This document shows, piece by piece, positions 1-64,000 of a DNA stretch of 64,000 nucleotides. Origin of the DNA: Polyangiaceae bacterium (GTDB taxonomy: Bacteria; Myxococcota_A; Polyangia; Polyangiales; Polyangiaceae). Position 1 is the stretch's first letter, and the number at the start of each line of letters is the position of its first letter. Where the stretch lies: the NCBI GenBank assembly GCA_033763455.1, contig JANRKO010000050.1, positions 1 through 64,000 on the forward strand, in the 5' to 3' direction. The notes under the pieces are model-generated. The model saw nothing but the letters and a program-made list of their open reading frames with translations, had not been told where the DNA came from and did no database searches. Made by a program: the position numbers and the translations under genes.

Positions 1-1
1 T

Positions 2-2176
2 GAGCTACTCGATGACCAGCGCTTCTCGCGCAACGTGCTCCCGTCCGAGGAACAGCTCGCCCGGGTGATGGTACGCCGTCTCAAGAGCGACCTCGTCGAC
101 GCCAAGGGCAAGAGGCTCTACCCGGTGCGCCGCCTCGAAGCGCTGAACGTCGAGTACACCGCCGAGGAGCGCGAGGCCCGACAACTTCTCGAACAGTACA
201 TCGCGAGCCGCAAGAAGCAGGACGAGCGCGAAGGCGCCGCCTCGCACTTCGTCCACCAGCTTCTCCGCAAGCGCCTCGCGTCGTCACCCGCCGCCTTCAT
301 GGCGACGCTGGCGCGGCACACAGCGACCATTGAGGGCAAGGGCGAGGCTCGCCGGGGGTCCAACCTCGACGACCGCATCCTCAGGCGCGCGATCGCCAAG
401 ACCGAAGAGGACTACGCAGACGACGACACGCGCGAAGCCGCCGAGTCCGAGGCCGTGGAAGAGGCGAGCCGTCGCCTGCGACCGCTATCGGCCGAGAACA
501 AGAAGCTCCTCGGCCGCCTGCGCTCGTGGGCCGAGCAGGCGAGCCACAAGCCCGACTCGAAGGCGGCGGCGCTCCTGCGCTGGCTCGAAGAGAACCTGCG
601 GCCCAAGGACCAATGGTCCAACGCGCGCGTCATCCTCTTCACCGAGTACCGCGCGACACAGAAGTGGCTGCACGAGATCCTCGCCAGCCACGACCTCGGT
701 GGCGAGCGTCTCGCGCTGCTCTTCGGCGGCATGGACCCGAAGGAGCGCGAGACCATCAAGGCTGCGTTCCAGGCCGATCCGCGTGAATCGCCAGTGCGCA
801 TCCTGCTCGCGACCGACGCGGCCTCGGAAGGCATCGACCTTCAGAACCACTGCAACCTGCTGATTCACGTCGAGATCCCCTACAACCCGAACGTGATGGA
901 GCAGCGCAACGGCCGCGTCGACCGTCACGGGCAGAAGCAAAGCGAAGTCGTCATCTGGCATCCCGTCGACGCGAGCGGCGGCCGCGGCGACGACATCCTC
1001 CGCGCGCTCAAGAAGCTCGACTCGATGCGCGCCGACATGGGAAGCGTGAACCCCGTCATCGCTCCGCAGCTGCCTGCGCTTCTCGAAGGCCGCCGCCGCG
1101 AGCTCGACACTGGCCTCGCCGAGAAGCGCATCGAACGCGCCAGACGTTACGTGAAGGCCGAGCGTGAGCTGCGCGAGCGCATCGCCAAGCTGCACGAACG
1201 GCTGACGACGACCCGCACAGAGCAGCACCTCACGCCCGACCGCATCGAGCGCGTGGTGCGCGTCGCGCTGGCGCTCACCGACAAGCCCGACCTCACGCCC
1301 GCGAAGCTGGCCGACCTTCCCGATGCCCGAGTGTTCCAAATGCCCGCGCTCGCGGGCTCGTGGTCGCGATGCCTCGACGGGCTCGACCACCCGTACACGA
1401 AGCGCACCCGCCCCATCACCTTCGACCACGACGCCGCCAAGGGCCGCGACGACGTGGTGCTCGTCCACCTGAACCACCCGCTCGTGCAGATGAGCCTGCG
1501 GTTGCTGCGTGCCGAGGTGTGGGCGCGCGACGACGTGAAGAAGCTGAACCGCGTTACGGTGCGCACACTGCCCGACGCGAAGCTCGACGCGCCCGCCGCC
1601 CTCGTCGTCTCGCGCCTCGTCATCACTGGTGGCAACCACCATCGCCTGCACGAGGAGCTGACGGAAGCAGGCGGCTACCTGCGCGACGCTGGCTTCAAGC
1701 GCGAGGACGGCATCACCAAGCTGCGCGACTGGCTCGACTCGTCGGCACCGGGGACCATCGACGACTCGCTCTTCGATGCCCTTCGCACGCGGTTCACGAA
1801 GCACACTGAGGCGGTCCTGAGCGCCGTCACCACGCGCTCGAGGGATCGCCTCAAGGGTCTCGGGTCCACGATCGAAGCCCGCAAGCGCAAAGAGATCGAC
1901 GAGATGACCCAGCTCCTCGACGACCTCGCCAAGAACCTTGAGGCCGAGCTGAAGCGAGAGGAGCCGAAGCAGCTCTCGCTCTTCTCCGAGGACGAACGCA
2001 CGCAGCTGCGGCGCGACAGGCTCGCACTCGAAGCGCGCCTGCGCCGCATCCCCGAGGAGCGCGAACGAGAGCGCCTCACGATCGAAGAGCGCCACACCGG
2101 CCTCGTCGACCACACGTTCCCCGTCTCGGTGATCCTCCTGGTGCCCGAGTCACTCGCCACGCGGAGGAAGCAGTGA
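2..2176 (+). CDS. drmD: DISARM SNF2-like helicase DrmD (5' end outside window)
   Basis: Frame is open from base 2. SNF2 C-terminal helicase motifs: ILFTEY, LLATDAASEGIDLQ, EQRNGRVDRHGQ. Lies directly upstream of an adenine MTase, followed by drmA/B/C. Confidence 0.88.
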   Translation, partial: ELLDDQRFSRNVLPSEEQLARVMVRRLKSDLVDAKGKRLYPVRRLEALNVEYTAEEREARQLLEQYIASRKKQDEREGAASHFVHQLLRKRLASSPAAFMATLARHTATIEGKGEARRGSNLDDRILRRAIAKTEEDYADDDTREAAESEAVEEASRRLRPLSAENKKLLGRLRSWAEQASHKPDSKAAALLRWLEENLRPKDQWSNARVILFTEYRATQKWLHEILASHDLGGERLALLFGGMDPKERETIKAAFQADPRESPVRILLATDAASEGIDLQNHCNLLIHVEIPYNPNVMEQRNGRVDRHGQKQSEVVIWHPVDASGGRGDDILRALKKLDSMRADMGSVNPVIAPQLPALLEGRRRELDTGLAEKRIERARRYVKAERELRERIAKLHERLTTTRTEQHLTPDRIERVVRVALALTDKPDLTPAKLADLPDARVFQMPALAGSWSRCLDGLDHPYTKRTRPITFDHDAAKGRDDVVLVHLNHPLVQMSLRLLRAEVWARDDVKKLNRVTVRTLPDAKLDAPAALVVSRLVITGGNHHRLHEELTEAGGYLRDAGFKREDGITKLRDWLDSSAPGTIDDSLFDALRTRFTKHTEAVLSAVTTRSRDRLKGLGSTIEARKRKEIDEMTQLLDDLAKNLEAELKREEPKQLSLFSEDERTQLRRDRLALEARLRRIPEERERERLTIEERHTGLVDHTFPVSVILLVPESLATRRKQ

Positions 2177-5100
2177 GCGCCAAGCACGAGTGGCTGAACC
2201 TGCTCGAGGTCTCTGGCCCGTTCCTCGCGGTGCCCGTGCTCCGTGAGGTGTTCCCGCAGGGCCTCGAAGAGCTTGACTCCTCGCGCGCCAAGCGCCTGCA
2301 CAGCGCCTACGAGGAATGGCGTGACGCGGTCGATGGCGACGACGCCGACCGCGACAAGCTCCACGCCGCGTGGATTGACGAGGTGCTGCGTACGGCGCTT
2401 GAGGCTGACGACGAGTTGCTCAAGGCCGGCAAGGACGTTCCGGCGTCGATCGTCGAGCTGCCCGAACACGACACCGCGATCGCGCCCGAGCTCGTGTTCG
2501 TCGACCCGACGCATGGCGCGGCGGTGCTTGCGCCGGTTCACGTCTTCCCGCCCGACACCGACCTCTCGGCGTCGATGAAGTTCGGAGGGCTGTCGTGCTC
2601 GCCGGGCGACCGCATGGCCTTCCACCTTCGCGCGCTGAACGTGCCGTTCGGAATCGTGACGAACGGCGAGCGTTGGATGCTCGTCCACGCGCCCACCGGT
2701 GAGGTGGCGACCTTCGCGAGCTGGTACGCGCGTATCTGGGGCCAGGAGCCCGCCACGCTGCGCTCGTTCACGTCGCTGCTCGGCGTGCGCCGCTTTTTCG
2801 CGCCCGCGCAGGACCGGCTTCCGGCGCTCTTCGAGCGCTCGCTGAAGCACCAGGACGAGGTCACCGACGCCCTCGGCGATCAGGTCCGGCGCGCCATCGA
2901 GGTGTTGGTGCAGGCGCTCGACCGCGCCGACCAGGATCGCAATCGCGAGCTGCTGCGCGACGTGAAGCCTCAGGAGCTGTACGAGGCCGGGCTCACCGTG
3001 ATGATGCGGCTCGTGTTCCTCCTCGCCGCCGAGGAGCGCGGGCTCTTGCTCTTGGGTGAGCCCCGCTACGACTCGTTCTACGCGGTGTCGACACTGCGCA
3101 TGCAGCTTCGGGCCGAGAGCGACGAGATCCTGGAACGACGGCGCGCATCGTGGTCGCGGTTGCTCGCTGTGTTCCGCGCGGTCTTCAGTGGCATCGACCA
3201 CCCGACGTTGCGTCTGCCCGCGATGGGTGGCTCGCTCTTCGACCCCGACCGCTTTCCGTTCCTCGAAGGACGGCTGAAGGGCACGTCCTGGCGGCAGCAT
3301 CGCGCCGAGCCGCTGCCCATCGACGACCGCACGGTGCTGCTGCTGCTCGAAGCCATCCAGACCTTCGAGGGGCGCACGCTCTCGTACCGTGCCCTCGACG
3401 TCGAGCAGATCGGTCACGTCTACGAGGGTCTGCTCGAACGCACCGTCTCGCGCGTCGAGGACGTGACGCTGGAGCTCGAAGCGGGCGCGCAGGCCAAGGA
3501 CGCGCGCGTCACGCTCGGCGAGCTGGAGTCGGCGCGCCTCGACGGCCAAGCCGCCGTCACGAGCCTGCTCGTCGAGCGTTCGAAGCGCTCGGAGTCGGCC
3601 ATCAAGAACGCCCTGGGCGCCGAGGTCGAGCCCCAGCAGGACGCGCGCCTGCTCTCTGCATGTCGCGGCGATGTGAAGCTCCGCGATCGCCTCGCGCCCT
3701 ACGTCCGCCTGATGCGCACCGACCCGTGGGGCTACCCGCTGGTGCATCCGAAGGGCGCGTTCGTCGTGGTACTCGGCGCCGATCGCCGCGAGACCGGCAC
3801 GCACTACACGCCCAAGAGTCTCACCGAGCGCATCGTCGAGGAGACGCTCACGCCGCTCGTCTACGACGGCCCCGCGAAGGGTGCACCGCGCGCTGAATGG
3901 AAGCTGAAGACTCCCGAGCAGCTCCTCGACCTAAAGGTCTGCGATCCCGCGATGGGATCGGGCGCGTTCCTCGTGCAGGCGTGTCGCTTCCTGAGCGCGC
4001 GCCTCGTCGAGGCTTGGGCCATCGAGGAGGCGGCCGGGCGTGTGGTCGACCTCACGGGACAGGTCCACGAGCCGCGCACCAGCGTCGAGTGCATGCCGCC
4101 CAGCGTAGAGGCGCGCGCCGAGAACGCGCGGCGCATCGTGGCAGAGCGATGCCTCTACGGCGTCGACCTGAATCCGCTGGCCGTCGAGCTGGCGAAGCTC
4201 TCGCTGTGGCTGGTGACGCTATCGAAGGGCCGCCCCTTCGGGTTTCTCGACCACAACCTCCGTCGCGGCGACAGCCTGCTCGGCATCAGCCGCCTCGAGC
4301 AGCTCACGGAGCTGTCGATGGCACCGAAGGAGCAGACGCAAGGACGCCTCTTCGGCAGGACCGTTCGGCAATCCGTCGAGGAGGCGTTGGCGATCCGCCT
4401 TCAGCTTCGCGAGATGCCCATCCGCGACATTCGCGACGTGGAGGCAATGGCCAGTCTCGACGCCGCAGCGCGAGCAAAGGTGACGACGTCCGAGAGTATT
4501 GCCGACGCCTTCATGGGCCTCGTCTTCGCCACCGAGAGCGCGCAAGATCTTGAGCGCCGGTTGGCCACCCTTGGACCGGATGCAGACGGCGCGGTTCAGG
4601 GCAACGCGACCGCGCTCCGGTCGCTCGAGCGCTTCGCTGACGACTCGCTGAGAGAGGGCTTCCTGCACGAACGCAAGGGGCTTCCGTTCCACTGGCCGCT
4701 CGAATTCCCTGAGGTTTTTCTCCGCGAGCATCCTGGCTTCGATGCATTTGTCGGCAACCCGCCTTTCCTGGGGAACAGACTCTGGAAGGGAACGCAGGGG
4801 CCTTCGCTACAGCGGATCGTGCAGCTCGTCCTGGGAGTGGCACCCGGGAAGATCGACCTCTCAGTGGCGTTCCATCGCCGCGCGGCTGAACTGCTGCGTG
4901 TCGACGGCGGGTACGGGCTCCTTGCGACGAACAACATCGCAGAAGGAAGTGCTGTAGCTGTTGGGCTCGAGCAGATCGCTGGGCAGGGTGACTTCTATTT
5001 CACGCGAAAGGGGCTGCCATGGCCGGGCTCTGCGTCGACGGTCGTGGCGATTGTGTGCTTCGCCAAGGGTCAGTGGAGCGGGCAACGACTTTGTGACGGC

Positions 5101-6258
5101 GTAGCGTGTGAGCGGATTGGCCCCCGGCTTGAACCGGAGGTCGCGGATGGCTGGGAGCCGAAACCCCTGCGCGATGCCGTGTTCGCCTTCGAAGGCGTCA
5201 ACAACAGCAAGGGACTCGCCTTCGTCGTCACTGACCAGCACCCGTGGTTCGACCGTCTCAAGTCGGAGAGAAACTCGCTACTACGCCCCTACGTGACCGG
5301 GGACGACATCACCAGCGGTGCTCTCACCCGGCTTGAGCGGTGGGCACTCGACATAGCGGACATGTCGTTGGAGGCCGTCGCCAAGCACTGGCCCGTCGCG
5401 CATGCGTTTCTTACTGAAGTGGTCGAGCCAACTCGAACGCCGCAGGCGCTCAAGAGCTACAAGGGACTGATCGACCGCTGGTGGCAGTTCTGGAATCACC
5501 GTGCCGAACAGATGCGTCGACTCAGGAAACAGTCGGAGTTCATCGCCTTCTGCAAGGCCGCGAAGTACCCGGTCTGCATGCTCGCTCCAACGGAGTGGCT
5601 CTACACCAACAAGGTGATCTTGGTGGAGAACGCTCGACCGGATCTCCTTGCGATTTGCCTGAGCTCGCCGTTTCGCGACTGGGTGTCGCGCTTTTCCCTC
5701 CAGAGTCTCGGCGGCGACAACAATACCTTGTCGCTGTCGATCACCGAGGCGTTCAGCACATTTCCACAGCCAATCGCCACCACCAGTGAATCGGGAATCG
5801 ACGCAGCAGCCAAGTTCCAAGAGGTGCTGACGTCTTGGAGCACGGAGAATCGCAAGGGCATGACCGATGCGATGAATGCGGTGAACTCTCCGGCTGCAAC
5901 GGAAGATGCCATCCAGGAGCTTCGTCAGCTCTTGGAGAAGATCGATGGCGCGGTGAAGGCTGCCTACGGCTGGACCGACATTGACCTCTCGCACGACTTC
6001 CACATAGAGGTGGATGCCGAGGGCGCACCGGTCAATCGCCACGGGACTTCGGCTGCCGCGAGAGGTCGCGTGCTGGCGGCGCTACTGAAGCTCAACCGCG
6101 ATCGCCACGAGCAGGAACGGTCGAGGCCGCCGGCGAGCACCAAGCGCGCCGCTCCGGTCGCTGACGGAGACTTCGCACTCACGTCGCCCGAATCGACCTC
6201 GAAGACCAAGGCCGCCTCCCCGGCACAGAAGGCCAAAACACGGAGAACTAGCCGATGA
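2173..6258 (+). CDS. drmMI: DISARM N6-adenine DNA methyltransferase DrmMI (type IIG/Eco57I-like architecture)
   Basis: GTHYTP, motif I DPAMGSGAF, LYGVDLN and motif IV GNPPF, plus a C-terminal TRD-like region. GTG start overlaps the drmD stop (GTGA). Confidence 0.88.
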   Translation: MSAKHEWLNLLEVSGPFLAVPVLREVFPQGLEELDSSRAKRLHSAYEEWRDAVDGDDADRDKLHAAWIDEVLRTALEADDELLKAGKDVPASIVELPEHDTAIAPELVFVDPTHGAAVLAPVHVFPPDTDLSASMKFGGLSCSPGDRMAFHLRALNVPFGIVTNGERWMLVHAPTGEVATFASWYARIWGQEPATLRSFTSLLGVRRFFAPAQDRLPALFERSLKHQDEVTDALGDQVRRAIEVLVQALDRADQDRNRELLRDVKPQELYEAGLTVMMRLVFLLAAEERGLLLLGEPRYDSFYAVSTLRMQLRAESDEILERRRASWSRLLAVFRAVFSGIDHPTLRLPAMGGSLFDPDRFPFLEGRLKGTSWRQHRAEPLPIDDRTVLLLLEAIQTFEGRTLSYRALDVEQIGHVYEGLLERTVSRVEDVTLELEAGAQAKDARVTLGELESARLDGQAAVTSLLVERSKRSESAIKNALGAEVEPQQDARLLSACRGDVKLRDRLAPYVRLMRTDPWGYPLVHPKGAFVVVLGADRRETGTHYTPKSLTERIVEETLTPLVYDGPAKGAPRAEWKLKTPEQLLDLKVCDPAMGSGAFLVQACRFLSARLVEAWAIEEAAGRVVDLTGQVHEPRTSVECMPPSVEARAENARRIVAERCLYGVDLNPLAVELAKLSLWLVTLSKGRPFGFLDHNLRRGDSLLGISRLEQLTELSMAPKEQTQGRLFGRTVRQSVEEALAIRLQLREMPIRDIRDVEAMASLDAAARAKVTTSESIADAFMGLVFATESAQDLERRLATLGPDADGAVQGNATALRSLERFADDSLREGFLHERKGLPFHWPLEFPEVFLREHPGFDAFVGNPPFLGNRLWKGTQGPSLQRIVQLVLGVAPGKIDLSVAFHRRAAELLRVDGGYGLLATNNIAEGSAVAVGLEQIAGQGDFYFTRKGLPWPGSASTVVAIVCFAKGQWSGQRLCDGVACERIGPRLEPEVADGWEPKPLRDAVFAFEGVNNSKGLAFVVTDQHPWFDRLKSERNSLLRPYVTGDDITSGALTRLERWALDIADMSLEAVAKHWPVAHAFLTEVVEPTRTPQALKSYKGLIDRWWQFWNHRAEQMRRLRKQSEFIAFCKAAKYPVCMLAPTEWLYTNKVILVENARPDLLAICLSSPFRDWVSRFSLQSLGGDNNTLSLSITEAFSTFPQPIATTSESGIDAAAKFQEVLTSWSTENRKGMTDAMNAVNSPAATEDAIQELRQLLEKIDGAVKAAYGWTDIDLSHDFHIEVDAEGAPVNRHGTSAAARGRVLAALLKLNRDRHEQERSRPPASTKRAAPVADGDFALTSPESTSKTKAASPAQKAKTRRTSR

Positions 6259-7676
6259 AACCAAGCACAGACAAGGCACAGGCTAGTCCGACCAAGCAGT
6301 TCTTCGTGTCGATGCTGACGCGCGACATCAGCCTCGACGACGCCATCCTCGACCTCCTCGACAACTGCCTCGACGGCGCGATGCGCATCGCTGATGGCGA
6401 CAAGGTCGACTACGCCCAGCATTTCGTGAAGATCAAGCTGGCCAAGGACGAGTTCTCCATCGAGGACAACTGCGGTGGAATCCCGCGCGATGTCGCCATC
6501 AACTACGCCTTCAAGATGGGCCGCGAGCCCGACGACGACCGCGACTCCGACACCGAGACAATCGGCATGTACGGGGTCGGCATGAAGCGCGCGATTTTCA
6601 AGATGGGGAGGAACGCGCTGGTGCGGTCGCGCCACGGGGATGACACGTTCGAGGTGCCCATCACGTCCGAGTGGCTCGAGGCGAAGAACTGGGACCCGCT
6701 GCCGATCAACGAGCCGACGAGGGCGAACGAGAAGCTGCCGCAGCCGGGCACGAGGATCGTCGTTAGGGACCTCTACGAGGGCGTCGCCCGACACTTCGAG
6801 AACGACGCGTTCGAGAACAAAGTCCGCACTGCCATCTCGGAACACTTCACGATGTTCCTCCAGTGGGGCTTAAAGGTGGAACTGAACGGCCAGCCGGTGG
6901 AGCCGGTGCGCGTCGAGGTGCTCGTCTCGAAGCGCGAGGATGGCCCCGCGCCGTTCGTGTTCCGCAAGACCATCGACGGCGTTGTCGTCTCGATCACCGT
7001 CGGTCGCAACACCAACCGTTCCCTTGGAAACGAGGAAGACGACGACGCGGGCTTCGAGCGGGACCGCTCGTCGGCCACTGCCGGATGGACGGTCCTCTGC
7101 AACGATCGCGCGGTCATCGTCGGCGACAAGAGCCGTCTCACGGGTTGGGGCGATGGCATTCCGCTCTACCACCCGCAGTTCGCCATCATCACGGGCATCA
7201 TCGAGTTCCGCTCGAAGCGCGCCGACAAGCTTCCCGTGACGACGACGAAGCGCGCACTCGACACGTCGTCGAACGTCTGGCTCGAGTCCCTCGTGAAGAT
7301 GAAAGAGGGCATGCGGGTTTGGATCGACTACACGAACCAGTGGAAGAACCAGGCGGGCGCTGAGCAACAGCAGGCTCGCCACTGGGAGGACGCCCGGCCG
7401 ATGCCCCTCAGCAAGGCGATCGAAGCCGTCGCTCAGCGCAAGGCCACGAAGAAGTCGGACGACGACGGCGTCGAGTTCAACCCGAAGAAGAACAAGGTTC
7501 TCCCCGAGCCCCCGAACAAGACGCCGTCATCTCGGCGGGTCACGTTCTCGAAACCTGCCGAAGAGGTCCGCCTCGTTGGCAAAGCGCTGCTTGACGACGA
7601 GAACGCAAGGCCTGGTGACGTCGGTGAAAAGGCGTTCGATCTGGCTCTGGCCAAGGCCAAGAAGCGGGGCGGCTGA
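6255..7676 (+). CDS. MORC-like GHKL (HATPase_c) ATPase with putative S5-fold domain
   Basis: GHKL motifs ILDLLDNCLDG, IEDNCGGI, IGMYGVGMKRA and PGTRI. Downstream GWTVLCNDRAVI resembles the MORC S5-domain signature. ATG overlaps the drmMI stop (ATGA). Confidence 0.82.
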   Translation: MKPSTDKAQASPTKQFFVSMLTRDISLDDAILDLLDNCLDGAMRIADGDKVDYAQHFVKIKLAKDEFSIEDNCGGIPRDVAINYAFKMGREPDDDRDSDTETIGMYGVGMKRAIFKMGRNALVRSRHGDDTFEVPITSEWLEAKNWDPLPINEPTRANEKLPQPGTRIVVRDLYEGVARHFENDAFENKVRTAISEHFTMFLQWGLKVELNGQPVEPVRVEVLVSKREDGPAPFVFRKTIDGVVVSITVGRNTNRSLGNEEDDDAGFERDRSSATAGWTVLCNDRAVIVGDKSRLTGWGDGIPLYHPQFAIITGIIEFRSKRADKLPVTTTKRALDTSSNVWLESLVKMKEGMRVWIDYTNQWKNQAGAEQQQARHWEDARPMPLSKAIEAVAQRKATKKSDDDGVEFNPKKNKVLPEPPNKTPSSRRVTFSKPAEEVRLVGKALLDDENARPGDVGEKAFDLALAKAKKRGG

Positions 7677-7678
7677 CC

Positions 7679-8674
7679 ATGGGCGCTGGTTCTTCACTGC
7701 CGTATAGGTTGCGGCCGAACAAGGCCGTGGACCGCGAGCTGTTTCTGTCGCTCTTGATGCGGGTGGCGCCGAAGCTGGCGCTCGAGAAGTACCACTACGT
7801 CGGGCTCGGCGGACCGTTCCTCGAAGACTTCCGCTTGGTTCACGGGCGGCTTGGCATCGCCAAGATGACGTGCATCGAGACGGAGGAGCAGGTGCACAAG
7901 CGCCAAATCTTCAATCGGCCGATCGCCTCTATCGAGTGCGTTCACAAGACCCTTGAGGACTACCTGGACGAGACCGACTTCGAAACGCCCGCCATCATCT
8001 GGTTCGACTACACCGAGCCCAAAGGCATTACGACGCAGATCGAGCGCTTCGCACGCACCATCGGCACCGTGCCGATCGGCAGCATCCTCCGCGTGACGCT
8101 CAACGCGAACCCCACCTCCCTCGGGAAGCCAGACGCCAAGGACCTCTCCGTCGAGGTCGAGGGCGAGGCGTCGGAGGATCGCGCGGTGAAGCCGACGATC
8201 CAGGAGTGGCGGCTCGCACGCTTCAAGGAGCGGATGGGCGGGTTGTTCCCCAGCGGCCTGACTACCGAGGGAATGACCTTCAAGGCGTACGGGCCGAGCC
8301 TCCTGCGCGCCCTGAAGCTGGCCGTCGACAACGAGGTGTTGAGCTTCCGTGATCGCCGCATCGTGTGGGCGCTCGCCACGCACTACGCCGATGGCCAGGC
8401 GATGGTCACCGCCGCGTTGGTGGTCGCCCCGAATGCCGACACGAGCATCGATGAGCTCGTGAAGGGCTGGGAGTTCTACACGACGACCGATGCTCCGCAC
8501 CGGCTCGACCTCCCGGCGCTCTCGACGTTGGAGAGGTTGACGATGGAGTCGAACGACGACGCCAAGACGCGGCTCGGCTTCGCTCTTCCGAATTCGGACA
8601 TGGGGACCGACCCCTTCGAGGTCTTCAAGAAATTCTACCGTATCTACCCGCACTTCTCGCGGGTTGAGCTGTAG
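7679..8674 (+). CDS. Uncharacterised class I SAM-dependent methyltransferase-fold protein
   Basis: Rossmann-MTase-like pattern: YHYVGLGG (motif I), MTCIE (acidic end of strand 2), IIWFDY (motif IV). Starts 2 nt after the ATPase stop. The ORF is clear; the function is inferred. Confidence 0.6.
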   Translation: MGAGSSLPYRLRPNKAVDRELFLSLLMRVAPKLALEKYHYVGLGGPFLEDFRLVHGRLGIAKMTCIETEEQVHKRQIFNRPIASIECVHKTLEDYLDETDFETPAIIWFDYTEPKGITTQIERFARTIGTVPIGSILRVTLNANPTSLGKPDAKDLSVEVEGEASEDRAVKPTIQEWRLARFKERMGGLFPSGLTTEGMTFKAYGPSLLRALKLAVDNEVLSFRDRRIVWALATHYADGQAMVTAALVVAPNADTSIDELVKGWEFYTTTDAPHRLDLPALSTLERLTMESNDDAKTRLGFALPNSDMGTDPFEVFKKFYRIYPHFSRVEL

Positions 8675-8689
8675 CGAGAGGAGCAACGC

Positions 8690-11600
8690 ATGACGACGAC
8701 CACCGCACCGAACGCACAGGCATGGCTTGCCAGGGAGGCAACGTCGATCGGCCCGTTCGTCGTTCGGCTCGACGGTGATCGTGTCGGCTTCGGAGCGCTC
8801 GCGACGGGCCACTGGGTCGTCGTAGTCGACGCGGCGGGCGCACTGAAGCGTGTGGGGCGCATCCTCCGCATCCGCGCCGACCTCGAAGCGACCACGCTCT
8901 ACTTCGACAAGTTGCACACGGTGACAGTGGCGGGCTCGCTCGCCGACATCGGGCTGACGCTTCCCACCGGGCTCGTCACGCGGCTGCGCCCCGAGGACCT
9001 GTCAGCGGTTCTCGCACGCGACGGCGTGTTGTCGTCGGACGATGTTCCGCTCATCCAAGACGCCGCCTACGTGCGGGATCTGCTCGAGCTGGCGACGCGC
9101 GATGACCTGCTTGGGCCCGCCAACGGTCCCGAGGAGCTGGTCGTCGACATGAGCGTTCGCGACCGCTACCTCGTCGGCAAGCTCGCGCCGCGCGCTCCGG
9201 GTGACGCGACGACGGCGAGCGAGGTCGAACCCGCAGCGGCCTCGGACGAAGAGAACGACTCGGCGCAAGAGAACGACGCCCCGCTCCACGAACCGGGTGC
9301 CGAGTTCAACCGCGCGAGCGGGCGTGTCGAGCCCGACGAAGACGCGCTCGACGAGATCGACACGACCAACAACCAGTCGCTCGTGCCGTCGAGTCTGGGC
9401 CTCACGTTCTGCGTCGGTCCCGACGTGAAGACGCTCGACGTCACCGCACGCTGGGGCAGCTATGCGCGTGTTCCGAAGGAGGAACACGAGTACACGCGCC
9501 CGCGGAAGAACCGCGAGACGGGCGAAGTCCAAGAGACGAAGGTGAAGGTCTGGCGCCGCTCGCCGCGCGGTGGGCTCGTGACGCTCACGCTTGAGGACGG
9601 CCCCATCAAGCCACTCGCACCCGACAGCGAGCAGGACGAGGTTCGCATCCAGGGAGCCGTGCGCACCAACGCCAAGGGCGAACGCCTCGTCACGCTGTTC
9701 CTGGTCAACGACCAGCGCGAGCCCGAGACGAATCGCGACAGCGCCTGGCTTTTTCAGCCCGAGCTGAGCGTGAAGGGCGCGGGTAAGGCAGCCGGGACGC
9801 CGGTGTTCCTGCGTCGCCCAAGCAACGACATCGTCGTGGACGACGCCGAGCGCGACCACCTCGGGCTCATCTACCGGCGCCGCGTGGAGTTCGCCGTGGG
9901 TCACGGCGTTGCCGTCCACGCCGAGACGCCCGACGACGACCTGACGCGCGCCGTCGAGGTCCGCACCGAAGTCATCCCGAGCTTCGAGGTGCCCTTCACC
10001 GAGACGCCGGGCCTCGATCCCGACGATCGCCCCGCGATGAAGAAGATGGTCGAGCGGGGCTGGCTCGACATGCAATCGCTCGCGGATCTCGACAAGGCCG
10101 AGCTCGAAGAGGCGCTGAAGACGCTCGTCGACGACTACGCCGCGTGGATTGGCGACCAGCGCGCGCGCGTCGGCAAGGAGATCAAGGGTTACGACGCCCC
10201 GGCCAACGAGGCCCTCGACCGTTGCAAGACCACCCTCGAGCGCCTGCGCGCAGGGTTGAAGGTGCTGCTCTCCGACCCGAAGGCGCTCGACGCATTCCGC
10301 TTTGCCAACCGCGCGATGGCCCGCCAGCGCGTCCGAGGCATCTACGCACTGAAGCGTCGTCGCGGCGAGGAGCTGACCTTCGACTCCGTCGACGTGCGGA
10401 AGAACCGCTCGTGGCGCCCGTTCCAGCTCGCCTTCCTGCTTCTGTCGATCCCGTCGCTCGCCGACCCGAAGCACCCGGACCGCACGAGCCCCGCCGAAGC
10501 TTTCGCCGACCTACTCTGGTTCCCCACGGGCGGTGGCAAGACCGAGGCGTACTTGGGCGTTGCCGCCTTCGCGATGGGCATCCGACGCTTGCAGGGCGTC
10601 GTGGAGAACCTCGACGGTGGCCGCGGGCTCACCGTCATCATGCGCTACACGCTGCGCCTCCTGACGCTGCAGCAGTTCCAGCGGGCCGCGACGCTGCTTT
10701 GCGCGATGGAGATCATCCGCAGCGGGGATGTCGCTAAGTGGGGCGCGGAACCGTTCACGCTCGGGCTGTGGGTCGGCAACAAGGTGACGCCGGGGACCAC
10801 CGAGACCTCGCACCAAGCGATCGAGGCCATCCGCGACAAGGACCGCAACCGTGCCGGCATCGCGTCGCCCGCGCAGCTCACGAGCTGCCCGTGGTGCGGC
10901 ACCGAGATTCAGCCCGGACGCGACATCGAGGTCGACAAGACCGCTGGGCGGACCGCCATCTACTGCGGCGACAAGCTCTCGCAGTGCGAGTTCAGCAAGA
11001 CGAAATCGAGCGGCAACGCGCACCCCGGGCTGCCGGTGAAGCTCGTCGACGAGGAGATCTACCACCGGCCTCCGACCATGATGATCGCCACCGTCGACAA
11101 GTTCGCGATGATGGCGTGGCGCGCCGAGGTGCGGACGCTCTTCGGCAACGTGCGTGAAGAGTGCGAGCGCCACGGACTGCTCTGGCCGGGCCATGACTGC
11201 GGCGGCGGCCACAAGGCGCGGAAGCCTCACCCCGGTGCGAAGGTCAAAGCGGTGCGCGGTGTGCGCCCGCCGGACCTCATCATTCAAGACGAGTTCCATC
11301 TGATCAGCGGACCGCTCGGAACGATGGTTGGTCTGTACGAGACCGCCGTCGACGACCTCTGCTCGTGGAAGATCGGGAAGACCAAGGTGCGCCCGAAGGT
11401 GGTCGCATCGACCGCAACCGTCCGACGCGCGGCCGACCAGGTGCGGAACGTCTTCATGCGGCGCCTCGCGATCTTCCCGCCCAAGGCGCTCGACGTGGAA
11501 GATGACTTTTTCTCGGTGCAGCGCGCGGTCGAGAGCAAGCCGGGGCGCCGGTACATGGGCATCTGCTCGCCGGGCAGTTCACGTCCTGCCGTGCTGATCC

Positions 11601-12697
11601 GCACGTACACCGCGTTCCTCACGGCGGCGCAGGGACTCTTCGATGCCTTCGGGAAGGTGGCCGACCCGTACATGACGATGGTCGGCTACTTCAACTCACT
11701 GCGCGAGCTCGGCGGCATGAAGCGCCTCGCGGAAGACGACGTCCAGACCCGTTCGTACCGCGTGAAGATGAGCCTCGTGCAGCGGCCTGGGCTCGAGCAG
11801 CGGAGCGTCTCGACCATCGCCGAGCTGACCTCGCGCGTGAGCAACGCCGACATCCCGAAGTACCTCGACCAGCTTGAGATTCCCTTCGACGCGGCGTACG
11901 ACACCAATGCGGCGCGGCTTGCGAAGAACCACCGTGCTCCCGACGTTCCTCGACCCATCGACGTCGTGCTCGCGACCAACATGCTTTCGGTCGGTGTCGA
12001 TGTCAGCCGTCTGGGTCTCATGGTCGTGAACGGGCAGCCGAAGGGAGCCGCGGAGTATATCCAGGCCACCAGCCGCGTTGGTCGCACAGAAAGGTCTCCA
12101 GGTCTTGTCGCAGCGGTACTCACGTGGGCGCGGCCGCGTGACCTCTCGCACTACGAGACCTTCGAGCATTACCACGCGACGTTCTACCAACACGTCGAGG
12201 CGCAGTCGGTCACGCCGTTCTCTCCACGCGCGATGGACCGTGGGCTCACCGGGACGATGCTCGCCGTCATGCGGAACCGTTTCGAGCCTTTCGCGCCGAA
12301 CCCCGGTGCCGGTGCGCTGACGAGCCCGAGCCTCCCGGCCATGACGTCCACCGTTGACTCGGTCACCGAGCGCACGTGGGAGGTCACCGAGGATTCCGCG
12401 AAGAAGAACCTCGCGACCGCCGAGCTGAAGAGCCGCGCCGACGAGTGGGCGAAGGAGGCGGCGGTGCCAGGGCGCATGCTCGTCTACCAGAAGTACGGCG
12501 CGGGCCCGACCGCGTACGCGCTACTCGAATCCCCGGGCATCAAGCCGTGGTCGACGTGGACTGTGCCCATGTCGATGCGCGAGGTCGAGCCCGGAGTGAA
12601 TCTCGTGATGGAGGACGATCGCTCGAACCAAGACCCGGTCTGGCGCCCGCGCCCCACGCCCGAGGATGAAGCGACGGATGTGGAGGAGTCGCCATGA
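8690..12697 (+). CDS. drmA: DISARM helicase DrmA with N-terminal extension
   Basis: Walker A PTGGGKT, RYTLRLLTLQQFQR, DEFH, ATNMLSVGVDV and QATSRVGR. RBS GAGGAG lies just upstream. Confidence 0.92.
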   Translation: MTTTTAPNAQAWLAREATSIGPFVVRLDGDRVGFGALATGHWVVVVDAAGALKRVGRILRIRADLEATTLYFDKLHTVTVAGSLADIGLTLPTGLVTRLRPEDLSAVLARDGVLSSDDVPLIQDAAYVRDLLELATRDDLLGPANGPEELVVDMSVRDRYLVGKLAPRAPGDATTASEVEPAAASDEENDSAQENDAPLHEPGAEFNRASGRVEPDEDALDEIDTTNNQSLVPSSLGLTFCVGPDVKTLDVTARWGSYARVPKEEHEYTRPRKNRETGEVQETKVKVWRRSPRGGLVTLTLEDGPIKPLAPDSEQDEVRIQGAVRTNAKGERLVTLFLVNDQREPETNRDSAWLFQPELSVKGAGKAAGTPVFLRRPSNDIVVDDAERDHLGLIYRRRVEFAVGHGVAVHAETPDDDLTRAVEVRTEVIPSFEVPFTETPGLDPDDRPAMKKMVERGWLDMQSLADLDKAELEEALKTLVDDYAAWIGDQRARVGKEIKGYDAPANEALDRCKTTLERLRAGLKVLLSDPKALDAFRFANRAMARQRVRGIYALKRRRGEELTFDSVDVRKNRSWRPFQLAFLLLSIPSLADPKHPDRTSPAEAFADLLWFPTGGGKTEAYLGVAAFAMGIRRLQGVVENLDGGRGLTVIMRYTLRLLTLQQFQRAATLLCAMEIIRSGDVAKWGAEPFTLGLWVGNKVTPGTTETSHQAIEAIRDKDRNRAGIASPAQLTSCPWCGTEIQPGRDIEVDKTAGRTAIYCGDKLSQCEFSKTKSSGNAHPGLPVKLVDEEIYHRPPTMMIATVDKFAMMAWRAEVRTLFGNVREECERHGLLWPGHDCGGGHKARKPHPGAKVKAVRGVRPPDLIIQDEFHLISGPLGTMVGLYETAVDDLCSWKIGKTKVRPKVVASTATVRRAADQVRNVFMRRLAIFPPKALDVEDDFFSVQRAVESKPGRRYMGICSPGSSRPAVLIRTYTAFLTAAQGLFDAFGKVADPYMTMVGYFNSLRELGGMKRLAEDDVQTRSYRVKMSLVQRPGLEQRSVSTIAELTSRVSNADIPKYLDQLEIPFDAAYDTNAARLAKNHRAPDVPRPIDVVLATNMLSVGVDVSRLGLMVVNGQPKGAAEYIQATSRVGRTERSPGLVAAVLTWARPRDLSHYETFEHYHATFYQHVEAQSVTPFSPRAMDRGLTGTMLAVMRNRFEPFAPNPGAGALTSPSLPAMTSTVDSVTERTWEVTEDSAKKNLATAELKSRADEWAKEAAVPGRMLVYQKYGAGPTAYALLESPGIKPWSTWTVPMSMREVEPGVNLVMEDDRSNQDPVWRPRPTPEDEATDVEESP

Positions 12698-14535
12698 GTA
12701 AGACCCCGGTGGGCGAAGTCCGCCCGAGTCAGCTCCTCTGGACCTACGGACCCGGCGCGCTGATCGATCTCCCGAACCTTTCCGTCATCACGATGGGCAT
12801 CGACCGTTGGGAGCTTGGGCGCTGTCAGCCGATTCAGGAGGCGCGACTTCTCACGAACGTGCGCCGCGTGCTCGGCGACCAGGTCGAGTCGCTGCGCATG
12901 CCGCCGCTGACCGATAGCGACGTCGTCGACCCGTTCTCGGCCGAGGCGCTCGTAGGTGTTCCGGTGAAGCCGTTCCCCCGCTGGATGCGATGCGTGAAGT
13001 GCGGTCTGCTCTCGCCATTCGACGCGGGTCTGTTCGAGCTGAAGGCGAACCGCTATCGGCCAGAGAGGACGTGCTTCGTCCACAAGGGCTGCACCGGCTC
13101 GCGCGGCGACCAAAAGCCTCGCGCCGCCGACTCGGTGCCCGCACGCTTCCTGCTCGCGTGCCGCGAGGGGCACCTCGATGACTTCCCGTGGCACTGGTTC
13201 GTCCACGGCGGGCCGAGTGGCTGCAAGGGCACGCTGCGCTTCTTCGAGAGCGGCGCCTCGCTCCAGACCGAGAACCTGTGGGTGCGCTGCGATTCGTGCA
13301 GCGGCGCCAAGAGCATGGCGCAGGCTTTTGGTCAGGCAGGTAAGGATAACCTGCCGGGCTGTCGTGGGAGGCATCCGCACCTCAACAAGTTCGAGGACGG
13401 CTGCGCCGAAGTCCCGCGCGCCATCCTGCTCGGCGCAACGAACGGCTGGTTCCCGGTGACGCTCTCGGTGCTGGCCATCCCGCAGACGGGGAGCCCGCTC
13501 GCGCAGCTCGTCGGCGATGGCTGGACGTTCTTCGAGGACGTCGAGAGCGCCGTAGAAGTAGCGGCCGTCGTGAAGACACTGAAGAAGTCGGCGCAGCTCC
13601 CCGGCATCGACGCCTTCACGGGCGACCAGGTGTGGGAAGCCATCCAGGCCCACCGCGGTGGCACGGTGGGCGACGAGGACCTCGATCTGAAGGGGCCGGA
13701 GTGGGACGTGCTTACATCTCCGACGCCACCGACCGACTACCCGCACTTCATGAGCAAGAGGGCGGATGTACCCAAGGGCTTCGAGAAACATATCTCGCGC
13801 GTGCTGCTCCTGGAGCGGCTGCGTGAGGTGAATGCGCTCCTTGGCTTCACGCGCGTCGAGTCGCCAAATGAAGGTGCCGGAGCGGAACGTGCTCTACGCG
13901 CGCCCATTGGTCGTACCGCTCCTAACTGGGTGCCCGCCACCCAGGTCCACGGCGAAGGCATTTTCCTGCAGTTCTCGGAAAACGCGCTCGTGACCTGGGC
14001 TGCGGGACAGGGACCGCGCGCGCACGAAGCCGAGTTTCGTCGAGGACATCGTGGCTGGCGTGCCCGACGCGGCCTCGATCCCGATCCCGGCTTCCCCGGC
14101 ATGAGGTTCGCGCTACTCCACACCATCGCGCACTTGCTCATCCGCGAGCTCGCGCTCGATTGCGGCTACAACGCGGCGAGCATCCGGGAGCGAGTCTACG
14201 CCGACACCGAAGGCGGCAAGTCGCAGGCGGGCATCTTGATCTACACGGCAGCGGCCGACTCCGACGGCACGCTCGGCGGGCTCGTCGACCTCGGCAAGCC
14301 CGAGAACCTCGGAAGGCTGCTGCGCCAAGCGCTCGACCGCGCGAAGATCTGCGCCTCCGATCCGCTGTGCGCCGAGCACAACCCAAGGACCGACTCGTCG
14401 CTGCATGCCGCCTCGTGCCACGCGTGCTCGTTCGTCTCCGAGACTTCGTGCGAGTGCGGCAACCGCTATCTCGATCGCGCGCTCGTCATCCCGACGCTGC
14501 AAGTCAACGACGCGGCCTTCTTCGCAGGGATCTGA
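12694..14535 (+). CDS. drmB: DISARM DUF1998 protein DrmB
   Basis: N-terminal VRPSQLLWTYGPGALIDLP, several Cys pairs, and a C-terminal DUF1998 motif CASDPLCAEH...CHACSFVSETSCECGN. Overlaps the drmA stop. Confidence 0.92.
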   Translation: MSKTPVGEVRPSQLLWTYGPGALIDLPNLSVITMGIDRWELGRCQPIQEARLLTNVRRVLGDQVESLRMPPLTDSDVVDPFSAEALVGVPVKPFPRWMRCVKCGLLSPFDAGLFELKANRYRPERTCFVHKGCTGSRGDQKPRAADSVPARFLLACREGHLDDFPWHWFVHGGPSGCKGTLRFFESGASLQTENLWVRCDSCSGAKSMAQAFGQAGKDNLPGCRGRHPHLNKFEDGCAEVPRAILLGATNGWFPVTLSVLAIPQTGSPLAQLVGDGWTFFEDVESAVEVAAVVKTLKKSAQLPGIDAFTGDQVWEAIQAHRGGTVGDEDLDLKGPEWDVLTSPTPPTDYPHFMSKRADVPKGFEKHISRVLLLERLREVNALLGFTRVESPNEGAGAERALRAPIGRTAPNWVPATQVHGEGIFLQFSENALVTWAAGQGPRAHEAEFRRGHRGWRARRGLDPDPGFPGMRFALLHTIAHLLIRELALDCGYNAASIRERVYADTEGGKSQAGILIYTAAADSDGTLGGLVDLGKPENLGRLLRQALDRAKICASDPLCAEHNPRTDSSLHAASCHACSFVSETSCECGNRYLDRALVIPTLQVNDAAFFAGI

Positions 14536-15296
14536 TGCAGGCGCTCCTCAATGCGGTCGTAGACCTCGTAGCTCTCGTCTCTCCAGCGAAGGTGCGCACG
14601 GTCGCATCGGCGCTGCGCGTGCTCGCGAACCCCGGCGCGGCTCCGAGCGCGAGCACGCTCGCCGACACGCCTGCAGCGCGCGCTGCCGTCGGGCGCGTCG
14701 TCGCAGCGTGGGGGCAAGCGCAGGCCAGCGGCGACGAAGTCGCGGGTATGCTCCTCGGCGCATCAGAAGCCCGACTGCGCGTCGAACGCGAGCTGAGCGT
14801 CGAGCTGGTGTGGACCGGTCCGACGACGCGCTTCGTCCCCACGCGCAGGACCGAGCAGGTGCTGCTGGATCTCATTGCAAGTGCCACCAAGGACTTCTTC
14901 CTCGTGAGCTTCGTCGCGTACGACGTCCCCAGCGTCGTCGCCGCGCTGAACGACGCTGCAAGCCGTGGCGTTCGCCTGCGCATCCTGCTCGAGGCTTCGA
15001 CGAGCCACGGCGGCACTCTGAACTACGACCCGACGGCCACGATGCGTCTGCGTGTTCCGTCGGCGGAGCTCTTCTCGTGGAAGGAGAAGCCCGAGCCCTT
15101 CGTTGACGGCAAGGTCCACGCGAAGGTCGCGGTGGTCGATGGCGCGCGCGCCTTCATCACGAGCGCCAACTTAACCGGTCACGCGCTCGAGAAGAACATG
15201 GAGGCCGGCGTGCTTATCAACGGTGGTCCGGTCCCAAAGACTCTGAGCGACCACCTGCAGGCGCTCATCGACGTGAGGGTCATCGACCATGTTTGA
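14535..15296 (+). CDS. drmC: DISARM phospholipase D-family nuclease DrmC
   Basis: ELVWTGP, a single HKD motif HAKVAVVD, and SANLT...NMEAG. ATG overlaps the drmB stop (TGATG). Confidence 0.9.
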   Translation: MQALLNAVVDLVALVSPAKVRTVASALRVLANPGAAPSASTLADTPAARAAVGRVVAAWGQAQASGDEVAGMLLGASEARLRVERELSVELVWTGPTTRFVPTRRTEQVLLDLIASATKDFFLVSFVAYDVPSVVAALNDAASRGVRLRILLEASTSHGGTLNYDPTATMRLRVPSAELFSWKEKPEPFVDGKVHAKVAVVDGARAFITSANLTGHALEKNMEAGVLINGGPVPKTLSDHLQALIDVRVIDHV

Positions 15297-15385
15297 AGGC
15301 GTCCAGAGGCCATCCATTCAAGTAAGCAATCAATGCGGCCACTGCCTCCGCCCTTCGCGGAGCACACGAGCATCTATTCTACCAT

Positions 15386-16546
15386 TCACCTTCGCCACCC
15401 CCCCCAACTTATCCCTGCCAACTTCCGATGCACGGCCGGGAGTGGAAGCTCCGCGAGCTCCTTCCGGCTACACCAGCGAACCACGCGCGGTCGCTCTGTA
15501 GCTGCCACATTTCCCCTGCGCCCTTCGTGTCCCGCCCGTACTCCGCTTCCACCAGAGGTAAGCTGTAGCGTGCAGTAATGCGCCTCTAAAGTAATCCGAT
15601 ACCGTGTAACACTATGCTTCAGCGTCGCCGCGTGCTCACCCACTTGAAGCTTGCCCCCCAGCTGTTCCCGCCCAAGCCGAACCAACGCTTCTGTCGCGGT
15701 CTCCTTGCTCTTTCGTTCAACGTTAGGAAACTGCCACATTCCCGCCCAGCGTGGCGCATCCTCGGGAACTTGATACACCAAGAATCGCCCGCGCCGTTGA
15801 ATCAGCGCCGCCACCATAGCCACCTGTGTCACGGCTTGGCGCGCTGGAAGCTCAGGTAACGTTTGAGTGAGGCCTCGTTTTCGTGCTTCGCACAGAGCAT
15901 GCAGGGGGCAGGTGAGGCACAGCGGCTTCTGTGGAGTGCACACGAGCGCCCCAAACTCCATCAACGCTTGATTGGAGTCGCGGGCGCGGCCAGGAGCGAT
16001 GAGTTGTTCGGCCAATTTCCAAATCTCACTCTTTAACGGCGCGCGTGTTGGGTCCCCACGCAAACCAAACAAACGTGTAATCACTCGGACCACGTTGCCG
16101 TCTACCAGCGGCACGGCTTGGTTGAAGGCGATGCTGGCGATGGCTCCGGCCGAATAAGGACCAATGCCGGGTAACTTCAGCAACTCTTCAACACTCTCGG
16201 GGATCGAGCCTTTATGTTCTGCCACCACGGCGCGCGCACCCGCAAGTAAACGTCGCGCGCGTGAGTAGTATCCCAGCCCCTGCCACAGCTTGAGCACGTC
16301 TGCTTCCTCAGCGGACGCAAGCTCCCGTATGTTCGGGAACCGATTGAGCCAGCGCGCGTAATACGGTCGGACCGTTTCCACTTGGGTTTGCTGGAGCATC
16401 ACTTCGCTAACCCAGATGGCGTAGGGGTCAGAAGTGCGACGCCAGGGCAGGTCCCGCCGATGTGCGGTGTACCAGCGCAAAAGCTCGGCGGCTAAGTGCG
16501 TGGGCTTTGGCGCTGAATTCTCGTTGTTTTTCGGGGAACGAGGCAT
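15386..16546 (-). CDS. mutY: A/G-specific adenine glycosylase
   Basis: RDLPWR, WVSEVMLQQT, GLGYYSRA, HhH LPGIGPYSA, VDGNV, 4Fe-4S motif CTPQKPLCLTCPLHALC and a C-terminal NUDIX-like domain. Confidence 0.95.
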   Translation of the reverse strand: MPRSPKNNENSAPKPTHLAAELLRWYTAHRRDLPWRRTSDPYAIWVSEVMLQQTQVETVRPYYARWLNRFPNIRELASAEEADVLKLWQGLGYYSRARRLLAGARAVVAEHKGSIPESVEELLKLPGIGPYSAGAIASIAFNQAVPLVDGNVVRVITRLFGLRGDPTRAPLKSEIWKLAEQLIAPGRARDSNQALMEFGALVCTPQKPLCLTCPLHALCEARKRGLTQTLPELPARQAVTQVAMVAALIQRRGRFLVYQVPEDAPRWAGMWQFPNVERKSKETATEALVRLGREQLGGKLQVGEHAATLKHSVTRYRITLEAHYCTLQLTSGGSGVRAGHEGRRGNVAATERPRVVRWCSRKELAELPLPAVHRKLAGISWGGWRR

Positions 16547-16651
16547 GGCTTTGGGACAGAATGGCCGCTCGAGTGGGCCATCTCACCTCACCCTACGTGG
16601 CGAAGCTTGTTCCGGGGCGCGCCTCCGTGACAAGATCAAGCTTCCCCAAAG

Positions 16652-17776
16652 ATGTCTGACATCCGCGTCTTCCCCTTAGAATCCATCCGAACTGACGGTT
16701 GGTTCGAGCGGATAGGCGACAGCATCGGAAGCTTCCAAGCCCTCTGCGATATTGTAGGCGCACACTTCTTTGCGTTCGCGATGATCACGGGGGCTCGCAT
16801 CACTGCGCTCACTGTCGATCGACGCAACCCCGATAACACAATGGTCGACTTCGCTGTCGGCGGCGACGACGCCGATAGCTTGCAGGCGGAGCCGCAGCGC
16901 CTAACGCTCGCGGAGTTCCGCAAACGCCTTGTGGGGGCGCTCATTGTGGACGACGAAGTGGGTCCCACCCCCGTTCGGCCTACGGATACCGAGGCGCTCC
17001 AACGCCATGTGGGGGTTCGGTACCTGCTGCTTGCCCCCATTTATGGTTACAGCTTGCTGGAGCTCACGGCGGGCCCCACAGGGTCGCACATCCGCGTGCT
17101 CCACGACGGCGTCGAAGAGTTGCATCCGCTCATCGCTTTTCGAGGTCGCTTGCGGGCCCACGTGCGGGAGGAGCTTTCCCGCTCCCAAAGGTCCGCGAGC
17201 GCGATTGATCTCACGCGCGTTGCGGAGGCTGAAAAAGCGGCAAGAGCTGGAGAGCACGTTCGGGTTTTGGAGCTGCTCGGCGCCTGGCCTGCACCACTCG
17301 CGATTTTTCTGCGCACGCCCGAGGGGCAGCAGCTCAGCGCCGAGACGCGCGCGACGATTGCGCGCGGGCTTGGATTGCTCGGGAGCGGCTGCATTGCACT
17401 CGACGAAGTAAATAAAGGGGAAGAAATTCTCCGGCTCGCCATCCAATACGCGGGGGATGGGCCAGAGGCGTCAGATATTTACCGGCGTTTGGGCCTTTCC
17501 ATTGTGCAAGATGGCCGCCCCGGGGAGGCAATCGGTCCGCTCCGCAGGGCTGCCAATCTCGGCTCGCCAGCCGATGCGATTTGGCCAATTCTCGCAGAGG
17601 CCTTTGCCGCACGGGGGCGGAACTTGGCTGCGCTGGCCGCAGCTCTAGAGGGACAAGCGGGCGGGGTTCCTCCAGAACGCTTTTCAGAGGCTCGCAACCG
17701 CGCAGAGAGCGCACTCGGGGAGCCACTTAAGGCGTGGAATGAGCTCGTTTCAAAGCTTGCGAAGCCCGCCAATTAA
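16652..17776 (+). CDS. Hypothetical protein with C-terminal TPR-like helical repeats
   Basis: 374-aa ORF with helical Ala/Leu-rich repeats (GRPGEAIGPLRRA). Confidence 0.6.
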   Translation: MSDIRVFPLESIRTDGWFERIGDSIGSFQALCDIVGAHFFAFAMITGARITALTVDRRNPDNTMVDFAVGGDDADSLQAEPQRLTLAEFRKRLVGALIVDDEVGPTPVRPTDTEALQRHVGVRYLLLAPIYGYSLLELTAGPTGSHIRVLHDGVEELHPLIAFRGRLRAHVREELSRSQRSASAIDLTRVAEAEKAARAGEHVRVLELLGAWPAPLAIFLRTPEGQQLSAETRATIARGLGLLGSGCIALDEVNKGEEILRLAIQYAGDGPEASDIYRRLGLSIVQDGRPGEAIGPLRRAANLGSPADAIWPILAEAFAARGRNLAALAAALEGQAGGVPPERFSEARNRAESALGEPLKAWNELVSKLAKPAN

Positions 17777-17801
17777 AACCGGCCGAGAGGGGATAGGCGC
17801 A

Positions 17802-17831
17802 TTGACACCGGCCGCGCGCGGGGACTAGATA
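17802..17831 (+). promoter_or_regulatory. Putative sigma70 promoter of the nuo cluster
   Basis: TTGACA-N18-TAGATA about 40 nt upstream of nuoA. Confidence 0.45.
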
Positions 17832-17870
17832 CGAGCGCGTTTTTACGGAAATTCCAAAGGTTTCGCTCAC

Positions 17871-18236
17871 ATGTCACTCGTAGACCTCTACTTGCCGATG
17901 GCGATCATGTTCGTGATTGCCATCGCGATTTGTTCGGGGATGTTTTTTGGTGGTCAGCTGGTTGGCCCGAAAAATCCAACTCCTGAAAAGATGATGCCGT
18001 TTGAGTGCGGTAACGACAGTGAAGGCGGCGGTGCGGCTCGTCTCAGCGTTAAGTTCTACCTGTCGGCGATTCTATTCGTAGTTTTCGATATCGAAGTGGT
18101 TTTCATGTACCCATGGGCCATCCTCTTTAAGGGGCTCGGCTGGACGGGGTTCATGAGTATGTTGGGCTTTATCGCCGCGCTCTTAATTGCGCTGGCTTAT
18201 TGTTGGAAAAAGGGTGCGCTCGAATGGGAGAGCTGA
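17871..18236 (+). CDS. nuoA: NADH-quinone oxidoreductase subunit A
   Basis: PFECG, FYLSAILFVVFDIEVVFMYPWA, KKGALEW. Confidence 0.95.
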   Translation: MSLVDLYLPMAIMFVIAIAICSGMFFGGQLVGPKNPTPEKMMPFECGNDSEGGGAARLSVKFYLSAILFVVFDIEVVFMYPWAILFKGLGWTGFMSMLGFIAALLIALAYCWKKGALEWES

Positions 18237-18799
18237 AGCGAAGCACGCAGGTGATCGAAGCCGGTGAAGGTGCAGCCTTTGCCACCACGCGTCTAGCCGA
18301 CATGTTGGCTTGGGCGCAGAAGTATTCGCTCTTCATGTATCCGTTCGTGACGGCTTGTTGCGGCATGGAATTCATGGCTGTTTCCAGCCCTCGCTATGAT
18401 TTCTCGCGCTTCGGGTCAGAGGCCCCGCGGTTTTCTCCCCGCCAGTCGGATTTGCTGTGGGTGGTGGGCACCATCACGCAGCGGCAAGCACCCATTCTTA
18501 AGCGCATTTACGAACAAATGGCCGAGCCGAAGTGGGTTTTGGCGTTCGGCACCTGCGCTTCTTGCGGCGGGTTTTACGACAATTATGCGTGTGTCGCCGG
18601 GGTAGATAAGGTCATCCCGTGTGATGTCTATGTGCCCGGTTGCCCCCCGCGCCCCGAAGGTGTGCTCGATGGGCTCATGCTTTTACAAGACAAGATCCAA
18701 AGCGGAGATCGGCGTCCCAGCATCGTCAAGCCTCGGCATGATCCCGCCGTGGATCAGTCGCTTGGGCTAGTCGATCTCAAGCGCTCCGTGAAGGCCTAA
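18224..18799 (+). CDS. nuoB: NADH-quinone oxidoreductase subunit B
   Basis: TACCGME, SPRQSD, QMAEPKWV, VPGCPPRPE. Confidence 0.95.
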   Translation: MGELKRSTQVIEAGEGAAFATTRLADMLAWAQKYSLFMYPFVTACCGMEFMAVSSPRYDFSRFGSEAPRFSPRQSDLLWVVGTITQRQAPILKRIYEQMAEPKWVLAFGTCASCGGFYDNYACVAGVDKVIPCDVYVPGCPPRPEGVLDGLMLLQDKIQSGDRRPSIVKPRHDPAVDQSLGLVDLKRSVKA

Positions 18800-18826
18800 C
18801 GTTCGAGCCCCAAACCGCGAGATTGT

Positions 18827-19423
18827 ATGGCTCAAGCACTCATCGACCTCCTTAAAAGTCAGTTTCCCACCGCAGTTCTAGAAACGCATTCGCAGCACGG
18901 AGACGAAACGGTCGTGCTCGACGTGCGTCAATGGAAGGCTGTTGCAGAATTCCTTTATTCTTCGCCGAAGGCGGCGATGAACATGCTGACGGATCTCACC
19001 GTGGTGGATTATCCGGATCGTGAGCCGCGGTTTGAGGTCGTCGCGCACCTCTTGTCGCTGAGCCTCGGTCATCGCTTGCGCATCAAAGCGCGCGTTGGAG
19101 ATGAAGCCGGCGAGGGCGCCAACATCGATACCCTCACTGAGATTTGGGCCAGCGCCAACTGGGCAGAACGCGAAGCCTTCGATATGTTCGGCGTAAATTT
19201 TGTGGGTCACCCGGATCTACGGCGCATTCTCATGTATCCCGAATTTCAGGGGCATGCGCTGCGTAAAGATTATCCGGCGGACAAGATCCAACCGCTCGTG
19301 CCCTACCGGGAAATTCCTGGGATTGAGAAGGTTGCGCCCTTCGGTCGCGATGAAGGCATGAGCTTCGGCAGGCAAACTCACTCCCGCTGGGCGGATGATT
19401 CTGAGGACTCGCAGGCGAACTGA
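18827..19423 (+). CDS. nuoC: NADH-quinone oxidoreductase subunit C
   Basis: ANWAEREAFDMFG, GHPDLRRILM, GHALRKDYP. Confidence 0.95.
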   Translation: MAQALIDLLKSQFPTAVLETHSQHGDETVVLDVRQWKAVAEFLYSSPKAAMNMLTDLTVVDYPDREPRFEVVAHLLSLSLGHRLRIKARVGDEAGEGANIDTLTEIWASANWAEREAFDMFGVNFVGHPDLRRILMYPEFQGHALRKDYPADKIQPLVPYREIPGIEKVAPFGRDEGMSFGRQTHSRWADDSEDSQAN

Positions 19424-20637
19424 TGGAACCGATTGACATTGAACTAGACGAAGCCGAGCTTGAGCTACCCGAAGAGCCAATGTTGCTCAACGTGGGGCCT
19501 TCGCATCCGGCGATGCACGGCACCGTGCGTTGCGTGATGGAGCTGAGCGGCGAGCTCATCCACCAGGTGGATGTCCAAGTTGGGTATCTCCATCGCGGGT
19601 TTGAGAAGATGTGCGAGCGCGGAACCTGGGCGCAGGTGTTCCCGTACGTCGACCGTTGCAACTACGTCTCCCCGATGCTCAATAACGTCGGCTTCGCGCT
19701 GGCGTGCGAGAAAATGCTCGGAATTGAAGTGCCTGAGCGTTGCCAGTGGTACCGGATGGCCCTCGGTGAGTTAGCGCGCCTGAGCGACCATCTCACCTGC
19801 GATGGCGCCATGGCGATGGAGCTTGGCGCCTTCACACCATTCCTCTGGATGATCAAAGGGCGCGAGATGGTGTGGGACATCATGGAGGAGGAAACGGGTG
19901 CGCGCCTTACGCACAGCTTTGGGCGTGTGGGCGGCATGGCTGCTCCTCCCACGAAGAACTTCAAGCAGCAATCCTTGGCCGTGGTGGAGCACATTCTCGG
20001 CATCGTGAGCGAAGTGGAGAAGCTTCTGTACGGCAACCGTATCTTCCTCGATCGTTTGGAGGATGTAGGAATTGTCTCCGCTGCGGATGCTATTTCTCTG
20101 GGTTGGACGGGCCCGTGTTTGCGCGCTTCCGGCGTGGCATATGACGTGCGCAAGGCTTCCCCTTACCTGAAGTACGACGAAGTGGAGTTCGACGTACCCG
20201 TGGGCGAAAAAGGCGATTGTTTGGATCGCTTCATTATTCGCCTGGAAGAGATGAAGCAGAGCGCGCGCATCATTCGCCAGGCGATCGCTCGCATGGCGGA
20301 TAGCGGTCCCATCAACGTCGTGGATCCGAGAATTATTTTGCCTCCCAAAGATGAGGTCTACAACACCATTGAAGGCACCATTCAGCACTTCAAGATCATC
20401 ATGGAGGGCCTGAAAATCCCGGCGGGCGAGGTCTATTCCTACACCGAGGCCGGCAACGGCGAGCTCGGTTTTTATCTGGTGAGCGACGGCAGCGGTACCC
20501 CATACCGAGTTCGCATTCGCCCGCCTTGTTACTACATTACCGGTGGCTTGGAGCGCGTTATCACGGGGCAAATGATGGCTGACGTGGTGCCGTGTTTTGG
20601 TTCGCTGAACATGATTGGCGGCGAGTGCGATCGCTAG
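19423..20637 (+). CDS. nuoD: NADH-quinone oxidoreductase subunit D
   Basis: NVGPSHPAMHG, GYLHRGFEK, C-terminal GECDR. Confidence 0.95.
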   Translation: MEPIDIELDEAELELPEEPMLLNVGPSHPAMHGTVRCVMELSGELIHQVDVQVGYLHRGFEKMCERGTWAQVFPYVDRCNYVSPMLNNVGFALACEKMLGIEVPERCQWYRMALGELARLSDHLTCDGAMAMELGAFTPFLWMIKGREMVWDIMEEETGARLTHSFGRVGGMAAPPTKNFKQQSLAVVEHILGIVSEVEKLLYGNRIFLDRLEDVGIVSAADAISLGWTGPCLRASGVAYDVRKASPYLKYDEVEFDVPVGEKGDCLDRFIIRLEEMKQSARIIRQAIARMADSGPINVVDPRIILPPKDEVYNTIEGTIQHFKIIMEGLKIPAGEVYSYTEAGNGELGFYLVSDGSGTPYRVRIRPPCYYITGGLERVITGQMMADVVPCFGSLNMIGGECDR

Positions 20638-20659
20638 CGCTCAAATCTCGGAGAAAGAT

Positions 20660-22222
20660 ATGCCCACGTTCAAGCTAGATGGCCGAGAGATCCCCTTCGA
20701 AAAGGGAGAGACTATTATTCGAGCGGCGCAGCGCGCAGGCGTTGATGTTCCGCACTATTGCTGGCACCCAGGCCTCAGTGTTGCTGCTAACTGCCGCATG
20801 TGTTTGGTGGAGTTAGCTCCGCCCCCGGGGCGCCCCGCTCTCATGCTGGATGTGCTCCGGTGGGACGCTGAGAAGTCCGAATACGTCGTTGAAAAGAAGC
20901 CGAAGCTGGTGCCCGCGTGTCAGCAGGGGGCGGCCGAGGGGCTGGATGTTAAGAGTCAAACGAGCGACCACGTCAAGCGCGCGCGGTCCGCCGTTCAAGA
21001 GCTGTTGCTGCTGAATCACCCCGTGGATTGCCCCATCTGCGATCAGGCCGGCGAATGCCGCCTGCAGGACTATTGGTTGGAGCATCAAGGCACCAAGAAG
21101 CGCATGCACGATGAGCCCATCCACAAGCCCAAGGGGCAGGTGTTTGGGCCAACGATTGTGTACGATGCCGAGCGCTGCATCGTTTGCACGCGCTGCGTGC
21201 GGGTGAGCGAAGAGCTCGCCGGGGATCCCGTCTTGAGCGTTCGCGAACGCGGGAATCTCAATGAGATCGTGGTGGCTCCAGGCCGAAAGCTAGATCACAA
21301 CTACACCCTAATGACGGAGCACGTGTGCCCGGTGGGCGCACTCACGAGTTCGGATTTCCGCTTCAAAGCGCGTGTTTGGTTCTTGAGATCCGTAAGAAGC
21401 GTGTGCGTGGGTTGCTCTAAGGGCTGCAATTCGTACACAGATTTTGATCCCCGAAGCCTCAAAGTTCACCGGTATCGCCCCCGCGACAATGAGAAGGTGA
21501 ACAAGTACTGGATGTGTGACGTGGGCATGCTGGATTACAAGCGGATCCACGAAGGCCGCATCCTGGAAGCTCGCACATCGGGCGAGAGCACAAGTCGGCA
21601 AGGCGCTGTGGCCCGCGCCGCAGCACTCCTCGGAGAAACTCGAGGCAAGCTTGCGTTGATCTTGAGTGCCGAGCACTCGAACGAAGATAACGCCGCGCTC
21701 TACGCTCTCGGCCGAACGTTCCTAGGCGCCACACACGTCTTCTACACGGGTCGTCCTGCGGGCCAGCCAGACAACATCTTGCTCGAAGCAGATAGAAACC
21801 CGAACACCACGGGTGTGTTGTCCGTTTGCCCAGAGGCCAAGCCGGTTACGGAGTTGGGTAAAGTGGTTGCTTCCGGTCAGGTGGCGTTCGCTTTGGCACT
21901 CGGATCAGCATTGCCAGATCAAGCCGTCAGCGCCTCGCTTGCAGGCCTTTCCGGGCTTGTCGTCTTTGCGAGTCACGAAGGCCCACTGCCTCAAGCTGCC
22001 CATGTGGTGCTGCCAGCTGCCAGCTGGGCCGAAGCCCAAGGCACCTTTATCAACTCGGCTGGCATGGAGCAGTTAAGTGAACGAGCCATCCCGCCCCAGG
22101 GAGACAGTCGGCCCGCTTGGAAGCTCATTGCTGAGCTCGGCCAAAAGCTCGGTCACCCGACTACCTGGAAAAGACCGGAACAAATCCAGGGTTCCGCATC
22201 CGCAAACGAGGTGAGAGCGTGA
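20660..22222 (+). CDS. nuoG: NADH-quinone oxidoreductase subunit G (short form)
   Basis: PHYCWHPGL..CRMC, NHPVDCPICDQAGEC, RCIVCTRCVR, CPVGAL, CVGCSKGC. Confidence 0.85.
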   Translation: MPTFKLDGREIPFEKGETIIRAAQRAGVDVPHYCWHPGLSVAANCRMCLVELAPPPGRPALMLDVLRWDAEKSEYVVEKKPKLVPACQQGAAEGLDVKSQTSDHVKRARSAVQELLLLNHPVDCPICDQAGECRLQDYWLEHQGTKKRMHDEPIHKPKGQVFGPTIVYDAERCIVCTRCVRVSEELAGDPVLSVRERGNLNEIVVAPGRKLDHNYTLMTEHVCPVGALTSSDFRFKARVWFLRSVRSVCVGCSKGCNSYTDFDPRSLKVHRYRPRDNEKVNKYWMCDVGMLDYKRIHEGRILEARTSGESTSRQGAVARAAALLGETRGKLALILSAEHSNEDNAALYALGRTFLGATHVFYTGRPAGQPDNILLEADRNPNTTGVLSVCPEAKPVTELGKVVASGQVAFALALGSALPDQAVSASLAGLSGLVVFASHEGPLPQAAHVVLPAASWAEAQGTFINSAGMEQLSERAIPPQGDSRPAWKLIAELGQKLGHPTTWKRPEQIQGSASANEVRA

Positions 22223-24030
22223 GCATCTGGCTGGGACTTATAATCGCGAAGTCCGCCTTCGTCGTGCTATTTGGCATGAATCTAGGCGTGCTTCTAACTT
22301 GGACGGATCGCCGCCAGGGCGCCATGATGCAAGATCGCATCGGGCCCAATCGCGCTGTCATCTGGTTGCCTACTCGCATAGTGCAAGCTGTGCTGGTGTT
22401 GGCCGCACTTGGTGCGGGCGGTGCGACTTTGTTTGCCGCCCAAGCACTCAAATCCGGCGGCGTTGCAGTTCCAAGCACTGCCTCAGCCGTATTGTTTGGT
22501 GAGCTCGCATTGTTCTTAAGCTGGTTTACGTTCATCGTGATCGCCAGCCGCGTTCGGGCCCGGGGGGCGCGCAATAGCTTCGATCGGTTTGTCGCTGATT
22601 TGAGCGCAGCGTTCGGCGGGGCGCGTTTTGTTGCGCTCGCTGGGATGATAGCGCAGTTAGTGCTCTTGCTTCTTATCGCCGCCACGAGTGGCACTGAACT
22701 CGGCGAGACGGTGCGCTCGGTGGCGTTCGGTGCAGGCGCGGCGCAGTTTGCCTGCGCGGCAGTTGGAGGCTCGTTGTATGCGGCGTTCAGCATTCACGAA
22801 GAGCCTCGTGTAGGGTTGCGCCTCGCAGGCCTTCTTCACCCGGCAGCGGATGGCTTGAAGACGCTCTTCAAGGAAGATTTCATTCCCCCGAATGCTGATC
22901 GCTTGATGCACAGTATCGCGCCGTTCATCACGTTTTTTCCCGCGTTGGTGGTGCTTGGCGTAGTGCCGTTCGGGGACACTCTGTGTTTCGACACACCTCC
23001 TGATCAGCCATTTACTCTTGAATCGCTTGGCACGCTGATGCGTACGGTGGGTTCGACCGGTGTGTGCCCAGCGGGTGCCACGGCTTTCAAGCTGCAGGCG
23101 CTCGATCTGAACATCGGCTTACTCTACTTCTTTGCGTTAGCTGGAACCGGCATCGTGGGCGCGGCGTTGGCCGGCTGGGCTAGCGACAATAAGTTCAGCT
23201 TGTTGGGCGGGCTGCGCGCGGCCAGCCAGATGGTCTCCTACGAGGTTGCCCTGGGGCTTACCTTGGTGGGTGCGCTCATGGTGTACGGCACCATTCGCAT
23301 CGACGAAATGATCACGTGGCAGTCTCAGAATACCTGGGGGATTTTCGTTCAACCCTTGGCTTTCGTACTGTTTTTTGCGGCCGCCGTTGCTGAATCCAAG
23401 CGGATTCCATTTGATTTGCCAGAGGGCGAAAGTGAAATCGTGGCCGGGTACTTCACTGAATACGCGGGCATGAAGTTCGCGATGTTTTTCTTCTCCGAGT
23501 ACATCGCCGTCGTATCGTCGAGTGCCCTCATGGTCGCCATTTTCTTGGGCGGCTGGCATCTTCCCTTCCTCGGGCGAGATGGCGTGCACATCGCACTCGG
23601 GGACACTGTGTATTTTCATCAGGCCATGTCGCATGGCGCCGTGGTGCTCATTGGGGTGCTTGGCTTCATTGGTAAGATCATCGCGCTGTGCTGGCTCCAG
23701 CTGAGCATTCGCTGGACTTTGCCAAGGTTTCGTTACGATCAGCTGATGCGTCTAGGCTGGAGGAAGCTTCTCCCGCTTTCTTTGGTCAATGTTCTCGCTA
23801 CTGGCCTGGCGATTCTGCTGGTCCAGGAGGCGAGTGAGACGGTGTCAGCCGCACTTCACTACTTGGCGGATGCCACCATGGCGCTATTGGCCGCTGGGGG
23901 CTTACTCGGCTTCTTGGTGTTTATTGCGTTCCTTTTGAAAGCGCCTAACAAGAAACAAACCCTTTCGAGCACTTCCGCCCAATACGCGCATGCACAGGGC
24001 GGCACCCACACAAGAAGGATGGAGGCGTAA
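22219..24030 (+). CDS. nuoH: NADH-quinone oxidoreductase subunit H with large insertions
   Basis: QDRIGPNR, ADGLKTLFKED, GGLRAASQMVSYE, RIPFDLPEGESE and RWTLPRFRYDQLM. Length is 603 aa. Confidence 0.9.
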   Translation: MSIWLGLIIAKSAFVVLFGMNLGVLLTWTDRRQGAMMQDRIGPNRAVIWLPTRIVQAVLVLAALGAGGATLFAAQALKSGGVAVPSTASAVLFGELALFLSWFTFIVIASRVRARGARNSFDRFVADLSAAFGGARFVALAGMIAQLVLLLLIAATSGTELGETVRSVAFGAGAAQFACAAVGGSLYAAFSIHEEPRVGLRLAGLLHPAADGLKTLFKEDFIPPNADRLMHSIAPFITFFPALVVLGVVPFGDTLCFDTPPDQPFTLESLGTLMRTVGSTGVCPAGATAFKLQALDLNIGLLYFFALAGTGIVGAALAGWASDNKFSLLGGLRAASQMVSYEVALGLTLVGALMVYGTIRIDEMITWQSQNTWGIFVQPLAFVLFFAAAVAESKRIPFDLPEGESEIVAGYFTEYAGMKFAMFFFSEYIAVVSSSALMVAIFLGGWHLPFLGRDGVHIALGDTVYFHQAMSHGAVVLIGVLGFIGKIIALCWLQLSIRWTLPRFRYDQLMRLGWRKLLPLSLVNVLATGLAILLVQEASETVSAALHYLADATMALLAAGGLLGFLVFIAFLLKAPNKKQTLSSTSAQYAHAQGGTHTRRMEA

Positions 24031-24678
24031 GTGACAACCAGCCCCCTAGGTCCCCGTGGCGTTGTTGGAACGCCCCTCAAACGGCCAAACCGTAGCACCT
24101 CCGTTCAGTCATACGTGCCCGAGATTGCCAAAGGTCTCGGCATCACTATGAGCCACTTCTTCAAGAACACGAAGGAGATGGTGCTCGGGCAGAGGAATGA
24201 TCCGAATACCGAGGCAATTGAGGAAGGCATTAACACCGTAAGCTATCCCGAGCAGCGCCGCCCCTACCCAGAGCGCTTTCGTGGCGTTCATCGCCTCACG
24301 GAGCGTGAGGATGGCTCACCGCGTTGCGTCGCCTGCCTTTGCTGTTCCACCGCGTGTCCGGCTCAGTGCATTCACATTGAGGCCGGCGAGTACCCCGAAG
24401 GCGATCCTCGCCGAGGCTACGAGCGTTTCCCGGACAAGTTCGTGATCGACGAATTGCGCTGCATTTTTTGCGGCTATTGCGTCGAAGCGTGCCCGTGTGA
24501 CGCCATCCGAATGGATACCGGAATTCACCCTGTTCCTTATGATTCGCGGGAACAGTTCATCTACGCGAAAGACTTGCTGCTGAAGATGCCGAGCCGCAAG
24601 AACGATCACGTTACCGAGAATCCTCGTCACGAGCCCGGCGAATCCTCCCACCCCGGTATCGACCGCGATCGCCACTGA
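24031..24678 (+). CDS. nuoI: NADH-quinone oxidoreductase subunit I
   Basis: YPE...RFRG and two ferredoxin motifs, [12 protein letters not shown] and [12 protein letters not shown]. Confidence 0.92.
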
Positions 24679-24685
24679 GGCACCC

Positions 24686-26125
24686 GTGGCCGTAAGCTAC
24701 GAACCTGTCATTGGGCTTGAGGTTCACGCTCAGCTTCAGACCAAGAGTAAGCTGTTCTGCGGTTGCTCCACTGAGTTTGGAAAGGGGCCTAATAGCAACG
24801 TATGCCCCGTGTGCTTGGGTCTGCCTGGGGCGCTGCCGGTTCTCAACGGTACGGCAGTGGAGATGGCTGTTCGCGCAGCCCTAGCGCTCGATTGCACCAT
24901 TGCGGAAACGAGCATTTTTGCGCGCAAGAACTACTTCTACCCAGATCTGCCGAAGGGCTACCAGATAAGCCAATACGACCTCCCGCTCTGTAGCCACGGG
25001 CATCTGGATGTACCGGTTGAGACGGGCACTAAACGCATTGGCATTACCCGCATCCACATGGAGGAGGATGCCGGCAAGAACGTGCACGGGGTAGGTGGGG
25101 ATTCAGCGGTAGATCTCAACCGCGCGGGGGTGCCACTCATCGAGATAGTGAGCGAACCCGATCTGCGTTCAAGCTCGGATGCTGCCAACTATCTGAGAAC
25201 TCTACGCGATATCTTGGTGGCAATCGGCGTGAACGATGGCAACTTGGAGGAGGGAAGCTTCCGCTGCGATGCCAACGTTTCGATCCGGCCGGTGGGGCAG
25301 CAGAAATTCGGAACCCGTTGCGAGCTCAAGAACATCAATAGCTTCCGTTTTGTACAACGAGCGATCGATTCCGAGATCGCTCGCCAAACGGCGGTGCTGG
25401 ATGCGGGCGGCACCATCACGCAGGAAACGCGAAGCTTCGACCCAGAGACGGGTCTCACCAAAACGTTGCGTTCGAAGGAAGATGCCCACGATTACCGTTA
25501 TTTCCCCGAGCCTGATCTCCCGAGCGTGAGAGTTACTGCCGAGATGATTGCGGCGGAGCGGCCCCGGGTACAGGATTTGCCGCTGCGCGTGCGCGCGCGC
25601 TGGGTGGATGAGCTCGGGTTAACACCTGCAACTGCGCAAACGTTGAGTCAGCACCCAGGTTACGTTCAGTTCTTCGAGGCAGCTCGAAGGGGCTATGCCG
25701 ATGCCGTAAAGCTTGCCAACTTCATGCAAACGGAAGTTTTGCGCGGTGCGAAAGTTCACGGGCTAAAGGCAGAATTTACCGTTTCGGCCGAACAAGTTGC
25801 AGAGCTTCTATCCTTGGTGGAAGCCAAAGCGATAAGCGGGAAGCAGGCAAAAGACGTATTCGCAGCCATGGAAGGCACGACCCTTTCACCTCGGGAAATT
25901 GTCAAAGGCCAAGGCATGGCCGTTATCTCGAGCGAGGAGGATTTAATTCCCGTTTGCGAGAGCTTGATTGCCCAATACCCGAAGCAAAAAGAACAATTCT
26001 TGGGCGGCAAGACGGCAATCTTGGGCTTCTTTGTCGGCCAGGTCATGAAGGAAACCAAAGGGCGTGCCGAGCCAGAGCTCGTGGCTCAGCTGCTCCCCCG
26101 TTTGCTCAAAGGCGAAGCGTCGTGA
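24686..26125 (+). CDS. gatB: Asp/Glu-tRNA amidotransferase subunit B
   Basis: IGLEVHAQL, RKNYFYPDLPKGYQISQ, YRYFPEPDL. Confidence 0.96.
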   Translation: MAVSYEPVIGLEVHAQLQTKSKLFCGCSTEFGKGPNSNVCPVCLGLPGALPVLNGTAVEMAVRAALALDCTIAETSIFARKNYFYPDLPKGYQISQYDLPLCSHGHLDVPVETGTKRIGITRIHMEEDAGKNVHGVGGDSAVDLNRAGVPLIEIVSEPDLRSSSDAANYLRTLRDILVAIGVNDGNLEEGSFRCDANVSIRPVGQQKFGTRCELKNINSFRFVQRAIDSEIARQTAVLDAGGTITQETRSFDPETGLTKTLRSKEDAHDYRYFPEPDLPSVRVTAEMIAAERPRVQDLPLRVRARWVDELGLTPATAQTLSQHPGYVQFFEAARRGYADAVKLANFMQTEVLRGAKVHGLKAEFTVSAEQVAELLSLVEAKAISGKQAKDVFAAMEGTTLSPREIVKGQGMAVISSEEDLIPVCESLIAQYPKQKEQFLGGKTAILGFFVGQVMKETKGRAEPELVAQLLPRLLKGEAS

Positions 26126-27129
26126 GCGCAGGGTTGCCGATTCGCGAACCGAAGCCCACCTGGCTGAAGGTGAGAGCGCCAGGTGGCGAAAACTACCGCC
26201 GGATCAAGCAAACGCTTCGAGAGCTAGATCTATTCACGGTGTGCGAAGAAGCACGTTGTCCCAACGTTGGTGAGTGTTGGAGCGAGGGCACCGCAACCGT
26301 CATGGTGCTAGGGCACATGTGTACGCGTGGCTGCAGGTTCTGTGCGGTTACAACCGGCAATCCAAAGGGAGCTGTTGACCCGCGTGAGCCTGAACACGTG
26401 GCCCGAGCACTGGCTAAGTTGGGGCTAAAGTATGTTGTCCTCACTATGGTAGATCGCGACGATCTTCTGGACGGTGGTGCTTCGCACGTGGCGCAAACCG
26501 TGTCAGCGCTTCGACGCCACCAGCCAGATCTGTTGGTGGAGACCCTCGTCGGTGATTTCGGTGGGCGGAAAACGGATATCCGAACCGTTCTAGAGGCCAT
26601 GCCGGATGTCTATGCGCACAATATTGAAGTAACGCGCAGGTTAACGCCAATTATCCGCGATCAGCGGTGCCGTTATGAGCTTTCGCTCGAAACCCTGCGC
26701 TATGCCAAGGAAGTAGCTCCGGAACGGTACGTCAAGAGTTCACTGATGGTTGGGATCGGCGAAACAGACGAAGAAGTTTACGAAACCCTTTCCGATCTTC
26801 GACAGCACGGCGTTGATATTGTCACGCTCGGGCAGTACCTCAGGCCCACACCAAAGCACGCTCCCGTTCATCGCTATGTAACTCCTGAGCTGTTCGCATC
26901 CTTCGAGACCTTTGCCCGTGAGCTTGGGTTTGCGTTCGTAGCATCCGGCCCACTCGTCCGATCGAGTTACCGTGCTGCGGAAGGGTTTGTCGGAGCACGC
27001 CTTAGACCCGCGCCGCGACAAATCTCCGAGGATTTGGCTGAGCAGCCTGGTCAGCAGCTGGGTCATGGTTCCCCGGGAGCAAGTATCGACGCGGGCGGCT
27101 TGGTCGTGCTCCACAGGCGCTCGCCCTAA
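26122..27129 (+). CDS. lipA: Lipoyl synthase
   Basis: KPTWLK, CEEARCPNVGEC, CTRGCRFC and RSSY. GTG start overlaps the gatB stop. Confidence 0.95.
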   Translation: MSAGLPIREPKPTWLKVRAPGGENYRRIKQTLRELDLFTVCEEARCPNVGECWSEGTATVMVLGHMCTRGCRFCAVTTGNPKGAVDPREPEHVARALAKLGLKYVVLTMVDRDDLLDGGASHVAQTVSALRRHQPDLLVETLVGDFGGRKTDIRTVLEAMPDVYAHNIEVTRRLTPIIRDQRCRYELSLETLRYAKEVAPERYVKSSLMVGIGETDEEVYETLSDLRQHGVDIVTLGQYLRPTPKHAPVHRYVTPELFASFETFARELGFAFVASGPLVRSSYRAAEGFVGARLRPAPRQISEDLAEQPGQQLGHGSPGASIDAGGLVVLHRRSP

Positions 27130-27212
27130 GGTCAAGGCGAGTGCCCGGCGGGGCTTGGATCGGGTGCTGGCCAGGAGCCTCACGCCGCGATACATATGAG
27201 TGTGGAGAAAAG

Positions 27213-27782
27213 ATGCCCGACGCTGATCCCTCACTGCTGCAGCAAATCGTAAACACGCTGGGCACACCGCCCTCCTACGCGGAACGAGGGGTGTCGGGGT
27301 CGATCATGGCTATTGCCGCCCAGAGTTACGGCTCCAATTCGGTGATAGAGGACGTGACGCAGCCCACGGGGTTTGATCCCGAAGTTGCGGCCCTCTTCGA
27401 ATCTCTCGTGGAAAGTGCCTTTCTGGTCGCGAATGCCGATGGGGATTTTGACGATGCCGAGCGTGAAGCCTTCGAGCATGTAGTGCTTGCCGTGTGTAAC
27501 GGCAAAGTCGCGGTGCGTCAGGTGCACGCCCTGCTGCTCGATCTTGAGACACAACTGGAGGAAGACGGGCTGGAGCGTCGAGTTGAAATGATCGGCCGCA
27601 CTGTGAAACGCCCCGAGCATGCGTTGGAGGTCTTGCGTGTAGCGGCGTTACTGGCTGAGGTCTCGGGCGGCGTGAGCGACATCGAACGCGACGTGCTAGG
27701 GGCGTTGGCCAAAGCGTGCAACGTGGATGAATCGAACCTATCTCGAGCGTTGAGCGAGGCCACTTTGGCATTCAGGAGTTAG
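27213..27782 (+). CDS. TerB-family protein
   Basis: AFLVANADGDFDDAER and SGGVSDIERDVL match the duplicated TerB motif. Confidence 0.75.
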   Translation: MPDADPSLLQQIVNTLGTPPSYAERGVSGSIMAIAAQSYGSNSVIEDVTQPTGFDPEVAALFESLVESAFLVANADGDFDDAEREAFEHVVLAVCNGKVAVRQVHALLLDLETQLEEDGLERRVEMIGRTVKRPEHALEVLRVAALLAEVSGGVSDIERDVLGALAKACNVDESNLSRALSEATLAFRS

Positions 27783-27949
27783 GCTGCCGTAGGAGCGGGG
27801 GGTCCTCCACGAGGTCGGGTGCGAAGCCCATGACGCACTGCTGGCTTGAAGCAGAACTGTGGAGAAATACCGCATATCGTGAGCGTATTCGTAGATGCGG
27901 GGACGGCTTACCACGGAGCCTCGCTTAGATTAGGCTACGGCCGATTCAA

Positions 27950-29071
27950 ATGCTGAGAACGAGCTCGAACGGCCCCGAAAACACCCAGCTAGATGTGGTG
28001 CAGGTTCTGCGCGAGGACGGAACTCTGGATGACGCTCACGATCCGAAGCTGAGCGATGAAGAGGTAGTGTACCTGCATCGCCGCATGGTGACCACGCGGC
28101 TCTTGGATGAACGGCTGGTAGCGTTGCAACGTCAGGGACGCATTGGGTTCCACGTGGGCTCCGTGGGCGAAGAGGCGGCGATCTTGGGGTCGACGTTTGC
28201 CATGGGGGAGCTTGATTGGCTCTTGCCTTGTTATCGTGAATTTGGTGGTGCCTTGATGCGGGGGCTGTCGCTCCAATGTTTTATGGACAACATGTTTGGC
28301 AATCGAAACGACACTGTTCGCGGTCGCCAAATGCCCGATCACTACACCTGCCGCGAGAAGCGTTGGGGCTCCATCAGCTCTCCGGTGGGCACACAGATCA
28401 CCCAAGCGGTAGGCTTGGCGTGGGCAGCCAAATTGCGCAAAGAGGCGTCGTCGGTTTTGGTCTACTTCGGGGACGGCGCCACAAGTTCCTGTGAATTCCA
28501 CAGCGGTCTCAATTTTGCCGGTGTATTTAAGACCCCAACCATCTTCTTCTGCCGCAACAACGGCTGGGCCATCAGCGTTCCCGCCGACCGGCAGACAGCT
28601 TCGCAAACCTTCGCAGAGAAAGCTCATGCGTATGGCCTGCCCGGCGTTCGCGTTGACGGCAATGACGTATTTGCTGTGGTCGCGGTCACGCGGAGGGCGC
28701 GGGAACGAGCCCTCCGCGGAGAGGGTGCCACCTTGATTGAGGCCCTCACCTATCGCATGGGGGGCCACTCAACGAGCGACGATCCAAACCGGTATCGACC
28801 GACGACGGATCTTGAGCCGTGGCAAAAACGCGATCCGATTGAACGTTTGCGCGAATACTTGGTAGGGCGCGGGCTGTGGAGCGAGGCGGACGACGAGGCC
28901 TTGGTGAATCAACTCGACATCGAGTTTCGCCAGGCGGTGCAGGTGGCTGAAGACACCCCACCGCCAGATCTGGCTAGCCTATTCGAGGACGTCTACGCTA
29001 AGCCCCCTTGGCACCTCGTAGAACAGCGCGCGAAGCTCTTGGGAGGTCCACGCGCCCCCTCAGCGCATTGA
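27950..29071 (+). CDS. 2-oxoacid dehydrogenase E1 alpha (branched-chain/pyruvate type)
   Basis: LQRQGRIGF, TPP motif GDGATS...NN, YRMGGHSTSDD. Confidence 0.9.
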   Translation: MLRTSSNGPENTQLDVVQVLREDGTLDDAHDPKLSDEEVVYLHRRMVTTRLLDERLVALQRQGRIGFHVGSVGEEAAILGSTFAMGELDWLLPCYREFGGALMRGLSLQCFMDNMFGNRNDTVRGRQMPDHYTCREKRWGSISSPVGTQITQAVGLAWAAKLRKEASSVLVYFGDGATSSCEFHSGLNFAGVFKTPTIFFCRNNGWAISVPADRQTASQTFAEKAHAYGLPGVRVDGNDVFAVVAVTRRARERALRGEGATLIEALTYRMGGHSTSDDPNRYRPTTDLEPWQKRDPIERLREYLVGRGLWSEADDEALVNQLDIEFRQAVQVAEDTPPPDLASLFEDVYAKPPWHLVEQRAKLLGGPRAPSAH

Positions 29072-29102
29072 CCGATTTTTGAAAGAGTTGAGCGAAGTAA
29101 AA

Positions 29103-30077
29103 ATGCCCCAGATGAACATGGTTCAAGCGATCAACGACGCGTTGCGCATTGCGATGCGCCGGGACGATCGCGTCGTTATTTTGGGCGAAGACGTGGGCAA
29201 AGTCGGCGGTGTGTTTCGAGTAACCGCGGGGCTTTGGGACGAGTTCGGTGAGGAGCGCGTGATCGACACGCCGCTCAGTGAAGGTGGCATCATTGGGACG
29301 GCCGTGGGCATGGCTATGTACGGCATGGTGCCAATCCCCGAGATCCAATTTTCGGACTTCATTTGGCCGGCATACGATCAGATCGTCAATGAGCTCGCCA
29401 AGTACCGGTACCGGTCCGGTGGTGAGTATTCAGCCAGCATGGTGATCCGCACGCCGGTGGGCGGCGGTATCCGCGGAGGCCACTACCATTCGCAGCACCC
29501 CGAAGCGCACTTCATCAACGTGCCTGGGCTCAAGGTCGTGATCCCGTCAAACGCATACGACGCGAAGGGCCTCCTCTTAGCTGCGATTGAAGATCCCGAT
29601 CCTGTCCTATTCTTTGAGCCGAAGCGAGTCTATCGAGCTGCGAAGGGTGAAGTTCCTGAGGGGCACTACAAGGTGCCGCTTGAGTCAGCAGCCATCGCGC
29701 GCGAGGGAGGCCATGTTACGGTGCTTGCGTATGGCGCCATGTTGTACGAGGCCCTCGATGCGGCGGGCAAGGCGGCCGAGCAGGGCGTGGAGTGCGAGGT
29801 GATCGATCTGCGCACCCTTTGGCCGGTGGATATTCAGACGATCCTCGCCAGCATCAAGAAGACTGGGCGGCTAGTGGTTGTGCATGAAGCCCCACAAACG
29901 GGCGGTTTTGGGGCGGAGCTTATCACGCTGGTCTGTGAGCGAGCTTTCTACCACCTGGAAGCACCACCGATTCGGGTGACGGGCTTCGACACACCGTTTC
30001 CGTACACGCTCGAGATGGAGTATATGCCGCTTTCGCATCGTATTTTGCCGGCACTCCTGGAGTCGGCGCGCGCCTGA
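29103..30077 (+). CDS. 2-oxoacid dehydrogenase E1 beta
   Basis: GEDVGKVGGVFR, DTPLSE, GGHYHSQ, EVIDLRTL. Confidence 0.9.
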   Translation: MPQMNMVQAINDALRIAMRRDDRVVILGEDVGKVGGVFRVTAGLWDEFGEERVIDTPLSEGGIIGTAVGMAMYGMVPIPEIQFSDFIWPAYDQIVNELAKYRYRSGGEYSASMVIRTPVGGGIRGGHYHSQHPEAHFINVPGLKVVIPSNAYDAKGLLLAAIEDPDPVLFFEPKRVYRAAKGEVPEGHYKVPLESAAIAREGGHVTVLAYGAMLYEALDAAGKAAEQGVECEVIDLRTLWPVDIQTILASIKKTGRLVVVHEAPQTGGFGAELITLVCERAFYHLEAPPIRVTGFDTPFPYTLEMEYMPLSHRILPALLESARA

Positions 30078-30093
30078 GGAGAAAAGAGAGAAG

Positions 30094-31449
30094 ATGTCAA
30101 AGTTTGAATTCAAGCTGCCGGATATTGGCGAAGGCGTAACCGAAGGCGAAATAGTTAACTGGCTCGCCAAAGTTGGGGACACGCTCGCGGCCGATCAGGA
30201 CATGGTAGAGGTCATGACGGACAAAGCGACCGTTACGATCGGCTCGCCCAAGGCCGGAACGGTCGTGGAGTTGCGAGGGAAGGTGGGCGACGTCATTCCG
30301 GTGGGCAACGTGCTCGTCGTGCTTGAGCTCGGCGAAGGCGTAGCTGCATCCGTCGCACCAGCCGCCGCACCAGGTGTGGCACAACCCCCAGCCGCCGCGC
30401 CTGCCGTGGCACAACCCGCGCCCGGGGCTGCCGCCCCAGTGGCCGATTCGGGGACCACCGCGGTGGGCGACATCCGCGAACAGCTCCCAGGCATGGCAGC
30501 GCAGGCACCGCGTCAAGCTGCGCCCGCTGGGGGTTACTTCAACGATAAACCTCTGGCCGCTCCAGCAACGCGCAAGTTTGCGCGGGAGGCGGGCGTGGAT
30601 ATCCGGCGGGTTGCACCGTCGGGCCCCGCTGGTCGCATAACCCGCGAGGATATTGAGCGATTCGCACAAGGTGCTGCAACGCCCGAGCGCTCTCCCGCGG
30701 CTCCGGCGCACACGCCTGCAGTGGCCGCGCCGGTTGCTTCGGGTGCTGGCGATGAGCGCGTAACCATTCGCGGCGTGCGCAAGCGCATCTACGAAAACAT
30801 GGCGCGCTCCAAGCACACCGCAGCTCACTTCACTTATGTGGACGAGTGTGACGGCACGGCGCTCAAAGGCCTGCGCGAACGGAGCAAGCCCTTCGCCGAA
30901 CGCGCGCAAGTGAAGCTCACCTTCTTGCCCTTTATCGTAAAAGCAGTGGTTTCGGCTCTCAAGCGCCACCCGGAGTTGAATTGCTTGGTGGACGACACAT
31001 CGATGGAGATGGTGTTCAAGCGAACTTACGACATCGGGATCGCTACCTCCACAGACGCTGGTCTTATCGTGCCGGTGTTGAGGAATGCGGATCGCCTGAG
31101 CATCCTTGAGATTGCGAAGGAAATCGACCGGATGGCTCGCAACGCGAAAGATGGCAAGACGCTCAAGGAAGATCTCGGCGGCTCCAGCTTCACGATCACA
31201 TCGTTGGGCAAGCTGGGTGGCCTATTCGCAACCCCCGTGATCAATTATCCCGAGGTCGGGATTTTGGGCATCCACGAGATGAAAAGAAAGCCCGTCGTTC
31301 GGGGTGATGAGATCGTCATCGGCGATGTGATGCTGCTGAGCCTTTCGTTTGACCACCGCATCGTGGACGGTCACGTTGGGGCGGCATTCGCGCAGACCAT
31401 CATCGAGTACCTGCAAGAGCCTGACCGTCTGCTCGTTGAGATGTCGTAG
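30094..31449 (+). CDS. Dihydrolipoamide acyltransferase E2
   Basis: Lipoyl domain EVMTDKAT, Ala/Pro linker, E3-binding domain and catalytic DHRIVDG. Confidence 0.92.
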   Translation: MSKFEFKLPDIGEGVTEGEIVNWLAKVGDTLAADQDMVEVMTDKATVTIGSPKAGTVVELRGKVGDVIPVGNVLVVLELGEGVAASVAPAAAPGVAQPPAAAPAVAQPAPGAAAPVADSGTTAVGDIREQLPGMAAQAPRQAAPAGGYFNDKPLAAPATRKFAREAGVDIRRVAPSGPAGRITREDIERFAQGAATPERSPAAPAHTPAVAAPVASGAGDERVTIRGVRKRIYENMARSKHTAAHFTYVDECDGTALKGLRERSKPFAERAQVKLTFLPFIVKAVVSALKRHPELNCLVDDTSMEMVFKRTYDIGIATSTDAGLIVPVLRNADRLSILEIAKEIDRMARNAKDGKTLKEDLGGSSFTITSLGKLGGLFATPVINYPEVGILGIHEMKRKPVVRGDEIVIGDVMLLSLSFDHRIVDGHVGAAFAQTIIEYLQEPDRLLVEMS

Positions 31450-31843
31450 TAAGAGCTCGCCACGAACTGGAGCATAGGGGCCTACAGTGTAGTATAGGCT
31501 CCTCCCACGCCCTGCAGCGGGGAAGCTGCGCCTCGTTCGTGGGATTTTCTCGGGCGCGATCAACTCTGCTGAGGGGCCGAATTTCAGCACACGGCTCAAG
31601 GGTTATAGCGAGCCTTTATGCTGTCTTTCCGGGCACCTGGGCTCGCGACTACGAGCGTTTGGATGTAGCCTTGTTTTGAGGGCCGTCCTTGAACAGTGCA
31701 ACTACGACAAAGAACCAGGTGTGGACCAATCGGTTTGCCTTGGGGCGTGTCTTAAAGGCCGCTGTGAAGCTGAACGCCCGACATTGGATGCCTTTGGGTG
31801 ATACCTGCCGTCGTGCCCATACGGGTAAGCGAAGTGGGGGCCT

Positions 31844-33298
31844 TTGGTAGCCACTAAGTTTCTGAACGCTGGGGCGCATAGTCGTCAACGCATCGATCGC
31901 TACGAGCTGGTTGGCGAAATTGCGTCCGGCGGGATGGCAACCGTCTATCTAGCGCGCTTGACCGGAGTGGGCGGCTTTCAGCGCTTTGTCGCCATAAAAC
32001 GCCTGCACCCGCACTTGGCAGGCGAGACAGAATTCGTCCAGATGTTCTTGGATGAAGCTCGCCTGGCCGCGGGCATTCATCATCCCAATGTGGTGCCCAT
32101 TCTAGAAGTTGGCGCCAGTGACCTCGGTTACTACCTGGTCATGGAATACATCGAAGGCGACACGCTGGCGCGGCTTCTGGCACGTGCCGCTACTTCATCT
32201 GAGCGCCTGCCAATCCCGGTGGGTTTGAGGATCGTGATTGACATGCTGGCGGGGCTGCATGCGGCGCATGAATTGAAGGACGAAAAGGGTTTGCCCATGC
32301 ACCTCGTCCACCGCGACGTATCACCGCAAAATGTGCTCGTAGGTACGGATGGCATCGCTCGAATTACGGACTTTGGAGTTGCCCGAGCCGCGTTCCGTTT
32401 GAGCGAAACCCGCGTGGGGCAGCTCAAAGGCAAGATCGCTTATATGGCGCCCGAGCAGGCCATGGGGGCCGAGGAGATCGATCGGCGCGCGGACGTGTTC
32501 TCTGCGGGCGTCGTGGTCTGGGAAGTACTTTCGGCGAAACGTTTGTTCAAGGCTGAGAACGACGCTGCAACACTCTCTCGGCTCATCTCAGATCCTATCC
32601 CACCGCTCACGGAGATGTGTCCCGAAGCTGGGGAAAGGCTGAGCGCGGTGGTGGCCCAAGCGCTGGAACGCGACCCGGAGAAGCGTTTCTCAAGCTGTGC
32701 AGAGTTTGCGACAGCGCTCGAGCTGGCGGCGGCATCAGGCCCCGGTGTGGGGCGGTCGCGCGATCTAGCTGCCTATGTCGCCGATACCATCGGCAATGAA
32801 ATCGGGCAGCAAAGGGAGGCTGTTCGCGCGTGGCTCGCTCGTGGCGAAACGGGCGCGGATGGAGAACGCTGGCCATCCGGTATGTCTGGAGGAGCTACCG
32901 GCGTTGATGGGCAGTCAAGCGTTACAACGAACACCGGAACGGCGCCGTCACAGGTAACCATCGTATCGCGCGGAACGTCGACGCCGTTGTTGATCGCCCT
33001 CGGAGCGGTGATCGTCCTTTTGGCGATCATCGCCGCCCTGCTCTTCGAGCGGCGGGATGCGCGCTCCGGCGAGACCCCCAGGGAGGAGGCCCTTGGGCTG
33101 ACGCCCACGGCGCCTGGAACGGAGCCGGCTGAGCGAGAGCTTCGAGTCCCGCCGGTCCAGCCCACCGATGCCCCGGCTGCCCCCGAGCTCAAGCCGAACG
33201 TCCCCGGTAGCGCGCCGACCCATCGAAAAAGGGCGCCTTCTCAACCTAGTGCTAGCCCCGCCCCGCAGGGCTCCGGCCTCCAGAATCCGTTTCGTTAA
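31844..33298 (+). CDS. Membrane-anchored Hanks-type Ser/Thr protein kinase
   Basis: GGMATVY, VAIK, HRDVSPQN, DFG and YMAPE, then one TM helix and a Pro-rich tail. Start codon uncertain. Confidence 0.92.
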   Translation: MVATKFLNAGAHSRQRIDRYELVGEIASGGMATVYLARLTGVGGFQRFVAIKRLHPHLAGETEFVQMFLDEARLAAGIHHPNVVPILEVGASDLGYYLVMEYIEGDTLARLLARAATSSERLPIPVGLRIVIDMLAGLHAAHELKDEKGLPMHLVHRDVSPQNVLVGTDGIARITDFGVARAAFRLSETRVGQLKGKIAYMAPEQAMGAEEIDRRADVFSAGVVVWEVLSAKRLFKAENDAATLSRLISDPIPPLTEMCPEAGERLSAVVAQALERDPEKRFSSCAEFATALELAAASGPGVGRSRDLAAYVADTIGNEIGQQREAVRAWLARGETGADGERWPSGMSGGATGVDGQSSVTTNTGTAPSQVTIVSRGTSTPLLIALGAVIVLLAIIAALLFERRDARSGETPREEALGLTPTAPGTEPAERELRVPPVQPTDAPAAPELKPNVPGSAPTHRKRAPSQPSASPAPQGSGLQNPFR

Positions 33299-33320
33299 GT
33301 TGCCAGGACAGGCGCCCGCG

Positions 33321-33349
33321 TTGACACGTGGGGGCGCGCCTGCTAGTTG
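33321..33349 (+). promoter_or_regulatory. Putative sigma70 promoter of the prs-rplY-pth operon
   Basis: TTGACA-N17-TAGTTG, overlapped by a GC-rich inverted repeat. Confidence 0.45.
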
Positions 33350-33437
33350 TCGCGCCCCCTCGGGCCTTTAGCCCACACTCCTTGAATACTTTCGCGTAGT
33401 TAACCTCATCCCCCCAATTAAAGGGAACCCTCGGCGA

Positions 33438-34385
33438 GTGGCCGTCAAACGTGTTTGTCTCTTCACTGGCAATGCCAACCCTGAGCTGGCTCACGAGATC
33501 GCCGCTGTTCTCGACACGCCGCTAGGGGAGGCGCGCGTTTCGCGCTTCAGTGACGGCGAGACATTCTGCGAAATCAAGGAGAATGTCCGGGGCCTGGAGA
33601 CGTACGTAGTGCAGCCGACGAGCTCGCCTGTGAACGACAACCTAATGGAGTTGTTGATCATGTGCGATGCACTTCGCCGAGCGTCGGCGGGCTCGATTAC
33701 GGCGGTGATCCCGTATTACGGGTACGCGCGGCAGGATCGAAAGATCGCTCCGCGGACTCCGATTACCTCGAAGTTGGTGGCGGATCTGCTTGTCGCCAGC
33801 GGGGTCACCCGTGTCGTGTGCGTGGATCTGCATGCTGGTCAGATCCAAGGGTTCTTCAATATTCCCTTTGATCATCTCTACGCACTGCCCGTTTTTCTCA
33901 ATGATTACCTAAAGTCCCGCTTCACGAGTGACGTGGTTTTCGTGTCGCCTGATGCCGGCGGCGTGGAACGCACCCGAGCCTATTCGAAGCGTTTGGGGGC
34001 TTCTTTGGCCATCATTGATAAGCGTCGCGAGCGCGCCAATGTGAGCGAAGTGATGCACGTGATCGGGGAGGTTCAAGGAAAAGACTGCATTATCGTCGAC
34101 GATATTATCGACACGGCGGGCACGCTGTGTAATGCCGCTCAGGCCGTGATGAAGTTTGGAGCTCGAAGAGTTGTGGCATGTGCCACGCACGGGGTTCTAA
34201 GTGGCCCTGCGGTAGAGCGCATTGAAGCCTCTGCGCTTGAGGAGGTGGTGGTGTCGAATTCGATTCCGCTCTCGGATGAGGCGCGCGCGTCCAAGAAAGT
34301 TAAAATCGTCTCAATTGGTCGGCTACTGGGCGAAGCAATTCGCCGCATTCACAACAGCGATTCAGTAAGTTCACTTTTCGTGTGA
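33438..34385 (+). CDS. prs: Ribose-phosphate pyrophosphokinase
   Basis: [37 protein letters not shown]. Confidence 0.96.
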
Positions 34386-34401
34386 ACAGGAGAACCAAGC
34401 A

Positions 34402-35079
34402 ATGGAACCGGTAAAAATTGAAGCAACCATCCGCCCCGGCCGCGGAAAGAACCAAGCCCGCCAGTTGCGCCGTGAGGGCAAGATCCCAGCGGTTGCCTAC
34501 GGCAGCGGGCTTTCCCCGCTTTCGATTGCTATCTCGCCGACGCCCATCGTCGAGTTGTTGCGCGGCAAGTTCGGACGCAACCAACTCATTGAGCTCAACG
34601 TTAGCGGCGAAAAGTCGATCAAGGCCTTGCTTGGCGATTTCCAGTATGATCCGCTAACCCGCAAGCTCAAGCATGCGGATTTTCTGCACGTGTTGATGGA
34701 CCGTCCCATCGAAATCAGTGTGCCCCTTACTCTTACGGGTCGCGCTGCAGGTGTGGTCATGGGCGGAACGCTTCAGCAGATTTTCCGTACTCTGCCGCTC
34801 AGCTGCACCCCAGACAGCATTCCAGTTGGCATCGAATACGACGTTACCTCACTTGAAAAAGGTGGCTTCGTGACCGTGGCGGATTTGAAGCTGCCCGCCG
34901 GCGTTACGGTACGCATGGCTCCCACACAGCGCCTCGCGGTCATTCCAATGAAGGCGAGGGTGGTGGAAGAAACCGAAGAAGGCGCTGAAAAGAAGGCGGA
35001 TCCGAAGGCGGCGGCGGCTGGTGCGAAGCCTGCTGCGGCGGCTGCGAAACCTGCGGCCAAGCCCGCTGCCAAGAAGTAA
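34402..35079 (+). CDS. rplY: 50S ribosomal protein L25/Ctc
   Basis: LRREGKIPAVAYG and HADF, located between prs and pth. Confidence 0.93.
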   Translation: MEPVKIEATIRPGRGKNQARQLRREGKIPAVAYGSGLSPLSIAISPTPIVELLRGKFGRNQLIELNVSGEKSIKALLGDFQYDPLTRKLKHADFLHVLMDRPIEISVPLTLTGRAAGVVMGGTLQQIFRTLPLSCTPDSIPVGIEYDVTSLEKGGFVTVADLKLPAGVTVRMAPTQRLAVIPMKARVVEETEEGAEKKADPKAAAAGAKPAAAAAKPAAKPAAKK

Positions 35080-35103
35080 ACAAGAGCCGATAGACGGGCG
35101 CCT

Positions 35104-35667
35104 GTGTTCTTGGTCGTTGGGCTCGGCAATCCTGGGTCGCGCTACTCAGGGACACGGCATAACATTGGCTTTTTAGCGGTGGAGTTTTTGGCGCGGGGGG
35201 CTGAATGGCGCCAAAAATTCCAGGGCGAAATTGCTCAGATCGAGCTCGGGGGCCAGAAGCTGACGCTGCTGAAGCCGCTCACTTACATGAATGAATCCGG
35301 GCAGAGCGTGGGCCCTGCCGCTAAGTTCTTCAAGGTTGAGCCGCGGGACGTCGTAGTAGTGCACGACGAGCTCGATCTGCCCCTCGGAACAGTGCGTATC
35401 AAGCAGGGGGGAGGGGATGCCGGCCACAATGGCCTGCGCTCGATTCGCGCGCACCTGGGCACGGGCGATTTCATTCGGATCCGACTTGGAATCGGCCGAC
35501 CACCCCCAACGTTTCGGGGTGAAATCGCGGATTATGTGCTACAAGGCTTCCCCCTTGCAGACCAGGGGGCCCGAGACACCATGGCCGAACAAGCAGCTCT
35601 TGCACTTGAGCTCATCGTGGAACGAGGCCTTTCCTCTGCAATGAATACAGTTAATCAACGCAAGTAA
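35104..35667 (+). CDS. pth: Peptidyl-tRNA hydrolase
   Basis: VGLGNPG, TRHNIG, KPLTYMN, HDELD, GHNG. Confidence 0.96.
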   Translation: MFLVVGLGNPGSRYSGTRHNIGFLAVEFLARGAEWRQKFQGEIAQIELGGQKLTLLKPLTYMNESGQSVGPAAKFFKVEPRDVVVVHDELDLPLGTVRIKQGGGDAGHNGLRSIRAHLGTGDFIRIRLGIGRPPPTFRGEIADYVLQGFPLADQGARDTMAEQAALALELIVERGLSSAMNTVNQRK

Positions 35668-35684
35668 CTAGCAACCCCTACCCA

Positions 35685-35730
35685 CTCCTTGCTTCAGCGC
35701 TTTGACACTGAGGCCTTAGGCCAGAAGGAG
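35685..35730 (+). ncRNA. Putative S6:S18 autoregulatory leader
   Basis: CTCCTT can pair with the rpsF SD AAGGAG, enclosing an inner CTTCAG/CTGAGG stem followed by GCC. Lies directly upstream of rpsF. Confidence 0.55.
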
Positions 35731-35735
35731 CCACC

Positions 35736-36263
35736 ATGGCAGCCGAGCAACAAGCTCATACTAGAGAATACGAGACCATTTACATCCTGCGCCCTGACGT
35801 AACCGTCGAAGGCGCGCGCAAAGTCGCAGCTCGCGTGGAAGAAGTGACGCAGCGTGAAAACGGCCGTCTCACACTCGTTGAGAGTTGGGGTCGCCGGACA
35901 CTTTCTTACCCGCTTAAGAAATGTCGTCGCGGTGTGTACGTTTACTTCAAGTACCTGGGTGGAGGCGTCGTTGTCAGCGAGATTGAGCGTAATCTGCGCA
36001 TGCTCGACGAAGTGCTGAAGTACCAGACCGTGCTTGTTCGCCGGGATGTCGAAGTGGAGGCGCTGACGATCTCCGAGGAAGATACCAAGTTCACGGATAT
36101 TGAGCCCTTGCCCGCGGATGAGCCACCCGAGACGCGCGAAGCGATCCTTGGGTTGGAATTCTCGCGAACTGTGCGTCGTGAAGAAGAAGATCGCGGCGGG
36201 GATGATGATGATGATTCAGATAGTCCCTTCGCGGACGTGAAAAAGACGGAGGATGACGAATGA
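35736..36263 (+). CDS. rpsF: 30S ribosomal protein S6 (long acidic tail)
   Basis: [21 protein letters not shown]. Confidence 0.95.
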
Positions 36264-36520
36264 CTTTCGACGGACCCGAATCCAGGTTTGACAAGGACTC
36301 TCCCTTCAAGCGCACGTCGCGCCGCCGTGGCTGCGTGTTCTGCGCGGATGATGCCCCCGCCATCGACTACAAAGACACCCAGACGCTGCGCTACTTCATC
36401 ACGGATCGCGGCAAGATCGTGCCGCGCCGAATTTCCAGTACGTGTGCCAAGCACCAGCGTTTTCTCACCGAAGCGATCAAGCGTTCGCGCAACATCGCTC
36501 TCATGCCCTTTACGGCCTAA
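36260..36520 (+). CDS. rpsR: 30S ribosomal protein S18
   Basis: CVFC, IDYKD, GKIVPRR, CAKHQR. Confidence 0.95.
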
Positions 36521-36534
36521 TACCGAGGCAAGCT

Positions 36535-36996
36535 ATGGCAACGCATATCAAAGTGGTCTTACAGGACGACGTCCCGAACCTCGGAGCAAGTGGGGACGTA
36601 GTGCGCGTACGTCCCGGTTTTGCGAGGAATTTCTTGATTCCGCGCATCCTGGCCGTTCCGGCAACCGAGAAGAACCTCGCGAAGGTGGAAGAGCTCAAGC
36701 AGAAAGCGGCGCTTCGCGCGCAGGCGAAGCTCACTGAGGCTCAACAAGCGAAAGCCAAGCTTGAGGGCACCAGCGTGAAGATCAGTCGCGCGGTCGGCGA
36801 AGAGAACAAGATGTTCGGTTCAGTCACCGCTCACGACATCGAGAGCGCATTCGCAGAAGTTGGTATTGTGGTGGATCGCAAGAAGATCGTCCTCCCGGAT
36901 CCCATCCGTGAGCTCGGTCTGCGCACGGTTTCTGTGAAGCTTCACTCGGAAGTAACCGCTAACCTGCGCGTTGAAGTGATCAAAGCAGCGCACTGA
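36535..36996 (+). CDS. rplI: 50S ribosomal protein L9
   Basis: VRPGFARNFLIP, KMFGSVT. Confidence 0.95.
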   Translation: MATHIKVVLQDDVPNLGASGDVVRVRPGFARNFLIPRILAVPATEKNLAKVEELKQKAALRAQAKLTEAQQAKAKLEGTSVKISRAVGEENKMFGSVTAHDIESAFAEVGIVVDRKKIVLPDPIRELGLRTVSVKLHSEVTANLRVEVIKAAH

Positions 36997-37221
36997 AGTT
37001 TGCTGATACGCAGGTGCCGCGCCGCTACGTGTTTTACACGAACGTGCGCGGCACAGCTTTGTGTGCTGCCTAGGGTTCTTACGTCGTAGCTTCGTGTGGG
37101 CTGCTGTTAGGGGCCGCAAATCAAAAGCCCTGCCCAACGTGTGATTCAAACTGGCTGGTGTTGGGGGGAAGATCAGGTGCCCCCACTCGCCCGTGCTCGC
37201 GCTGTGCGCTCCGCTCGGGCG

Positions 37222-37460
37222 TTCTCCCCCACGCCTCCGCTAGCGCTTCGCGGGGGAGAGCGGGGGGAGAAGCGCGGGAGAACGGGGGGGAGAAGCGCGG
37301 GAGAGCGAGTGCTGAAGCGCGCCAAGATCTACTTGACGAAGTGGGTGAAGGGCTGGCAGTGTTCGAAGTTCACCCCGGTCCGCTTTTTTGCGAATCGGGG
37401 TTACTGCATTTCGGACCCTGGGGATAAGCCGTGGACTTCATCTTAGAATGTTGGGGAAAA
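37222..37460. repeat. Purine-rich direct/inverted repeats with DnaA-box-like 9-mers upstream of dnaB
   Basis: GGGGGGAGAAGCGCGGGAGA occurs at 37262-37281 and 37285-37304. Inverted TTCTCCCCC at 37222. TGGGGATAA at 37419 and TGGGGAAAA at 37452. Confidence 0.5.
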
Positions 37461-37506
37461 TCCGGAACACACAAGGCCATCGCGGGTTTGCGCTTAACCG
37501 CCTGGT

Positions 37507-39033
37507 GTGTTGCCCCAGAAAGGCAAAGTGTTCGTGGCCGGTAATTTTCAGAAGCGTCCGCCTCTGGATTCCGCCGCAACCGTCGTTCCACACGAGGGGC
37601 GAGTTCCGCCCAATGATCTCGATGTAGAGGGGGCGGTTCTCGGCGCTATTCTGCTGGAGCCAGACGCGAGTGATCGCGTTTCGCAGCTGCTTTTGGCTGA
37701 CCACTTTTATTCGGACGCGAATCGCCGGATCTACGAAGCCGTTCTGGAGCTGCGCAAGGTGGGTCGTCCTGCCGACATGGTGTCCGTCGCCAGCTGGCTC
37801 AAAGATCGCGAGCGCCTGGCACAGGTAGGGGGCGTCGCGTACCTCGCGCAACTTGCGGATGCCACGCCCGCGGTTGCGAACGTGGAGGCGCACGCGAGGG
37901 TGATCCGGGAGAAGTGGCGTCTACGGAAGCTTATCGCCACTTGCCAGCGCTTTGCAGCGGAGGGTTATTCCGACTGCGGGGATGTGCAGGGGTTTATTGA
38001 TCGCGCGGAGCAGGAGGTCTTTGAGATAGGGCGGGTGGAGGAAGGTACATCCATTGTCCCTGTCAAAGACGCGATTACGGCAGCGTTTCAAGTTCTGATC
38101 GAAGCTTCGCGCAGAGGTGGTGCCGTTACAGGTATCGAAACTGGCTTTACGGAGCTCGACAAAAAGACTGCCGGCTTGCACCCAGGTGATTTGTACATCG
38201 TGGCGGGGCGCCCCGGTATGGGCAAGACCTCGTTCGTGATGAATATGGCGGTGAACGTCGCTCGTGCGCGTGATGTAGCGGTGGTAACCGATGAATCTAG
38301 TGGAGATGCGCCGGTTGAACAGCCAGGTTACGCGGTAGCTTTTTTCTCGTTAGAAATGCCACGTGAGCAGCTGGCTGCGCGGCTTCTTGCAAGTGAAGCC
38401 AGGATCGACGTGTCGCGGCTCCGCTCGGGTGACATTCGACGAGATGATTGGAACCGGCTCACCGAAGCCGCGGCGCAACTTGGACGGCTCCCGCTCTGGT
38501 TGGATGATACACCAGCGCTCACCTTGCTTGATCTGCGCGCAAAGATTAGGCGTCTGCAGGCATCCCTTGGAAGAGATGGGCAAGGGGCAACGCGGCTTGG
38601 CCTGGTAGCGATCGATTACTTACAGCTCATGCAGGGGCGGCGCGACGCTGGAAGCCGCGAGCAAGAGATCAGTGAGTTGTCCCGAGGGCTGAAGCAGCTC
38701 GCCAAGGAGATGAAGGTTCCAGTTTTGGCTTTGAGTCAGCTTAATCGCTCAGTGGAAACGCGCGGTACGAAAGACAAGCGCCCTCAATTGAGCGATCTTC
38801 GGGAATCCGGTGCTATCGAGCAGGACGCCGATACCATCATCTTCATCTACCGCGATGAGTATTACTTTCCGGACAGCCCCGATAAGGGTGCCGCCGAAAT
38901 CATCATCGCTAAACAACGCAACGGACCGACCGGCAAGGTGATGACCAAGTTCACCAGTGAATACACACGCTTCGACAATCTGGCGCGCGAGGAATACAAC
39001 TTCGACGAGTTTGACGATTTTGCGCAGGGGTAA
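37507..39033 (+). CDS. dnaB: Replicative DNA helicase
   Basis: GRPGMGKT, FSLEM, IDYLQL, LSQLNR and DLRESGAIEQDAD. Start uncertain; no intein seen. Confidence 0.96.
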   Translation: MLPQKGKVFVAGNFQKRPPLDSAATVVPHEGRVPPNDLDVEGAVLGAILLEPDASDRVSQLLLADHFYSDANRRIYEAVLELRKVGRPADMVSVASWLKDRERLAQVGGVAYLAQLADATPAVANVEAHARVIREKWRLRKLIATCQRFAAEGYSDCGDVQGFIDRAEQEVFEIGRVEEGTSIVPVKDAITAAFQVLIEASRRGGAVTGIETGFTELDKKTAGLHPGDLYIVAGRPGMGKTSFVMNMAVNVARARDVAVVTDESSGDAPVEQPGYAVAFFSLEMPREQLAARLLASEARIDVSRLRSGDIRRDDWNRLTEAAAQLGRLPLWLDDTPALTLLDLRAKIRRLQASLGRDGQGATRLGLVAIDYLQLMQGRRDAGSREQEISELSRGLKQLAKEMKVPVLALSQLNRSVETRGTKDKRPQLSDLRESGAIEQDADTIIFIYRDEYYFPDSPDKGAAEIIIAKQRNGPTGKVMTKFTSEYTRFDNLAREEYNFDEFDDFAQG

Positions 39034-39037
39034 GCGT

Positions 39038-40069
39038 TCAGGGCGCCTTGTTGCGGGCTCGCCCCACGTGCTCCGCAAGCAAGTTCATGAGGGGGCCGAG
39101 GCCACTGTTCGTGGCGGCACTGATGAGGTGCAGTTCGATACCCCGCCGCGCCATTTCATCGCGCACTTCCGGGTACGCGTCCTCTACGTCGGGTAGATCG
39201 GACTTTGTCATCGCGACAAGTTCGGGCTGCTTTGCCAATTCTGGATCAAAACGTTCAAGTTCGCGCCGAATGATCTCATAGTCGGTAATTGGTGAACGCG
39301 CAGGATCCCCCGAGAGCGTGATCAAGTGCAACAACACTCGCGTGCGCTCCAGGTGTTTCAGAAAGTGGGTGCCAAGACCGGCGCCTTCGCTCGCACCCTC
39401 TATGAGGCCTGGAATGTCGGCGATCACGAAGGTACCCTCGGCACTCATATGCCGTTCATCGAGCGTCACAACACCGAGGTGTGGCCTCAGGGTGGTGAAT
39501 GGGTAGTCAGCAACTTCCGGCCGCGCGCGGCTAACGGCACGAATCAGTGTGCTTTTGCCCACGTTTGGAAATCCTAACAGCCCAACATCGGCGAGAACCT
39601 TCAGTTCGAGGCGCAACAAGCGCTGCTCCCCGGGGGTACCCGGTTCGGCTCTACGCGGCGCGCGATCGGTGGGAGTCGTAAAATGCTTGTTGCCGCGGCC
39701 CCCCTTGCCACCACGAACAACGACGAAGGTTTGGCCGGCCTCCGTCAGCTCAGCGAGCTGTTCACCCGTCTCCGCGTCGTAAATGATTGTGCCGAGGGGC
39801 AGGCGAATCTCGCGATCGCTGGCGGCCCTCCCATGGCAATCCCGACCTTCTCCGCGACCTCCCGGTTCGGCTTTCACCACACGGACATGCACGAGATCGA
39901 GCAAGGTGTTGCGCCCTGGGTCACCCACCAAAACAACGTCGCCGCCTCTGCCGCCATCCCCACCTGAAGGGCCCCCAAAGGGCACAAACTTGGCTCTGCG
40001 AAAGGCAATACAGCCGTCGCCGCCGTTGCCGGCAATGACCTGGAGGGTGCATTCATCAATAAAACGCAT
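39038..40069 (-). CDS. obgE: GTPase ObgE/CgtA
   Basis: Gly-rich Obg fold, GFPNVGKST, YPFTT, DIPG. Confidence 0.96.
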   Translation of the reverse strand: MRFIDECTLQVIAGNGGDGCIAFRRAKFVPFGGPSGGDGGRGGDVVLVGDPGRNTLLDLVHVRVVKAEPGGRGEGRDCHGRAASDREIRLPLGTIIYDAETGEQLAELTEAGQTFVVVRGGKGGRGNKHFTTPTDRAPRRAEPGTPGEQRLLRLELKVLADVGLLGFPNVGKSTLIRAVSRARPEVADYPFTTLRPHLGVVTLDERHMSAEGTFVIADIPGLIEGASEGAGLGTHFLKHLERTRVLLHLITLSGDPARSPITDYEIIRRELERFDPELAKQPELVAMTKSDLPDVEDAYPEVRDEMARRGIELHLISAATNSGLGPLMNLLAEHVGRARNKAP

Positions 40070-40138
40070 AGGGGTTTGGGCCTGGCCAAGCCCGCTTGGA
40101 CCTGAAGCGGGGGGCGCCCTATACCCCGAACTCGGTCG

Positions 40139-40822
40139 TCAGTCCCGAATGATCACGCGAGCTACGGGTGGCCGGCTAGGCCGAGCGCGCACCTGCTTGG
40201 CGGAATGGGCCTGCCGAAAAGCCGTGAGCGCTGAAATCGTCGATTCAAGGCCCGCTCCTTTGGCGGCCTCGCGCGTGAAAACCTCCGGGATCTCGGCAAG
40301 GGCAAGAGCGGTGGTCTTGCTGAGGGTTACCTCGCGTTCCACGAAAGAGTCGAAATCTCTGTAGCCCTTAGGGGAGTAGAGCTTTTTGTCTCGAATCTCC
40401 GCGAGCAGCTCCCCCGCCTCATAGAAGGAGTCCGAAAGCGTCTTCTTGAACGTGTTGAGTTGGGTCAACATCGTGTGCAGCCGGAGGATCTGGGATTTAA
40501 TGTCGTCCGCGTTGTCGGGGGTTCGAAGGGTGGCCCGGGCGCTGCCAGGGCGCACTGGCTCTTCGAGGCGACGCGCTTTTTCAGCGGCCTGCTTGGCGGC
40601 ATGACGGGTGGCCCAGGGGGCGGCCCCCCTGCTCCCACGACGGGCTGCCTGGCTCGCTGCATCGGTTGAGTCGACCGTATCTACGGGCGTCGGCTCCGCA
40701 GCGGGGACGGGTGCGACTTCCGCCGGACGCACTGCCCGCGTGCTCACGGTTGACTTCGCCGCCCTGCGGGCGGCTGATACGGATGCGGGCTTGGTTCGGA
40801 GTGGAGTGCCTTTGTTTGCCAT
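40139..40822 (-). CDS. Hypothetical basic protein (possible DUF3102-like helical domain)
   Basis: Disordered Ala/Arg N-terminus followed by FYEAGELLAEIRDKKLY..GYRDFDSFVERE. Confidence 0.55.
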   Translation of the reverse strand: MANKGTPLRTKPASVSAARRAAKSTVSTRAVRPAEVAPVPAAEPTPVDTVDSTDAASQAARRGSRGAAPWATRHAAKQAAEKARRLEEPVRPGSARATLRTPDNADDIKSQILRLHTMLTQLNTFKKTLSDSFYEAGELLAEIRDKKLYSPKGYRDFDSFVEREVTLSKTTALALAEIPEVFTREAAKGAGLESTISALTAFRQAHSAKQVRARPSRPPVARVIIRD

Positions 40823-40943
40823 GGACTTCGCTCGTAATCTAGCAATTAGCTGTGTGAAAAACTGCGCCCAACGATAGGCGTCGGATTATTATTAAAATCT
40901 GTCGTAGTGTCCAATTGTTGGAGCCGGGCGCCGGTCAATTAAG

Positions 40944-42032
40944 ATGAATTCTGTGTCGACGAACCCCTCCACCCATCCGCCGTCAGGGCCGCTTAGTGGC
41001 CCACGCCGTCGAAGTATCGCTGTTGTGGTCAATGGGAGGGCGAAGAGTGTCACCAACGAGGTAATCGCCACACTGGACCAGATCCTTAAGGGCGGCGATC
41101 TATTTGTTTCGCGGAGCGTGCGCGATGCGCGCGAGATTGCTCGGACGCTGGTCGAGCGCGGCTACGACACCGTTCTCACTGGTGGCGGGGACGGAACTTT
41201 CACCGTGGTGGTGACCGAAGTCGTCCGTGAGGCTCGGGCCGCAGGGGCTATTTTGCCGCGTTTTGGCCTGCTTCACCTGGGCACGGGCAACTCCCTGGCG
41301 TGGGTCGTTGGCGCCAGCAAGATCATCGGGCCGGCCGGAAAGGGGTTGGCCGCTGATATCCAGCGTTTGCAGGAAGACGCCGGCAGCCGAAGCCTGCGTT
41401 TGATCGAGGTTGAGGGCAACATTACCCCGTTCTGCGGGCTCGGCGCCGACGCCACCATGCTGGAGGACTACGCTCAGGCCAAGCAGCGGCTCAGTAAGAC
41501 GGTGCTTAAGCCCATTGCGGCCGGACCGGTAAGTTATGCTGTCGCCGCCGTCACCCAGACGTTGCCTCGGTTCCTCGTTACGAAAATGCCACACTGTCGT
41601 GTGGTGAATCGCGGGGCTGACGCGTACCGCGTTGGGTCTCAGGGGCGAGTTCTGGGCAAGCCGATCCCCGAGGGGGCAGTCCTTTATGAGGGGCCGGCAC
41701 GCATCGCGGCCCTCTCAACCATCCCGTATTATGGCTTTGGGTTTCGCATGTTCCCCTTTGCGGACGAGAGGGAAGATCGCATGCAGCTGCGCATCTCCAC
41801 CATGCGTCCGCTGCCATTTGTTAAGAATTTCAGAGAGATATGGAAGGGAACTTATGCGAATCCTGAGATGCTGGCCGATTTCCTCGTGGAGAAGGTGAGC
41901 ATCGAAATGGATCCGCCAACAGCCTTTCAGATCGGCGGTGATCCTCACGGCAAACGCAGCGAGGTTATCGCAGGGCTGATGCCCGAGACGGTTCGAATCG
42001 TGGACTACTACTCTCCGCCGAGTGCTGAGTAA
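40944..42032 (+). CDS. Diacylglycerol/lipid kinase family protein
   Basis: GGGDGT, LGTGNSLA, FQIGGD. Confidence 0.85.
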   Translation: MNSVSTNPSTHPPSGPLSGPRRRSIAVVVNGRAKSVTNEVIATLDQILKGGDLFVSRSVRDAREIARTLVERGYDTVLTGGGDGTFTVVVTEVVREARAAGAILPRFGLLHLGTGNSLAWVVGASKIIGPAGKGLAADIQRLQEDAGSRSLRLIEVEGNITPFCGLGADATMLEDYAQAKQRLSKTVLKPIAAGPVSYAVAAVTQTLPRFLVTKMPHCRVVNRGADAYRVGSQGRVLGKPIPEGAVLYEGPARIAALSTIPYYGFGFRMFPFADEREDRMQLRISTMRPLPFVKNFREIWKGTYANPEMLADFLVEKVSIEMDPPTAFQIGGDPHGKRSEVIAGLMPETVRIVDYYSPPSAE

Positions 42033-42108
42033 CAAGGTAGGGGGCCCGCTCGGACTATCGGTGAAAAGTTTGGCCAGCGGGGCTACAGACTGTTAGCGAA
42101 GGAGGGCC

Positions 42109-42777
42109 ATGATCCTACCTGGGCGACTTTCACGCACAACGCTCGGCGATGTGTTGGGCGCTTTGCACCGAGAGCAGGCGGACGGCGTGCTGGAGCTCAT
42201 CGAGACAGGTGGGGCCAATGACCGACGGCATCGTGTGGAGTTCGCCAGGGGGCTTGTGCAAGGCATTGAATCTCCGCTTGGAGCTCCGCGCCTTGGCGAG
42301 CTACTGCGCTCCCGAGGAGTGCTCGGGGCGGACGGTGTGGTGGAGAAGTTATTGGGAGGAAGCCAAGGACGCATTGGTCGGACTTTGGTCAGTGCGGCTC
42401 TGGTTAGCCCCGAGGTTGTGGGGGTGGCGCTTCGTACTCAGCTCAGGGCTCGCCTTGAGGCCCTCTTTCAGATCCCTGACGCCAAGGTGCGCTTCCACGT
42501 AGCGCGAAACGGGGCGCTGGAAGGGGTGCGTGTGGTGCCGCTGATGTCGTCGGAATTTCTGCGGGGCCGTCCGCGTTTTCGAGATTCAAGTTCGAGCCGA
42601 GCGGAGCCATTGGATAATCTAGAGCCGGGTGCAACGAAGCCAGCGACTCGGCGCGAACAGTTCCGAGCATTGGCGAAAGAGCTTCACCCCGACCGCTTTC
42701 CAAACGCCACGCCCGAGGAACGCGAAACATTCGCCAAGCGCTTCTCCGCGCTTAGTGCTTCCTATCATCAACTCTAG
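42109..42777 (+). CDS. DUF4388-like domain plus C-terminal J domain
   Basis: LPGRLSRTTLGDVL, RLGELL, and J-domain FRALAKELHPDR. Confidence 0.7.
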   Translation: MILPGRLSRTTLGDVLGALHREQADGVLELIETGGANDRRHRVEFARGLVQGIESPLGAPRLGELLRSRGVLGADGVVEKLLGGSQGRIGRTLVSAALVSPEVVGVALRTQLRARLEALFQIPDAKVRFHVARNGALEGVRVVPLMSSEFLRGRPRFRDSSSSRAEPLDNLEPGATKPATRREQFRALAKELHPDRFPNATPEERETFAKRFSALSASYHQL

Positions 42778-42811
42778 CTGAGCAACCCCGGGGCCGCGCG
42801 CTCGCATCGCT

Positions 42812-43552
42812 TCAATCGTGAGAGCTCATCCACGCGGCGTGTCCGACGAAGAATGGACCCATCTGGCTGATATAGCGCGAGGTTTGTTTGGTCTTGCGCA
42901 TCGATTGCACCACATGCGACAGCGGGTGTAGTGCTTTACCGATCAAACCAATCACAAATTCATTGTCGTTCGCGTCTAGCCCGTGGCAGGCCAAGCGGAT
43001 GTCGTGCGCCAGATCTGCGGCTCCGTAAGCTCGCCCAATCTCGGCGTGTTCACGCAAGATGCCGCCCTTTTCGCGACCTTCCAACTCCTCAAACGCCCCA
43101 CTTCGCCGCAGCGGGTACCAGACTGCCCACGGCCAGGCAGGATTTTTTGCCGTTTGCCTGGGGCGATCGAGCAACCAATAGTTGAGATCCGATTCGTAGC
43201 CGCTCGAATAGGTGCGCCCCAGCATCGTGAGCTCCGGACGGACCTTGAGACCAAATGTTTTGTCGGCATTGCACGCCGGGCGGACGGCTCGCACGAACAT
43301 CGTCGGATCCTCGCTCCAGCTGAGCAGGCCAATCGAACTCGGTTGGTTGACGTCTTCATACAGCACGCTTGGAACCTCGCGCTGTTCGAGCTCGGCCGCT
43401 AGGTTTTTCAGACTCTCAGCGGGGCGAATGGCGGTGCAGTCCATCACCAAGAGTTGCATGAAAAGTCGCCGGTCCATCGTCTGCGGGTGGCCATCTTTAG
43501 GCGCACCGTGCTCAAGAACGTCGACTTCGGATACGGGGTGTTCGTGGGACAT
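42812..43552 (-). CDS. Chlorite-dismutase-family heme protein, coproheme decarboxylase (ChdC/HemQ)-like
   Basis: WYPLRR, proximal His in LREHAEIG, HGLD..EF, SQMGPFFVG. Confidence 0.75.
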   Translation of the reverse strand: MSHEHPVSEVDVLEHGAPKDGHPQTMDRRLFMQLLVMDCTAIRPAESLKNLAAELEQREVPSVLYEDVNQPSSIGLLSWSEDPTMFVRAVRPACNADKTFGLKVRPELTMLGRTYSSGYESDLNYWLLDRPRQTAKNPAWPWAVWYPLRRSGAFEELEGREKGGILREHAEIGRAYGAADLAHDIRLACHGLDANDNEFVIGLIGKALHPLSHVVQSMRKTKQTSRYISQMGPFFVGHAAWMSSHD

Positions 43553-43695
43553 TCCGCATGGATGACACCCTTTGTGCCGGGGGTCGAGAGCCAGGTGGCT
43601 TTCGCTTGGCGCCGGGCCGATTCCTGTTAAGCTCCGCCGCCTTGACGTACAAAAGGTCCGTTCCGCCGCTGGTTGATGCAGCCGAACCTCAAGCC

Positions 43696-44955
43696 ATGAG
43701 TGGTAGGGATTTAGCACATCTTGCGCACCCGCTTCCGGCGGGGATGCGCGATCTGCTCCCGCCCGAAGCTGGAGCCCAGGCAGAGCTGGTTAGCCAGCTG
43801 CTAAAGAGTTTGGATCTCCACGGTTACCTCCAAGTGGAGTTGCCCGCCTTCGAATATGCGAGTGTGCTCGAACGAGGAATTGGCGCGCTGGATCCTTCGG
43901 AGGTGGTGCGCTTCATCGAACCCGGCACTGGCGAAGTTGTTGTCCTTCGGCCAGACATGACGCCCCAGGTGGCTAGGCTGGTCGCCACTCGTTTGGGCGA
44001 AGCGCCGGCCCCAGCGCGCATCGCGTATCGCGGAAGTGTGGTTCGGCAGCGTCGGCAACGCGCGCGTCGCCACCGTGAGATCCCGCAGGTTGGCTTGGAG
44101 CTGATTGGGTTGGGCGGTCAAGCGGGGGACCTAGAGGTCCTCACGGCTGCAACCAGGGCACTGGCCGCGACGGGCCTCGCTTCGTTCACTTTGGATCTTG
44201 GGAACGTGAAGATCACCCGCGCACTTTTGGCGAGTGTAAGCCCGCCCGAGCGCTCGGATCTCATTGAGGCGCTCCACCTAAAGGATTCGGCCAGCCTCGC
44301 GCGGCGCGCCGAACGGCTCGGGGTTTCAAAGGCCGAAACCGCAGCTCTAGCCGCGCTGGCAGAATTACACGGTGGCCCCGAAGTGTGGCCCCGCGCCGAG
44401 CGTGTACTCGCAGGTACTGCAGCTGAGCTGGCCCTTGCCGAGTTGCGTGAGCTCGCTGAAGCCGTCGAGAAGTACGAGCTTGCTAGTTCTGTTTTGGTAG
44501 ATCTCGGGGAAACCTGGGATTTCAACTACTACACCGGTGCTGTGTTTCACCTGCTGGCTGAAGGTCCTGGCGAACCCATTGGCTCAGGAGGGCGCTACGA
44601 CGGCTTGTCGGAGTTATTCGGAGCCCCGAATTACGCGGCGGGTTTTGCGATCGATGTGAGCAATCTGTCATGGGCACTTGAGAAGTCAGGACGAAAGCAT
44701 TCGGTGCCGCGCGTCGTTGTCGCGGACGATCAAGCAGATGCAGCGATATTGTCAGCCCTGCGCCAGCGCGGGGTGCGGGTGGCCACCGCCAAAGCAGCGG
44801 ACTTGTCGGGTTTTGCTCAAGCATGGGCCTATTCGCACCAGCTTGAGCTAAAGGCTGGCCAAGCCGTGTTGCGTGATCAGTATGGGGTTTTAGTCTCTTG
44901 CAGCTTCGAGTCCGCGGCCAGTTTGGCCGAATGGATAAAAAGCCGCGTGAATTGA
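43696..44955 (+). CDS. hisZ: ATP phosphoribosyltransferase regulatory subunit
   Basis: PAGMRDLLP, LRPDMTPQVAR, YYTG, GGRYD. Adjacent to purA. Confidence 0.9.
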   Translation: MSGRDLAHLAHPLPAGMRDLLPPEAGAQAELVSQLLKSLDLHGYLQVELPAFEYASVLERGIGALDPSEVVRFIEPGTGEVVVLRPDMTPQVARLVATRLGEAPAPARIAYRGSVVRQRRQRARRHREIPQVGLELIGLGGQAGDLEVLTAATRALAATGLASFTLDLGNVKITRALLASVSPPERSDLIEALHLKDSASLARRAERLGVSKAETAALAALAELHGGPEVWPRAERVLAGTAAELALAELRELAEAVEKYELASSVLVDLGETWDFNYYTGAVFHLLAEGPGEPIGSGGRYDGLSELFGAPNYAAGFAIDVSNLSWALEKSGRKHSVPRVVVADDQADAAILSALRQRGVRVATAKAADLSGFAQAWAYSHQLELKAGQAVLRDQYGVLVSCSFESAASLAEWIKSRVN

Positions 44956-44972
44956 AAGGTTAGGAATAATTT

Positions 44973-46286
44973 ATGAGTGCGGTTGTGATCGTTGGCGCCC
45001 AGTGGGGAGATGAGGGCAAGGGCAAAATCGTGGATATTTACACGGAGTTTGCCGATGTCGTCGTCCGATATGCGGGGGGCCCGAATGCCGGTCACACGCT
45101 CGTTGTCGGCGACGAGAAGCTGGTGGTGCGTCTGCTGCCGAGCGGTATTTTGCGCGAGGGTTCAACCTGTATCCTAGGTCAGGGCATGGTGATCGATCTC
45201 GACGTCTTAGTCGGTGAGATCGACGAGCTCTTGCGGCGTGGAAAGTCCCATGTTGAAGGCCAGCTTTGGATCAGTGATAGGGCGCACCTGGTGCTCCCGT
45301 ACCACATCTTGGTGGATACCTTGCGCGAAGGCACAGCCAAGGAAGGTAAGGCACTTGGAACTACTAAAAAGGGGATAGGTCCGGCCTACGAAGATAAGGT
45401 TCGTCGTGTCGGCATCCGCGCGGGGGATCTGAAAGATAGAGCCAAGTTAGCGTCAAAGTTGACCACAGCACTTGAAGCTTGGGAGCCCGTAATTCGTGCC
45501 CTCGGCGGGGAGCCGCCAACGGTAGCATCGGTGATGGCAACACTTGAGCCGCGGATTGGGCGTATTTTGCCCCGTTTGGCGAATGCTTCCAGAATGGTGG
45601 ACGACGCGGTGCGCGCCAAGAAGCGCGTCATGTTTGAAGGCGCACAAGGTACACTGCTCGATGTTGATCACGGGACCTATCCGTTCGTTACCTCAAGCTC
45701 AGCGGTATCCGGTGGAGCGGCCATCGGCAGTGGCATCGGCCCCAACCGCATCTCTACGGTGATCGGTATCACCAAGGCTTATGCCACTCGGGTGGGTGCA
45801 GGCCCTTTCCCGACAGAGCTTGAAGACGCCTCGGGCAAACACTTGCGTGAAGTCGGGGCTGAGTTCGGATCGGTAACCGGTCGCCCCCGACGTACGGGTT
45901 GGCTCGATATTCCGGCCCTCCGTTATGCGGCCCGCGTCAATGGCTTGGACGGGCTTGCCCTCACGAAGGTGGACGTACTCACAGGACTCGACACTCTTAA
46001 GATTTGCGTGGCGTATGACACCCCAGAGGGCCGCACAGAGGATCTTCCGATTGACTGGTTGGATGAGCCCGAAAAAGCCGTGCCCGTCTTCGAGGAGCTG
46101 ACGGGCTGGAAGGAGTCGTTGAATGCGGTGAGAGTACTGGAGCAATTGCCCGCCGCCGCACGGGCCTACGTGCGCTTCATTGAAGATCGAAGCGGGGTGC
46201 CGATTTATCTGGTGAGCGTGGGTCCGCGTCGCGACGAGACCATCATGTTGCACAATCCATTCGTCGGGCGCGCCGCAGCACCGTAA
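44973..46286 (+). CDS. purA: Adenylosuccinate synthetase
   Basis: GAQWGDEGKGK, NAGHT, EGAQG, TGRPRRTGW. Confidence 0.97.
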   Translation: MSAVVIVGAQWGDEGKGKIVDIYTEFADVVVRYAGGPNAGHTLVVGDEKLVVRLLPSGILREGSTCILGQGMVIDLDVLVGEIDELLRRGKSHVEGQLWISDRAHLVLPYHILVDTLREGTAKEGKALGTTKKGIGPAYEDKVRRVGIRAGDLKDRAKLASKLTTALEAWEPVIRALGGEPPTVASVMATLEPRIGRILPRLANASRMVDDAVRAKKRVMFEGAQGTLLDVDHGTYPFVTSSSAVSGGAAIGSGIGPNRISTVIGITKAYATRVGAGPFPTELEDASGKHLREVGAEFGSVTGRPRRTGWLDIPALRYAARVNGLDGLALTKVDVLTGLDTLKICVAYDTPEGRTEDLPIDWLDEPEKAVPVFEELTGWKESLNAVRVLEQLPAAARAYVRFIEDRSGVPIYLVSVGPRRDETIMLHNPFVGRAAAP

Positions 46287-46391
46287 CGCAGGGCGGAGCT
46301 ATAGGTCCTCGCCGCCGCACTGTGTGCGGCAGCACTGCCTGTGGGGCTCCACTCCGCTTGCGTGTACGCGCTCGGCTGATAAATTGGCCTT

Positions 46392-47327
46392 GTGTCGTTC
46401 TATGCGTTCGCCTGGGTAGCGCTTGGGCTAGCCTCCGGTCCAAGCGTTGAGGCTCGGGAAGCCGTGGCACAGTTGAGCCCACGCTGGCCGGCTTGTGTCG
46501 CTCGCGAAGGGCGTGTCGCCGTGCGCCCTTGGGACCTCAAGGCCCGCTCCGAAGTTGAGGTTGCCTGTGAGCAGCTCGCATTAGGCCATGCTGTACTCGA
46601 AGCAACGCCAGAGCGTTCGCTGGCTCTTGCAGAAGGTTTGCTTAGAAAAAAGGGTGGGCTGCCCGATCTGTGGGCGCAAAGTGCGATCTTGGCGGGTAGG
46701 GCGCTCGTTCGTCTCGGGCGACCAGACTCTGCGTGGGAGTATTTCCAGCGAGCACAAAGCCGGGGCGTTCGACCCACGGGGCCACGCGCGCTCTACGACT
46801 TTGCTCGTGCCGCACAGTTCACGAACCACCAAACCGAAGCCTTGGTGGCTCTGAGGGCTGCTAGCACTCAAATGGCGTTCATGAGCCCTAGCTTCCGACA
46901 GGGCATTTACCTCGAAGCTGGTGCGATTTCGATCTTGGAAAATAAGCTGCAGCCAGCACTCGGTTTCTTGGAGCTAGCGCGCCGTGAGCCAGGTGCCGTT
47001 GAATACAGAAGCTTGGTACGCGCGCTGTTGAGCACAACGCTTGAGCTCCTCGGCAAACCCGAGCAAGCCCGCACCGTATTGTCCGAAATCCCGGATATCT
47101 GGGCTCTCACAGAGGGACCTTTGGATCCCGGTTTCGAGCCGAATCGCGGCCGAACGTTGACGCCTTTTTTGGACCCAATCCTCGCGAAAACGGCTGCCGC
47201 AGTGCTGCTTTCGACGGCCGACCCAAACGCCTCAGCTGAGCTGTTTGAGGAGCTAAGAAGCGATCCGAAGGCTCCCGAAATTCTTCGTAAATTGGCCGAG
47301 TTGAAGCTGCGTGGGGCGAACCCATGA
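46392..47327 (+). CDS. Secreted TPR-like protein
   Basis: Hydrophobic N-terminus and TPR-like helices (AGRALVRLGRPDSAWEYF). Confidence 0.55.
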   Translation: MSFYAFAWVALGLASGPSVEAREAVAQLSPRWPACVAREGRVAVRPWDLKARSEVEVACEQLALGHAVLEATPERSLALAEGLLRKKGGLPDLWAQSAILAGRALVRLGRPDSAWEYFQRAQSRGVRPTGPRALYDFARAAQFTNHQTEALVALRAASTQMAFMSPSFRQGIYLEAGAISILENKLQPALGFLELARREPGAVEYRSLVRALLSTTLELLGKPEQARTVLSEIPDIWALTEGPLDPGFEPNRGRTLTPFLDPILAKTAAAVLLSTADPNASAELFEELRSDPKAPEILRKLAELKLRGANP

Positions 47328-48286
47328 GCGCTCGGCGTGGGCAAAAGTGCCTCCCGTTTACTGCACTGGTGATGGCTCTGGGGGTGTTGGCACAGGTTCG
47401 TCCCGCTCACGCGGACGTGGGCTTCTGGGATGGCGTGCGGGACTCTCGGGCGCATGTGCGTGCGGCTGCACGTCGCTTGGTACTCGGCTACGCGGCCTTG
47501 CCCGATTCGCGGGAGGTAACGGCGGCATGCCTTACAGTGCTGCCGTTTGCCTCTGCCGACCTCAAGTACTTGTGTGGCGCCCGCTTGGGGAGGGCTCATG
47601 ACGGGATGAAGCAGAAGGCGCTCGGGTTGCTAAACAAAGCCATTCAGGAGGCGCCAGAGAGCCCATGGGTTGGCCAAGCCTGGTTTGAGGTGGGAGTGGT
47701 GGAGGCTGAGCTTGGGCATCCTGAGCGAGCGATCCGCGCCTTCTCAAGCGCACTTGAGCGGGTCTGGCAACCGTCACTCCGGGCCCATTTGCACTACAAG
47801 CGTGGCCTCGCGTACATGTTGCGCGGAGAGTTGCGTTATGCAACTTCAGATTATCGGCTCGCGCTCTTGTTGGGGAGCGGCTCCGAGCTCTTCGCTATGG
47901 CGCAAGCTAGCCTCGGGGTAGCGCTAGAGCGGCAGGGCGATTTGGCTTCGGCTTTGGCTGCGTTTTCAGCTGCTTCGAGCGTTCAGCCTGTGCATTCGTC
48001 CGTAGCTTCTCAAGGCCTGGGTCGCGCCGTGCCCGCGCTCATGCCGGTGTGGGAAAGCTACTATTACAAAGCGCTCGCAGCGATGGCTGAGGGGGAACAG
48101 GCGGGAACCCCTCAGGCCCGGGAGGTCGCCTACCGCCAGGCCGTGCTTGCGTGGAGTGCGTATCTGGATGAAGGCCGGAAGGTCTCGGCTCATTGGCTTG
48201 ACCACGCCGAGGCCTTGCGTTCGCGATGCGAGTCGAAGGTGGAAGAATCCGTTGGGGATCGGAGCGCAAGAGCGTTCCCGCGTTGA
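47324..48286 (+). CDS. Secreted TPR protein
   Basis: Signal peptide ending AHA and several TPR repeats. Confidence 0.65.
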   Translation: MSARRGQKCLPFTALVMALGVLAQVRPAHADVGFWDGVRDSRAHVRAAARRLVLGYAALPDSREVTAACLTVLPFASADLKYLCGARLGRAHDGMKQKALGLLNKAIQEAPESPWVGQAWFEVGVVEAELGHPERAIRAFSSALERVWQPSLRAHLHYKRGLAYMLRGELRYATSDYRLALLLGSGSELFAMAQASLGVALERQGDLASALAAFSAASSVQPVHSSVASQGLGRAVPALMPVWESYYYKALAAMAEGEQAGTPQAREVAYRQAVLAWSAYLDEGRKVSAHWLDHAEALRSRCESKVEESVGDRSARAFPR

Positions 48287-48289
48287 ACG

Positions 48290-49390
48290 TTATGGGGCTT
48301 GGCGAAGCAGTTTGCCGGCTCCGTCAGCATCTGTAACGGCAAAAAACACCGGCCTAAGATAGGCACTGCGTTCCAATTCACCGAATGCTCCGCTGAGAGC
48401 CAGCGAGCGCGCGCGGGGGCCGTCGAGTACAATAAACACGTCGCTTAGGCCTTCTCCCAGGGGCGCATCAATCACATCAACGATGCGTTTTCGGTCCAGA
48501 TGCAACTCTTCATCCGCACGTTGGATGAGAACGCGCTTGTTCGTGATAAGATACTGCGTCTGGCGGAGAAGCCGCCCGGAGCGAATCAAGGCGTCGTAAA
48601 CCAAATAGCCTGCAATTGAGAGCAATAAGCCCACGGTTACCAGAAGGCACAGGGCAATGGTCAAAAGAGGCCAAACTTCCAGGCCGCCGCTGTTCAGAAG
48701 CTCAAGGGCGCGGGTTCCGGTGGCCACCAACCGTACAGAGGCGAATAAGAGAACGGCGCAGATGAACAGCAACATCCAATCCCTCTGCCCGTGTGGCAGA
48801 TACGCACGCCACTGTTGCGTTGGCTTGGACGACCACAACACCCGCTCGTCCTGATCCAGCCGCTGCGCGAGTGCTCTTGCGCCCACAGCGATGGGAGCTA
48901 CGGCTTCCTCCCCGCGAATAATCGCCCACACGCGGTCAGGAGAGTTCACCCCCGTGAGTCGCAAGATCAGGCGACGGCGGAGCGCTCCGGTTGGCACTGC
49001 CCGAACCAACTCAAGATCGCCCATTCCGGGGTGTTTGGGATCCCAGAATATGCGAGCAAAGCTGATGGAGCTGCGCTCAATGCTTCGGCGAAATGGGCCA
49101 CGCTTCCAGATGATTTGGTGTTCGGTAACCAGGTACTCCACGCGGCTGAACCAGATCTTTGGCGCCAGAAGGCTCCCGATGCCACACGTCACGCACCAAA
49201 AAGAAAACGCCAGCATGGCTGTCGGCGACTGTTCGATGACGAGGGCTAAGATGAAGGCGAACGCCAGAGCAATGGCACTGCTGAGGAACAGTAACAGCGC
49301 GAAGGCGCGCAGAATCGGCGGGGTTACAATGACACTCGGCGCACCCGACCACACGATCTTCTGGTGGAATAGCGAGTCTCGCTTCATCAT
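48290..49390 (-). CDS. Membrane protein with tandem bacterial PH-like domains
   Basis: Duplicated module: (I/L)W..P, two TM helices, Y(L)(V/I)T..(Q/R).I. Confidence 0.65.
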   Translation of the reverse strand: MMKRDSLFHQKIVWSGAPSVIVTPPILRAFALLLFLSSAIALAFAFILALVIEQSPTAMLAFSFWCVTCGIGSLLAPKIWFSRVEYLVTEHQIIWKRGPFRRSIERSSISFARIFWDPKHPGMGDLELVRAVPTGALRRRLILRLTGVNSPDRVWAIIRGEEAVAPIAVGARALAQRLDQDERVLWSSKPTQQWRAYLPHGQRDWMLLFICAVLLFASVRLVATGTRALELLNSGGLEVWPLLTIALCLLVTVGLLLSIAGYLVYDALIRSGRLLRQTQYLITNKRVLIQRADEELHLDRKRIVDVIDAPLGEGLSDVFIVLDGPRARSLALSGAFGELERSAYLRPVFFAVTDADGAGKLLRQAP

Positions 49391-49642
49391 GAATTGTGGG
49401 CCTAACTGAGCCTAGGTACGGACCTTTGCACCGGATCTATAGGGTTCCCAGCACGGACGCTGGGCCTTGCCATTATGTTGGGCCCGGATGCGGGCAAGTA
49501 AAGCGGGTGGGCGAGCTCATATGGTACCGAAGTTCGAAGAGGAGGCCTCGATCGCACCTCGAGTAGGTGTCGATAGCTCGCAAGGGTGGCTCAAAAAACG
49601 CTGTCGTGCGCCGAACCGCAGCTTACCTAGGTGCGCTAGGAG

Positions 49643-50755
49643 CTACGGTGTGGGCGAAACGAACACAACTTCGGCGCGTTCATTCCGAGCCTCTGCCCCC
49701 GGCTCGCCGGAAATCGCTATGGGCAGCGAACTTCCCGCGAAGTCTGAGGTGACGTTAGGGGCCCCAGCGTCGCGCAAAGCCTTTTCGAGCTCGGCTGTCT
49801 CGGGTGGCTTGCCCTTGGCACTGTGAAGTACCAGGAGCAGCGGGAATTCCGGGTGTGTTTTGGCTACGCGTCCGAGCGCCGCAAGCTGCTCGGCCACTTG
49901 GGGCGAGAGCTTGTTGCTGGGATCGAAAACCCCTCGGAGCGTGACCACCACTCCGCGATCATCCCGAAATGGGAAAAGCTTTGCATCGCTTAACTCTGCG
50001 AGTAAGCCCTCAGCGGCGAAGCTTTGCGGTTGCTCCCGCAGCTTTGGCTTTCGGATTTCGTACAGCATCTCCAGACACTGGGAGCGAAGTCGCCGCGCGG
50101 CGTCTATGGGGGCAGGGGAAAGCGCTTTGCCGGCGCCTTGCTCTATGCGGGCAATATCAGCAAGCCGAGCTTGTTCTTCTTCAGGGTGCGCCGGGTCGAG
50201 CAAGCGTGCCGAGACGCAAAGAAGGCGCGCCTGGCGCAAGAGCGCAAGCGCCGCCTTCTGGCGAGCGCGCTCCCTTTCCGGCGATGCAGGCTCACTCTTC
50301 GGCAGCGGCAAGGCGTCGCGGTTCACCTTGGTCCGGGCCTCAATCTCGGTAACTTCCGACTCCAGCTCCCGAGCCTCGCCATCGAGCCGCAGCAGCTCTT
50401 GCTGGGCCGCTACCACGCTTGTATCTGCTCGGGATATGCGCCCGAGCGCCACGGCAACGCGCGCAAGCACCACGGCGTGCTCATAGGCGGCGATGGCATG
50501 CTCGCTCAGCAGCTCTGCTTGTTCAGAATCCCCCTGATTGTAGGCTTCTTCTGCTTGATGGAAGAGATCTTCAGCCTGCAGAAATGCTTGGGGAGCAGCT
50601 TGCTCGGCGGCTTGCACGAGTGGGGCGGAACGAGTGGCATCCGCCTGGGAAAGCATCGGGGGCCGTGGTCCCGCCGAACAAGCCGCGAGCAGGAGGAACG
50701 CGATTGTTGGAAAGAAAGGCTTTGCGCCCGGCTTCGATGGGAGCCGCGCACTCAT
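49643..50755 (-). CDS. Lipoprotein with coiled-coil (DUF4398-like) and degenerate OmpA-like C-terminus
   Basis: Lipobox LLAAC, DDRGVVVTL, ARNERAEVVF. Confidence 0.65.
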   Translation of the reverse strand: MSARLPSKPGAKPFFPTIAFLLLAACSAGPRPPMLSQADATRSAPLVQAAEQAAPQAFLQAEDLFHQAEEAYNQGDSEQAELLSEHAIAAYEHAVVLARVAVALGRISRADTSVVAAQQELLRLDGEARELESEVTEIEARTKVNRDALPLPKSEPASPERERARQKAALALLRQARLLCVSARLLDPAHPEEEQARLADIARIEQGAGKALSPAPIDAARRLRSQCLEMLYEIRKPKLREQPQSFAAEGLLAELSDAKLFPFRDDRGVVVTLRGVFDPSNKLSPQVAEQLAALGRVAKTHPEFPLLLVLHSAKGKPPETAELEKALRDAGAPNVTSDFAGSSLPIAISGEPGAEARNERAEVVFVSPTP

Positions 50756-51213
50756 GGCTTTTTGACCTGCGCGGGCAAGGCTTTCGACTGCGTTTCGGAC
50801 TCTTTGAGCTGAGCGAGCGCTCGATTTTTGCGGGCCAGGGCCTCTTCAATCAGGGCGCGGGCTCGCACTGTTTTTTCTTGCGCAAGGTTCAACTGAAGTT
50901 CGAGTGAGCTGGCCTGCCGCTCAAGATCGGTTGCCCGCAGCAGGTCCTGGGCGGTGAGGGCGAGGCGAAGTGCGACGGACTCCAGCTGCTCGGCAACCTT
51001 AAGCTGTTTCTTGGAAGTCGCCGCCAGCGCTCGAGTGAGCGCGGATTCTGCGCGGCGCGTGTACGTGGCGATGAGCGCCGCCCGTTCTGACTTCGCAAGC
51101 TTGGCGAGTAGGGCTTCGGCTTCTCTTCGTGGTGACGCCGCCTGGGCACCCGCCGGAGCCACAAGAACACCAGCGAGCAGGCCGAGGGTCCCGAAAGTGA
51201 GCCTTATCTTCAC
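50752..51213 (-). CDS. Secreted coiled-coil hypothetical protein
   Basis: Signal peptide (AQA) and Ala/Leu/Glu heptads. Overlaps the start of the lipoprotein gene. Confidence 0.55.
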   Translation of the reverse strand: MKIRLTFGTLGLLAGVLVAPAGAQAASPRREAEALLAKLAKSERAALIATYTRRAESALTRALAATSKKQLKVAEQLESVALRLALTAQDLLRATDLERQASSLELQLNLAQEKTVRARALIEEALARKNRALAQLKESETQSKALPAQVKKP

Positions 51214-51311
51214 GATTGCTCAACACCAAGCCACGCGGGGCGGCGAAGGTCAAGGCTCTCGTAGGCACCCCAGGGTTCGCGGTATACGAAGAGGCGAAGA
51301 GGACAGCTCAT

Positions 51312-51785
51312 ATGACACGACGTCGCGCGACTTGGGACGAGTACTTTATGGCGATCGCCACCGAGGTGGCGACCCGCTCAACCTGTGATCGGAAACACGT
51401 GGGCGCTGTGATCGTGCGCGACAAGACCATTCTCGCAACTGGCTACAACGGTTCGATTCGGGGCTTGGGGCACTGTGACGACGAGGGCCACATGATGGAG
51501 GATGGTCATTGCGTGCGTACCGTCCATGCCGAGGCCAATGCCATCGTCCAAGCCGCCAGGAACGGAAGCAGGTTAGAAGGGAGCTACATCTACGTGACGG
51601 CTTCGCCCTGCTTCAAGTGCTTCCAGCTCATCGCGAATGCGGGGCTAGGGCGCATCGTGTTTGGTGAATTCTACCGGGACGAGCGCATTTTCAAGTTCGC
51701 CCACACGCTCAAGATAGAGCTCGCACACCTGCCCGCGGGGGCGGAGGTTGCTCAGATCGCGGCATACGAGGAGCCGAAGGGGTGA
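51312..51785 (+). CDS. dCMP deaminase/ComEB family
   Basis: WDEYFM, RSTC, GYNG, HAEANA, SPCFKC. Confidence 0.9.
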   Translation: MTRRRATWDEYFMAIATEVATRSTCDRKHVGAVIVRDKTILATGYNGSIRGLGHCDDEGHMMEDGHCVRTVHAEANAIVQAARNGSRLEGSYIYVTASPCFKCFQLIANAGLGRIVFGEFYRDERIFKFAHTLKIELAHLPAGAEVAQIAAYEEPKG

Positions 51786-52777
51786 CGGTGGGCTCACTTT
51801 CGGTCGCAGTGCTGGCAGGTGGGCCTTCGGCCGAGGCCGCCGTGAGTCGCGTATCGGCCAGGGCGGTGGCTGAGGCTTTGCGAGCGGCGGGGCACACTGT
51901 GCATGTGCTTGAGGTTTCAGAGGCTTTGCCGAGCCTTCTTGCGTCCATTCAGATTGACGCAGTTTTCCCGGCTCTTCACGGTCGTTTGGGTGAAGACGGC
52001 TGCGTGCAGGGTTTGCTCGAAGTGATGGGGCTTCCGTACGTGGGCTCCGGCGTGCTCGCAAGTGCAGTTGCAGCGTATAAGCCATTTGCGAAGGGGCGTT
52101 TCGCCGAATTAGGTGTCAACCAGGCGGAGGGGGTAGTTGTTAACTCGAGAATGCCTGTGGGAGAGTGTGTCGAACTTATTTGGAAGACACTCGGCAAACA
52201 CGTGGTGCTCAAGCCTGCATCGGGAGGGTCTGCCATCGGCGTCACGCGCATGTCCGATGAAGACGATGGAGCCGCGTTTCGCGCGGCCCTGGAAGCCGCA
52301 TTTCTGATCGAGGCGAACGTGCTGGTCGAACGACGTGAACACGGCCTGGAGGTGACGTGCGGGGTTCTTGAAGATGATGCGGGGGAGCCCAAAGCGTTGC
52401 CACCGACGCAAATCCTGGCCAAAGCTGCCGATTGGTATGATTTTAAGTCACGCTACGGCACTTCAGCCAGTGAACATCTGTGTCCGGCACCTTTCGAAAC
52501 GGCGGTGATTGCAGAGATCCAGAAGCTAGCCGTATTAGCCCACCGTGCAGTGGGCGCGCGGGACCTGAGTCGTGTTGATTTTGTGGTGGATCCTGGTGCG
52601 CGCCGCGTCACGGTGCTGGAGGTCAATACGCTCCCGGGGATGACGCCCACCAGCCTTTTTCCGGAAGCTTGTGCCGTCATGGGTCTCAGCTTCAGCACCC
52701 TTTGCGACAAGCTGGTGCGCCGTGCTGCGGCGCGGCCTCGAACAGAAGCGCCCGCCGTTGTCCCCATGCCCGCCTAG
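51782..52777 (+). CDS. ddl: D-alanine--D-alanine ligase
   Basis: GGPSAEAAVS, LHGRLGEDG, LEVNTLPGMT. Confidence 0.93.
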   Translation: MTVGSLSVAVLAGGPSAEAAVSRVSARAVAEALRAAGHTVHVLEVSEALPSLLASIQIDAVFPALHGRLGEDGCVQGLLEVMGLPYVGSGVLASAVAAYKPFAKGRFAELGVNQAEGVVVNSRMPVGECVELIWKTLGKHVVLKPASGGSAIGVTRMSDEDDGAAFRAALEAAFLIEANVLVERREHGLEVTCGVLEDDAGEPKALPPTQILAKAADWYDFKSRYGTSASEHLCPAPFETAVIAEIQKLAVLAHRAVGARDLSRVDFVVDPGARRVTVLEVNTLPGMTPTSLFPEACAVMGLSFSTLCDKLVRRAAARPRTEAPAVVPMPA

Positions 52778-52832
52778 GGCTTTCGTTTTTTCTCTACTGG
52801 TCGGGATGGGGGAAATAGCGGTAAACCGTGGC

Positions 52833-54116
52833 ATGGAAAACGCACGCATCGTGGTGGTTGGCAGCGGCGCTCGCGAACATGCGCTCGCGTTGCGCCTTCT
52901 CGGCTCCCCTTCGGTAGCTGAGGTTGTAGTGAATCCTGGAAATGCAGGAACGCAGGGTGCGCCACACCAACTGTCCCACAAGAGGCTCTCCAACCGGGCA
53001 GGGGACACATTGAAGGTGGCTCAGGAGCTGGGGGCCGATTTGGTGGTTATTGGCCCTGAAGTTCCGCTGTGCGCGGGCCTCGTGGATGAGCTCACCGCGA
53101 ATGGCATTCTTGCTTATGGCCCCACCGCGAACGCCGCAAAGCTCGAAGGCTCCAAGGCGTTCATGAAGGAATTTTGCTCCCGCCAGTCAATCAAAACCGC
53201 GCGCTTCGTGGTGGTGCGCGAGGTGGGGCAGCTTGCGCACGCGTTAGCCGGTTTCCCTGAGCCACCGGTTGTTAAGGCGGATGGGCCCTGTGCTGGAAAG
53301 GGGGTTGTGGTCGCCGAGACGCACGCTGAAGCAAAGAGCGCCGCCCAGGCTATGTTGAGCGGTGAAGCCTTCGGAGAAGCGGGTCGCGTGGTGGTGCTTG
53401 AGGAACGGATTCGGGGAGCTGAGGTGAGTGTGCACGTCGTGAGCGACGGCCAGCGCTTCCTCATGTTGCCAGCCGCCCAAGATCACAAACGGATCGGTGA
53501 GAACGACACAGGCCCGAATACCGGCGGAATGGGTGCCTATGCTCCGGCTCCGCTCCTGTCGCCTGAGCTAGAAGCGAAGGTAAAGCGTGAGATCATCGAG
53601 CGCATTGTTTCAGGCATGGCCACTGAAGGTTGCCCATTTCGAGGAACAATTTTCGCGGGTCTCATGATCACGCCCGAAGGGGACCCTTACCTTTTAGAAA
53701 TTAACGTGCGCTTCGGAGATCCTGAAACGCAAGTTCTGGTTAATCTCTTGGACGGAGATCTGGCGGAGCTGCTTGCTAGTGCGGCTCGGGGGCAGCTGGC
53801 GCCCGGGAGCGTTCAGGTGGCGGGGCGTCATGCGATGTGTGTCGTGTTAGCTGCTGCTAACTATCCGGGAACTCCAAGGACGGGTGACAAGATTCTGGGG
53901 CTCGAACGCGCCGCAAACGTGGACGGCGTGCAGGTGTACCACGCAGGAACCGAGCTCCGTGACGGTGACGTATTGACCCGCGGCGGCCGAGTACTTGGTG
54001 TGACGGGAATTGGCAGCACCCTCAAGGCCGCCGCGGCCGCCGCTTACGAAGCTGCAAGCTACATCGAGTTCGATGGAAAGCAGCTGAGACGCGATATTGG
54101 TTATCGGGCGCTCTAA
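52833..54116 (+). CDS. purD: Phosphoribosylamine--glycine ligase
   Basis: GSGAREHA, LEGSK, QDHKR, NTGGMG, RFGDPE. Confidence 0.96.
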   Translation: MENARIVVVGSGAREHALALRLLGSPSVAEVVVNPGNAGTQGAPHQLSHKRLSNRAGDTLKVAQELGADLVVIGPEVPLCAGLVDELTANGILAYGPTANAAKLEGSKAFMKEFCSRQSIKTARFVVVREVGQLAHALAGFPEPPVVKADGPCAGKGVVVAETHAEAKSAAQAMLSGEAFGEAGRVVVLEERIRGAEVSVHVVSDGQRFLMLPAAQDHKRIGENDTGPNTGGMGAYAPAPLLSPELEAKVKREIIERIVSGMATEGCPFRGTIFAGLMITPEGDPYLLEINVRFGDPETQVLVNLLDGDLAELLASAARGQLAPGSVQVAGRHAMCVVLAAANYPGTPRTGDKILGLERAANVDGVQVYHAGTELRDGDVLTRGGRVLGVTGIGSTLKAAAAAAYEAASYIEFDGKQLRRDIGYRAL

Positions 54117-54188
54117 CCTACAGCGCCTCCCTTGACGCTCCCGAGTATCAACGCTACGTGGCCGCTCGTCGGTAAAATTGAGGATTTT

Positions 54189-55274
54189 ATGGCTCGCGCG
54201 ATCAACTTTAATCCAGGCCCTGCAACTCTTCCCCTCGGTGCCCTCGAACGCGCTCAGCGTGAGCTCTTGGACATTCAGGGCACTGGGATGAGCATCATCG
54301 AGCACAGCCATCGGGGCAAAACGTTCGAGGCCATTCACAACGAAGCCCTTTCGCTCACCCGAGAGCTCCTCGGGGTGCCTGAGAACTATTCGATCCTGTT
54401 CTTGCAGGGCGGCGCAAGCCAACAGTTCGCTGTTGTCCCAATGAATCTCCTCGGGTCGGGGCAAAGCGCTGATTACCTGGTGACAGGGGTTTGGTCGAAA
54501 AGTGCTGTCAAGGAGGCAAAAATCGTGGGCGCAGCGCGGGTTGCAGCTAGCACCGAAGAGAACGGAAAATTCGTGCGCGTGCCCAAGCAAGAGGAGCTAA
54601 CGCTCGATCCGAACGCAGCGTACGTTCACATCACGAGCAACAACACGATTTACGGGACGCAGTGGCACACGTGGCCCGATGTTGGCCAGGTGCCGCTGGT
54701 TGCAGACATGTCGAGCGATTTGATGTGGAAGCCCCTAGACGTTTCCCGTTTCGGACTCATTTACGCGGGGGCCCAGAAGAACCTCGGGCCAAGTGGCCTC
54801 GTTGTGGTTATCATTCGCAATGATCTGGTGGAAAGTGGCCGAAAAGACATCCCCACCATCTTTCAGTACCGCACGCACCAAGCCGCAAATTCGCTCTACC
54901 ACACCCCACCCACCTTCTCGATCTACCTCTACCGCAATGTGCTTTTGGAGATGAAGCAAGCCGGAGGCCTTGAGGTGATGGAGCAGCGCAATCGGTCCAA
55001 GGCGGAGCTGCTCTACCAAGCGATCGATGCTCGGCCAGGCCTCTATCTTGCGCCGGTGGAGCGAGCCTCGCGTTCGACGATGAACGTTGTGTTTAACTTG
55101 CCGACGCCCGAGCTGGAGTCGGAGTTCCTGCGCGCGGCCGAAGCCGCAGGGATGGTAGGGTTGAAGGGGCATCGCTCGGCGGGAGGCGTGCGCGTCTCAA
55201 TGTATAACGCCGCCCCACTCGAGTGGGTAAAGACGCTCGCGGACTTCATGGCCGATTTCAACCGTGGTGCCTAA
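54189..55274 (+). CDS. serC: Phosphoserine aminotransferase
   Basis: NFNPGPA, ADMSS, AGAQKN, GHRSAGG. Confidence 0.96.
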
Positions 55275-55749
55275 GTCTGCAGGGGCCGCGGACGTCGTGG
55301 ACTGTGATCCCGGCGTTCTGCAAATCCCGCTTGCGGTGCGTTTTGCGGCTGCAGTCCGGGGTGCGGCGGAAGACGAACAGCGCCGCGTCGTTTTCGGTAG
55401 GCTGCACGGCACGGTGGTCATCGTTGTGGACGATGTTTGGGCGCAGTTCACTCTGCGTTTTGATTTTGGGCGCTTAAGTGTTCACCTCGGTATTGTGGGC
55501 GTCCCAGATATCACGCTGCGAGGCCCGCAAGCGGAGTTGGAATCGCTCCTTCTCCTACCTTTTCGTACCCAATGGCCTGTGCTGCTCCCCGTTCGGCTTG
55601 CGGAGCTGCTAGTGGTGCACCGCGTGCTTACCGCTTGGGCCAAAAGCTCCCTGCGCGCCTACGGTGCTCTCAGCCACCCGGGTCTACTGGTGAATGTGCT
55701 GCGAGTCATCTCAGCTCCAGATGCATCGGCCCTAGATCCAAAAACTTGA
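55264..55749 (+). CDS. SCP2-like hypothetical protein
   Basis: [20 protein letters not shown] pattern. Confidence 0.5.
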
Positions 55750-55810
55750 GCTTGGACGGGGTGGGGGAAACCCTGTACATTTGTGCGCTGGCTCTCCCGC
55801 GGCCGAAGGT

Positions 55811-56692
55811 GTGCGCTTGATCCGTTTCCGTTTGCGCTTTCTCCTCCAGGAACTCGACCTCCCCCAGGGGGAGACGCTGCTTGGCCGAAGCACGTCTTGC
55901 CACCTGACGTTCGAGGACCCACTGGTGTCGCGCCAACACGCGCGCATCCGAGTGGATGGTGAACGCGCCACGGTAGAAGATCTCAGTTCGCGCAATGGGT
56001 TGCTGCTCAACGGTCGGCCCATCAAAGGAATGGCCCAACTCGAAGACGGCGATCGCCTTCGGATTGGGGTCCAAGAGCTGCTGATCTCCAAAATCCACAA
56101 GGTGGACCGGACCCGTGCCGATTCAAAGACGAGAATAACAGGATTTCTCTGTCATTGTGCGGCCTGCGGCGTTCCGTATCCAACGGACCTCGTGGAGTGC
56201 CCGAGTTGCGGTTCCGTCGAACGGGCGGACGAAGATACGTTAAGTGACGCGAAATCCGACCGTAGTTGGTCTCTGGAGTTACTTGTCGAAGTTATTAAGA
56301 AGGCGGCCTCGCTTGGCCGTTGGGACGACGTGGATCGTATCTTGATGCGAGCTAGAGCAAACGTGGAACGTCATGTCGCAGGCGGCCATCCCGTCGAGTT
56401 GCGTCTCATCGATGACATTGCCGAGGCCGCCTGTTCGCTGTCGCTGATAAGTAGCGATGCCCAGTGGGCTCGCTGGGTGCTGTCCGTGTACGAATCGGTC
56501 GCAGCCGTGCCTCCCACCTTGGCACTCGACCAAATGGCACGGTTGCCGGCATTGCATCGTGCGGCGCTCTTAGAACCAGCGAACCGATTGCTCGCGAGAA
56601 TGCAGAATCGGCCGGGGTCCGATGCCGAGCGCATGGACGAGTTGGCTCGCGCTATTGGGCCTGCCTCTAACATTGCACCGGGAGCCGAGTGA
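55811..56692 (+). CDS. FHA-domain protein 1 with zinc ribbon
   Basis: LGRS, VSRQHA, DLSSRNG and CAAC...CPSC. Start approximate. Confidence 0.85.
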   Translation: MRLIRFRLRFLLQELDLPQGETLLGRSTSCHLTFEDPLVSRQHARIRVDGERATVEDLSSRNGLLLNGRPIKGMAQLEDGDRLRIGVQELLISKIHKVDRTRADSKTRITGFLCHCAACGVPYPTDLVECPSCGSVERADEDTLSDAKSDRSWSLELLVEVIKKAASLGRWDDVDRILMRARANVERHVAGGHPVELRLIDDIAEAACSLSLISSDAQWARWVLSVYESVAAVPPTLALDQMARLPALHRAALLEPANRLLARMQNRPGSDAERMDELARAIGPASNIAPGAE

Positions 56693-57438
56693 TGGCTTAT
56701 CGCTTGCGTTACAAGTCTCAGGAGATCACGCTTACCCCGGGGCACTTTTTGATCGGCCGCAGCGACGAGTGTCAGTTGACACTGGACGACGGGCTTGTTT
56801 CCCGAGTGCACGCGCGCGTGTCCGAGGAAGCTGACGGGCTATTCATCGAAGATCTCGGCAGTCGAAATGGCGTGACGGTTAATGGGGAGCCCCTTTCGAG
56901 TAAACTCAGCTTGCACCATGGGGACCGCATCCAAATCGGTGAGCAGGAGATCACCGTGCTCCGCAAGACGGATGCACAAGCCAAGACGATGCAGCAGCGT
57001 TCGGTCGGAGTAGAAGAATCCCTCGCCGTGCTCTCCAGCGTTGCCGAAAAAGCGCTCGCTCTTGGGCGAGGGCAGGAGGCCGAGCGCCTTCTGGAGAATT
57101 ACCTAGGAGGCATCCTCATCAGTGCTGAATCCGGCCAGCTACCCGAACCGGAAGTCGTTGCTCGTGCGTCGAGCTACGCGATCCAGCTTGCGTCTTTGAC
57201 GAACAAGGCAAAGTGGGTTCACTTTATTTTTCGCCTGCACACCGTGGTTGCACGGCCGTGTTCAGCCGAGGTGGTCGACAAGCTCTATGAAGTTATTCGA
57301 CGCATCAGTAACGTCGGTCCAGAGAGTCTGCGGAGCTACCTCGGCGTGCTCGATCGGCAGCAGAACAGCATGTCAAAGTCGGACCGCTTCCTCTTCAAGC
57401 GCCTCCAGGGGCTTGAGCCGCTCACATCGCTAAAGTAA
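56692..57438 (+). CDS. FHA-domain protein 2
   Basis: IGRS, VSRVHA, DLGSRNG. Confidence 0.87.
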   Translation: MAYRLRYKSQEITLTPGHFLIGRSDECQLTLDDGLVSRVHARVSEEADGLFIEDLGSRNGVTVNGEPLSSKLSLHHGDRIQIGEQEITVLRKTDAQAKTMQQRSVGVEESLAVLSSVAEKALALGRGQEAERLLENYLGGILISAESGQLPEPEVVARASSYAIQLASLTNKAKWVHFIFRLHTVVARPCSAEVVDKLYEVIRRISNVGPESLRSYLGVLDRQQNSMSKSDRFLFKRLQGLEPLTSLK

Positions 57439-57619
57439 CCACACGCGCCCTCAAGGTGCTCGGCTCGGCCACATGGTGACGGTTGGCGAGGGGGATCTCC
57501 GGCACGCCAGCGACCTTTGCCTCGTGGGTAAATTTTCCTCATGCTCGACGAGCCGCTGGGAAGACACTACCCTTGATAGTAGATAGCTCGGCGCCAAGTT
57601 GGCCGGGCGTTTTCAGCAA

Positions 57620-58468
57620 ATGCCGATGGAGTTCTGGTTAGAATATGGTGCGCAGCGACTCGAGCTGCGCCGGGGAGTTACCCTGATTGGGCGCAGTAGC
57701 TCCTGCCAGCTTGTTTTGAACGACGGCCTGGTTTCGCGTCAGCACCTCCGTATCGTTACGTCAGCGTCCGAGGCCATCGCGGAGGACCTCGGGAGCGTGA
57801 ACGGGGCCTTCATCAATGACGAGCGCCTGGAGGGGCAGAGGGCCCTTCAGACAGGGGATCGCTTGGGCGTGGGCTCTCAAGTCCTCACGTTTCGGACGGC
57901 CCTAACTCAGGGGCGGGCGGAACATAGAACCCAAATATTGGAGCGTACGCAGGAGTCGACTGCCAGCGACAAGCTTCTTTCGTCGCGCCCGCAGCAAAGT
58001 GCCCGATCGATCTCCTTCGAAGATTCGGATAGCGCCACCGCTACGGCCGATCTGCTTGAGGTTCTGGGTTCGCTCGCGGAAAAGAATCTCGCACTTGGGC
58101 GAGGCGTGGAAGCTGAGCGCATTTTGCAGGGCCACCTTGAGGGCGTGCTACGGAGCGCCGCCGCGGGTGAGTTTCGCGAAATTGCTCTTGAACGTGCCGC
58201 GTCCTACGCCGTGAAGCTCGCGGCTGCGACGGGCAAAACCACCTGGCTTGAGTACCCCTTCAAGCTGTACACACTCTACCGCCGGCCCTTGCCCCGCGCT
58301 ATGGCAGACGACCTTTACGCGGCGATGCACAAAGCGCCCAGCGTTAGCCTGACTTCCCTTCGGGACTATCTCGCCGTGCTGCACGGCGTTCAGAATGAGC
58401 TGACTCCGGCGGAGCGCTTCGTGGTTCAGCGGCTCGAGGGCCTCGAGCACTTGCTGGCGGTGAAGTAG
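57620..58468 (+). CDS. FHA-domain protein 3
   Basis: IGRS, VSRQH, DLGSVNG. Confidence 0.87.
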   Translation: MPMEFWLEYGAQRLELRRGVTLIGRSSSCQLVLNDGLVSRQHLRIVTSASEAIAEDLGSVNGAFINDERLEGQRALQTGDRLGVGSQVLTFRTALTQGRAEHRTQILERTQESTASDKLLSSRPQQSARSISFEDSDSATATADLLEVLGSLAEKNLALGRGVEAERILQGHLEGVLRSAAAGEFREIALERAASYAVKLAAATGKTTWLEYPFKLYTLYRRPLPRAMADDLYAAMHKAPSVSLTSLRDYLAVLHGVQNELTPAERFVVQRLEGLEHLLAVK

Positions 58469-59009
58469 AGCTTCGGTTCAGCGAGTAGCCCGCAGCCTGG
58501 GTAATGGCGTCGCGCAGCTTCGGGTCCTCAATTTGGTCGAGCTTTTCTCTTAGGTCGTCCGGAAGCATTGCCGCAGTGGGTTGCACAACGACACGAACTT
58601 CGGGCGGTTTGGCCTTTGGTCCTTGGGACCCTGGGACAAACCGCAGCTGGGAAAACTCGTAGCCGTGTTTCTTGAGCTTGGCTAAGATATCCGCTGACAG
58701 AAACGAAAGCTCCGCGGCCCAAGAGCTCGAAGCCGTTTCCACAAACAAGATCCCCCCGCGTGCGCGACCCGGTCTAGTCCGTTCGGCAATCCGTTCGCCT
58801 ACGATAGCTAGCCAAGCCTGCGAAGTGATCGCAACGCCCGTCGCTTTTTGAGCGGCTTGGTGCACGCCATCAAGAAGGCTGCCGGCTTGCTCCAACCCCA
58901 AGGCGGGGCGGCGATATTGGCGGGCTCTGGCGGCGTCGGCAATGCGTGCCAGTGCCCGGAGCTCGTCGTCCTGGTCCGGGTGTTCCTGTGCCATCCGCGT
59001 GCGACTCAA
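58344..59009 (-). CDS. dciA: DciA/DUF721 helicase-loader family protein
   Basis: W.AIVGERIAERTRP, GILFVETASSSWAAELSF. Start uncertain. Confidence 0.75.
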   Translation of the reverse strand: MSRTRMAQEHPDQDDELRALARIADAARARQYRRPALGLEQAGSLLDGVHQAAQKATGVAITSQAWLAIVGERIAERTRPGRARGGILFVETASSSWAAELSFLSADILAKLKKHGYEFSQLRFVPGSQGPKAKPPEVRVVVQPTAAMLPDDLREKLDQIEDPKLRDAITQAAGYSLNRSSTSPPASARGPRAAEPRSAPPESAHSERRAARRDSPEGKSG

Positions 59010-59089
59010 CGCTAGCTTGTTGCTGTCGTCGCCGCAAACCCGCTCTCCGTGTGGCAGCGGAGCTGGGTCTCAGGGGGCGTATGGCTTTT

Positions 59090-59177
59090 TGGTGCCGAAG
59101 ATCGGAGTCGAACCGATACGAGGGGTTGCCTCGGCGGATTTTGAATCCGCTGCGTCTGCCAGTTCCGCCACTTCGGC
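59090..59177 (-). tRNA. tRNA-Leu(CAA)
   Basis: Reverse complement GCCGAAG TGGCGGAACTGGCAGACGC, anticodon arm GCGGA-TTCAAAA-TCCGC, long variable arm, GGTTCGACTCC, and CTTCGGC-A-CCA. Confidence 0.96.
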
Positions 59178-59331
59178 TTGTTGAGTGATTCCGCGGGCTT
59201 CTAGGGTTGCTCTGCCATCTGGGTCAAGCGGTTTGTGCCAAACGCGACGCGACCGCAGGTGTTGGGCACCAAAGCTGGATGCGATTCCGCGGCCCGTCGG
59301 GTTCGGAGCGCGACCGCTCTATAGGGCAAAA

Positions 59332-60531
59332 TCAGCTCTGACCGATGTTCCCGAGGAGATCCTTGAACCAGGGCGTGTCGGTATCGAAGTGTTTGCCCCC
59401 TTTGATCCTCGTGAACTCAATCGGGCGAAGGACGCCCCCTTGGTCTTCATCATGCCCAATTACACCGCTTTGCCCGCGGAGACCTGCATCAACCGCTAAA
59501 TCGGTGCAACTCTTGATGAGTCGCAGATCTTCGGCGTTGGCTGCGGCGCTGCGGGCAAAATAGCCACTCTTTTGGACGAGTAGCTTTTCTGCATTTAACC
59601 GTGTTTGAAGTTGTTCCCCGAACCATTTGCCAACTTGAACTTTGTCGAGCTTCGGGTGGCCAAAGGCGTCGCGCGGAACCTCTTGGCCGCGGGCTTCTAG
59701 GTCGGCAATGATGGTGTCTGCTCCCGCTCCCTCGGCGATGAAGATATTGACGCTGTTCTTTTCGTCCATGCGCTTTCGCAGTCGGTTCGCCTCCCGTTCG
59801 AGATCGATACCGAGCTCAGGAATATAGACAGCATCCAAGTCTAGGTGGTGTTGGTTGAAGTTCAGGCCTGGCAGAAACTCTCGGCGCTTCAGCCGTGCGC
59901 GGTATTCCTGCGCTGTGGCAGCGGTGAGCCAACCAGAATGCCTCCCCATCACTTCGTGAACAATGAGCATCCGGGGGTTCGCGCTCTGCTCGTTTACGAC
60001 ATTCTCGAAGAAAATCGCGCCCTGTTCGGCCGCCGTGTACGCACCCAGTGATTGAACGATCGGGAAGACGTCGTTGTCGATGGTCTTGGGGAGCCCAACA
60101 ACTGTTAGCCCATAGCCGTTCTTGGCAAGGTAAGCGGCAAGGTCGGCTGCCGTGGTGTTGGTGTCGTCGCCGCCAATGGTGTGCAAAATCGTGATGCCGT
60201 CTTTTCGAAGCTGTTCGGCGGCCACGTGGAGCGGATCTTGACCTTCCCGAATCAGTCCGCGAGCAACGCAATCTTTGACATTGGTTAGCTTGACGCGGCT
60301 ATTGCCGAGCGGGCTCCCGCCGTGCCTATGTAGCCTCCCGGCCCCCTTTCGCACCTCCTGGCTGACGACGATTTGGCGACCGGTAAGCAGCCCCGCGTAT
60401 CCATCCAAGTAACCTGTGATGGTCACCTCTGGCACCAGCTCGGAGTAGCGTTCAATAAGTCCTCCCACGGCGGATGCCAAACAGGGAGCCAGTCCACCGG
60501 CGGTTAGCAATGCAACTTTATGCGACGTCAT
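59332..60531 (-). CDS. pfp: Pyrophosphate-dependent phosphofructokinase
   Basis: LTAGGLAPC, GGDDT (PPi-type Asp), PKTIDND, EVMGR. Confidence 0.92.
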   Translation of the reverse strand: MTSHKVALLTAGGLAPCLASAVGGLIERYSELVPEVTITGYLDGYAGLLTGRQIVVSQEVRKGAGRLHRHGGSPLGNSRVKLTNVKDCVARGLIREGQDPLHVAAEQLRKDGITILHTIGGDDTNTTAADLAAYLAKNGYGLTVVGLPKTIDNDVFPIVQSLGAYTAAEQGAIFFENVVNEQSANPRMLIVHEVMGRHSGWLTAATAQEYRARLKRREFLPGLNFNQHHLDLDAVYIPELGIDLEREANRLRKRMDEKNSVNIFIAEGAGADTIIADLEARGQEVPRDAFGHPKLDKVQVGKWFGEQLQTRLNAEKLLVQKSGYFARSAAANAEDLRLIKSCTDLAVDAGLRGQSGVIGHDEDQGGVLRPIEFTRIKGGKHFDTDTPWFKDLLGNIGQS

Positions 60532-60896
60532 GCTTTTTCTCGTTTCCGTATGCGGCGTGTTGAGCCCAGATAGCGAAGTCGTCGACGGCTGACAATCGCG
60601 GGGCGTTCGGGCCCGGCAAGGAGGGTAGGGGTGCTCACAAACACCCTACAAATCGGCCGTGTCAGAAGACGCACGTTGTATGTCCACTTTTTGGGAACGT
60701 TCTCCGAGGCTCGGTTTCCGGTGGCGCATGCACCTAAATCCCTCTGTTCAGCAAGCTCTGGTGCGCGGCCTAAAACGAAGCTGGAAGCGCGGGGCGGCAC
60801 CCGCGAGCGCGAGTTCGGGGCAAACAACAGGCGTCAATTTTTTGGCACTCGTCAAAGCTTCGAGGCGTCAGCGATGTGAAGCTGATGTCAGTACAT

Positions 60897-60912
60897 TGGC
60901 GTGCGCATTGCT
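60897..60912 (+). promoter_or_regulatory. Putative sigma54 (-24/-12) promoter
   Basis: TGGCGT-GCGCA-TTGCT about 100 nt upstream of ORF 61016. Confidence 0.55.
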
Positions 60913-61015
60913 TCAGTTTGCGAAAGGAGCGCGGCGACTTAAAGGTTTGTGCGTGATGTGCGTTCAATAGGCCAGGTTGTTGAAGTTGGCACAAGAGTTG
61001 AACTGAGCGCCGGCC

Positions 61016-61495
61016 ATGGTCACAGAGAACGCCGTACTTGAAGTTGAGTCAAAGTTGAACGCCTTGGTGGAGGCGGCTCGCTACATCGTGCGCAGCGGAC
61101 AACGCACGAGAACTTTCATGTTCGAAGTGGAGGATCACCCAGAGATAGCTGGCCTCATTTGCTTCGAGCCGAACCTCGGTACATTGACCTGCCAAATCGA
61201 GGACGGTTACTCCGTGCTCAAGTTCTTTCTTCGCTACGGTGCCCCGAACGTCTCTTACACAAATCTCAGCGATCAGACGTTCGAAGAGGTTACTTGTCTG
61301 TTTCAAGCAAGTGAGAGGGAGTTCCCCACGCTAGATTCAGCGTTCCGCGCGATCGTTCACGGCGCCCGAGCACTCCACAATATCACTGAGTTTCAGAGCA
61401 CAGCCGGGCGTAATCTGCGAAAGGCGCCTCAGAGTGGCATTGAGGTTCGGAACAAGCTGCAGGTCTTTTCCCTCCCTGGTAAGCGCGTTGCCTAA
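61016..61495 (+). CDS. Hypothetical protein
   Basis: 159-aa ORF filling the gap between pfp and sodB. No recognised motif. Confidence 0.55.
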   Translation: MVTENAVLEVESKLNALVEAARYIVRSGQRTRTFMFEVEDHPEIAGLICFEPNLGTLTCQIEDGYSVLKFFLRYGAPNVSYTNLSDQTFEEVTCLFQASEREFPTLDSAFRAIVHGARALHNITEFQSTAGRNLRKAPQSGIEVRNKLQVFSLPGKRVA

Positions 61496-61693
61496 GCGCG
61501 CGGGGTTCGCCAAACACCCGCTGGCCCGCCCAAGCAACCATGCCTGATGCGTGTTGCGAGCGGCGTGCCTTGAGCACTATGCGGTAAAAAACAGCCCCGT
61601 AGCCTCCTTGAGTCGCGGGGGGCTTGCCGTCGCGTTCACACTGCGCCAAAGATGACGCCACGTAACCTTCTCAATCGTAGGAGCCTTTGGACC

Positions 61694-62275
61694 ATGGAAT
61701 TTGAAGTCGCCCCGTTACCCTACAGCAAAGATGCCCTCGCCCCGGTGATGTCCCAGGAGACACTCGAGTTTCACTACGAGAAACACCACAAGGGCTACAT
61801 GACCAAGCTCAAGGCGGCCATCGAAGGCAAGCCCGAAGCGAGCAAGAGCCTAGTGGACGTCATCAAGAGCAGTTCCGGCGGCGTATTCAACAACGCAGCC
61901 CAAGTCTACAATCACACGTTCTTCTGGGATGGGATGAAGCCGGGTGGAGGTGGCGCGCCAACTGCTGGTGCGGCGCTCGATATCATCAACAAGCTCGGTG
62001 GCTGGGCGAAGTTCCGTGAAGAGTGGGTCAACGTTGGCGCGGCCCGTTTTGGCTCGGGCTACGTGTGGCTCGTCTTGGAAGCGGGCGAGCCCAAGATCAT
62101 CAGCACAGCCAACGCTGAGACGCCACTTACCACCAGCGCCAAGCCCATCCTTACGGCGGACGTATGGGAGCATGCCTACTACATTGACCACCGAAACAAC
62201 CGCAATGCGTTCCTCGAAGCTTTCTGCGACAAGTTGGTCAATTGGGACTTCGTTGCCAAGAACCTGCAAGGATAG
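61694..62275 (+). CDS. sodB: Fe superoxide dismutase
   Basis: HYEKHH, NNAAQVYNH (Fe-type signature), DVWEHAYY. Confidence 0.9.
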   Translation: MEFEVAPLPYSKDALAPVMSQETLEFHYEKHHKGYMTKLKAAIEGKPEASKSLVDVIKSSSGGVFNNAAQVYNHTFFWDGMKPGGGGAPTAGAALDIINKLGGWAKFREEWVNVGAARFGSGYVWLVLEAGEPKIISTANAETPLTTSAKPILTADVWEHAYYIDHRNNRNAFLEAFCDKLVNWDFVAKNLQG

Positions 62276-62320
62276 TTTCGAAGCGCTCAAGGCTCATTTG
62301 CTCGGAGCCTAAATGACGAA

Positions 62321-62350
62321 AGGGCCCAGCCTCCAAGGAGTGCTGGGCCC
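62321..62350. terminator. Hairpin between convergent sodB and hypothetical gene
   Basis: GGGCCCAGC-ctccaaggagt-GCTGGGCCC inverted repeat. Confidence 0.6.
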
Positions 62351-62375
62351 GCTCGCAACAGAGGTGGGGGTCAAA

Positions 62376-62864
62376 TTATGCGTCTACGCGCTTGGCGATG
62401 GACTCGGCCGAGGCGGGGAGGATGGGGGCCCAGATGAGGCGCTCCAGCAAGCTATCGTTGATGAGCATGCCGCGGTCGCTGAAGCGCAACACGTTCTCAA
62501 TGCCGTCTTCAAGCCATTCGCCGACGAAAATAATGCCCTGGCCAAGCTCATTGTAGCCAAGCTCAACAATCGCATTCTTGAGCCAGCGCCCGCCATTCTC
62601 AAACTCAAGCGTCTCCGGCAGGGTGTAAAACCCCTCCGACGGCAACTTCTTGAGAGTGCGGCTCCAAGTGGGTGAACGCAGCGGTGTAGTTGGGTCACCC
62701 CAAAACCAGCGGTTGCGTCGGTTCTGGCCTGGGCGCACCACGAACTGAGCGCCGGTGCCTTGGGTTTGGCCGATGAAGACCAGCACGCCTGCCGGGAAGG
62801 CCTCTGCGTTGCCGGGTAGGGGTTCGGTAGTTCGGTAAAGTCCCGGATCGGGTAAGTCTAACAT
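62376..62864 (-). CDS. Hypothetical protein
   Basis: 162-aa ORF with internal repeat-like motifs LPDPGLYR and LPSEGFYT. A GGAG RBS lies upstream. Confidence 0.6.
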   Translation of the reverse strand: MLDLPDPGLYRTTEPLPGNAEAFPAGVLVFIGQTQGTGAQFVVRPGQNRRNRWFWGDPTTPLRSPTWSRTLKKLPSEGFYTLPETLEFENGGRWLKNAIVELGYNELGQGIIFVGEWLEDGIENVLRFSDRGMLINDSLLERLIWAPILPASAESIAKRVDA

Positions 62865-63018
62865 TAGTGCTCCTTATGCTGCAGCTTAGCCCTCCAGTGC
62901 AGCACCACCAAGGGGCTTTTGCAACTGTTCGGTGACGTTGCTCCCTGGTAGCCTCGGGCCCACATAAGGTCAGAGCTGCATCGCGATTCGCAGACGACCG
63001 ATTCCGCGGAGGATCTAC

Positions 63019-63660
63019 ATGGCAGGGAAGAAAAAAGTGAGCCGAGTAGCCGTTTCGGGCGCAAAGGCCGGAATAACCAAGACAGCCAAAACGCCTTCAA
63101 AAGGGTCTGCTGCGCCCAAGGGTCGAAAATCCCCGGCTGTAGCCATGGCCAAGGCCAAAGGCAAAGCGCCCCTAGGCGACCCAACGGGAGAAGTCGCGGG
63201 GGTTCGCGAAGGCGAACGCGTTCCCAGCTTCTCAGCGAAAAGCGCCACGGGAATAGTCTCCAACACCACGCTCAAGGGTAAACCTTTCGTCCTCTATTTC
63301 TATCCCAAAGACGATACGCCTGGCTGCACGCGTGAGGCGTGTGCTTTTCGCGATCTTGGGGCCAAGTTCAAAGCCAAAGGTGTGGAGATATTCGGAATTA
63401 GCCCCGATTCAAGCGAAAGCCACGCCCGCTTTGGCGAAAAGTACGGGCTCAAGTTCACGCTCCTTTCGGACACGGACAAGAGCGTTGCTATGGCCTTCGG
63501 AGTCTGGGTGAAGAAGCTCAACTACGGCAAAGAATACATGGGCATTTCGCGCTCCACGTTCTTGGTAGATGCTTCTGGTAAGGTTCGTCGCGTGTGGCGC
63601 AATGTGAAAGTTGACGGCCACGTGGCGCAGGTGCTGGAGGCTGTAGCGAGCCTCAGCTAG
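63019..63660 (+). CDS. bcp: Peroxiredoxin Q/BCP with Lys-rich N-terminal extension
   Basis: YFYPKDDTPGCTREAC, RSTFLVD. Confidence 0.92.
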   Translation: MAGKKKVSRVAVSGAKAGITKTAKTPSKGSAAPKGRKSPAVAMAKAKGKAPLGDPTGEVAGVREGERVPSFSAKSATGIVSNTTLKGKPFVLYFYPKDDTPGCTREACAFRDLGAKFKAKGVEIFGISPDSSESHARFGEKYGLKFTLLSDTDKSVAMAFGVWVKKLNYGKEYMGISRSTFLVDASGKVRRVWRNVKVDGHVAQVLEAVASLS

Positions 63661-63662
63661 CG

Positions 63663-64000
63663 CTATGTCAGCGCGCGGGGGGGGAGGCTCTTGAGCCGCT
63701 TCACCGAGCGGTAGGGCGGGGACCAGCTAACCGGCGGGGGATGCGCTGAGGGACGAGCGAACAGATAGCCCTGCCCATAACAAATCCCCATGTCAGCCAG
63801 GGCGGCGTATTCATCGGCTGTTTCTATGCCTTCAGCGACGACGCGTGCGGATAGCTCATCGCACATGCGGACGACGCCCTGCACGAGCGTTCGCTGCCGG
63901 GAGCTATGTTCGATACCGACGATCAAGCTTCGATCAAGCTTTACGACGCTGGGCTCAAGATCCAAAATGCGCTTGAGGTTGGAGTACCCGGCGCCAAGGT
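63663..64000 (-). CDS. EAL-domain phosphodiesterase (5' end outside window)
   Basis: Frame is open off the window end. LGAGYSNL, VKLD, VAEGIE, GQGYLFARP. Confidence 0.88.
   Translation of the reverse strand, partial: LGAGYSNLKRILDLEPSVVKLDRSLIVGIEHSSRQRTLVQGVVRMCDELSARVVAEGIETADEYAALADMGICYGQGYLFARPSAHPPPVSWSPPYRSVKRLKSLPPRALT

Follow-up and report, generated by a model that had tools for sequence, protein, structure and literature searches.

Two adjacent genes, coding for a prokaryotic MORC-type ATPase and for a methyltransferase-fold protein of the Pfam family PF20553, interrupt a class I DISARM operon of a Polyangiaceae bacterium at the junction of drmMI with drmA. Our analysis indicates, with a probability of roughly 0.6, that this pair supplies the restriction (effector) side of a mobile, 5mC-licensed defence module composed of a C5 cytosine methylase (Dcm), with or without Vsr, the ATPase and the PF20553 protein. 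The defence-module reading as such is held with good confidence, and the exact chemistry of the effector, SAM-dependent methylation by the PF20553 protein, is put forward tentatively. Comparison of genomic loci demonstrated the obligate linkage of ATPase and PF20553, their strong linkage to Dcm and their location in anti-phage hotspots; a mechanism in which Dcm marks the host DNA and the ATPase clamp licenses PF20553 is what we infer.

Operon layout and the two proteins

The window (the whole analysed stretch of 64,000 nucleotides) starts at base 1 of its contig, inside drmD, and carries the operon features given below. DrmD, DrmA, DrmB and DrmC were called by NCBIfam cut-offs and DrmMI by PADLOC.

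2..2176, + strand: drmD, SNF2-like helicase, 5' part missing at the contig start (NF038317, 818 bits vs cut-off 610)
2173..6258, + strand: drmMI, adenine methyltransferase, 1361 aa (PADLOC DrmMI, 1585 bits)
4720..6228, + strand: exchangeable C-terminal part of drmMI, target-recognition region included (junction in contigs, MmeI_TRD match, GC dip)
6255..7676, + strand: prokaryotic MORC-type GHKL+S5 ATPase, 473 aa (PF13589, conservation, predicted model)
7679..8674, + strand: PF20553 class I SAM-methyltransferase-fold protein, 331 aa (PF20553, conservation, predicted model)
8678..8683, + strand: GAGGAG, ribosome-binding site of drmA (sequence)
8690..12697, + strand: drmA helicase (NF038325, 1461 bits)
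12694..14535, + strand: drmB (NF038324, 731 bits)
14535..15296, + strand: drmC, PLD-family protein (NF038319, 251 bits)

The initial annotation had placed two genes, with no room for a promoter of their own, at the drmMI-drmA junction of class I DISARM. Their coordinates and junctions proved exact and the flanking Drm profiles pass: the ATPase reading frame starts within an ATGA overlapping the drmMI stop (6255), a gap of 2 nt separates it from the PF20553 frame, and 15 nt, with GAGGAG inside, lead from there to the drmA ATG (8690). As to the promoter, a search of positions 5000-9200 gave 0 sigma-70-like sequences vs 0.3 expected by chance, which agrees with the claim as weak evidence. The pair was also present in independent sludge assemblies at about 97% nucleotide identity. 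Since the contig opens inside drmD, any upstream cytosine methylase of this locus lies outside the window; another contig, C46, carries Dcm-drmD, and as its overlap with the window start is 93.2% identical (28 mismatches in 413), it may represent an allelic variant or a further copy. In related loci which retain the pair, the drmMI tail (4720-6228) is swapped, with the joint seen in contigs of three out of four sequencing runs; a below cut-off MmeI_TRD match (residues 1025-1198) and a GC dip to 0.61 fall in this part.

The ATPase passes PF13589 (39.8 bits, cut-off 25). All four GHKL motifs recognised earlier are present (DNCLD, DNCGG, GMYGVGMKR and GT) and near-invariant across 70 homologs, with N37, D40, D71, G75, G104/107/109, K111 and G165 conserved in 70/70. 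At the motif I position, where GHKL proteins usually bear the catalytic Glu, Asp33 is found in 69/70. The S5 signature GWTVLCNDRAV (G277-WTVLCND-R285-AV; G in 70/70 and R in 68/70) was matched by eye to the MORC S5 signature GhXhhpXXRhl (Iyer 2008), and the conserved basic residue of the S5 domain is present as K332 and R333, invariant among the 70 homologs. The predicted model (pLDDT 88.8) matched Morc3 with Z 19.9 (rmsd 3.7, 296 aligned), tied with GRP94, SMCHD1 and MORC2; residues 7-361 align to Morc3, with similar ranges for SMCHD1, MORC2 and MutL, the last at Z 16.1 through the common GHKL+S5 fold. Judged by conserved residues and predicted structure, the protein is an intact prokaryotic MORC-type GHKL+S5 ATPase.

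The second protein passes PF20553 (Methyltransf_35) with 271.9 bits and is under purifying selection (dN/dS 0.07-0.16 vs seven close homologs). Residues K15, R19, Y40, R75, W108, D110, T140, Y236 and E285 are invariant in the family, and GLGG occupies residues 42-45. The Rossmann SAM-methyltransferase pattern reported in the initial annotation was borne out by GLGG and fold, as was the absence of NPPY/F and PC motifs; the (D/N/S)PP(Y/F) motif IV of N6A/N4C DNA amino-methyltransferases is absent from PF20553 members. That a catalytic motif is lacking is not established, since Asp110, invariant in 112/112 members, stands at the end of strand 4, where amino-methyltransferases bear motif IV; this end reads W-(L/F)-D-(Y/F)-x-x-P, with the Asp alone invariant. 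No profile match was obtained between PF20553 and the methylase region of DrmMI, and a comparison with ten TIGR04474 sequences (TcmP, three-Cys-motif partner) gave an hhalign probability of 0.5% (E 0.11), with WFDY aligned to FLDPY.

The best fold match of its predicted model (pLDDT 93.8), top in both fold searches, was the tRNA methylase Trm1 (Z 14.8, rmsd 3.7, 216 aligned), with other nucleic-acid methylases within 1 Z. Trm1 (tRNA m2,2G26 methyltransferase) and RsmD/RlmI-like methylases have the class I Rossmann fold, glycine loop, acidic strand-2 residue and strand 4-end Asp in common with PF20553. However, Trm1 is only about 12% identical to it, TRM is not among the 20 Pfam families matched by the 112 members (E up to 0.1), and a PDB sequence search with the PF20553 profile returned 0 matches. 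The substrate cannot be read from these tied matches; the fold makes a second methylation activity plausible.

Linkage to cytosine methylases and anti-phage hotspots

Collection of PF20553 homologs with scoring of co-occurrence, as had been proposed initially, linked them to the ATPase and to defence loci. The ATPase is located immediately upstream of PF20553 in all 80 distant loci with upstream DNA; in 49/50 close loci examined, the two genes lie -4 to +14 nt apart. A Dcm gene lies within 1.5 kb of the pair in 58/86 distant groups, the others being too short (18), DISARM (6) or well flanked but Dcm-free (4), and at all four close non-DISARM loci with flanks; the well-flanked loci L103, L122 and L128 have an intact pair with no adjacent Dcm. 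The pair as a free two-gene system was rejected on account of the 58/86 groups. In five hand-picked comparisons, PF20553 proteins 85-91% identical stood beside Dcms 25-40% identical, which differ in their target-recognition regions. That near-identical pairs accompany unrelated Dcm families is a new observation, and the fixed cognate methylase with one specificity, a trait of type II restriction-modification systems, is not seen in these sequence comparisons. Comparison of the loci shows that the pair is exchanged as a unit and is independent of DrmMI specificity and of any one Dcm family.

The trio is common (1522 representative proteins match; 256/5426 complete E. coli genomes have matches), and most distant PF20553 homologs lie outside DISARM. 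Dcm and the pair alone fill the P2 prophage slot between portal and replication genes, as well as a lambdoid moron slot and the accessory end of Pf phage. The P2-slot trio (WP_021517197/8) is catalogued in nine rows of Table S5A of Rousset 2022 (PMC9122126), where the HATPase entries of the tested-systems table are other systems; under the terms looked for, the main text does not mention the trio. A literature search found no paper on the MORC-PF20553 pair. The proposed PADLOC run, extended to NCBIfam, gave 0 families for either protein and no match to any Drm profile (A/B/C/D/MI/MII). In agreement with the initial annotation, no nuclease domain was recognised in either protein by Pfam, PADLOC or fold search, the last hardly covering ATPase residues 370-473 and PF20553 residues 273-331.

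It is very improbable that the pair is an already known relative of BsuMI, the multi-subunit type II system of Bacillus subtilis with two C5 methylases and YdiR, YdiS and YdjA. YdjA is a GHKL protein of about 465 aa and YdiR has about 313 aa, sizes similar to those of the pair. Three restriction genes, two methylases and the site CTCGAG are given for BsuMI in PMC11311917, and Serratia DrmMII methylates MTCGAK (bioRxiv 10.1101/2021.12.28.474362, 10.1101/2021.12.26.474123). However, no BsuMI name appears among the best 120 of 1164 matches, no PADLOC restriction profile matches either protein, no third, HNH-like gene recurs beside the pair, and PF20553 was found in 0/14 control genomes, a set not necessarily including B. 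subtilis.

Prokaryotic MORCs were tied, as a prediction, to Dcm/Vsr restriction operons by Iyer, Abhiman and Aravind (2008, PMC2292703). Like the MORC/paraMORC operons in the parts of that paper covered, our pair has an ATPase with the MORC S5 signature, an adjoining cytosine methylase, often Vsr, and a patchy, laterally spread distribution. It differs in showing no recurrent SF2 helicase beside the trio outside DISARM, no recognisable nuclease, and a fixed SAM-methyltransferase-fold partner, which those parts do not contain. In a 2026 preprint, the restriction role of bacterial MORCs is still given as proposed.

That the pair merely helps Dcm, a MutL-like clamp and second methylase speeding or extending methylation or handling 5mC by-products with Vsr, is very improbable. 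It would fit the fold common with MutL, the presence of Vsr in 16/86 distant loci and the MutL-Vsr cooperation described in the 2008 paper; against it, the trio's slots hold anti-phage systems in related phages, most Dcm-linked loci have no Vsr, and five DrmMII-bearing DISARM loci are in genomes with no PF20553 match. Also improbable, if somewhat less so, is a guard system, in which PF20553 would be a SAM/SAH-binding sensor and not a writer. The pair would keep watch on the methylase and trigger abortive infection when SAM runs short or when a phage anti-restriction protein inhibits Dcm. The tolerance of unrelated Dcm families and of a swapped DrmMI tail, the lack of a found nuclease, the conserved SAM-binding positions with no full NPPY/DPPY motif and the Asp of motif I, which may slow hydrolysis, are consistent with it. 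A SAM guard would, however, be expected with adenine methylases too, while the partner outside DISARM is a C5 methylase, and a toxic effector domain was not identified in the pair.

The pair inside DISARM

Among close homologs, 47/52 are in DISARM, 43 of them between an upstream drmMI and a downstream drmA, in seven named phyla, and the DISARM-embedded pairs all belong to one clade (27 rows, 21 DISARM; FastTree support 100, midpoint root). This fixation of one clade at the junction across seven phyla gives some support to the first option of the initial annotation, an expanded DISARM subtype in which the MORC clamp and PF20553 would act with the DrmD/DrmA helicases and DrmMII, much as MORCs of other restriction operons do with SF2 helicases. 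DrmA and DrmD are SF2 helicases linked to the pair here, and about 70% of MORC neighbourhoods have such a helicase according to PMC2292703. Nevertheless we consider the subtype unlikely: six rows of the clade have no DISARM, the pair occurs in 3/64 drmD-bearing genomes of a 401-genome phylum sample, and the junction takes many unrelated inserts (over 500 bp in 19/22 pair-free DISARM loci). With the 3/64 genomes and 0/59 other loci, the pair is not a constant part of the operon; with no Drm profile match either, it was rejected as DISARM core.

Tracking of the Drm core by the pair is weak. Identity matrices of 24 DISARM loci correlated at 0.77 between ATPase and PF20553, at 0.31-0.45 between pair and core and at 0.83-0.96 within the core; the DISARM Dcm correlated at 0.60-0.64 with the core vs 0.35-0.47 with the pair. 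At one locus (L001) an identity of about 90% for the pair goes with about 55% for the core, and at two others (L043, L044) the pair is about 70% identical while DrmA reaches 94-96%.

Wherever visible, pair-bearing DISARM has Dcm (31) or a locus-edge Vsr (3) upstream (34/34, vs 5/59 pair-free drmD loci), and this Dcm scores best to the PADLOC DrmMII profile. The second initial option, an independent two-gene system using the junction as an insertion hotspot, largely holds as regards the hotspot and the mostly DISARM-free distribution, but not as regards two genes, as the pair is tied to Dcm/DrmMII and often Vsr. Class I DISARM of Serratia sp. SCBI, described in the preprints cited above, has the same drmD-drmMI-drmA-drmB-drmC operon and a DrmMII, but its six genes work with no pair, and the pair is mostly outside DISARM. 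Two further DrmMII-bearing loci (L213, L218) have no GHKL gene at the junction.

In one DISARM locus with DrmMII and Vsr (L212), the drmMI-drmA slot holds a 663-aa GHKL protein with an E..D..ExK-type tail by reading of the sequence and below cut-off PD-(D/E)xK-family matches (E 0.015 and 0.021). Its plasmid relatives adjoin Dcm in at least 4/9 records, and the single Dcm compared is 73% identical to one beside a stand-alone MORC-PF20553 pair. Occupation of the pair's slot by a GHKL protein whose tail is probably a nuclease, together with the same Dcm clade, is a further new observation. Such paraMORC3-type fusions (Iyer 2008; L212, L286) have the probable nuclease tail in one chain, whereas the pair has a shorter ATPase followed by PF20553.

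Proposed mechanism and its meaning

In the 5mC-licensed module, Dcm would mark the host chromosome with 5mC. A MORC dimer would clamp DNA in an ATP-dependent manner and engage DNA without the mark, its specificity coming from the methylation state or from Dcm, with no fixed recognition site in the clamp itself. The clamp would license PF20553, in place of the nuclease of related systems, to methylate with SAM a nucleobase amine, either of invader DNA, as a blocking lesion, or of host nucleic acid, causing growth arrest. One lineage of the module would have been captured by a DrmMII-bearing subgroup of class I DISARM, the methylase standing ahead of drmD and the pair occupying the drmMI-drmA hotspot. 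The boldest version, a methyltransferase as weapon, is doubtful: the C5 methylase would mark self, the MORC clamp, with no target sequence of its own, would recognise DNA lacking 5mC, and a Trm1-like enzyme would silence the invader by writing a blocking methyl mark.

The trio is compact, common, located in proven anti-phage hotspots and missed by PADLOC and NCBIfam. The restriction role of bacterial MORC was predicted in 2008 (PMC2292703), and the trio offers a direct test of how such clamps recognise cytosine methylation; with three genes, it also allows one to ask if the place of a nuclease can be taken by a methyltransferase fold. For class I DISARM, the results suggest that DrmMII serves, at least in part, as the modification partner within a nested system, and they mark the drmMI-drmA junction as a site in which to look for more defence genes. 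If a methyltransferase does serve as the weapon, this would explain the apparently extra DrmMII of some class I DISARM operons and would provide a bacterial precedent for the MORC-plus-cytosine-methylation silencing of eukaryotes.

The pair and its DISARM operon

Two open reading frames, an ATGA overlap with drmMI, a 2-nt gap between them and a 15-nt spacer with GAGGAG before drmA had been proposed in the initial annotation, and all were found as described; PADLOC and NCBIfam profiles likewise placed the flanking genes in a class I DISARM operon. In a Pfam profile search gene 1 matched PF13589 and gene 2 PF20553. Positions in the window are as follows:

1-15300: DISARM island
4720-6228: C-terminal part of drmMI
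6255-7676: gene 1, MORC-type GHKL+S5 ATPase, 473 aa
7679-8674: gene 2, PF20553 protein, 331 aa
15386-16546: mutY-like gene (our own reading)

Compared with seven close homologs, gene 2 has a dN/dS of 0.07-0.16; in the RNA runs just 6-7% of the words were present. Measured per kb, the island has a high GC content of 0.61-0.69 where the genome averages 0.59, and the mutY-like gene adjoins its end, a picture consistent with recent acquisition.

The window begins at base 1 of its own contig, within drmD. On another contig of the same genome (C46, locus L056 of G000) positions 4209-6867 carry a C5 cytosine methylase (Dcm) of the DrmMII type and then the 5' part of drmD, overlapping the window start at 93.2% identity, likely as a strain variant or second copy. 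A comparably divergent allele occurs at the window start in sludge assemblies, so C46 probably represents the left end of such loci, its join to the window being putative.

In near-identical sludge and bioreactor loci (three of four runs or assemblies) the segment 4720-6228, where GC is lower, is swapped and the pair is kept, so the pair is independent of DrmMI specificity. We read this replacement of the drmMI C-terminus as specificity switching by domain exchange.

A DISARM-resident lineage at an insertion hotspot

Our scan of species-representative genomes gave 52 close loci (64-97% identity), and 47 of them, from seven named phyla, contain DISARM genes. In 43 of these 47 drmMI precedes and drmA follows the pair; three are cut upstream and in one the pair lies after drmC. 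Among the unlabelled neighbours, Vsr and a C5 cytosine methylase are the commonest. In 34 of the DISARM loci the DNA 5' of drmD is visible, with a Dcm in 31 and Vsr at the locus edge in three; two further loci have a Dcm elsewhere nearby, and in 11 it is out of view. Outside DISARM, 4/4 close loci with flanking DNA have a Dcm no more than about 1.5 kb away. Genes for AspBHI-like and Mrr-like nucleases recur as extra inserts in pair-bearing DISARM loci, either after PF20553 (L012, L024) or between drmD and drmMI (L008, L016, L025, L028).

Such residence would fit a true DISARM subtype of which the pair is a part, and this rival was weighed against 401 genomes of the host's phylum, whose kinship makes them non-independent, so that counts are given and not tests. 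The drmD gene was above cut-off in 64 and PF20553 was present in five. Of these five, three, one being the window's own genome, carry it in DISARM, and the other two carry it elsewhere in a Dcm trio (Dcm plus pair). Among pair-free drmD loci (59 of 73 matches compared) the pair occurs in 0/59 and an upstream Dcm in five, all among the eight best-scoring drmD matches; three show no visible gene upstream. The drmMI-drmA junction, the slot of the pair in the window, holds an insert of more than 500 bp in 19 of the 22 pair-free loci where both genes were seen. The 37 insert proteins scanned include GmrSD, AAA ATPase with HNH, DUF2357-PD-(D/E)xK, Fic, kinase and IS200 gene products. Many inserts at the junctions of loci L213-L262 lack a Pfam match (for example 459/243/443 aa in L213, 376/268 aa in L226 and 240/300 aa in L236) and are candidates for further defence genes.

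Across 24 complete DISARM loci the identity-matrix correlation is 0.77 within the pair, 0.31-0.45 between pair and core, and 0.35-0.47 between pair and Dcm. Rarity of the pair among drmD genomes, the 0/59 count and the weak core correlation led us to reject a dedicated DISARM subunit. The Dcm-core correlation, about 0.6 in the same loci, also speaks against tight co-evolution of Dcm and pair.

Linkage to Dcm and modular exchange

With two narrower alignments 144 distant loci were collected from metagenome and viral contigs, forming 86 groups at 90% identity; the metagenome part is the best 80 of 121 matches, and the search patterns bias the sample. The ATPase gene lies immediately 5' of PF20553 in all 80 groups whose upstream DNA is present. 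In 58/86 groups a Dcm stands no more than 1.5 kb away, in all four arrangements (35 convergent), and Vsr accompanies 16/86. The remainder are six groups in DISARM, 18 too short and four well flanked and counted as Dcm-free; one of these four (L114) has a Dcm just upstream and three (L103, L122, L128) have none nearby, so constant association with a Dcm was rejected. These three carry an intact pair amid CHAT/TPR, OmpA or NRPS genes, and cluster in the tree with other loci lacking a Dcm in view.

Two side groups were observed. Six trio loci (L066, L074, L076, L081, L102, L117) have beyond the Dcm a second GHKL protein of about 600 aa, cut in L076. A separate lineage of the pair, in L140 and L207, is followed by genes for Vsr and an SNF2 helicase; L207 has a drmMI-like gene too. 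This may be a second link to a helicase-methylase system.

By itself the trio occupies the P2 slot between portal and replication genes in E. coli EC77, a lambdoid moron slot and a terminal position in Pf phage PfAC20. Trio matches occur in 256 of 5426 complete E. coli genomes, 49 covering at least 80% of the trio length, and all three genes lie under the match in 17 of the 20 E. coli matches listed. One trio lies inside an O157:H7 prophage (L285:3700-7199); gene order suggests that its Dcm is Z2389/ECs1953, an enzyme that reportedly protects NotI sites.

In a midpoint-rooted FastTree of 91 rows, with 20 of the 52 close loci among them, the DISARM-embedded pairs fall in one clade of 27 rows, six of them without DISARM. 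The Dcms upstream of drmD also form one clade, of 36 rows, which holds four stand-alone trio Dcms and five pair-free ones; this was a quick tree with long-branch warnings and no outgroup root, and no direction of transfer is drawn from it. In five hand-chosen comparisons PF20553 proteins 85-91% identical adjoin Dcms only 25-40% identical, with different recognition regions, and because near-identical PF20553 proteins adjoin such divergent Dcms the pair is not bound to one Dcm family. What these loci document is linkage, a hotspot location and modular exchange of the pair.

In one Dcm-Vsr-DISARM locus (L212) the junction is occupied by a 663-aa GHKL protein (L212:4969-6960) of PHROG 6203, listed as function unknown. 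Its tail gives weak PD-(D/E)xK family matches, below cut-off, and is probably such a nuclease. Relatives were found on nine plasmids and none further in 400 other genomes or viral contigs; three overlap a Dcm gene and a fourth, the sole other one examined, directly follows a Dcm. The Dcm on this fourth plasmid shares 73% identity with the Dcm of one stand-alone trio (L033); its identity to the DrmMII-clade rows listed is 50-61%, and to the next rows at most 33%. One Dcm family thus serves a probable GHKL-nuclease in some loci and MORC with PF20553 in others, which, from few loci, is our best hint of PF20553 as the effector.

Protein folds and a putative mechanism

The ATPase model (70-row alignment, pLDDT 88.8) matches GHKL+S5 modules, with Morc3 (Z 19.9), GRP94 (19.4), SMCHD1 (19.3) and MORC2 (19.2) tied. 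Motif I, at a position which usually holds the catalytic Glu, has Asp33 in 69/70 homologs, and K332/R333 are invariant. G277-WTVLCNDRAV fits the MORC-specific S5 signature of Iyer et al. The last 100 residues, barely covered by the fold search, matched no Pfam family.

The PF20553 model (112 rows, pLDDT 93.8) folds as a class I SAM-methyltransferase; its best match is Trm1 (Foldseek E 4e-7; VIA-align Z 14.8), with other methylases within 1 Z. Conserved are an N-terminal YxLRxNKxxDR, a glycine loop, an acidic residue at 67, W-L-D110-Y ending strand 4, and Y236-x-D238, so the SAM pocket looks intact, with a possible catalytic Asp; fold and pocket point to no substrate. A PDB sequence search gave no match, and with hhalign the protein showed no significant similarity to TcmP, Dcm or the methylase region of DrmMI. 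ESM Atlas look-alikes of 7679-8674 (score 0.90-0.93) are unnamed, mostly phage clusters, together with the PP_RS20740 family PF28273, all possible distant relatives. The predicted ATPase-PF20553 complex scored 0.00, which we counted neither for nor against binding.

In the putative mechanism the Dcm would mark self, a MORC dimer may clamp DNA and read its methylation state, and PF20553 would use SAM to methylate, and thereby disable, either invader DNA or a host target. Alternatively the pair could guard SAM or a methylase, help methylation, or be a relative of BsuMI. Our preferred reading is of a restriction system with PF20553 as effector. Restriction operons that combine MORC, Dcm and Vsr with helicases or nucleases were predicted in Iyer 2008 (PMC2292703). 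Serratia class I DISARM is described with six genes, DrmMII among them. In Rousset 2022, as far as its files were available, the trio appears in a supplementary listing of what P2 hotspots contain and is absent from the tested systems. Our literature search, with subscription journals, bioRxiv supplements and part of Rousset supplement file 6 outside its coverage, found no description of the trio and no paper naming PF20553/Methyltransf_35.

Neither protein matched a PADLOC or NCBIfam profile, the PHROGs families matched (20521 and 19983) are both of unknown function, and the homologs are linked to each other and to defence loci. We regard the pair, conserved and unnamed, as a variant of the MORC-linked restriction systems that had been predicted; one lineage of it resides in DISARM, and its function is putative.
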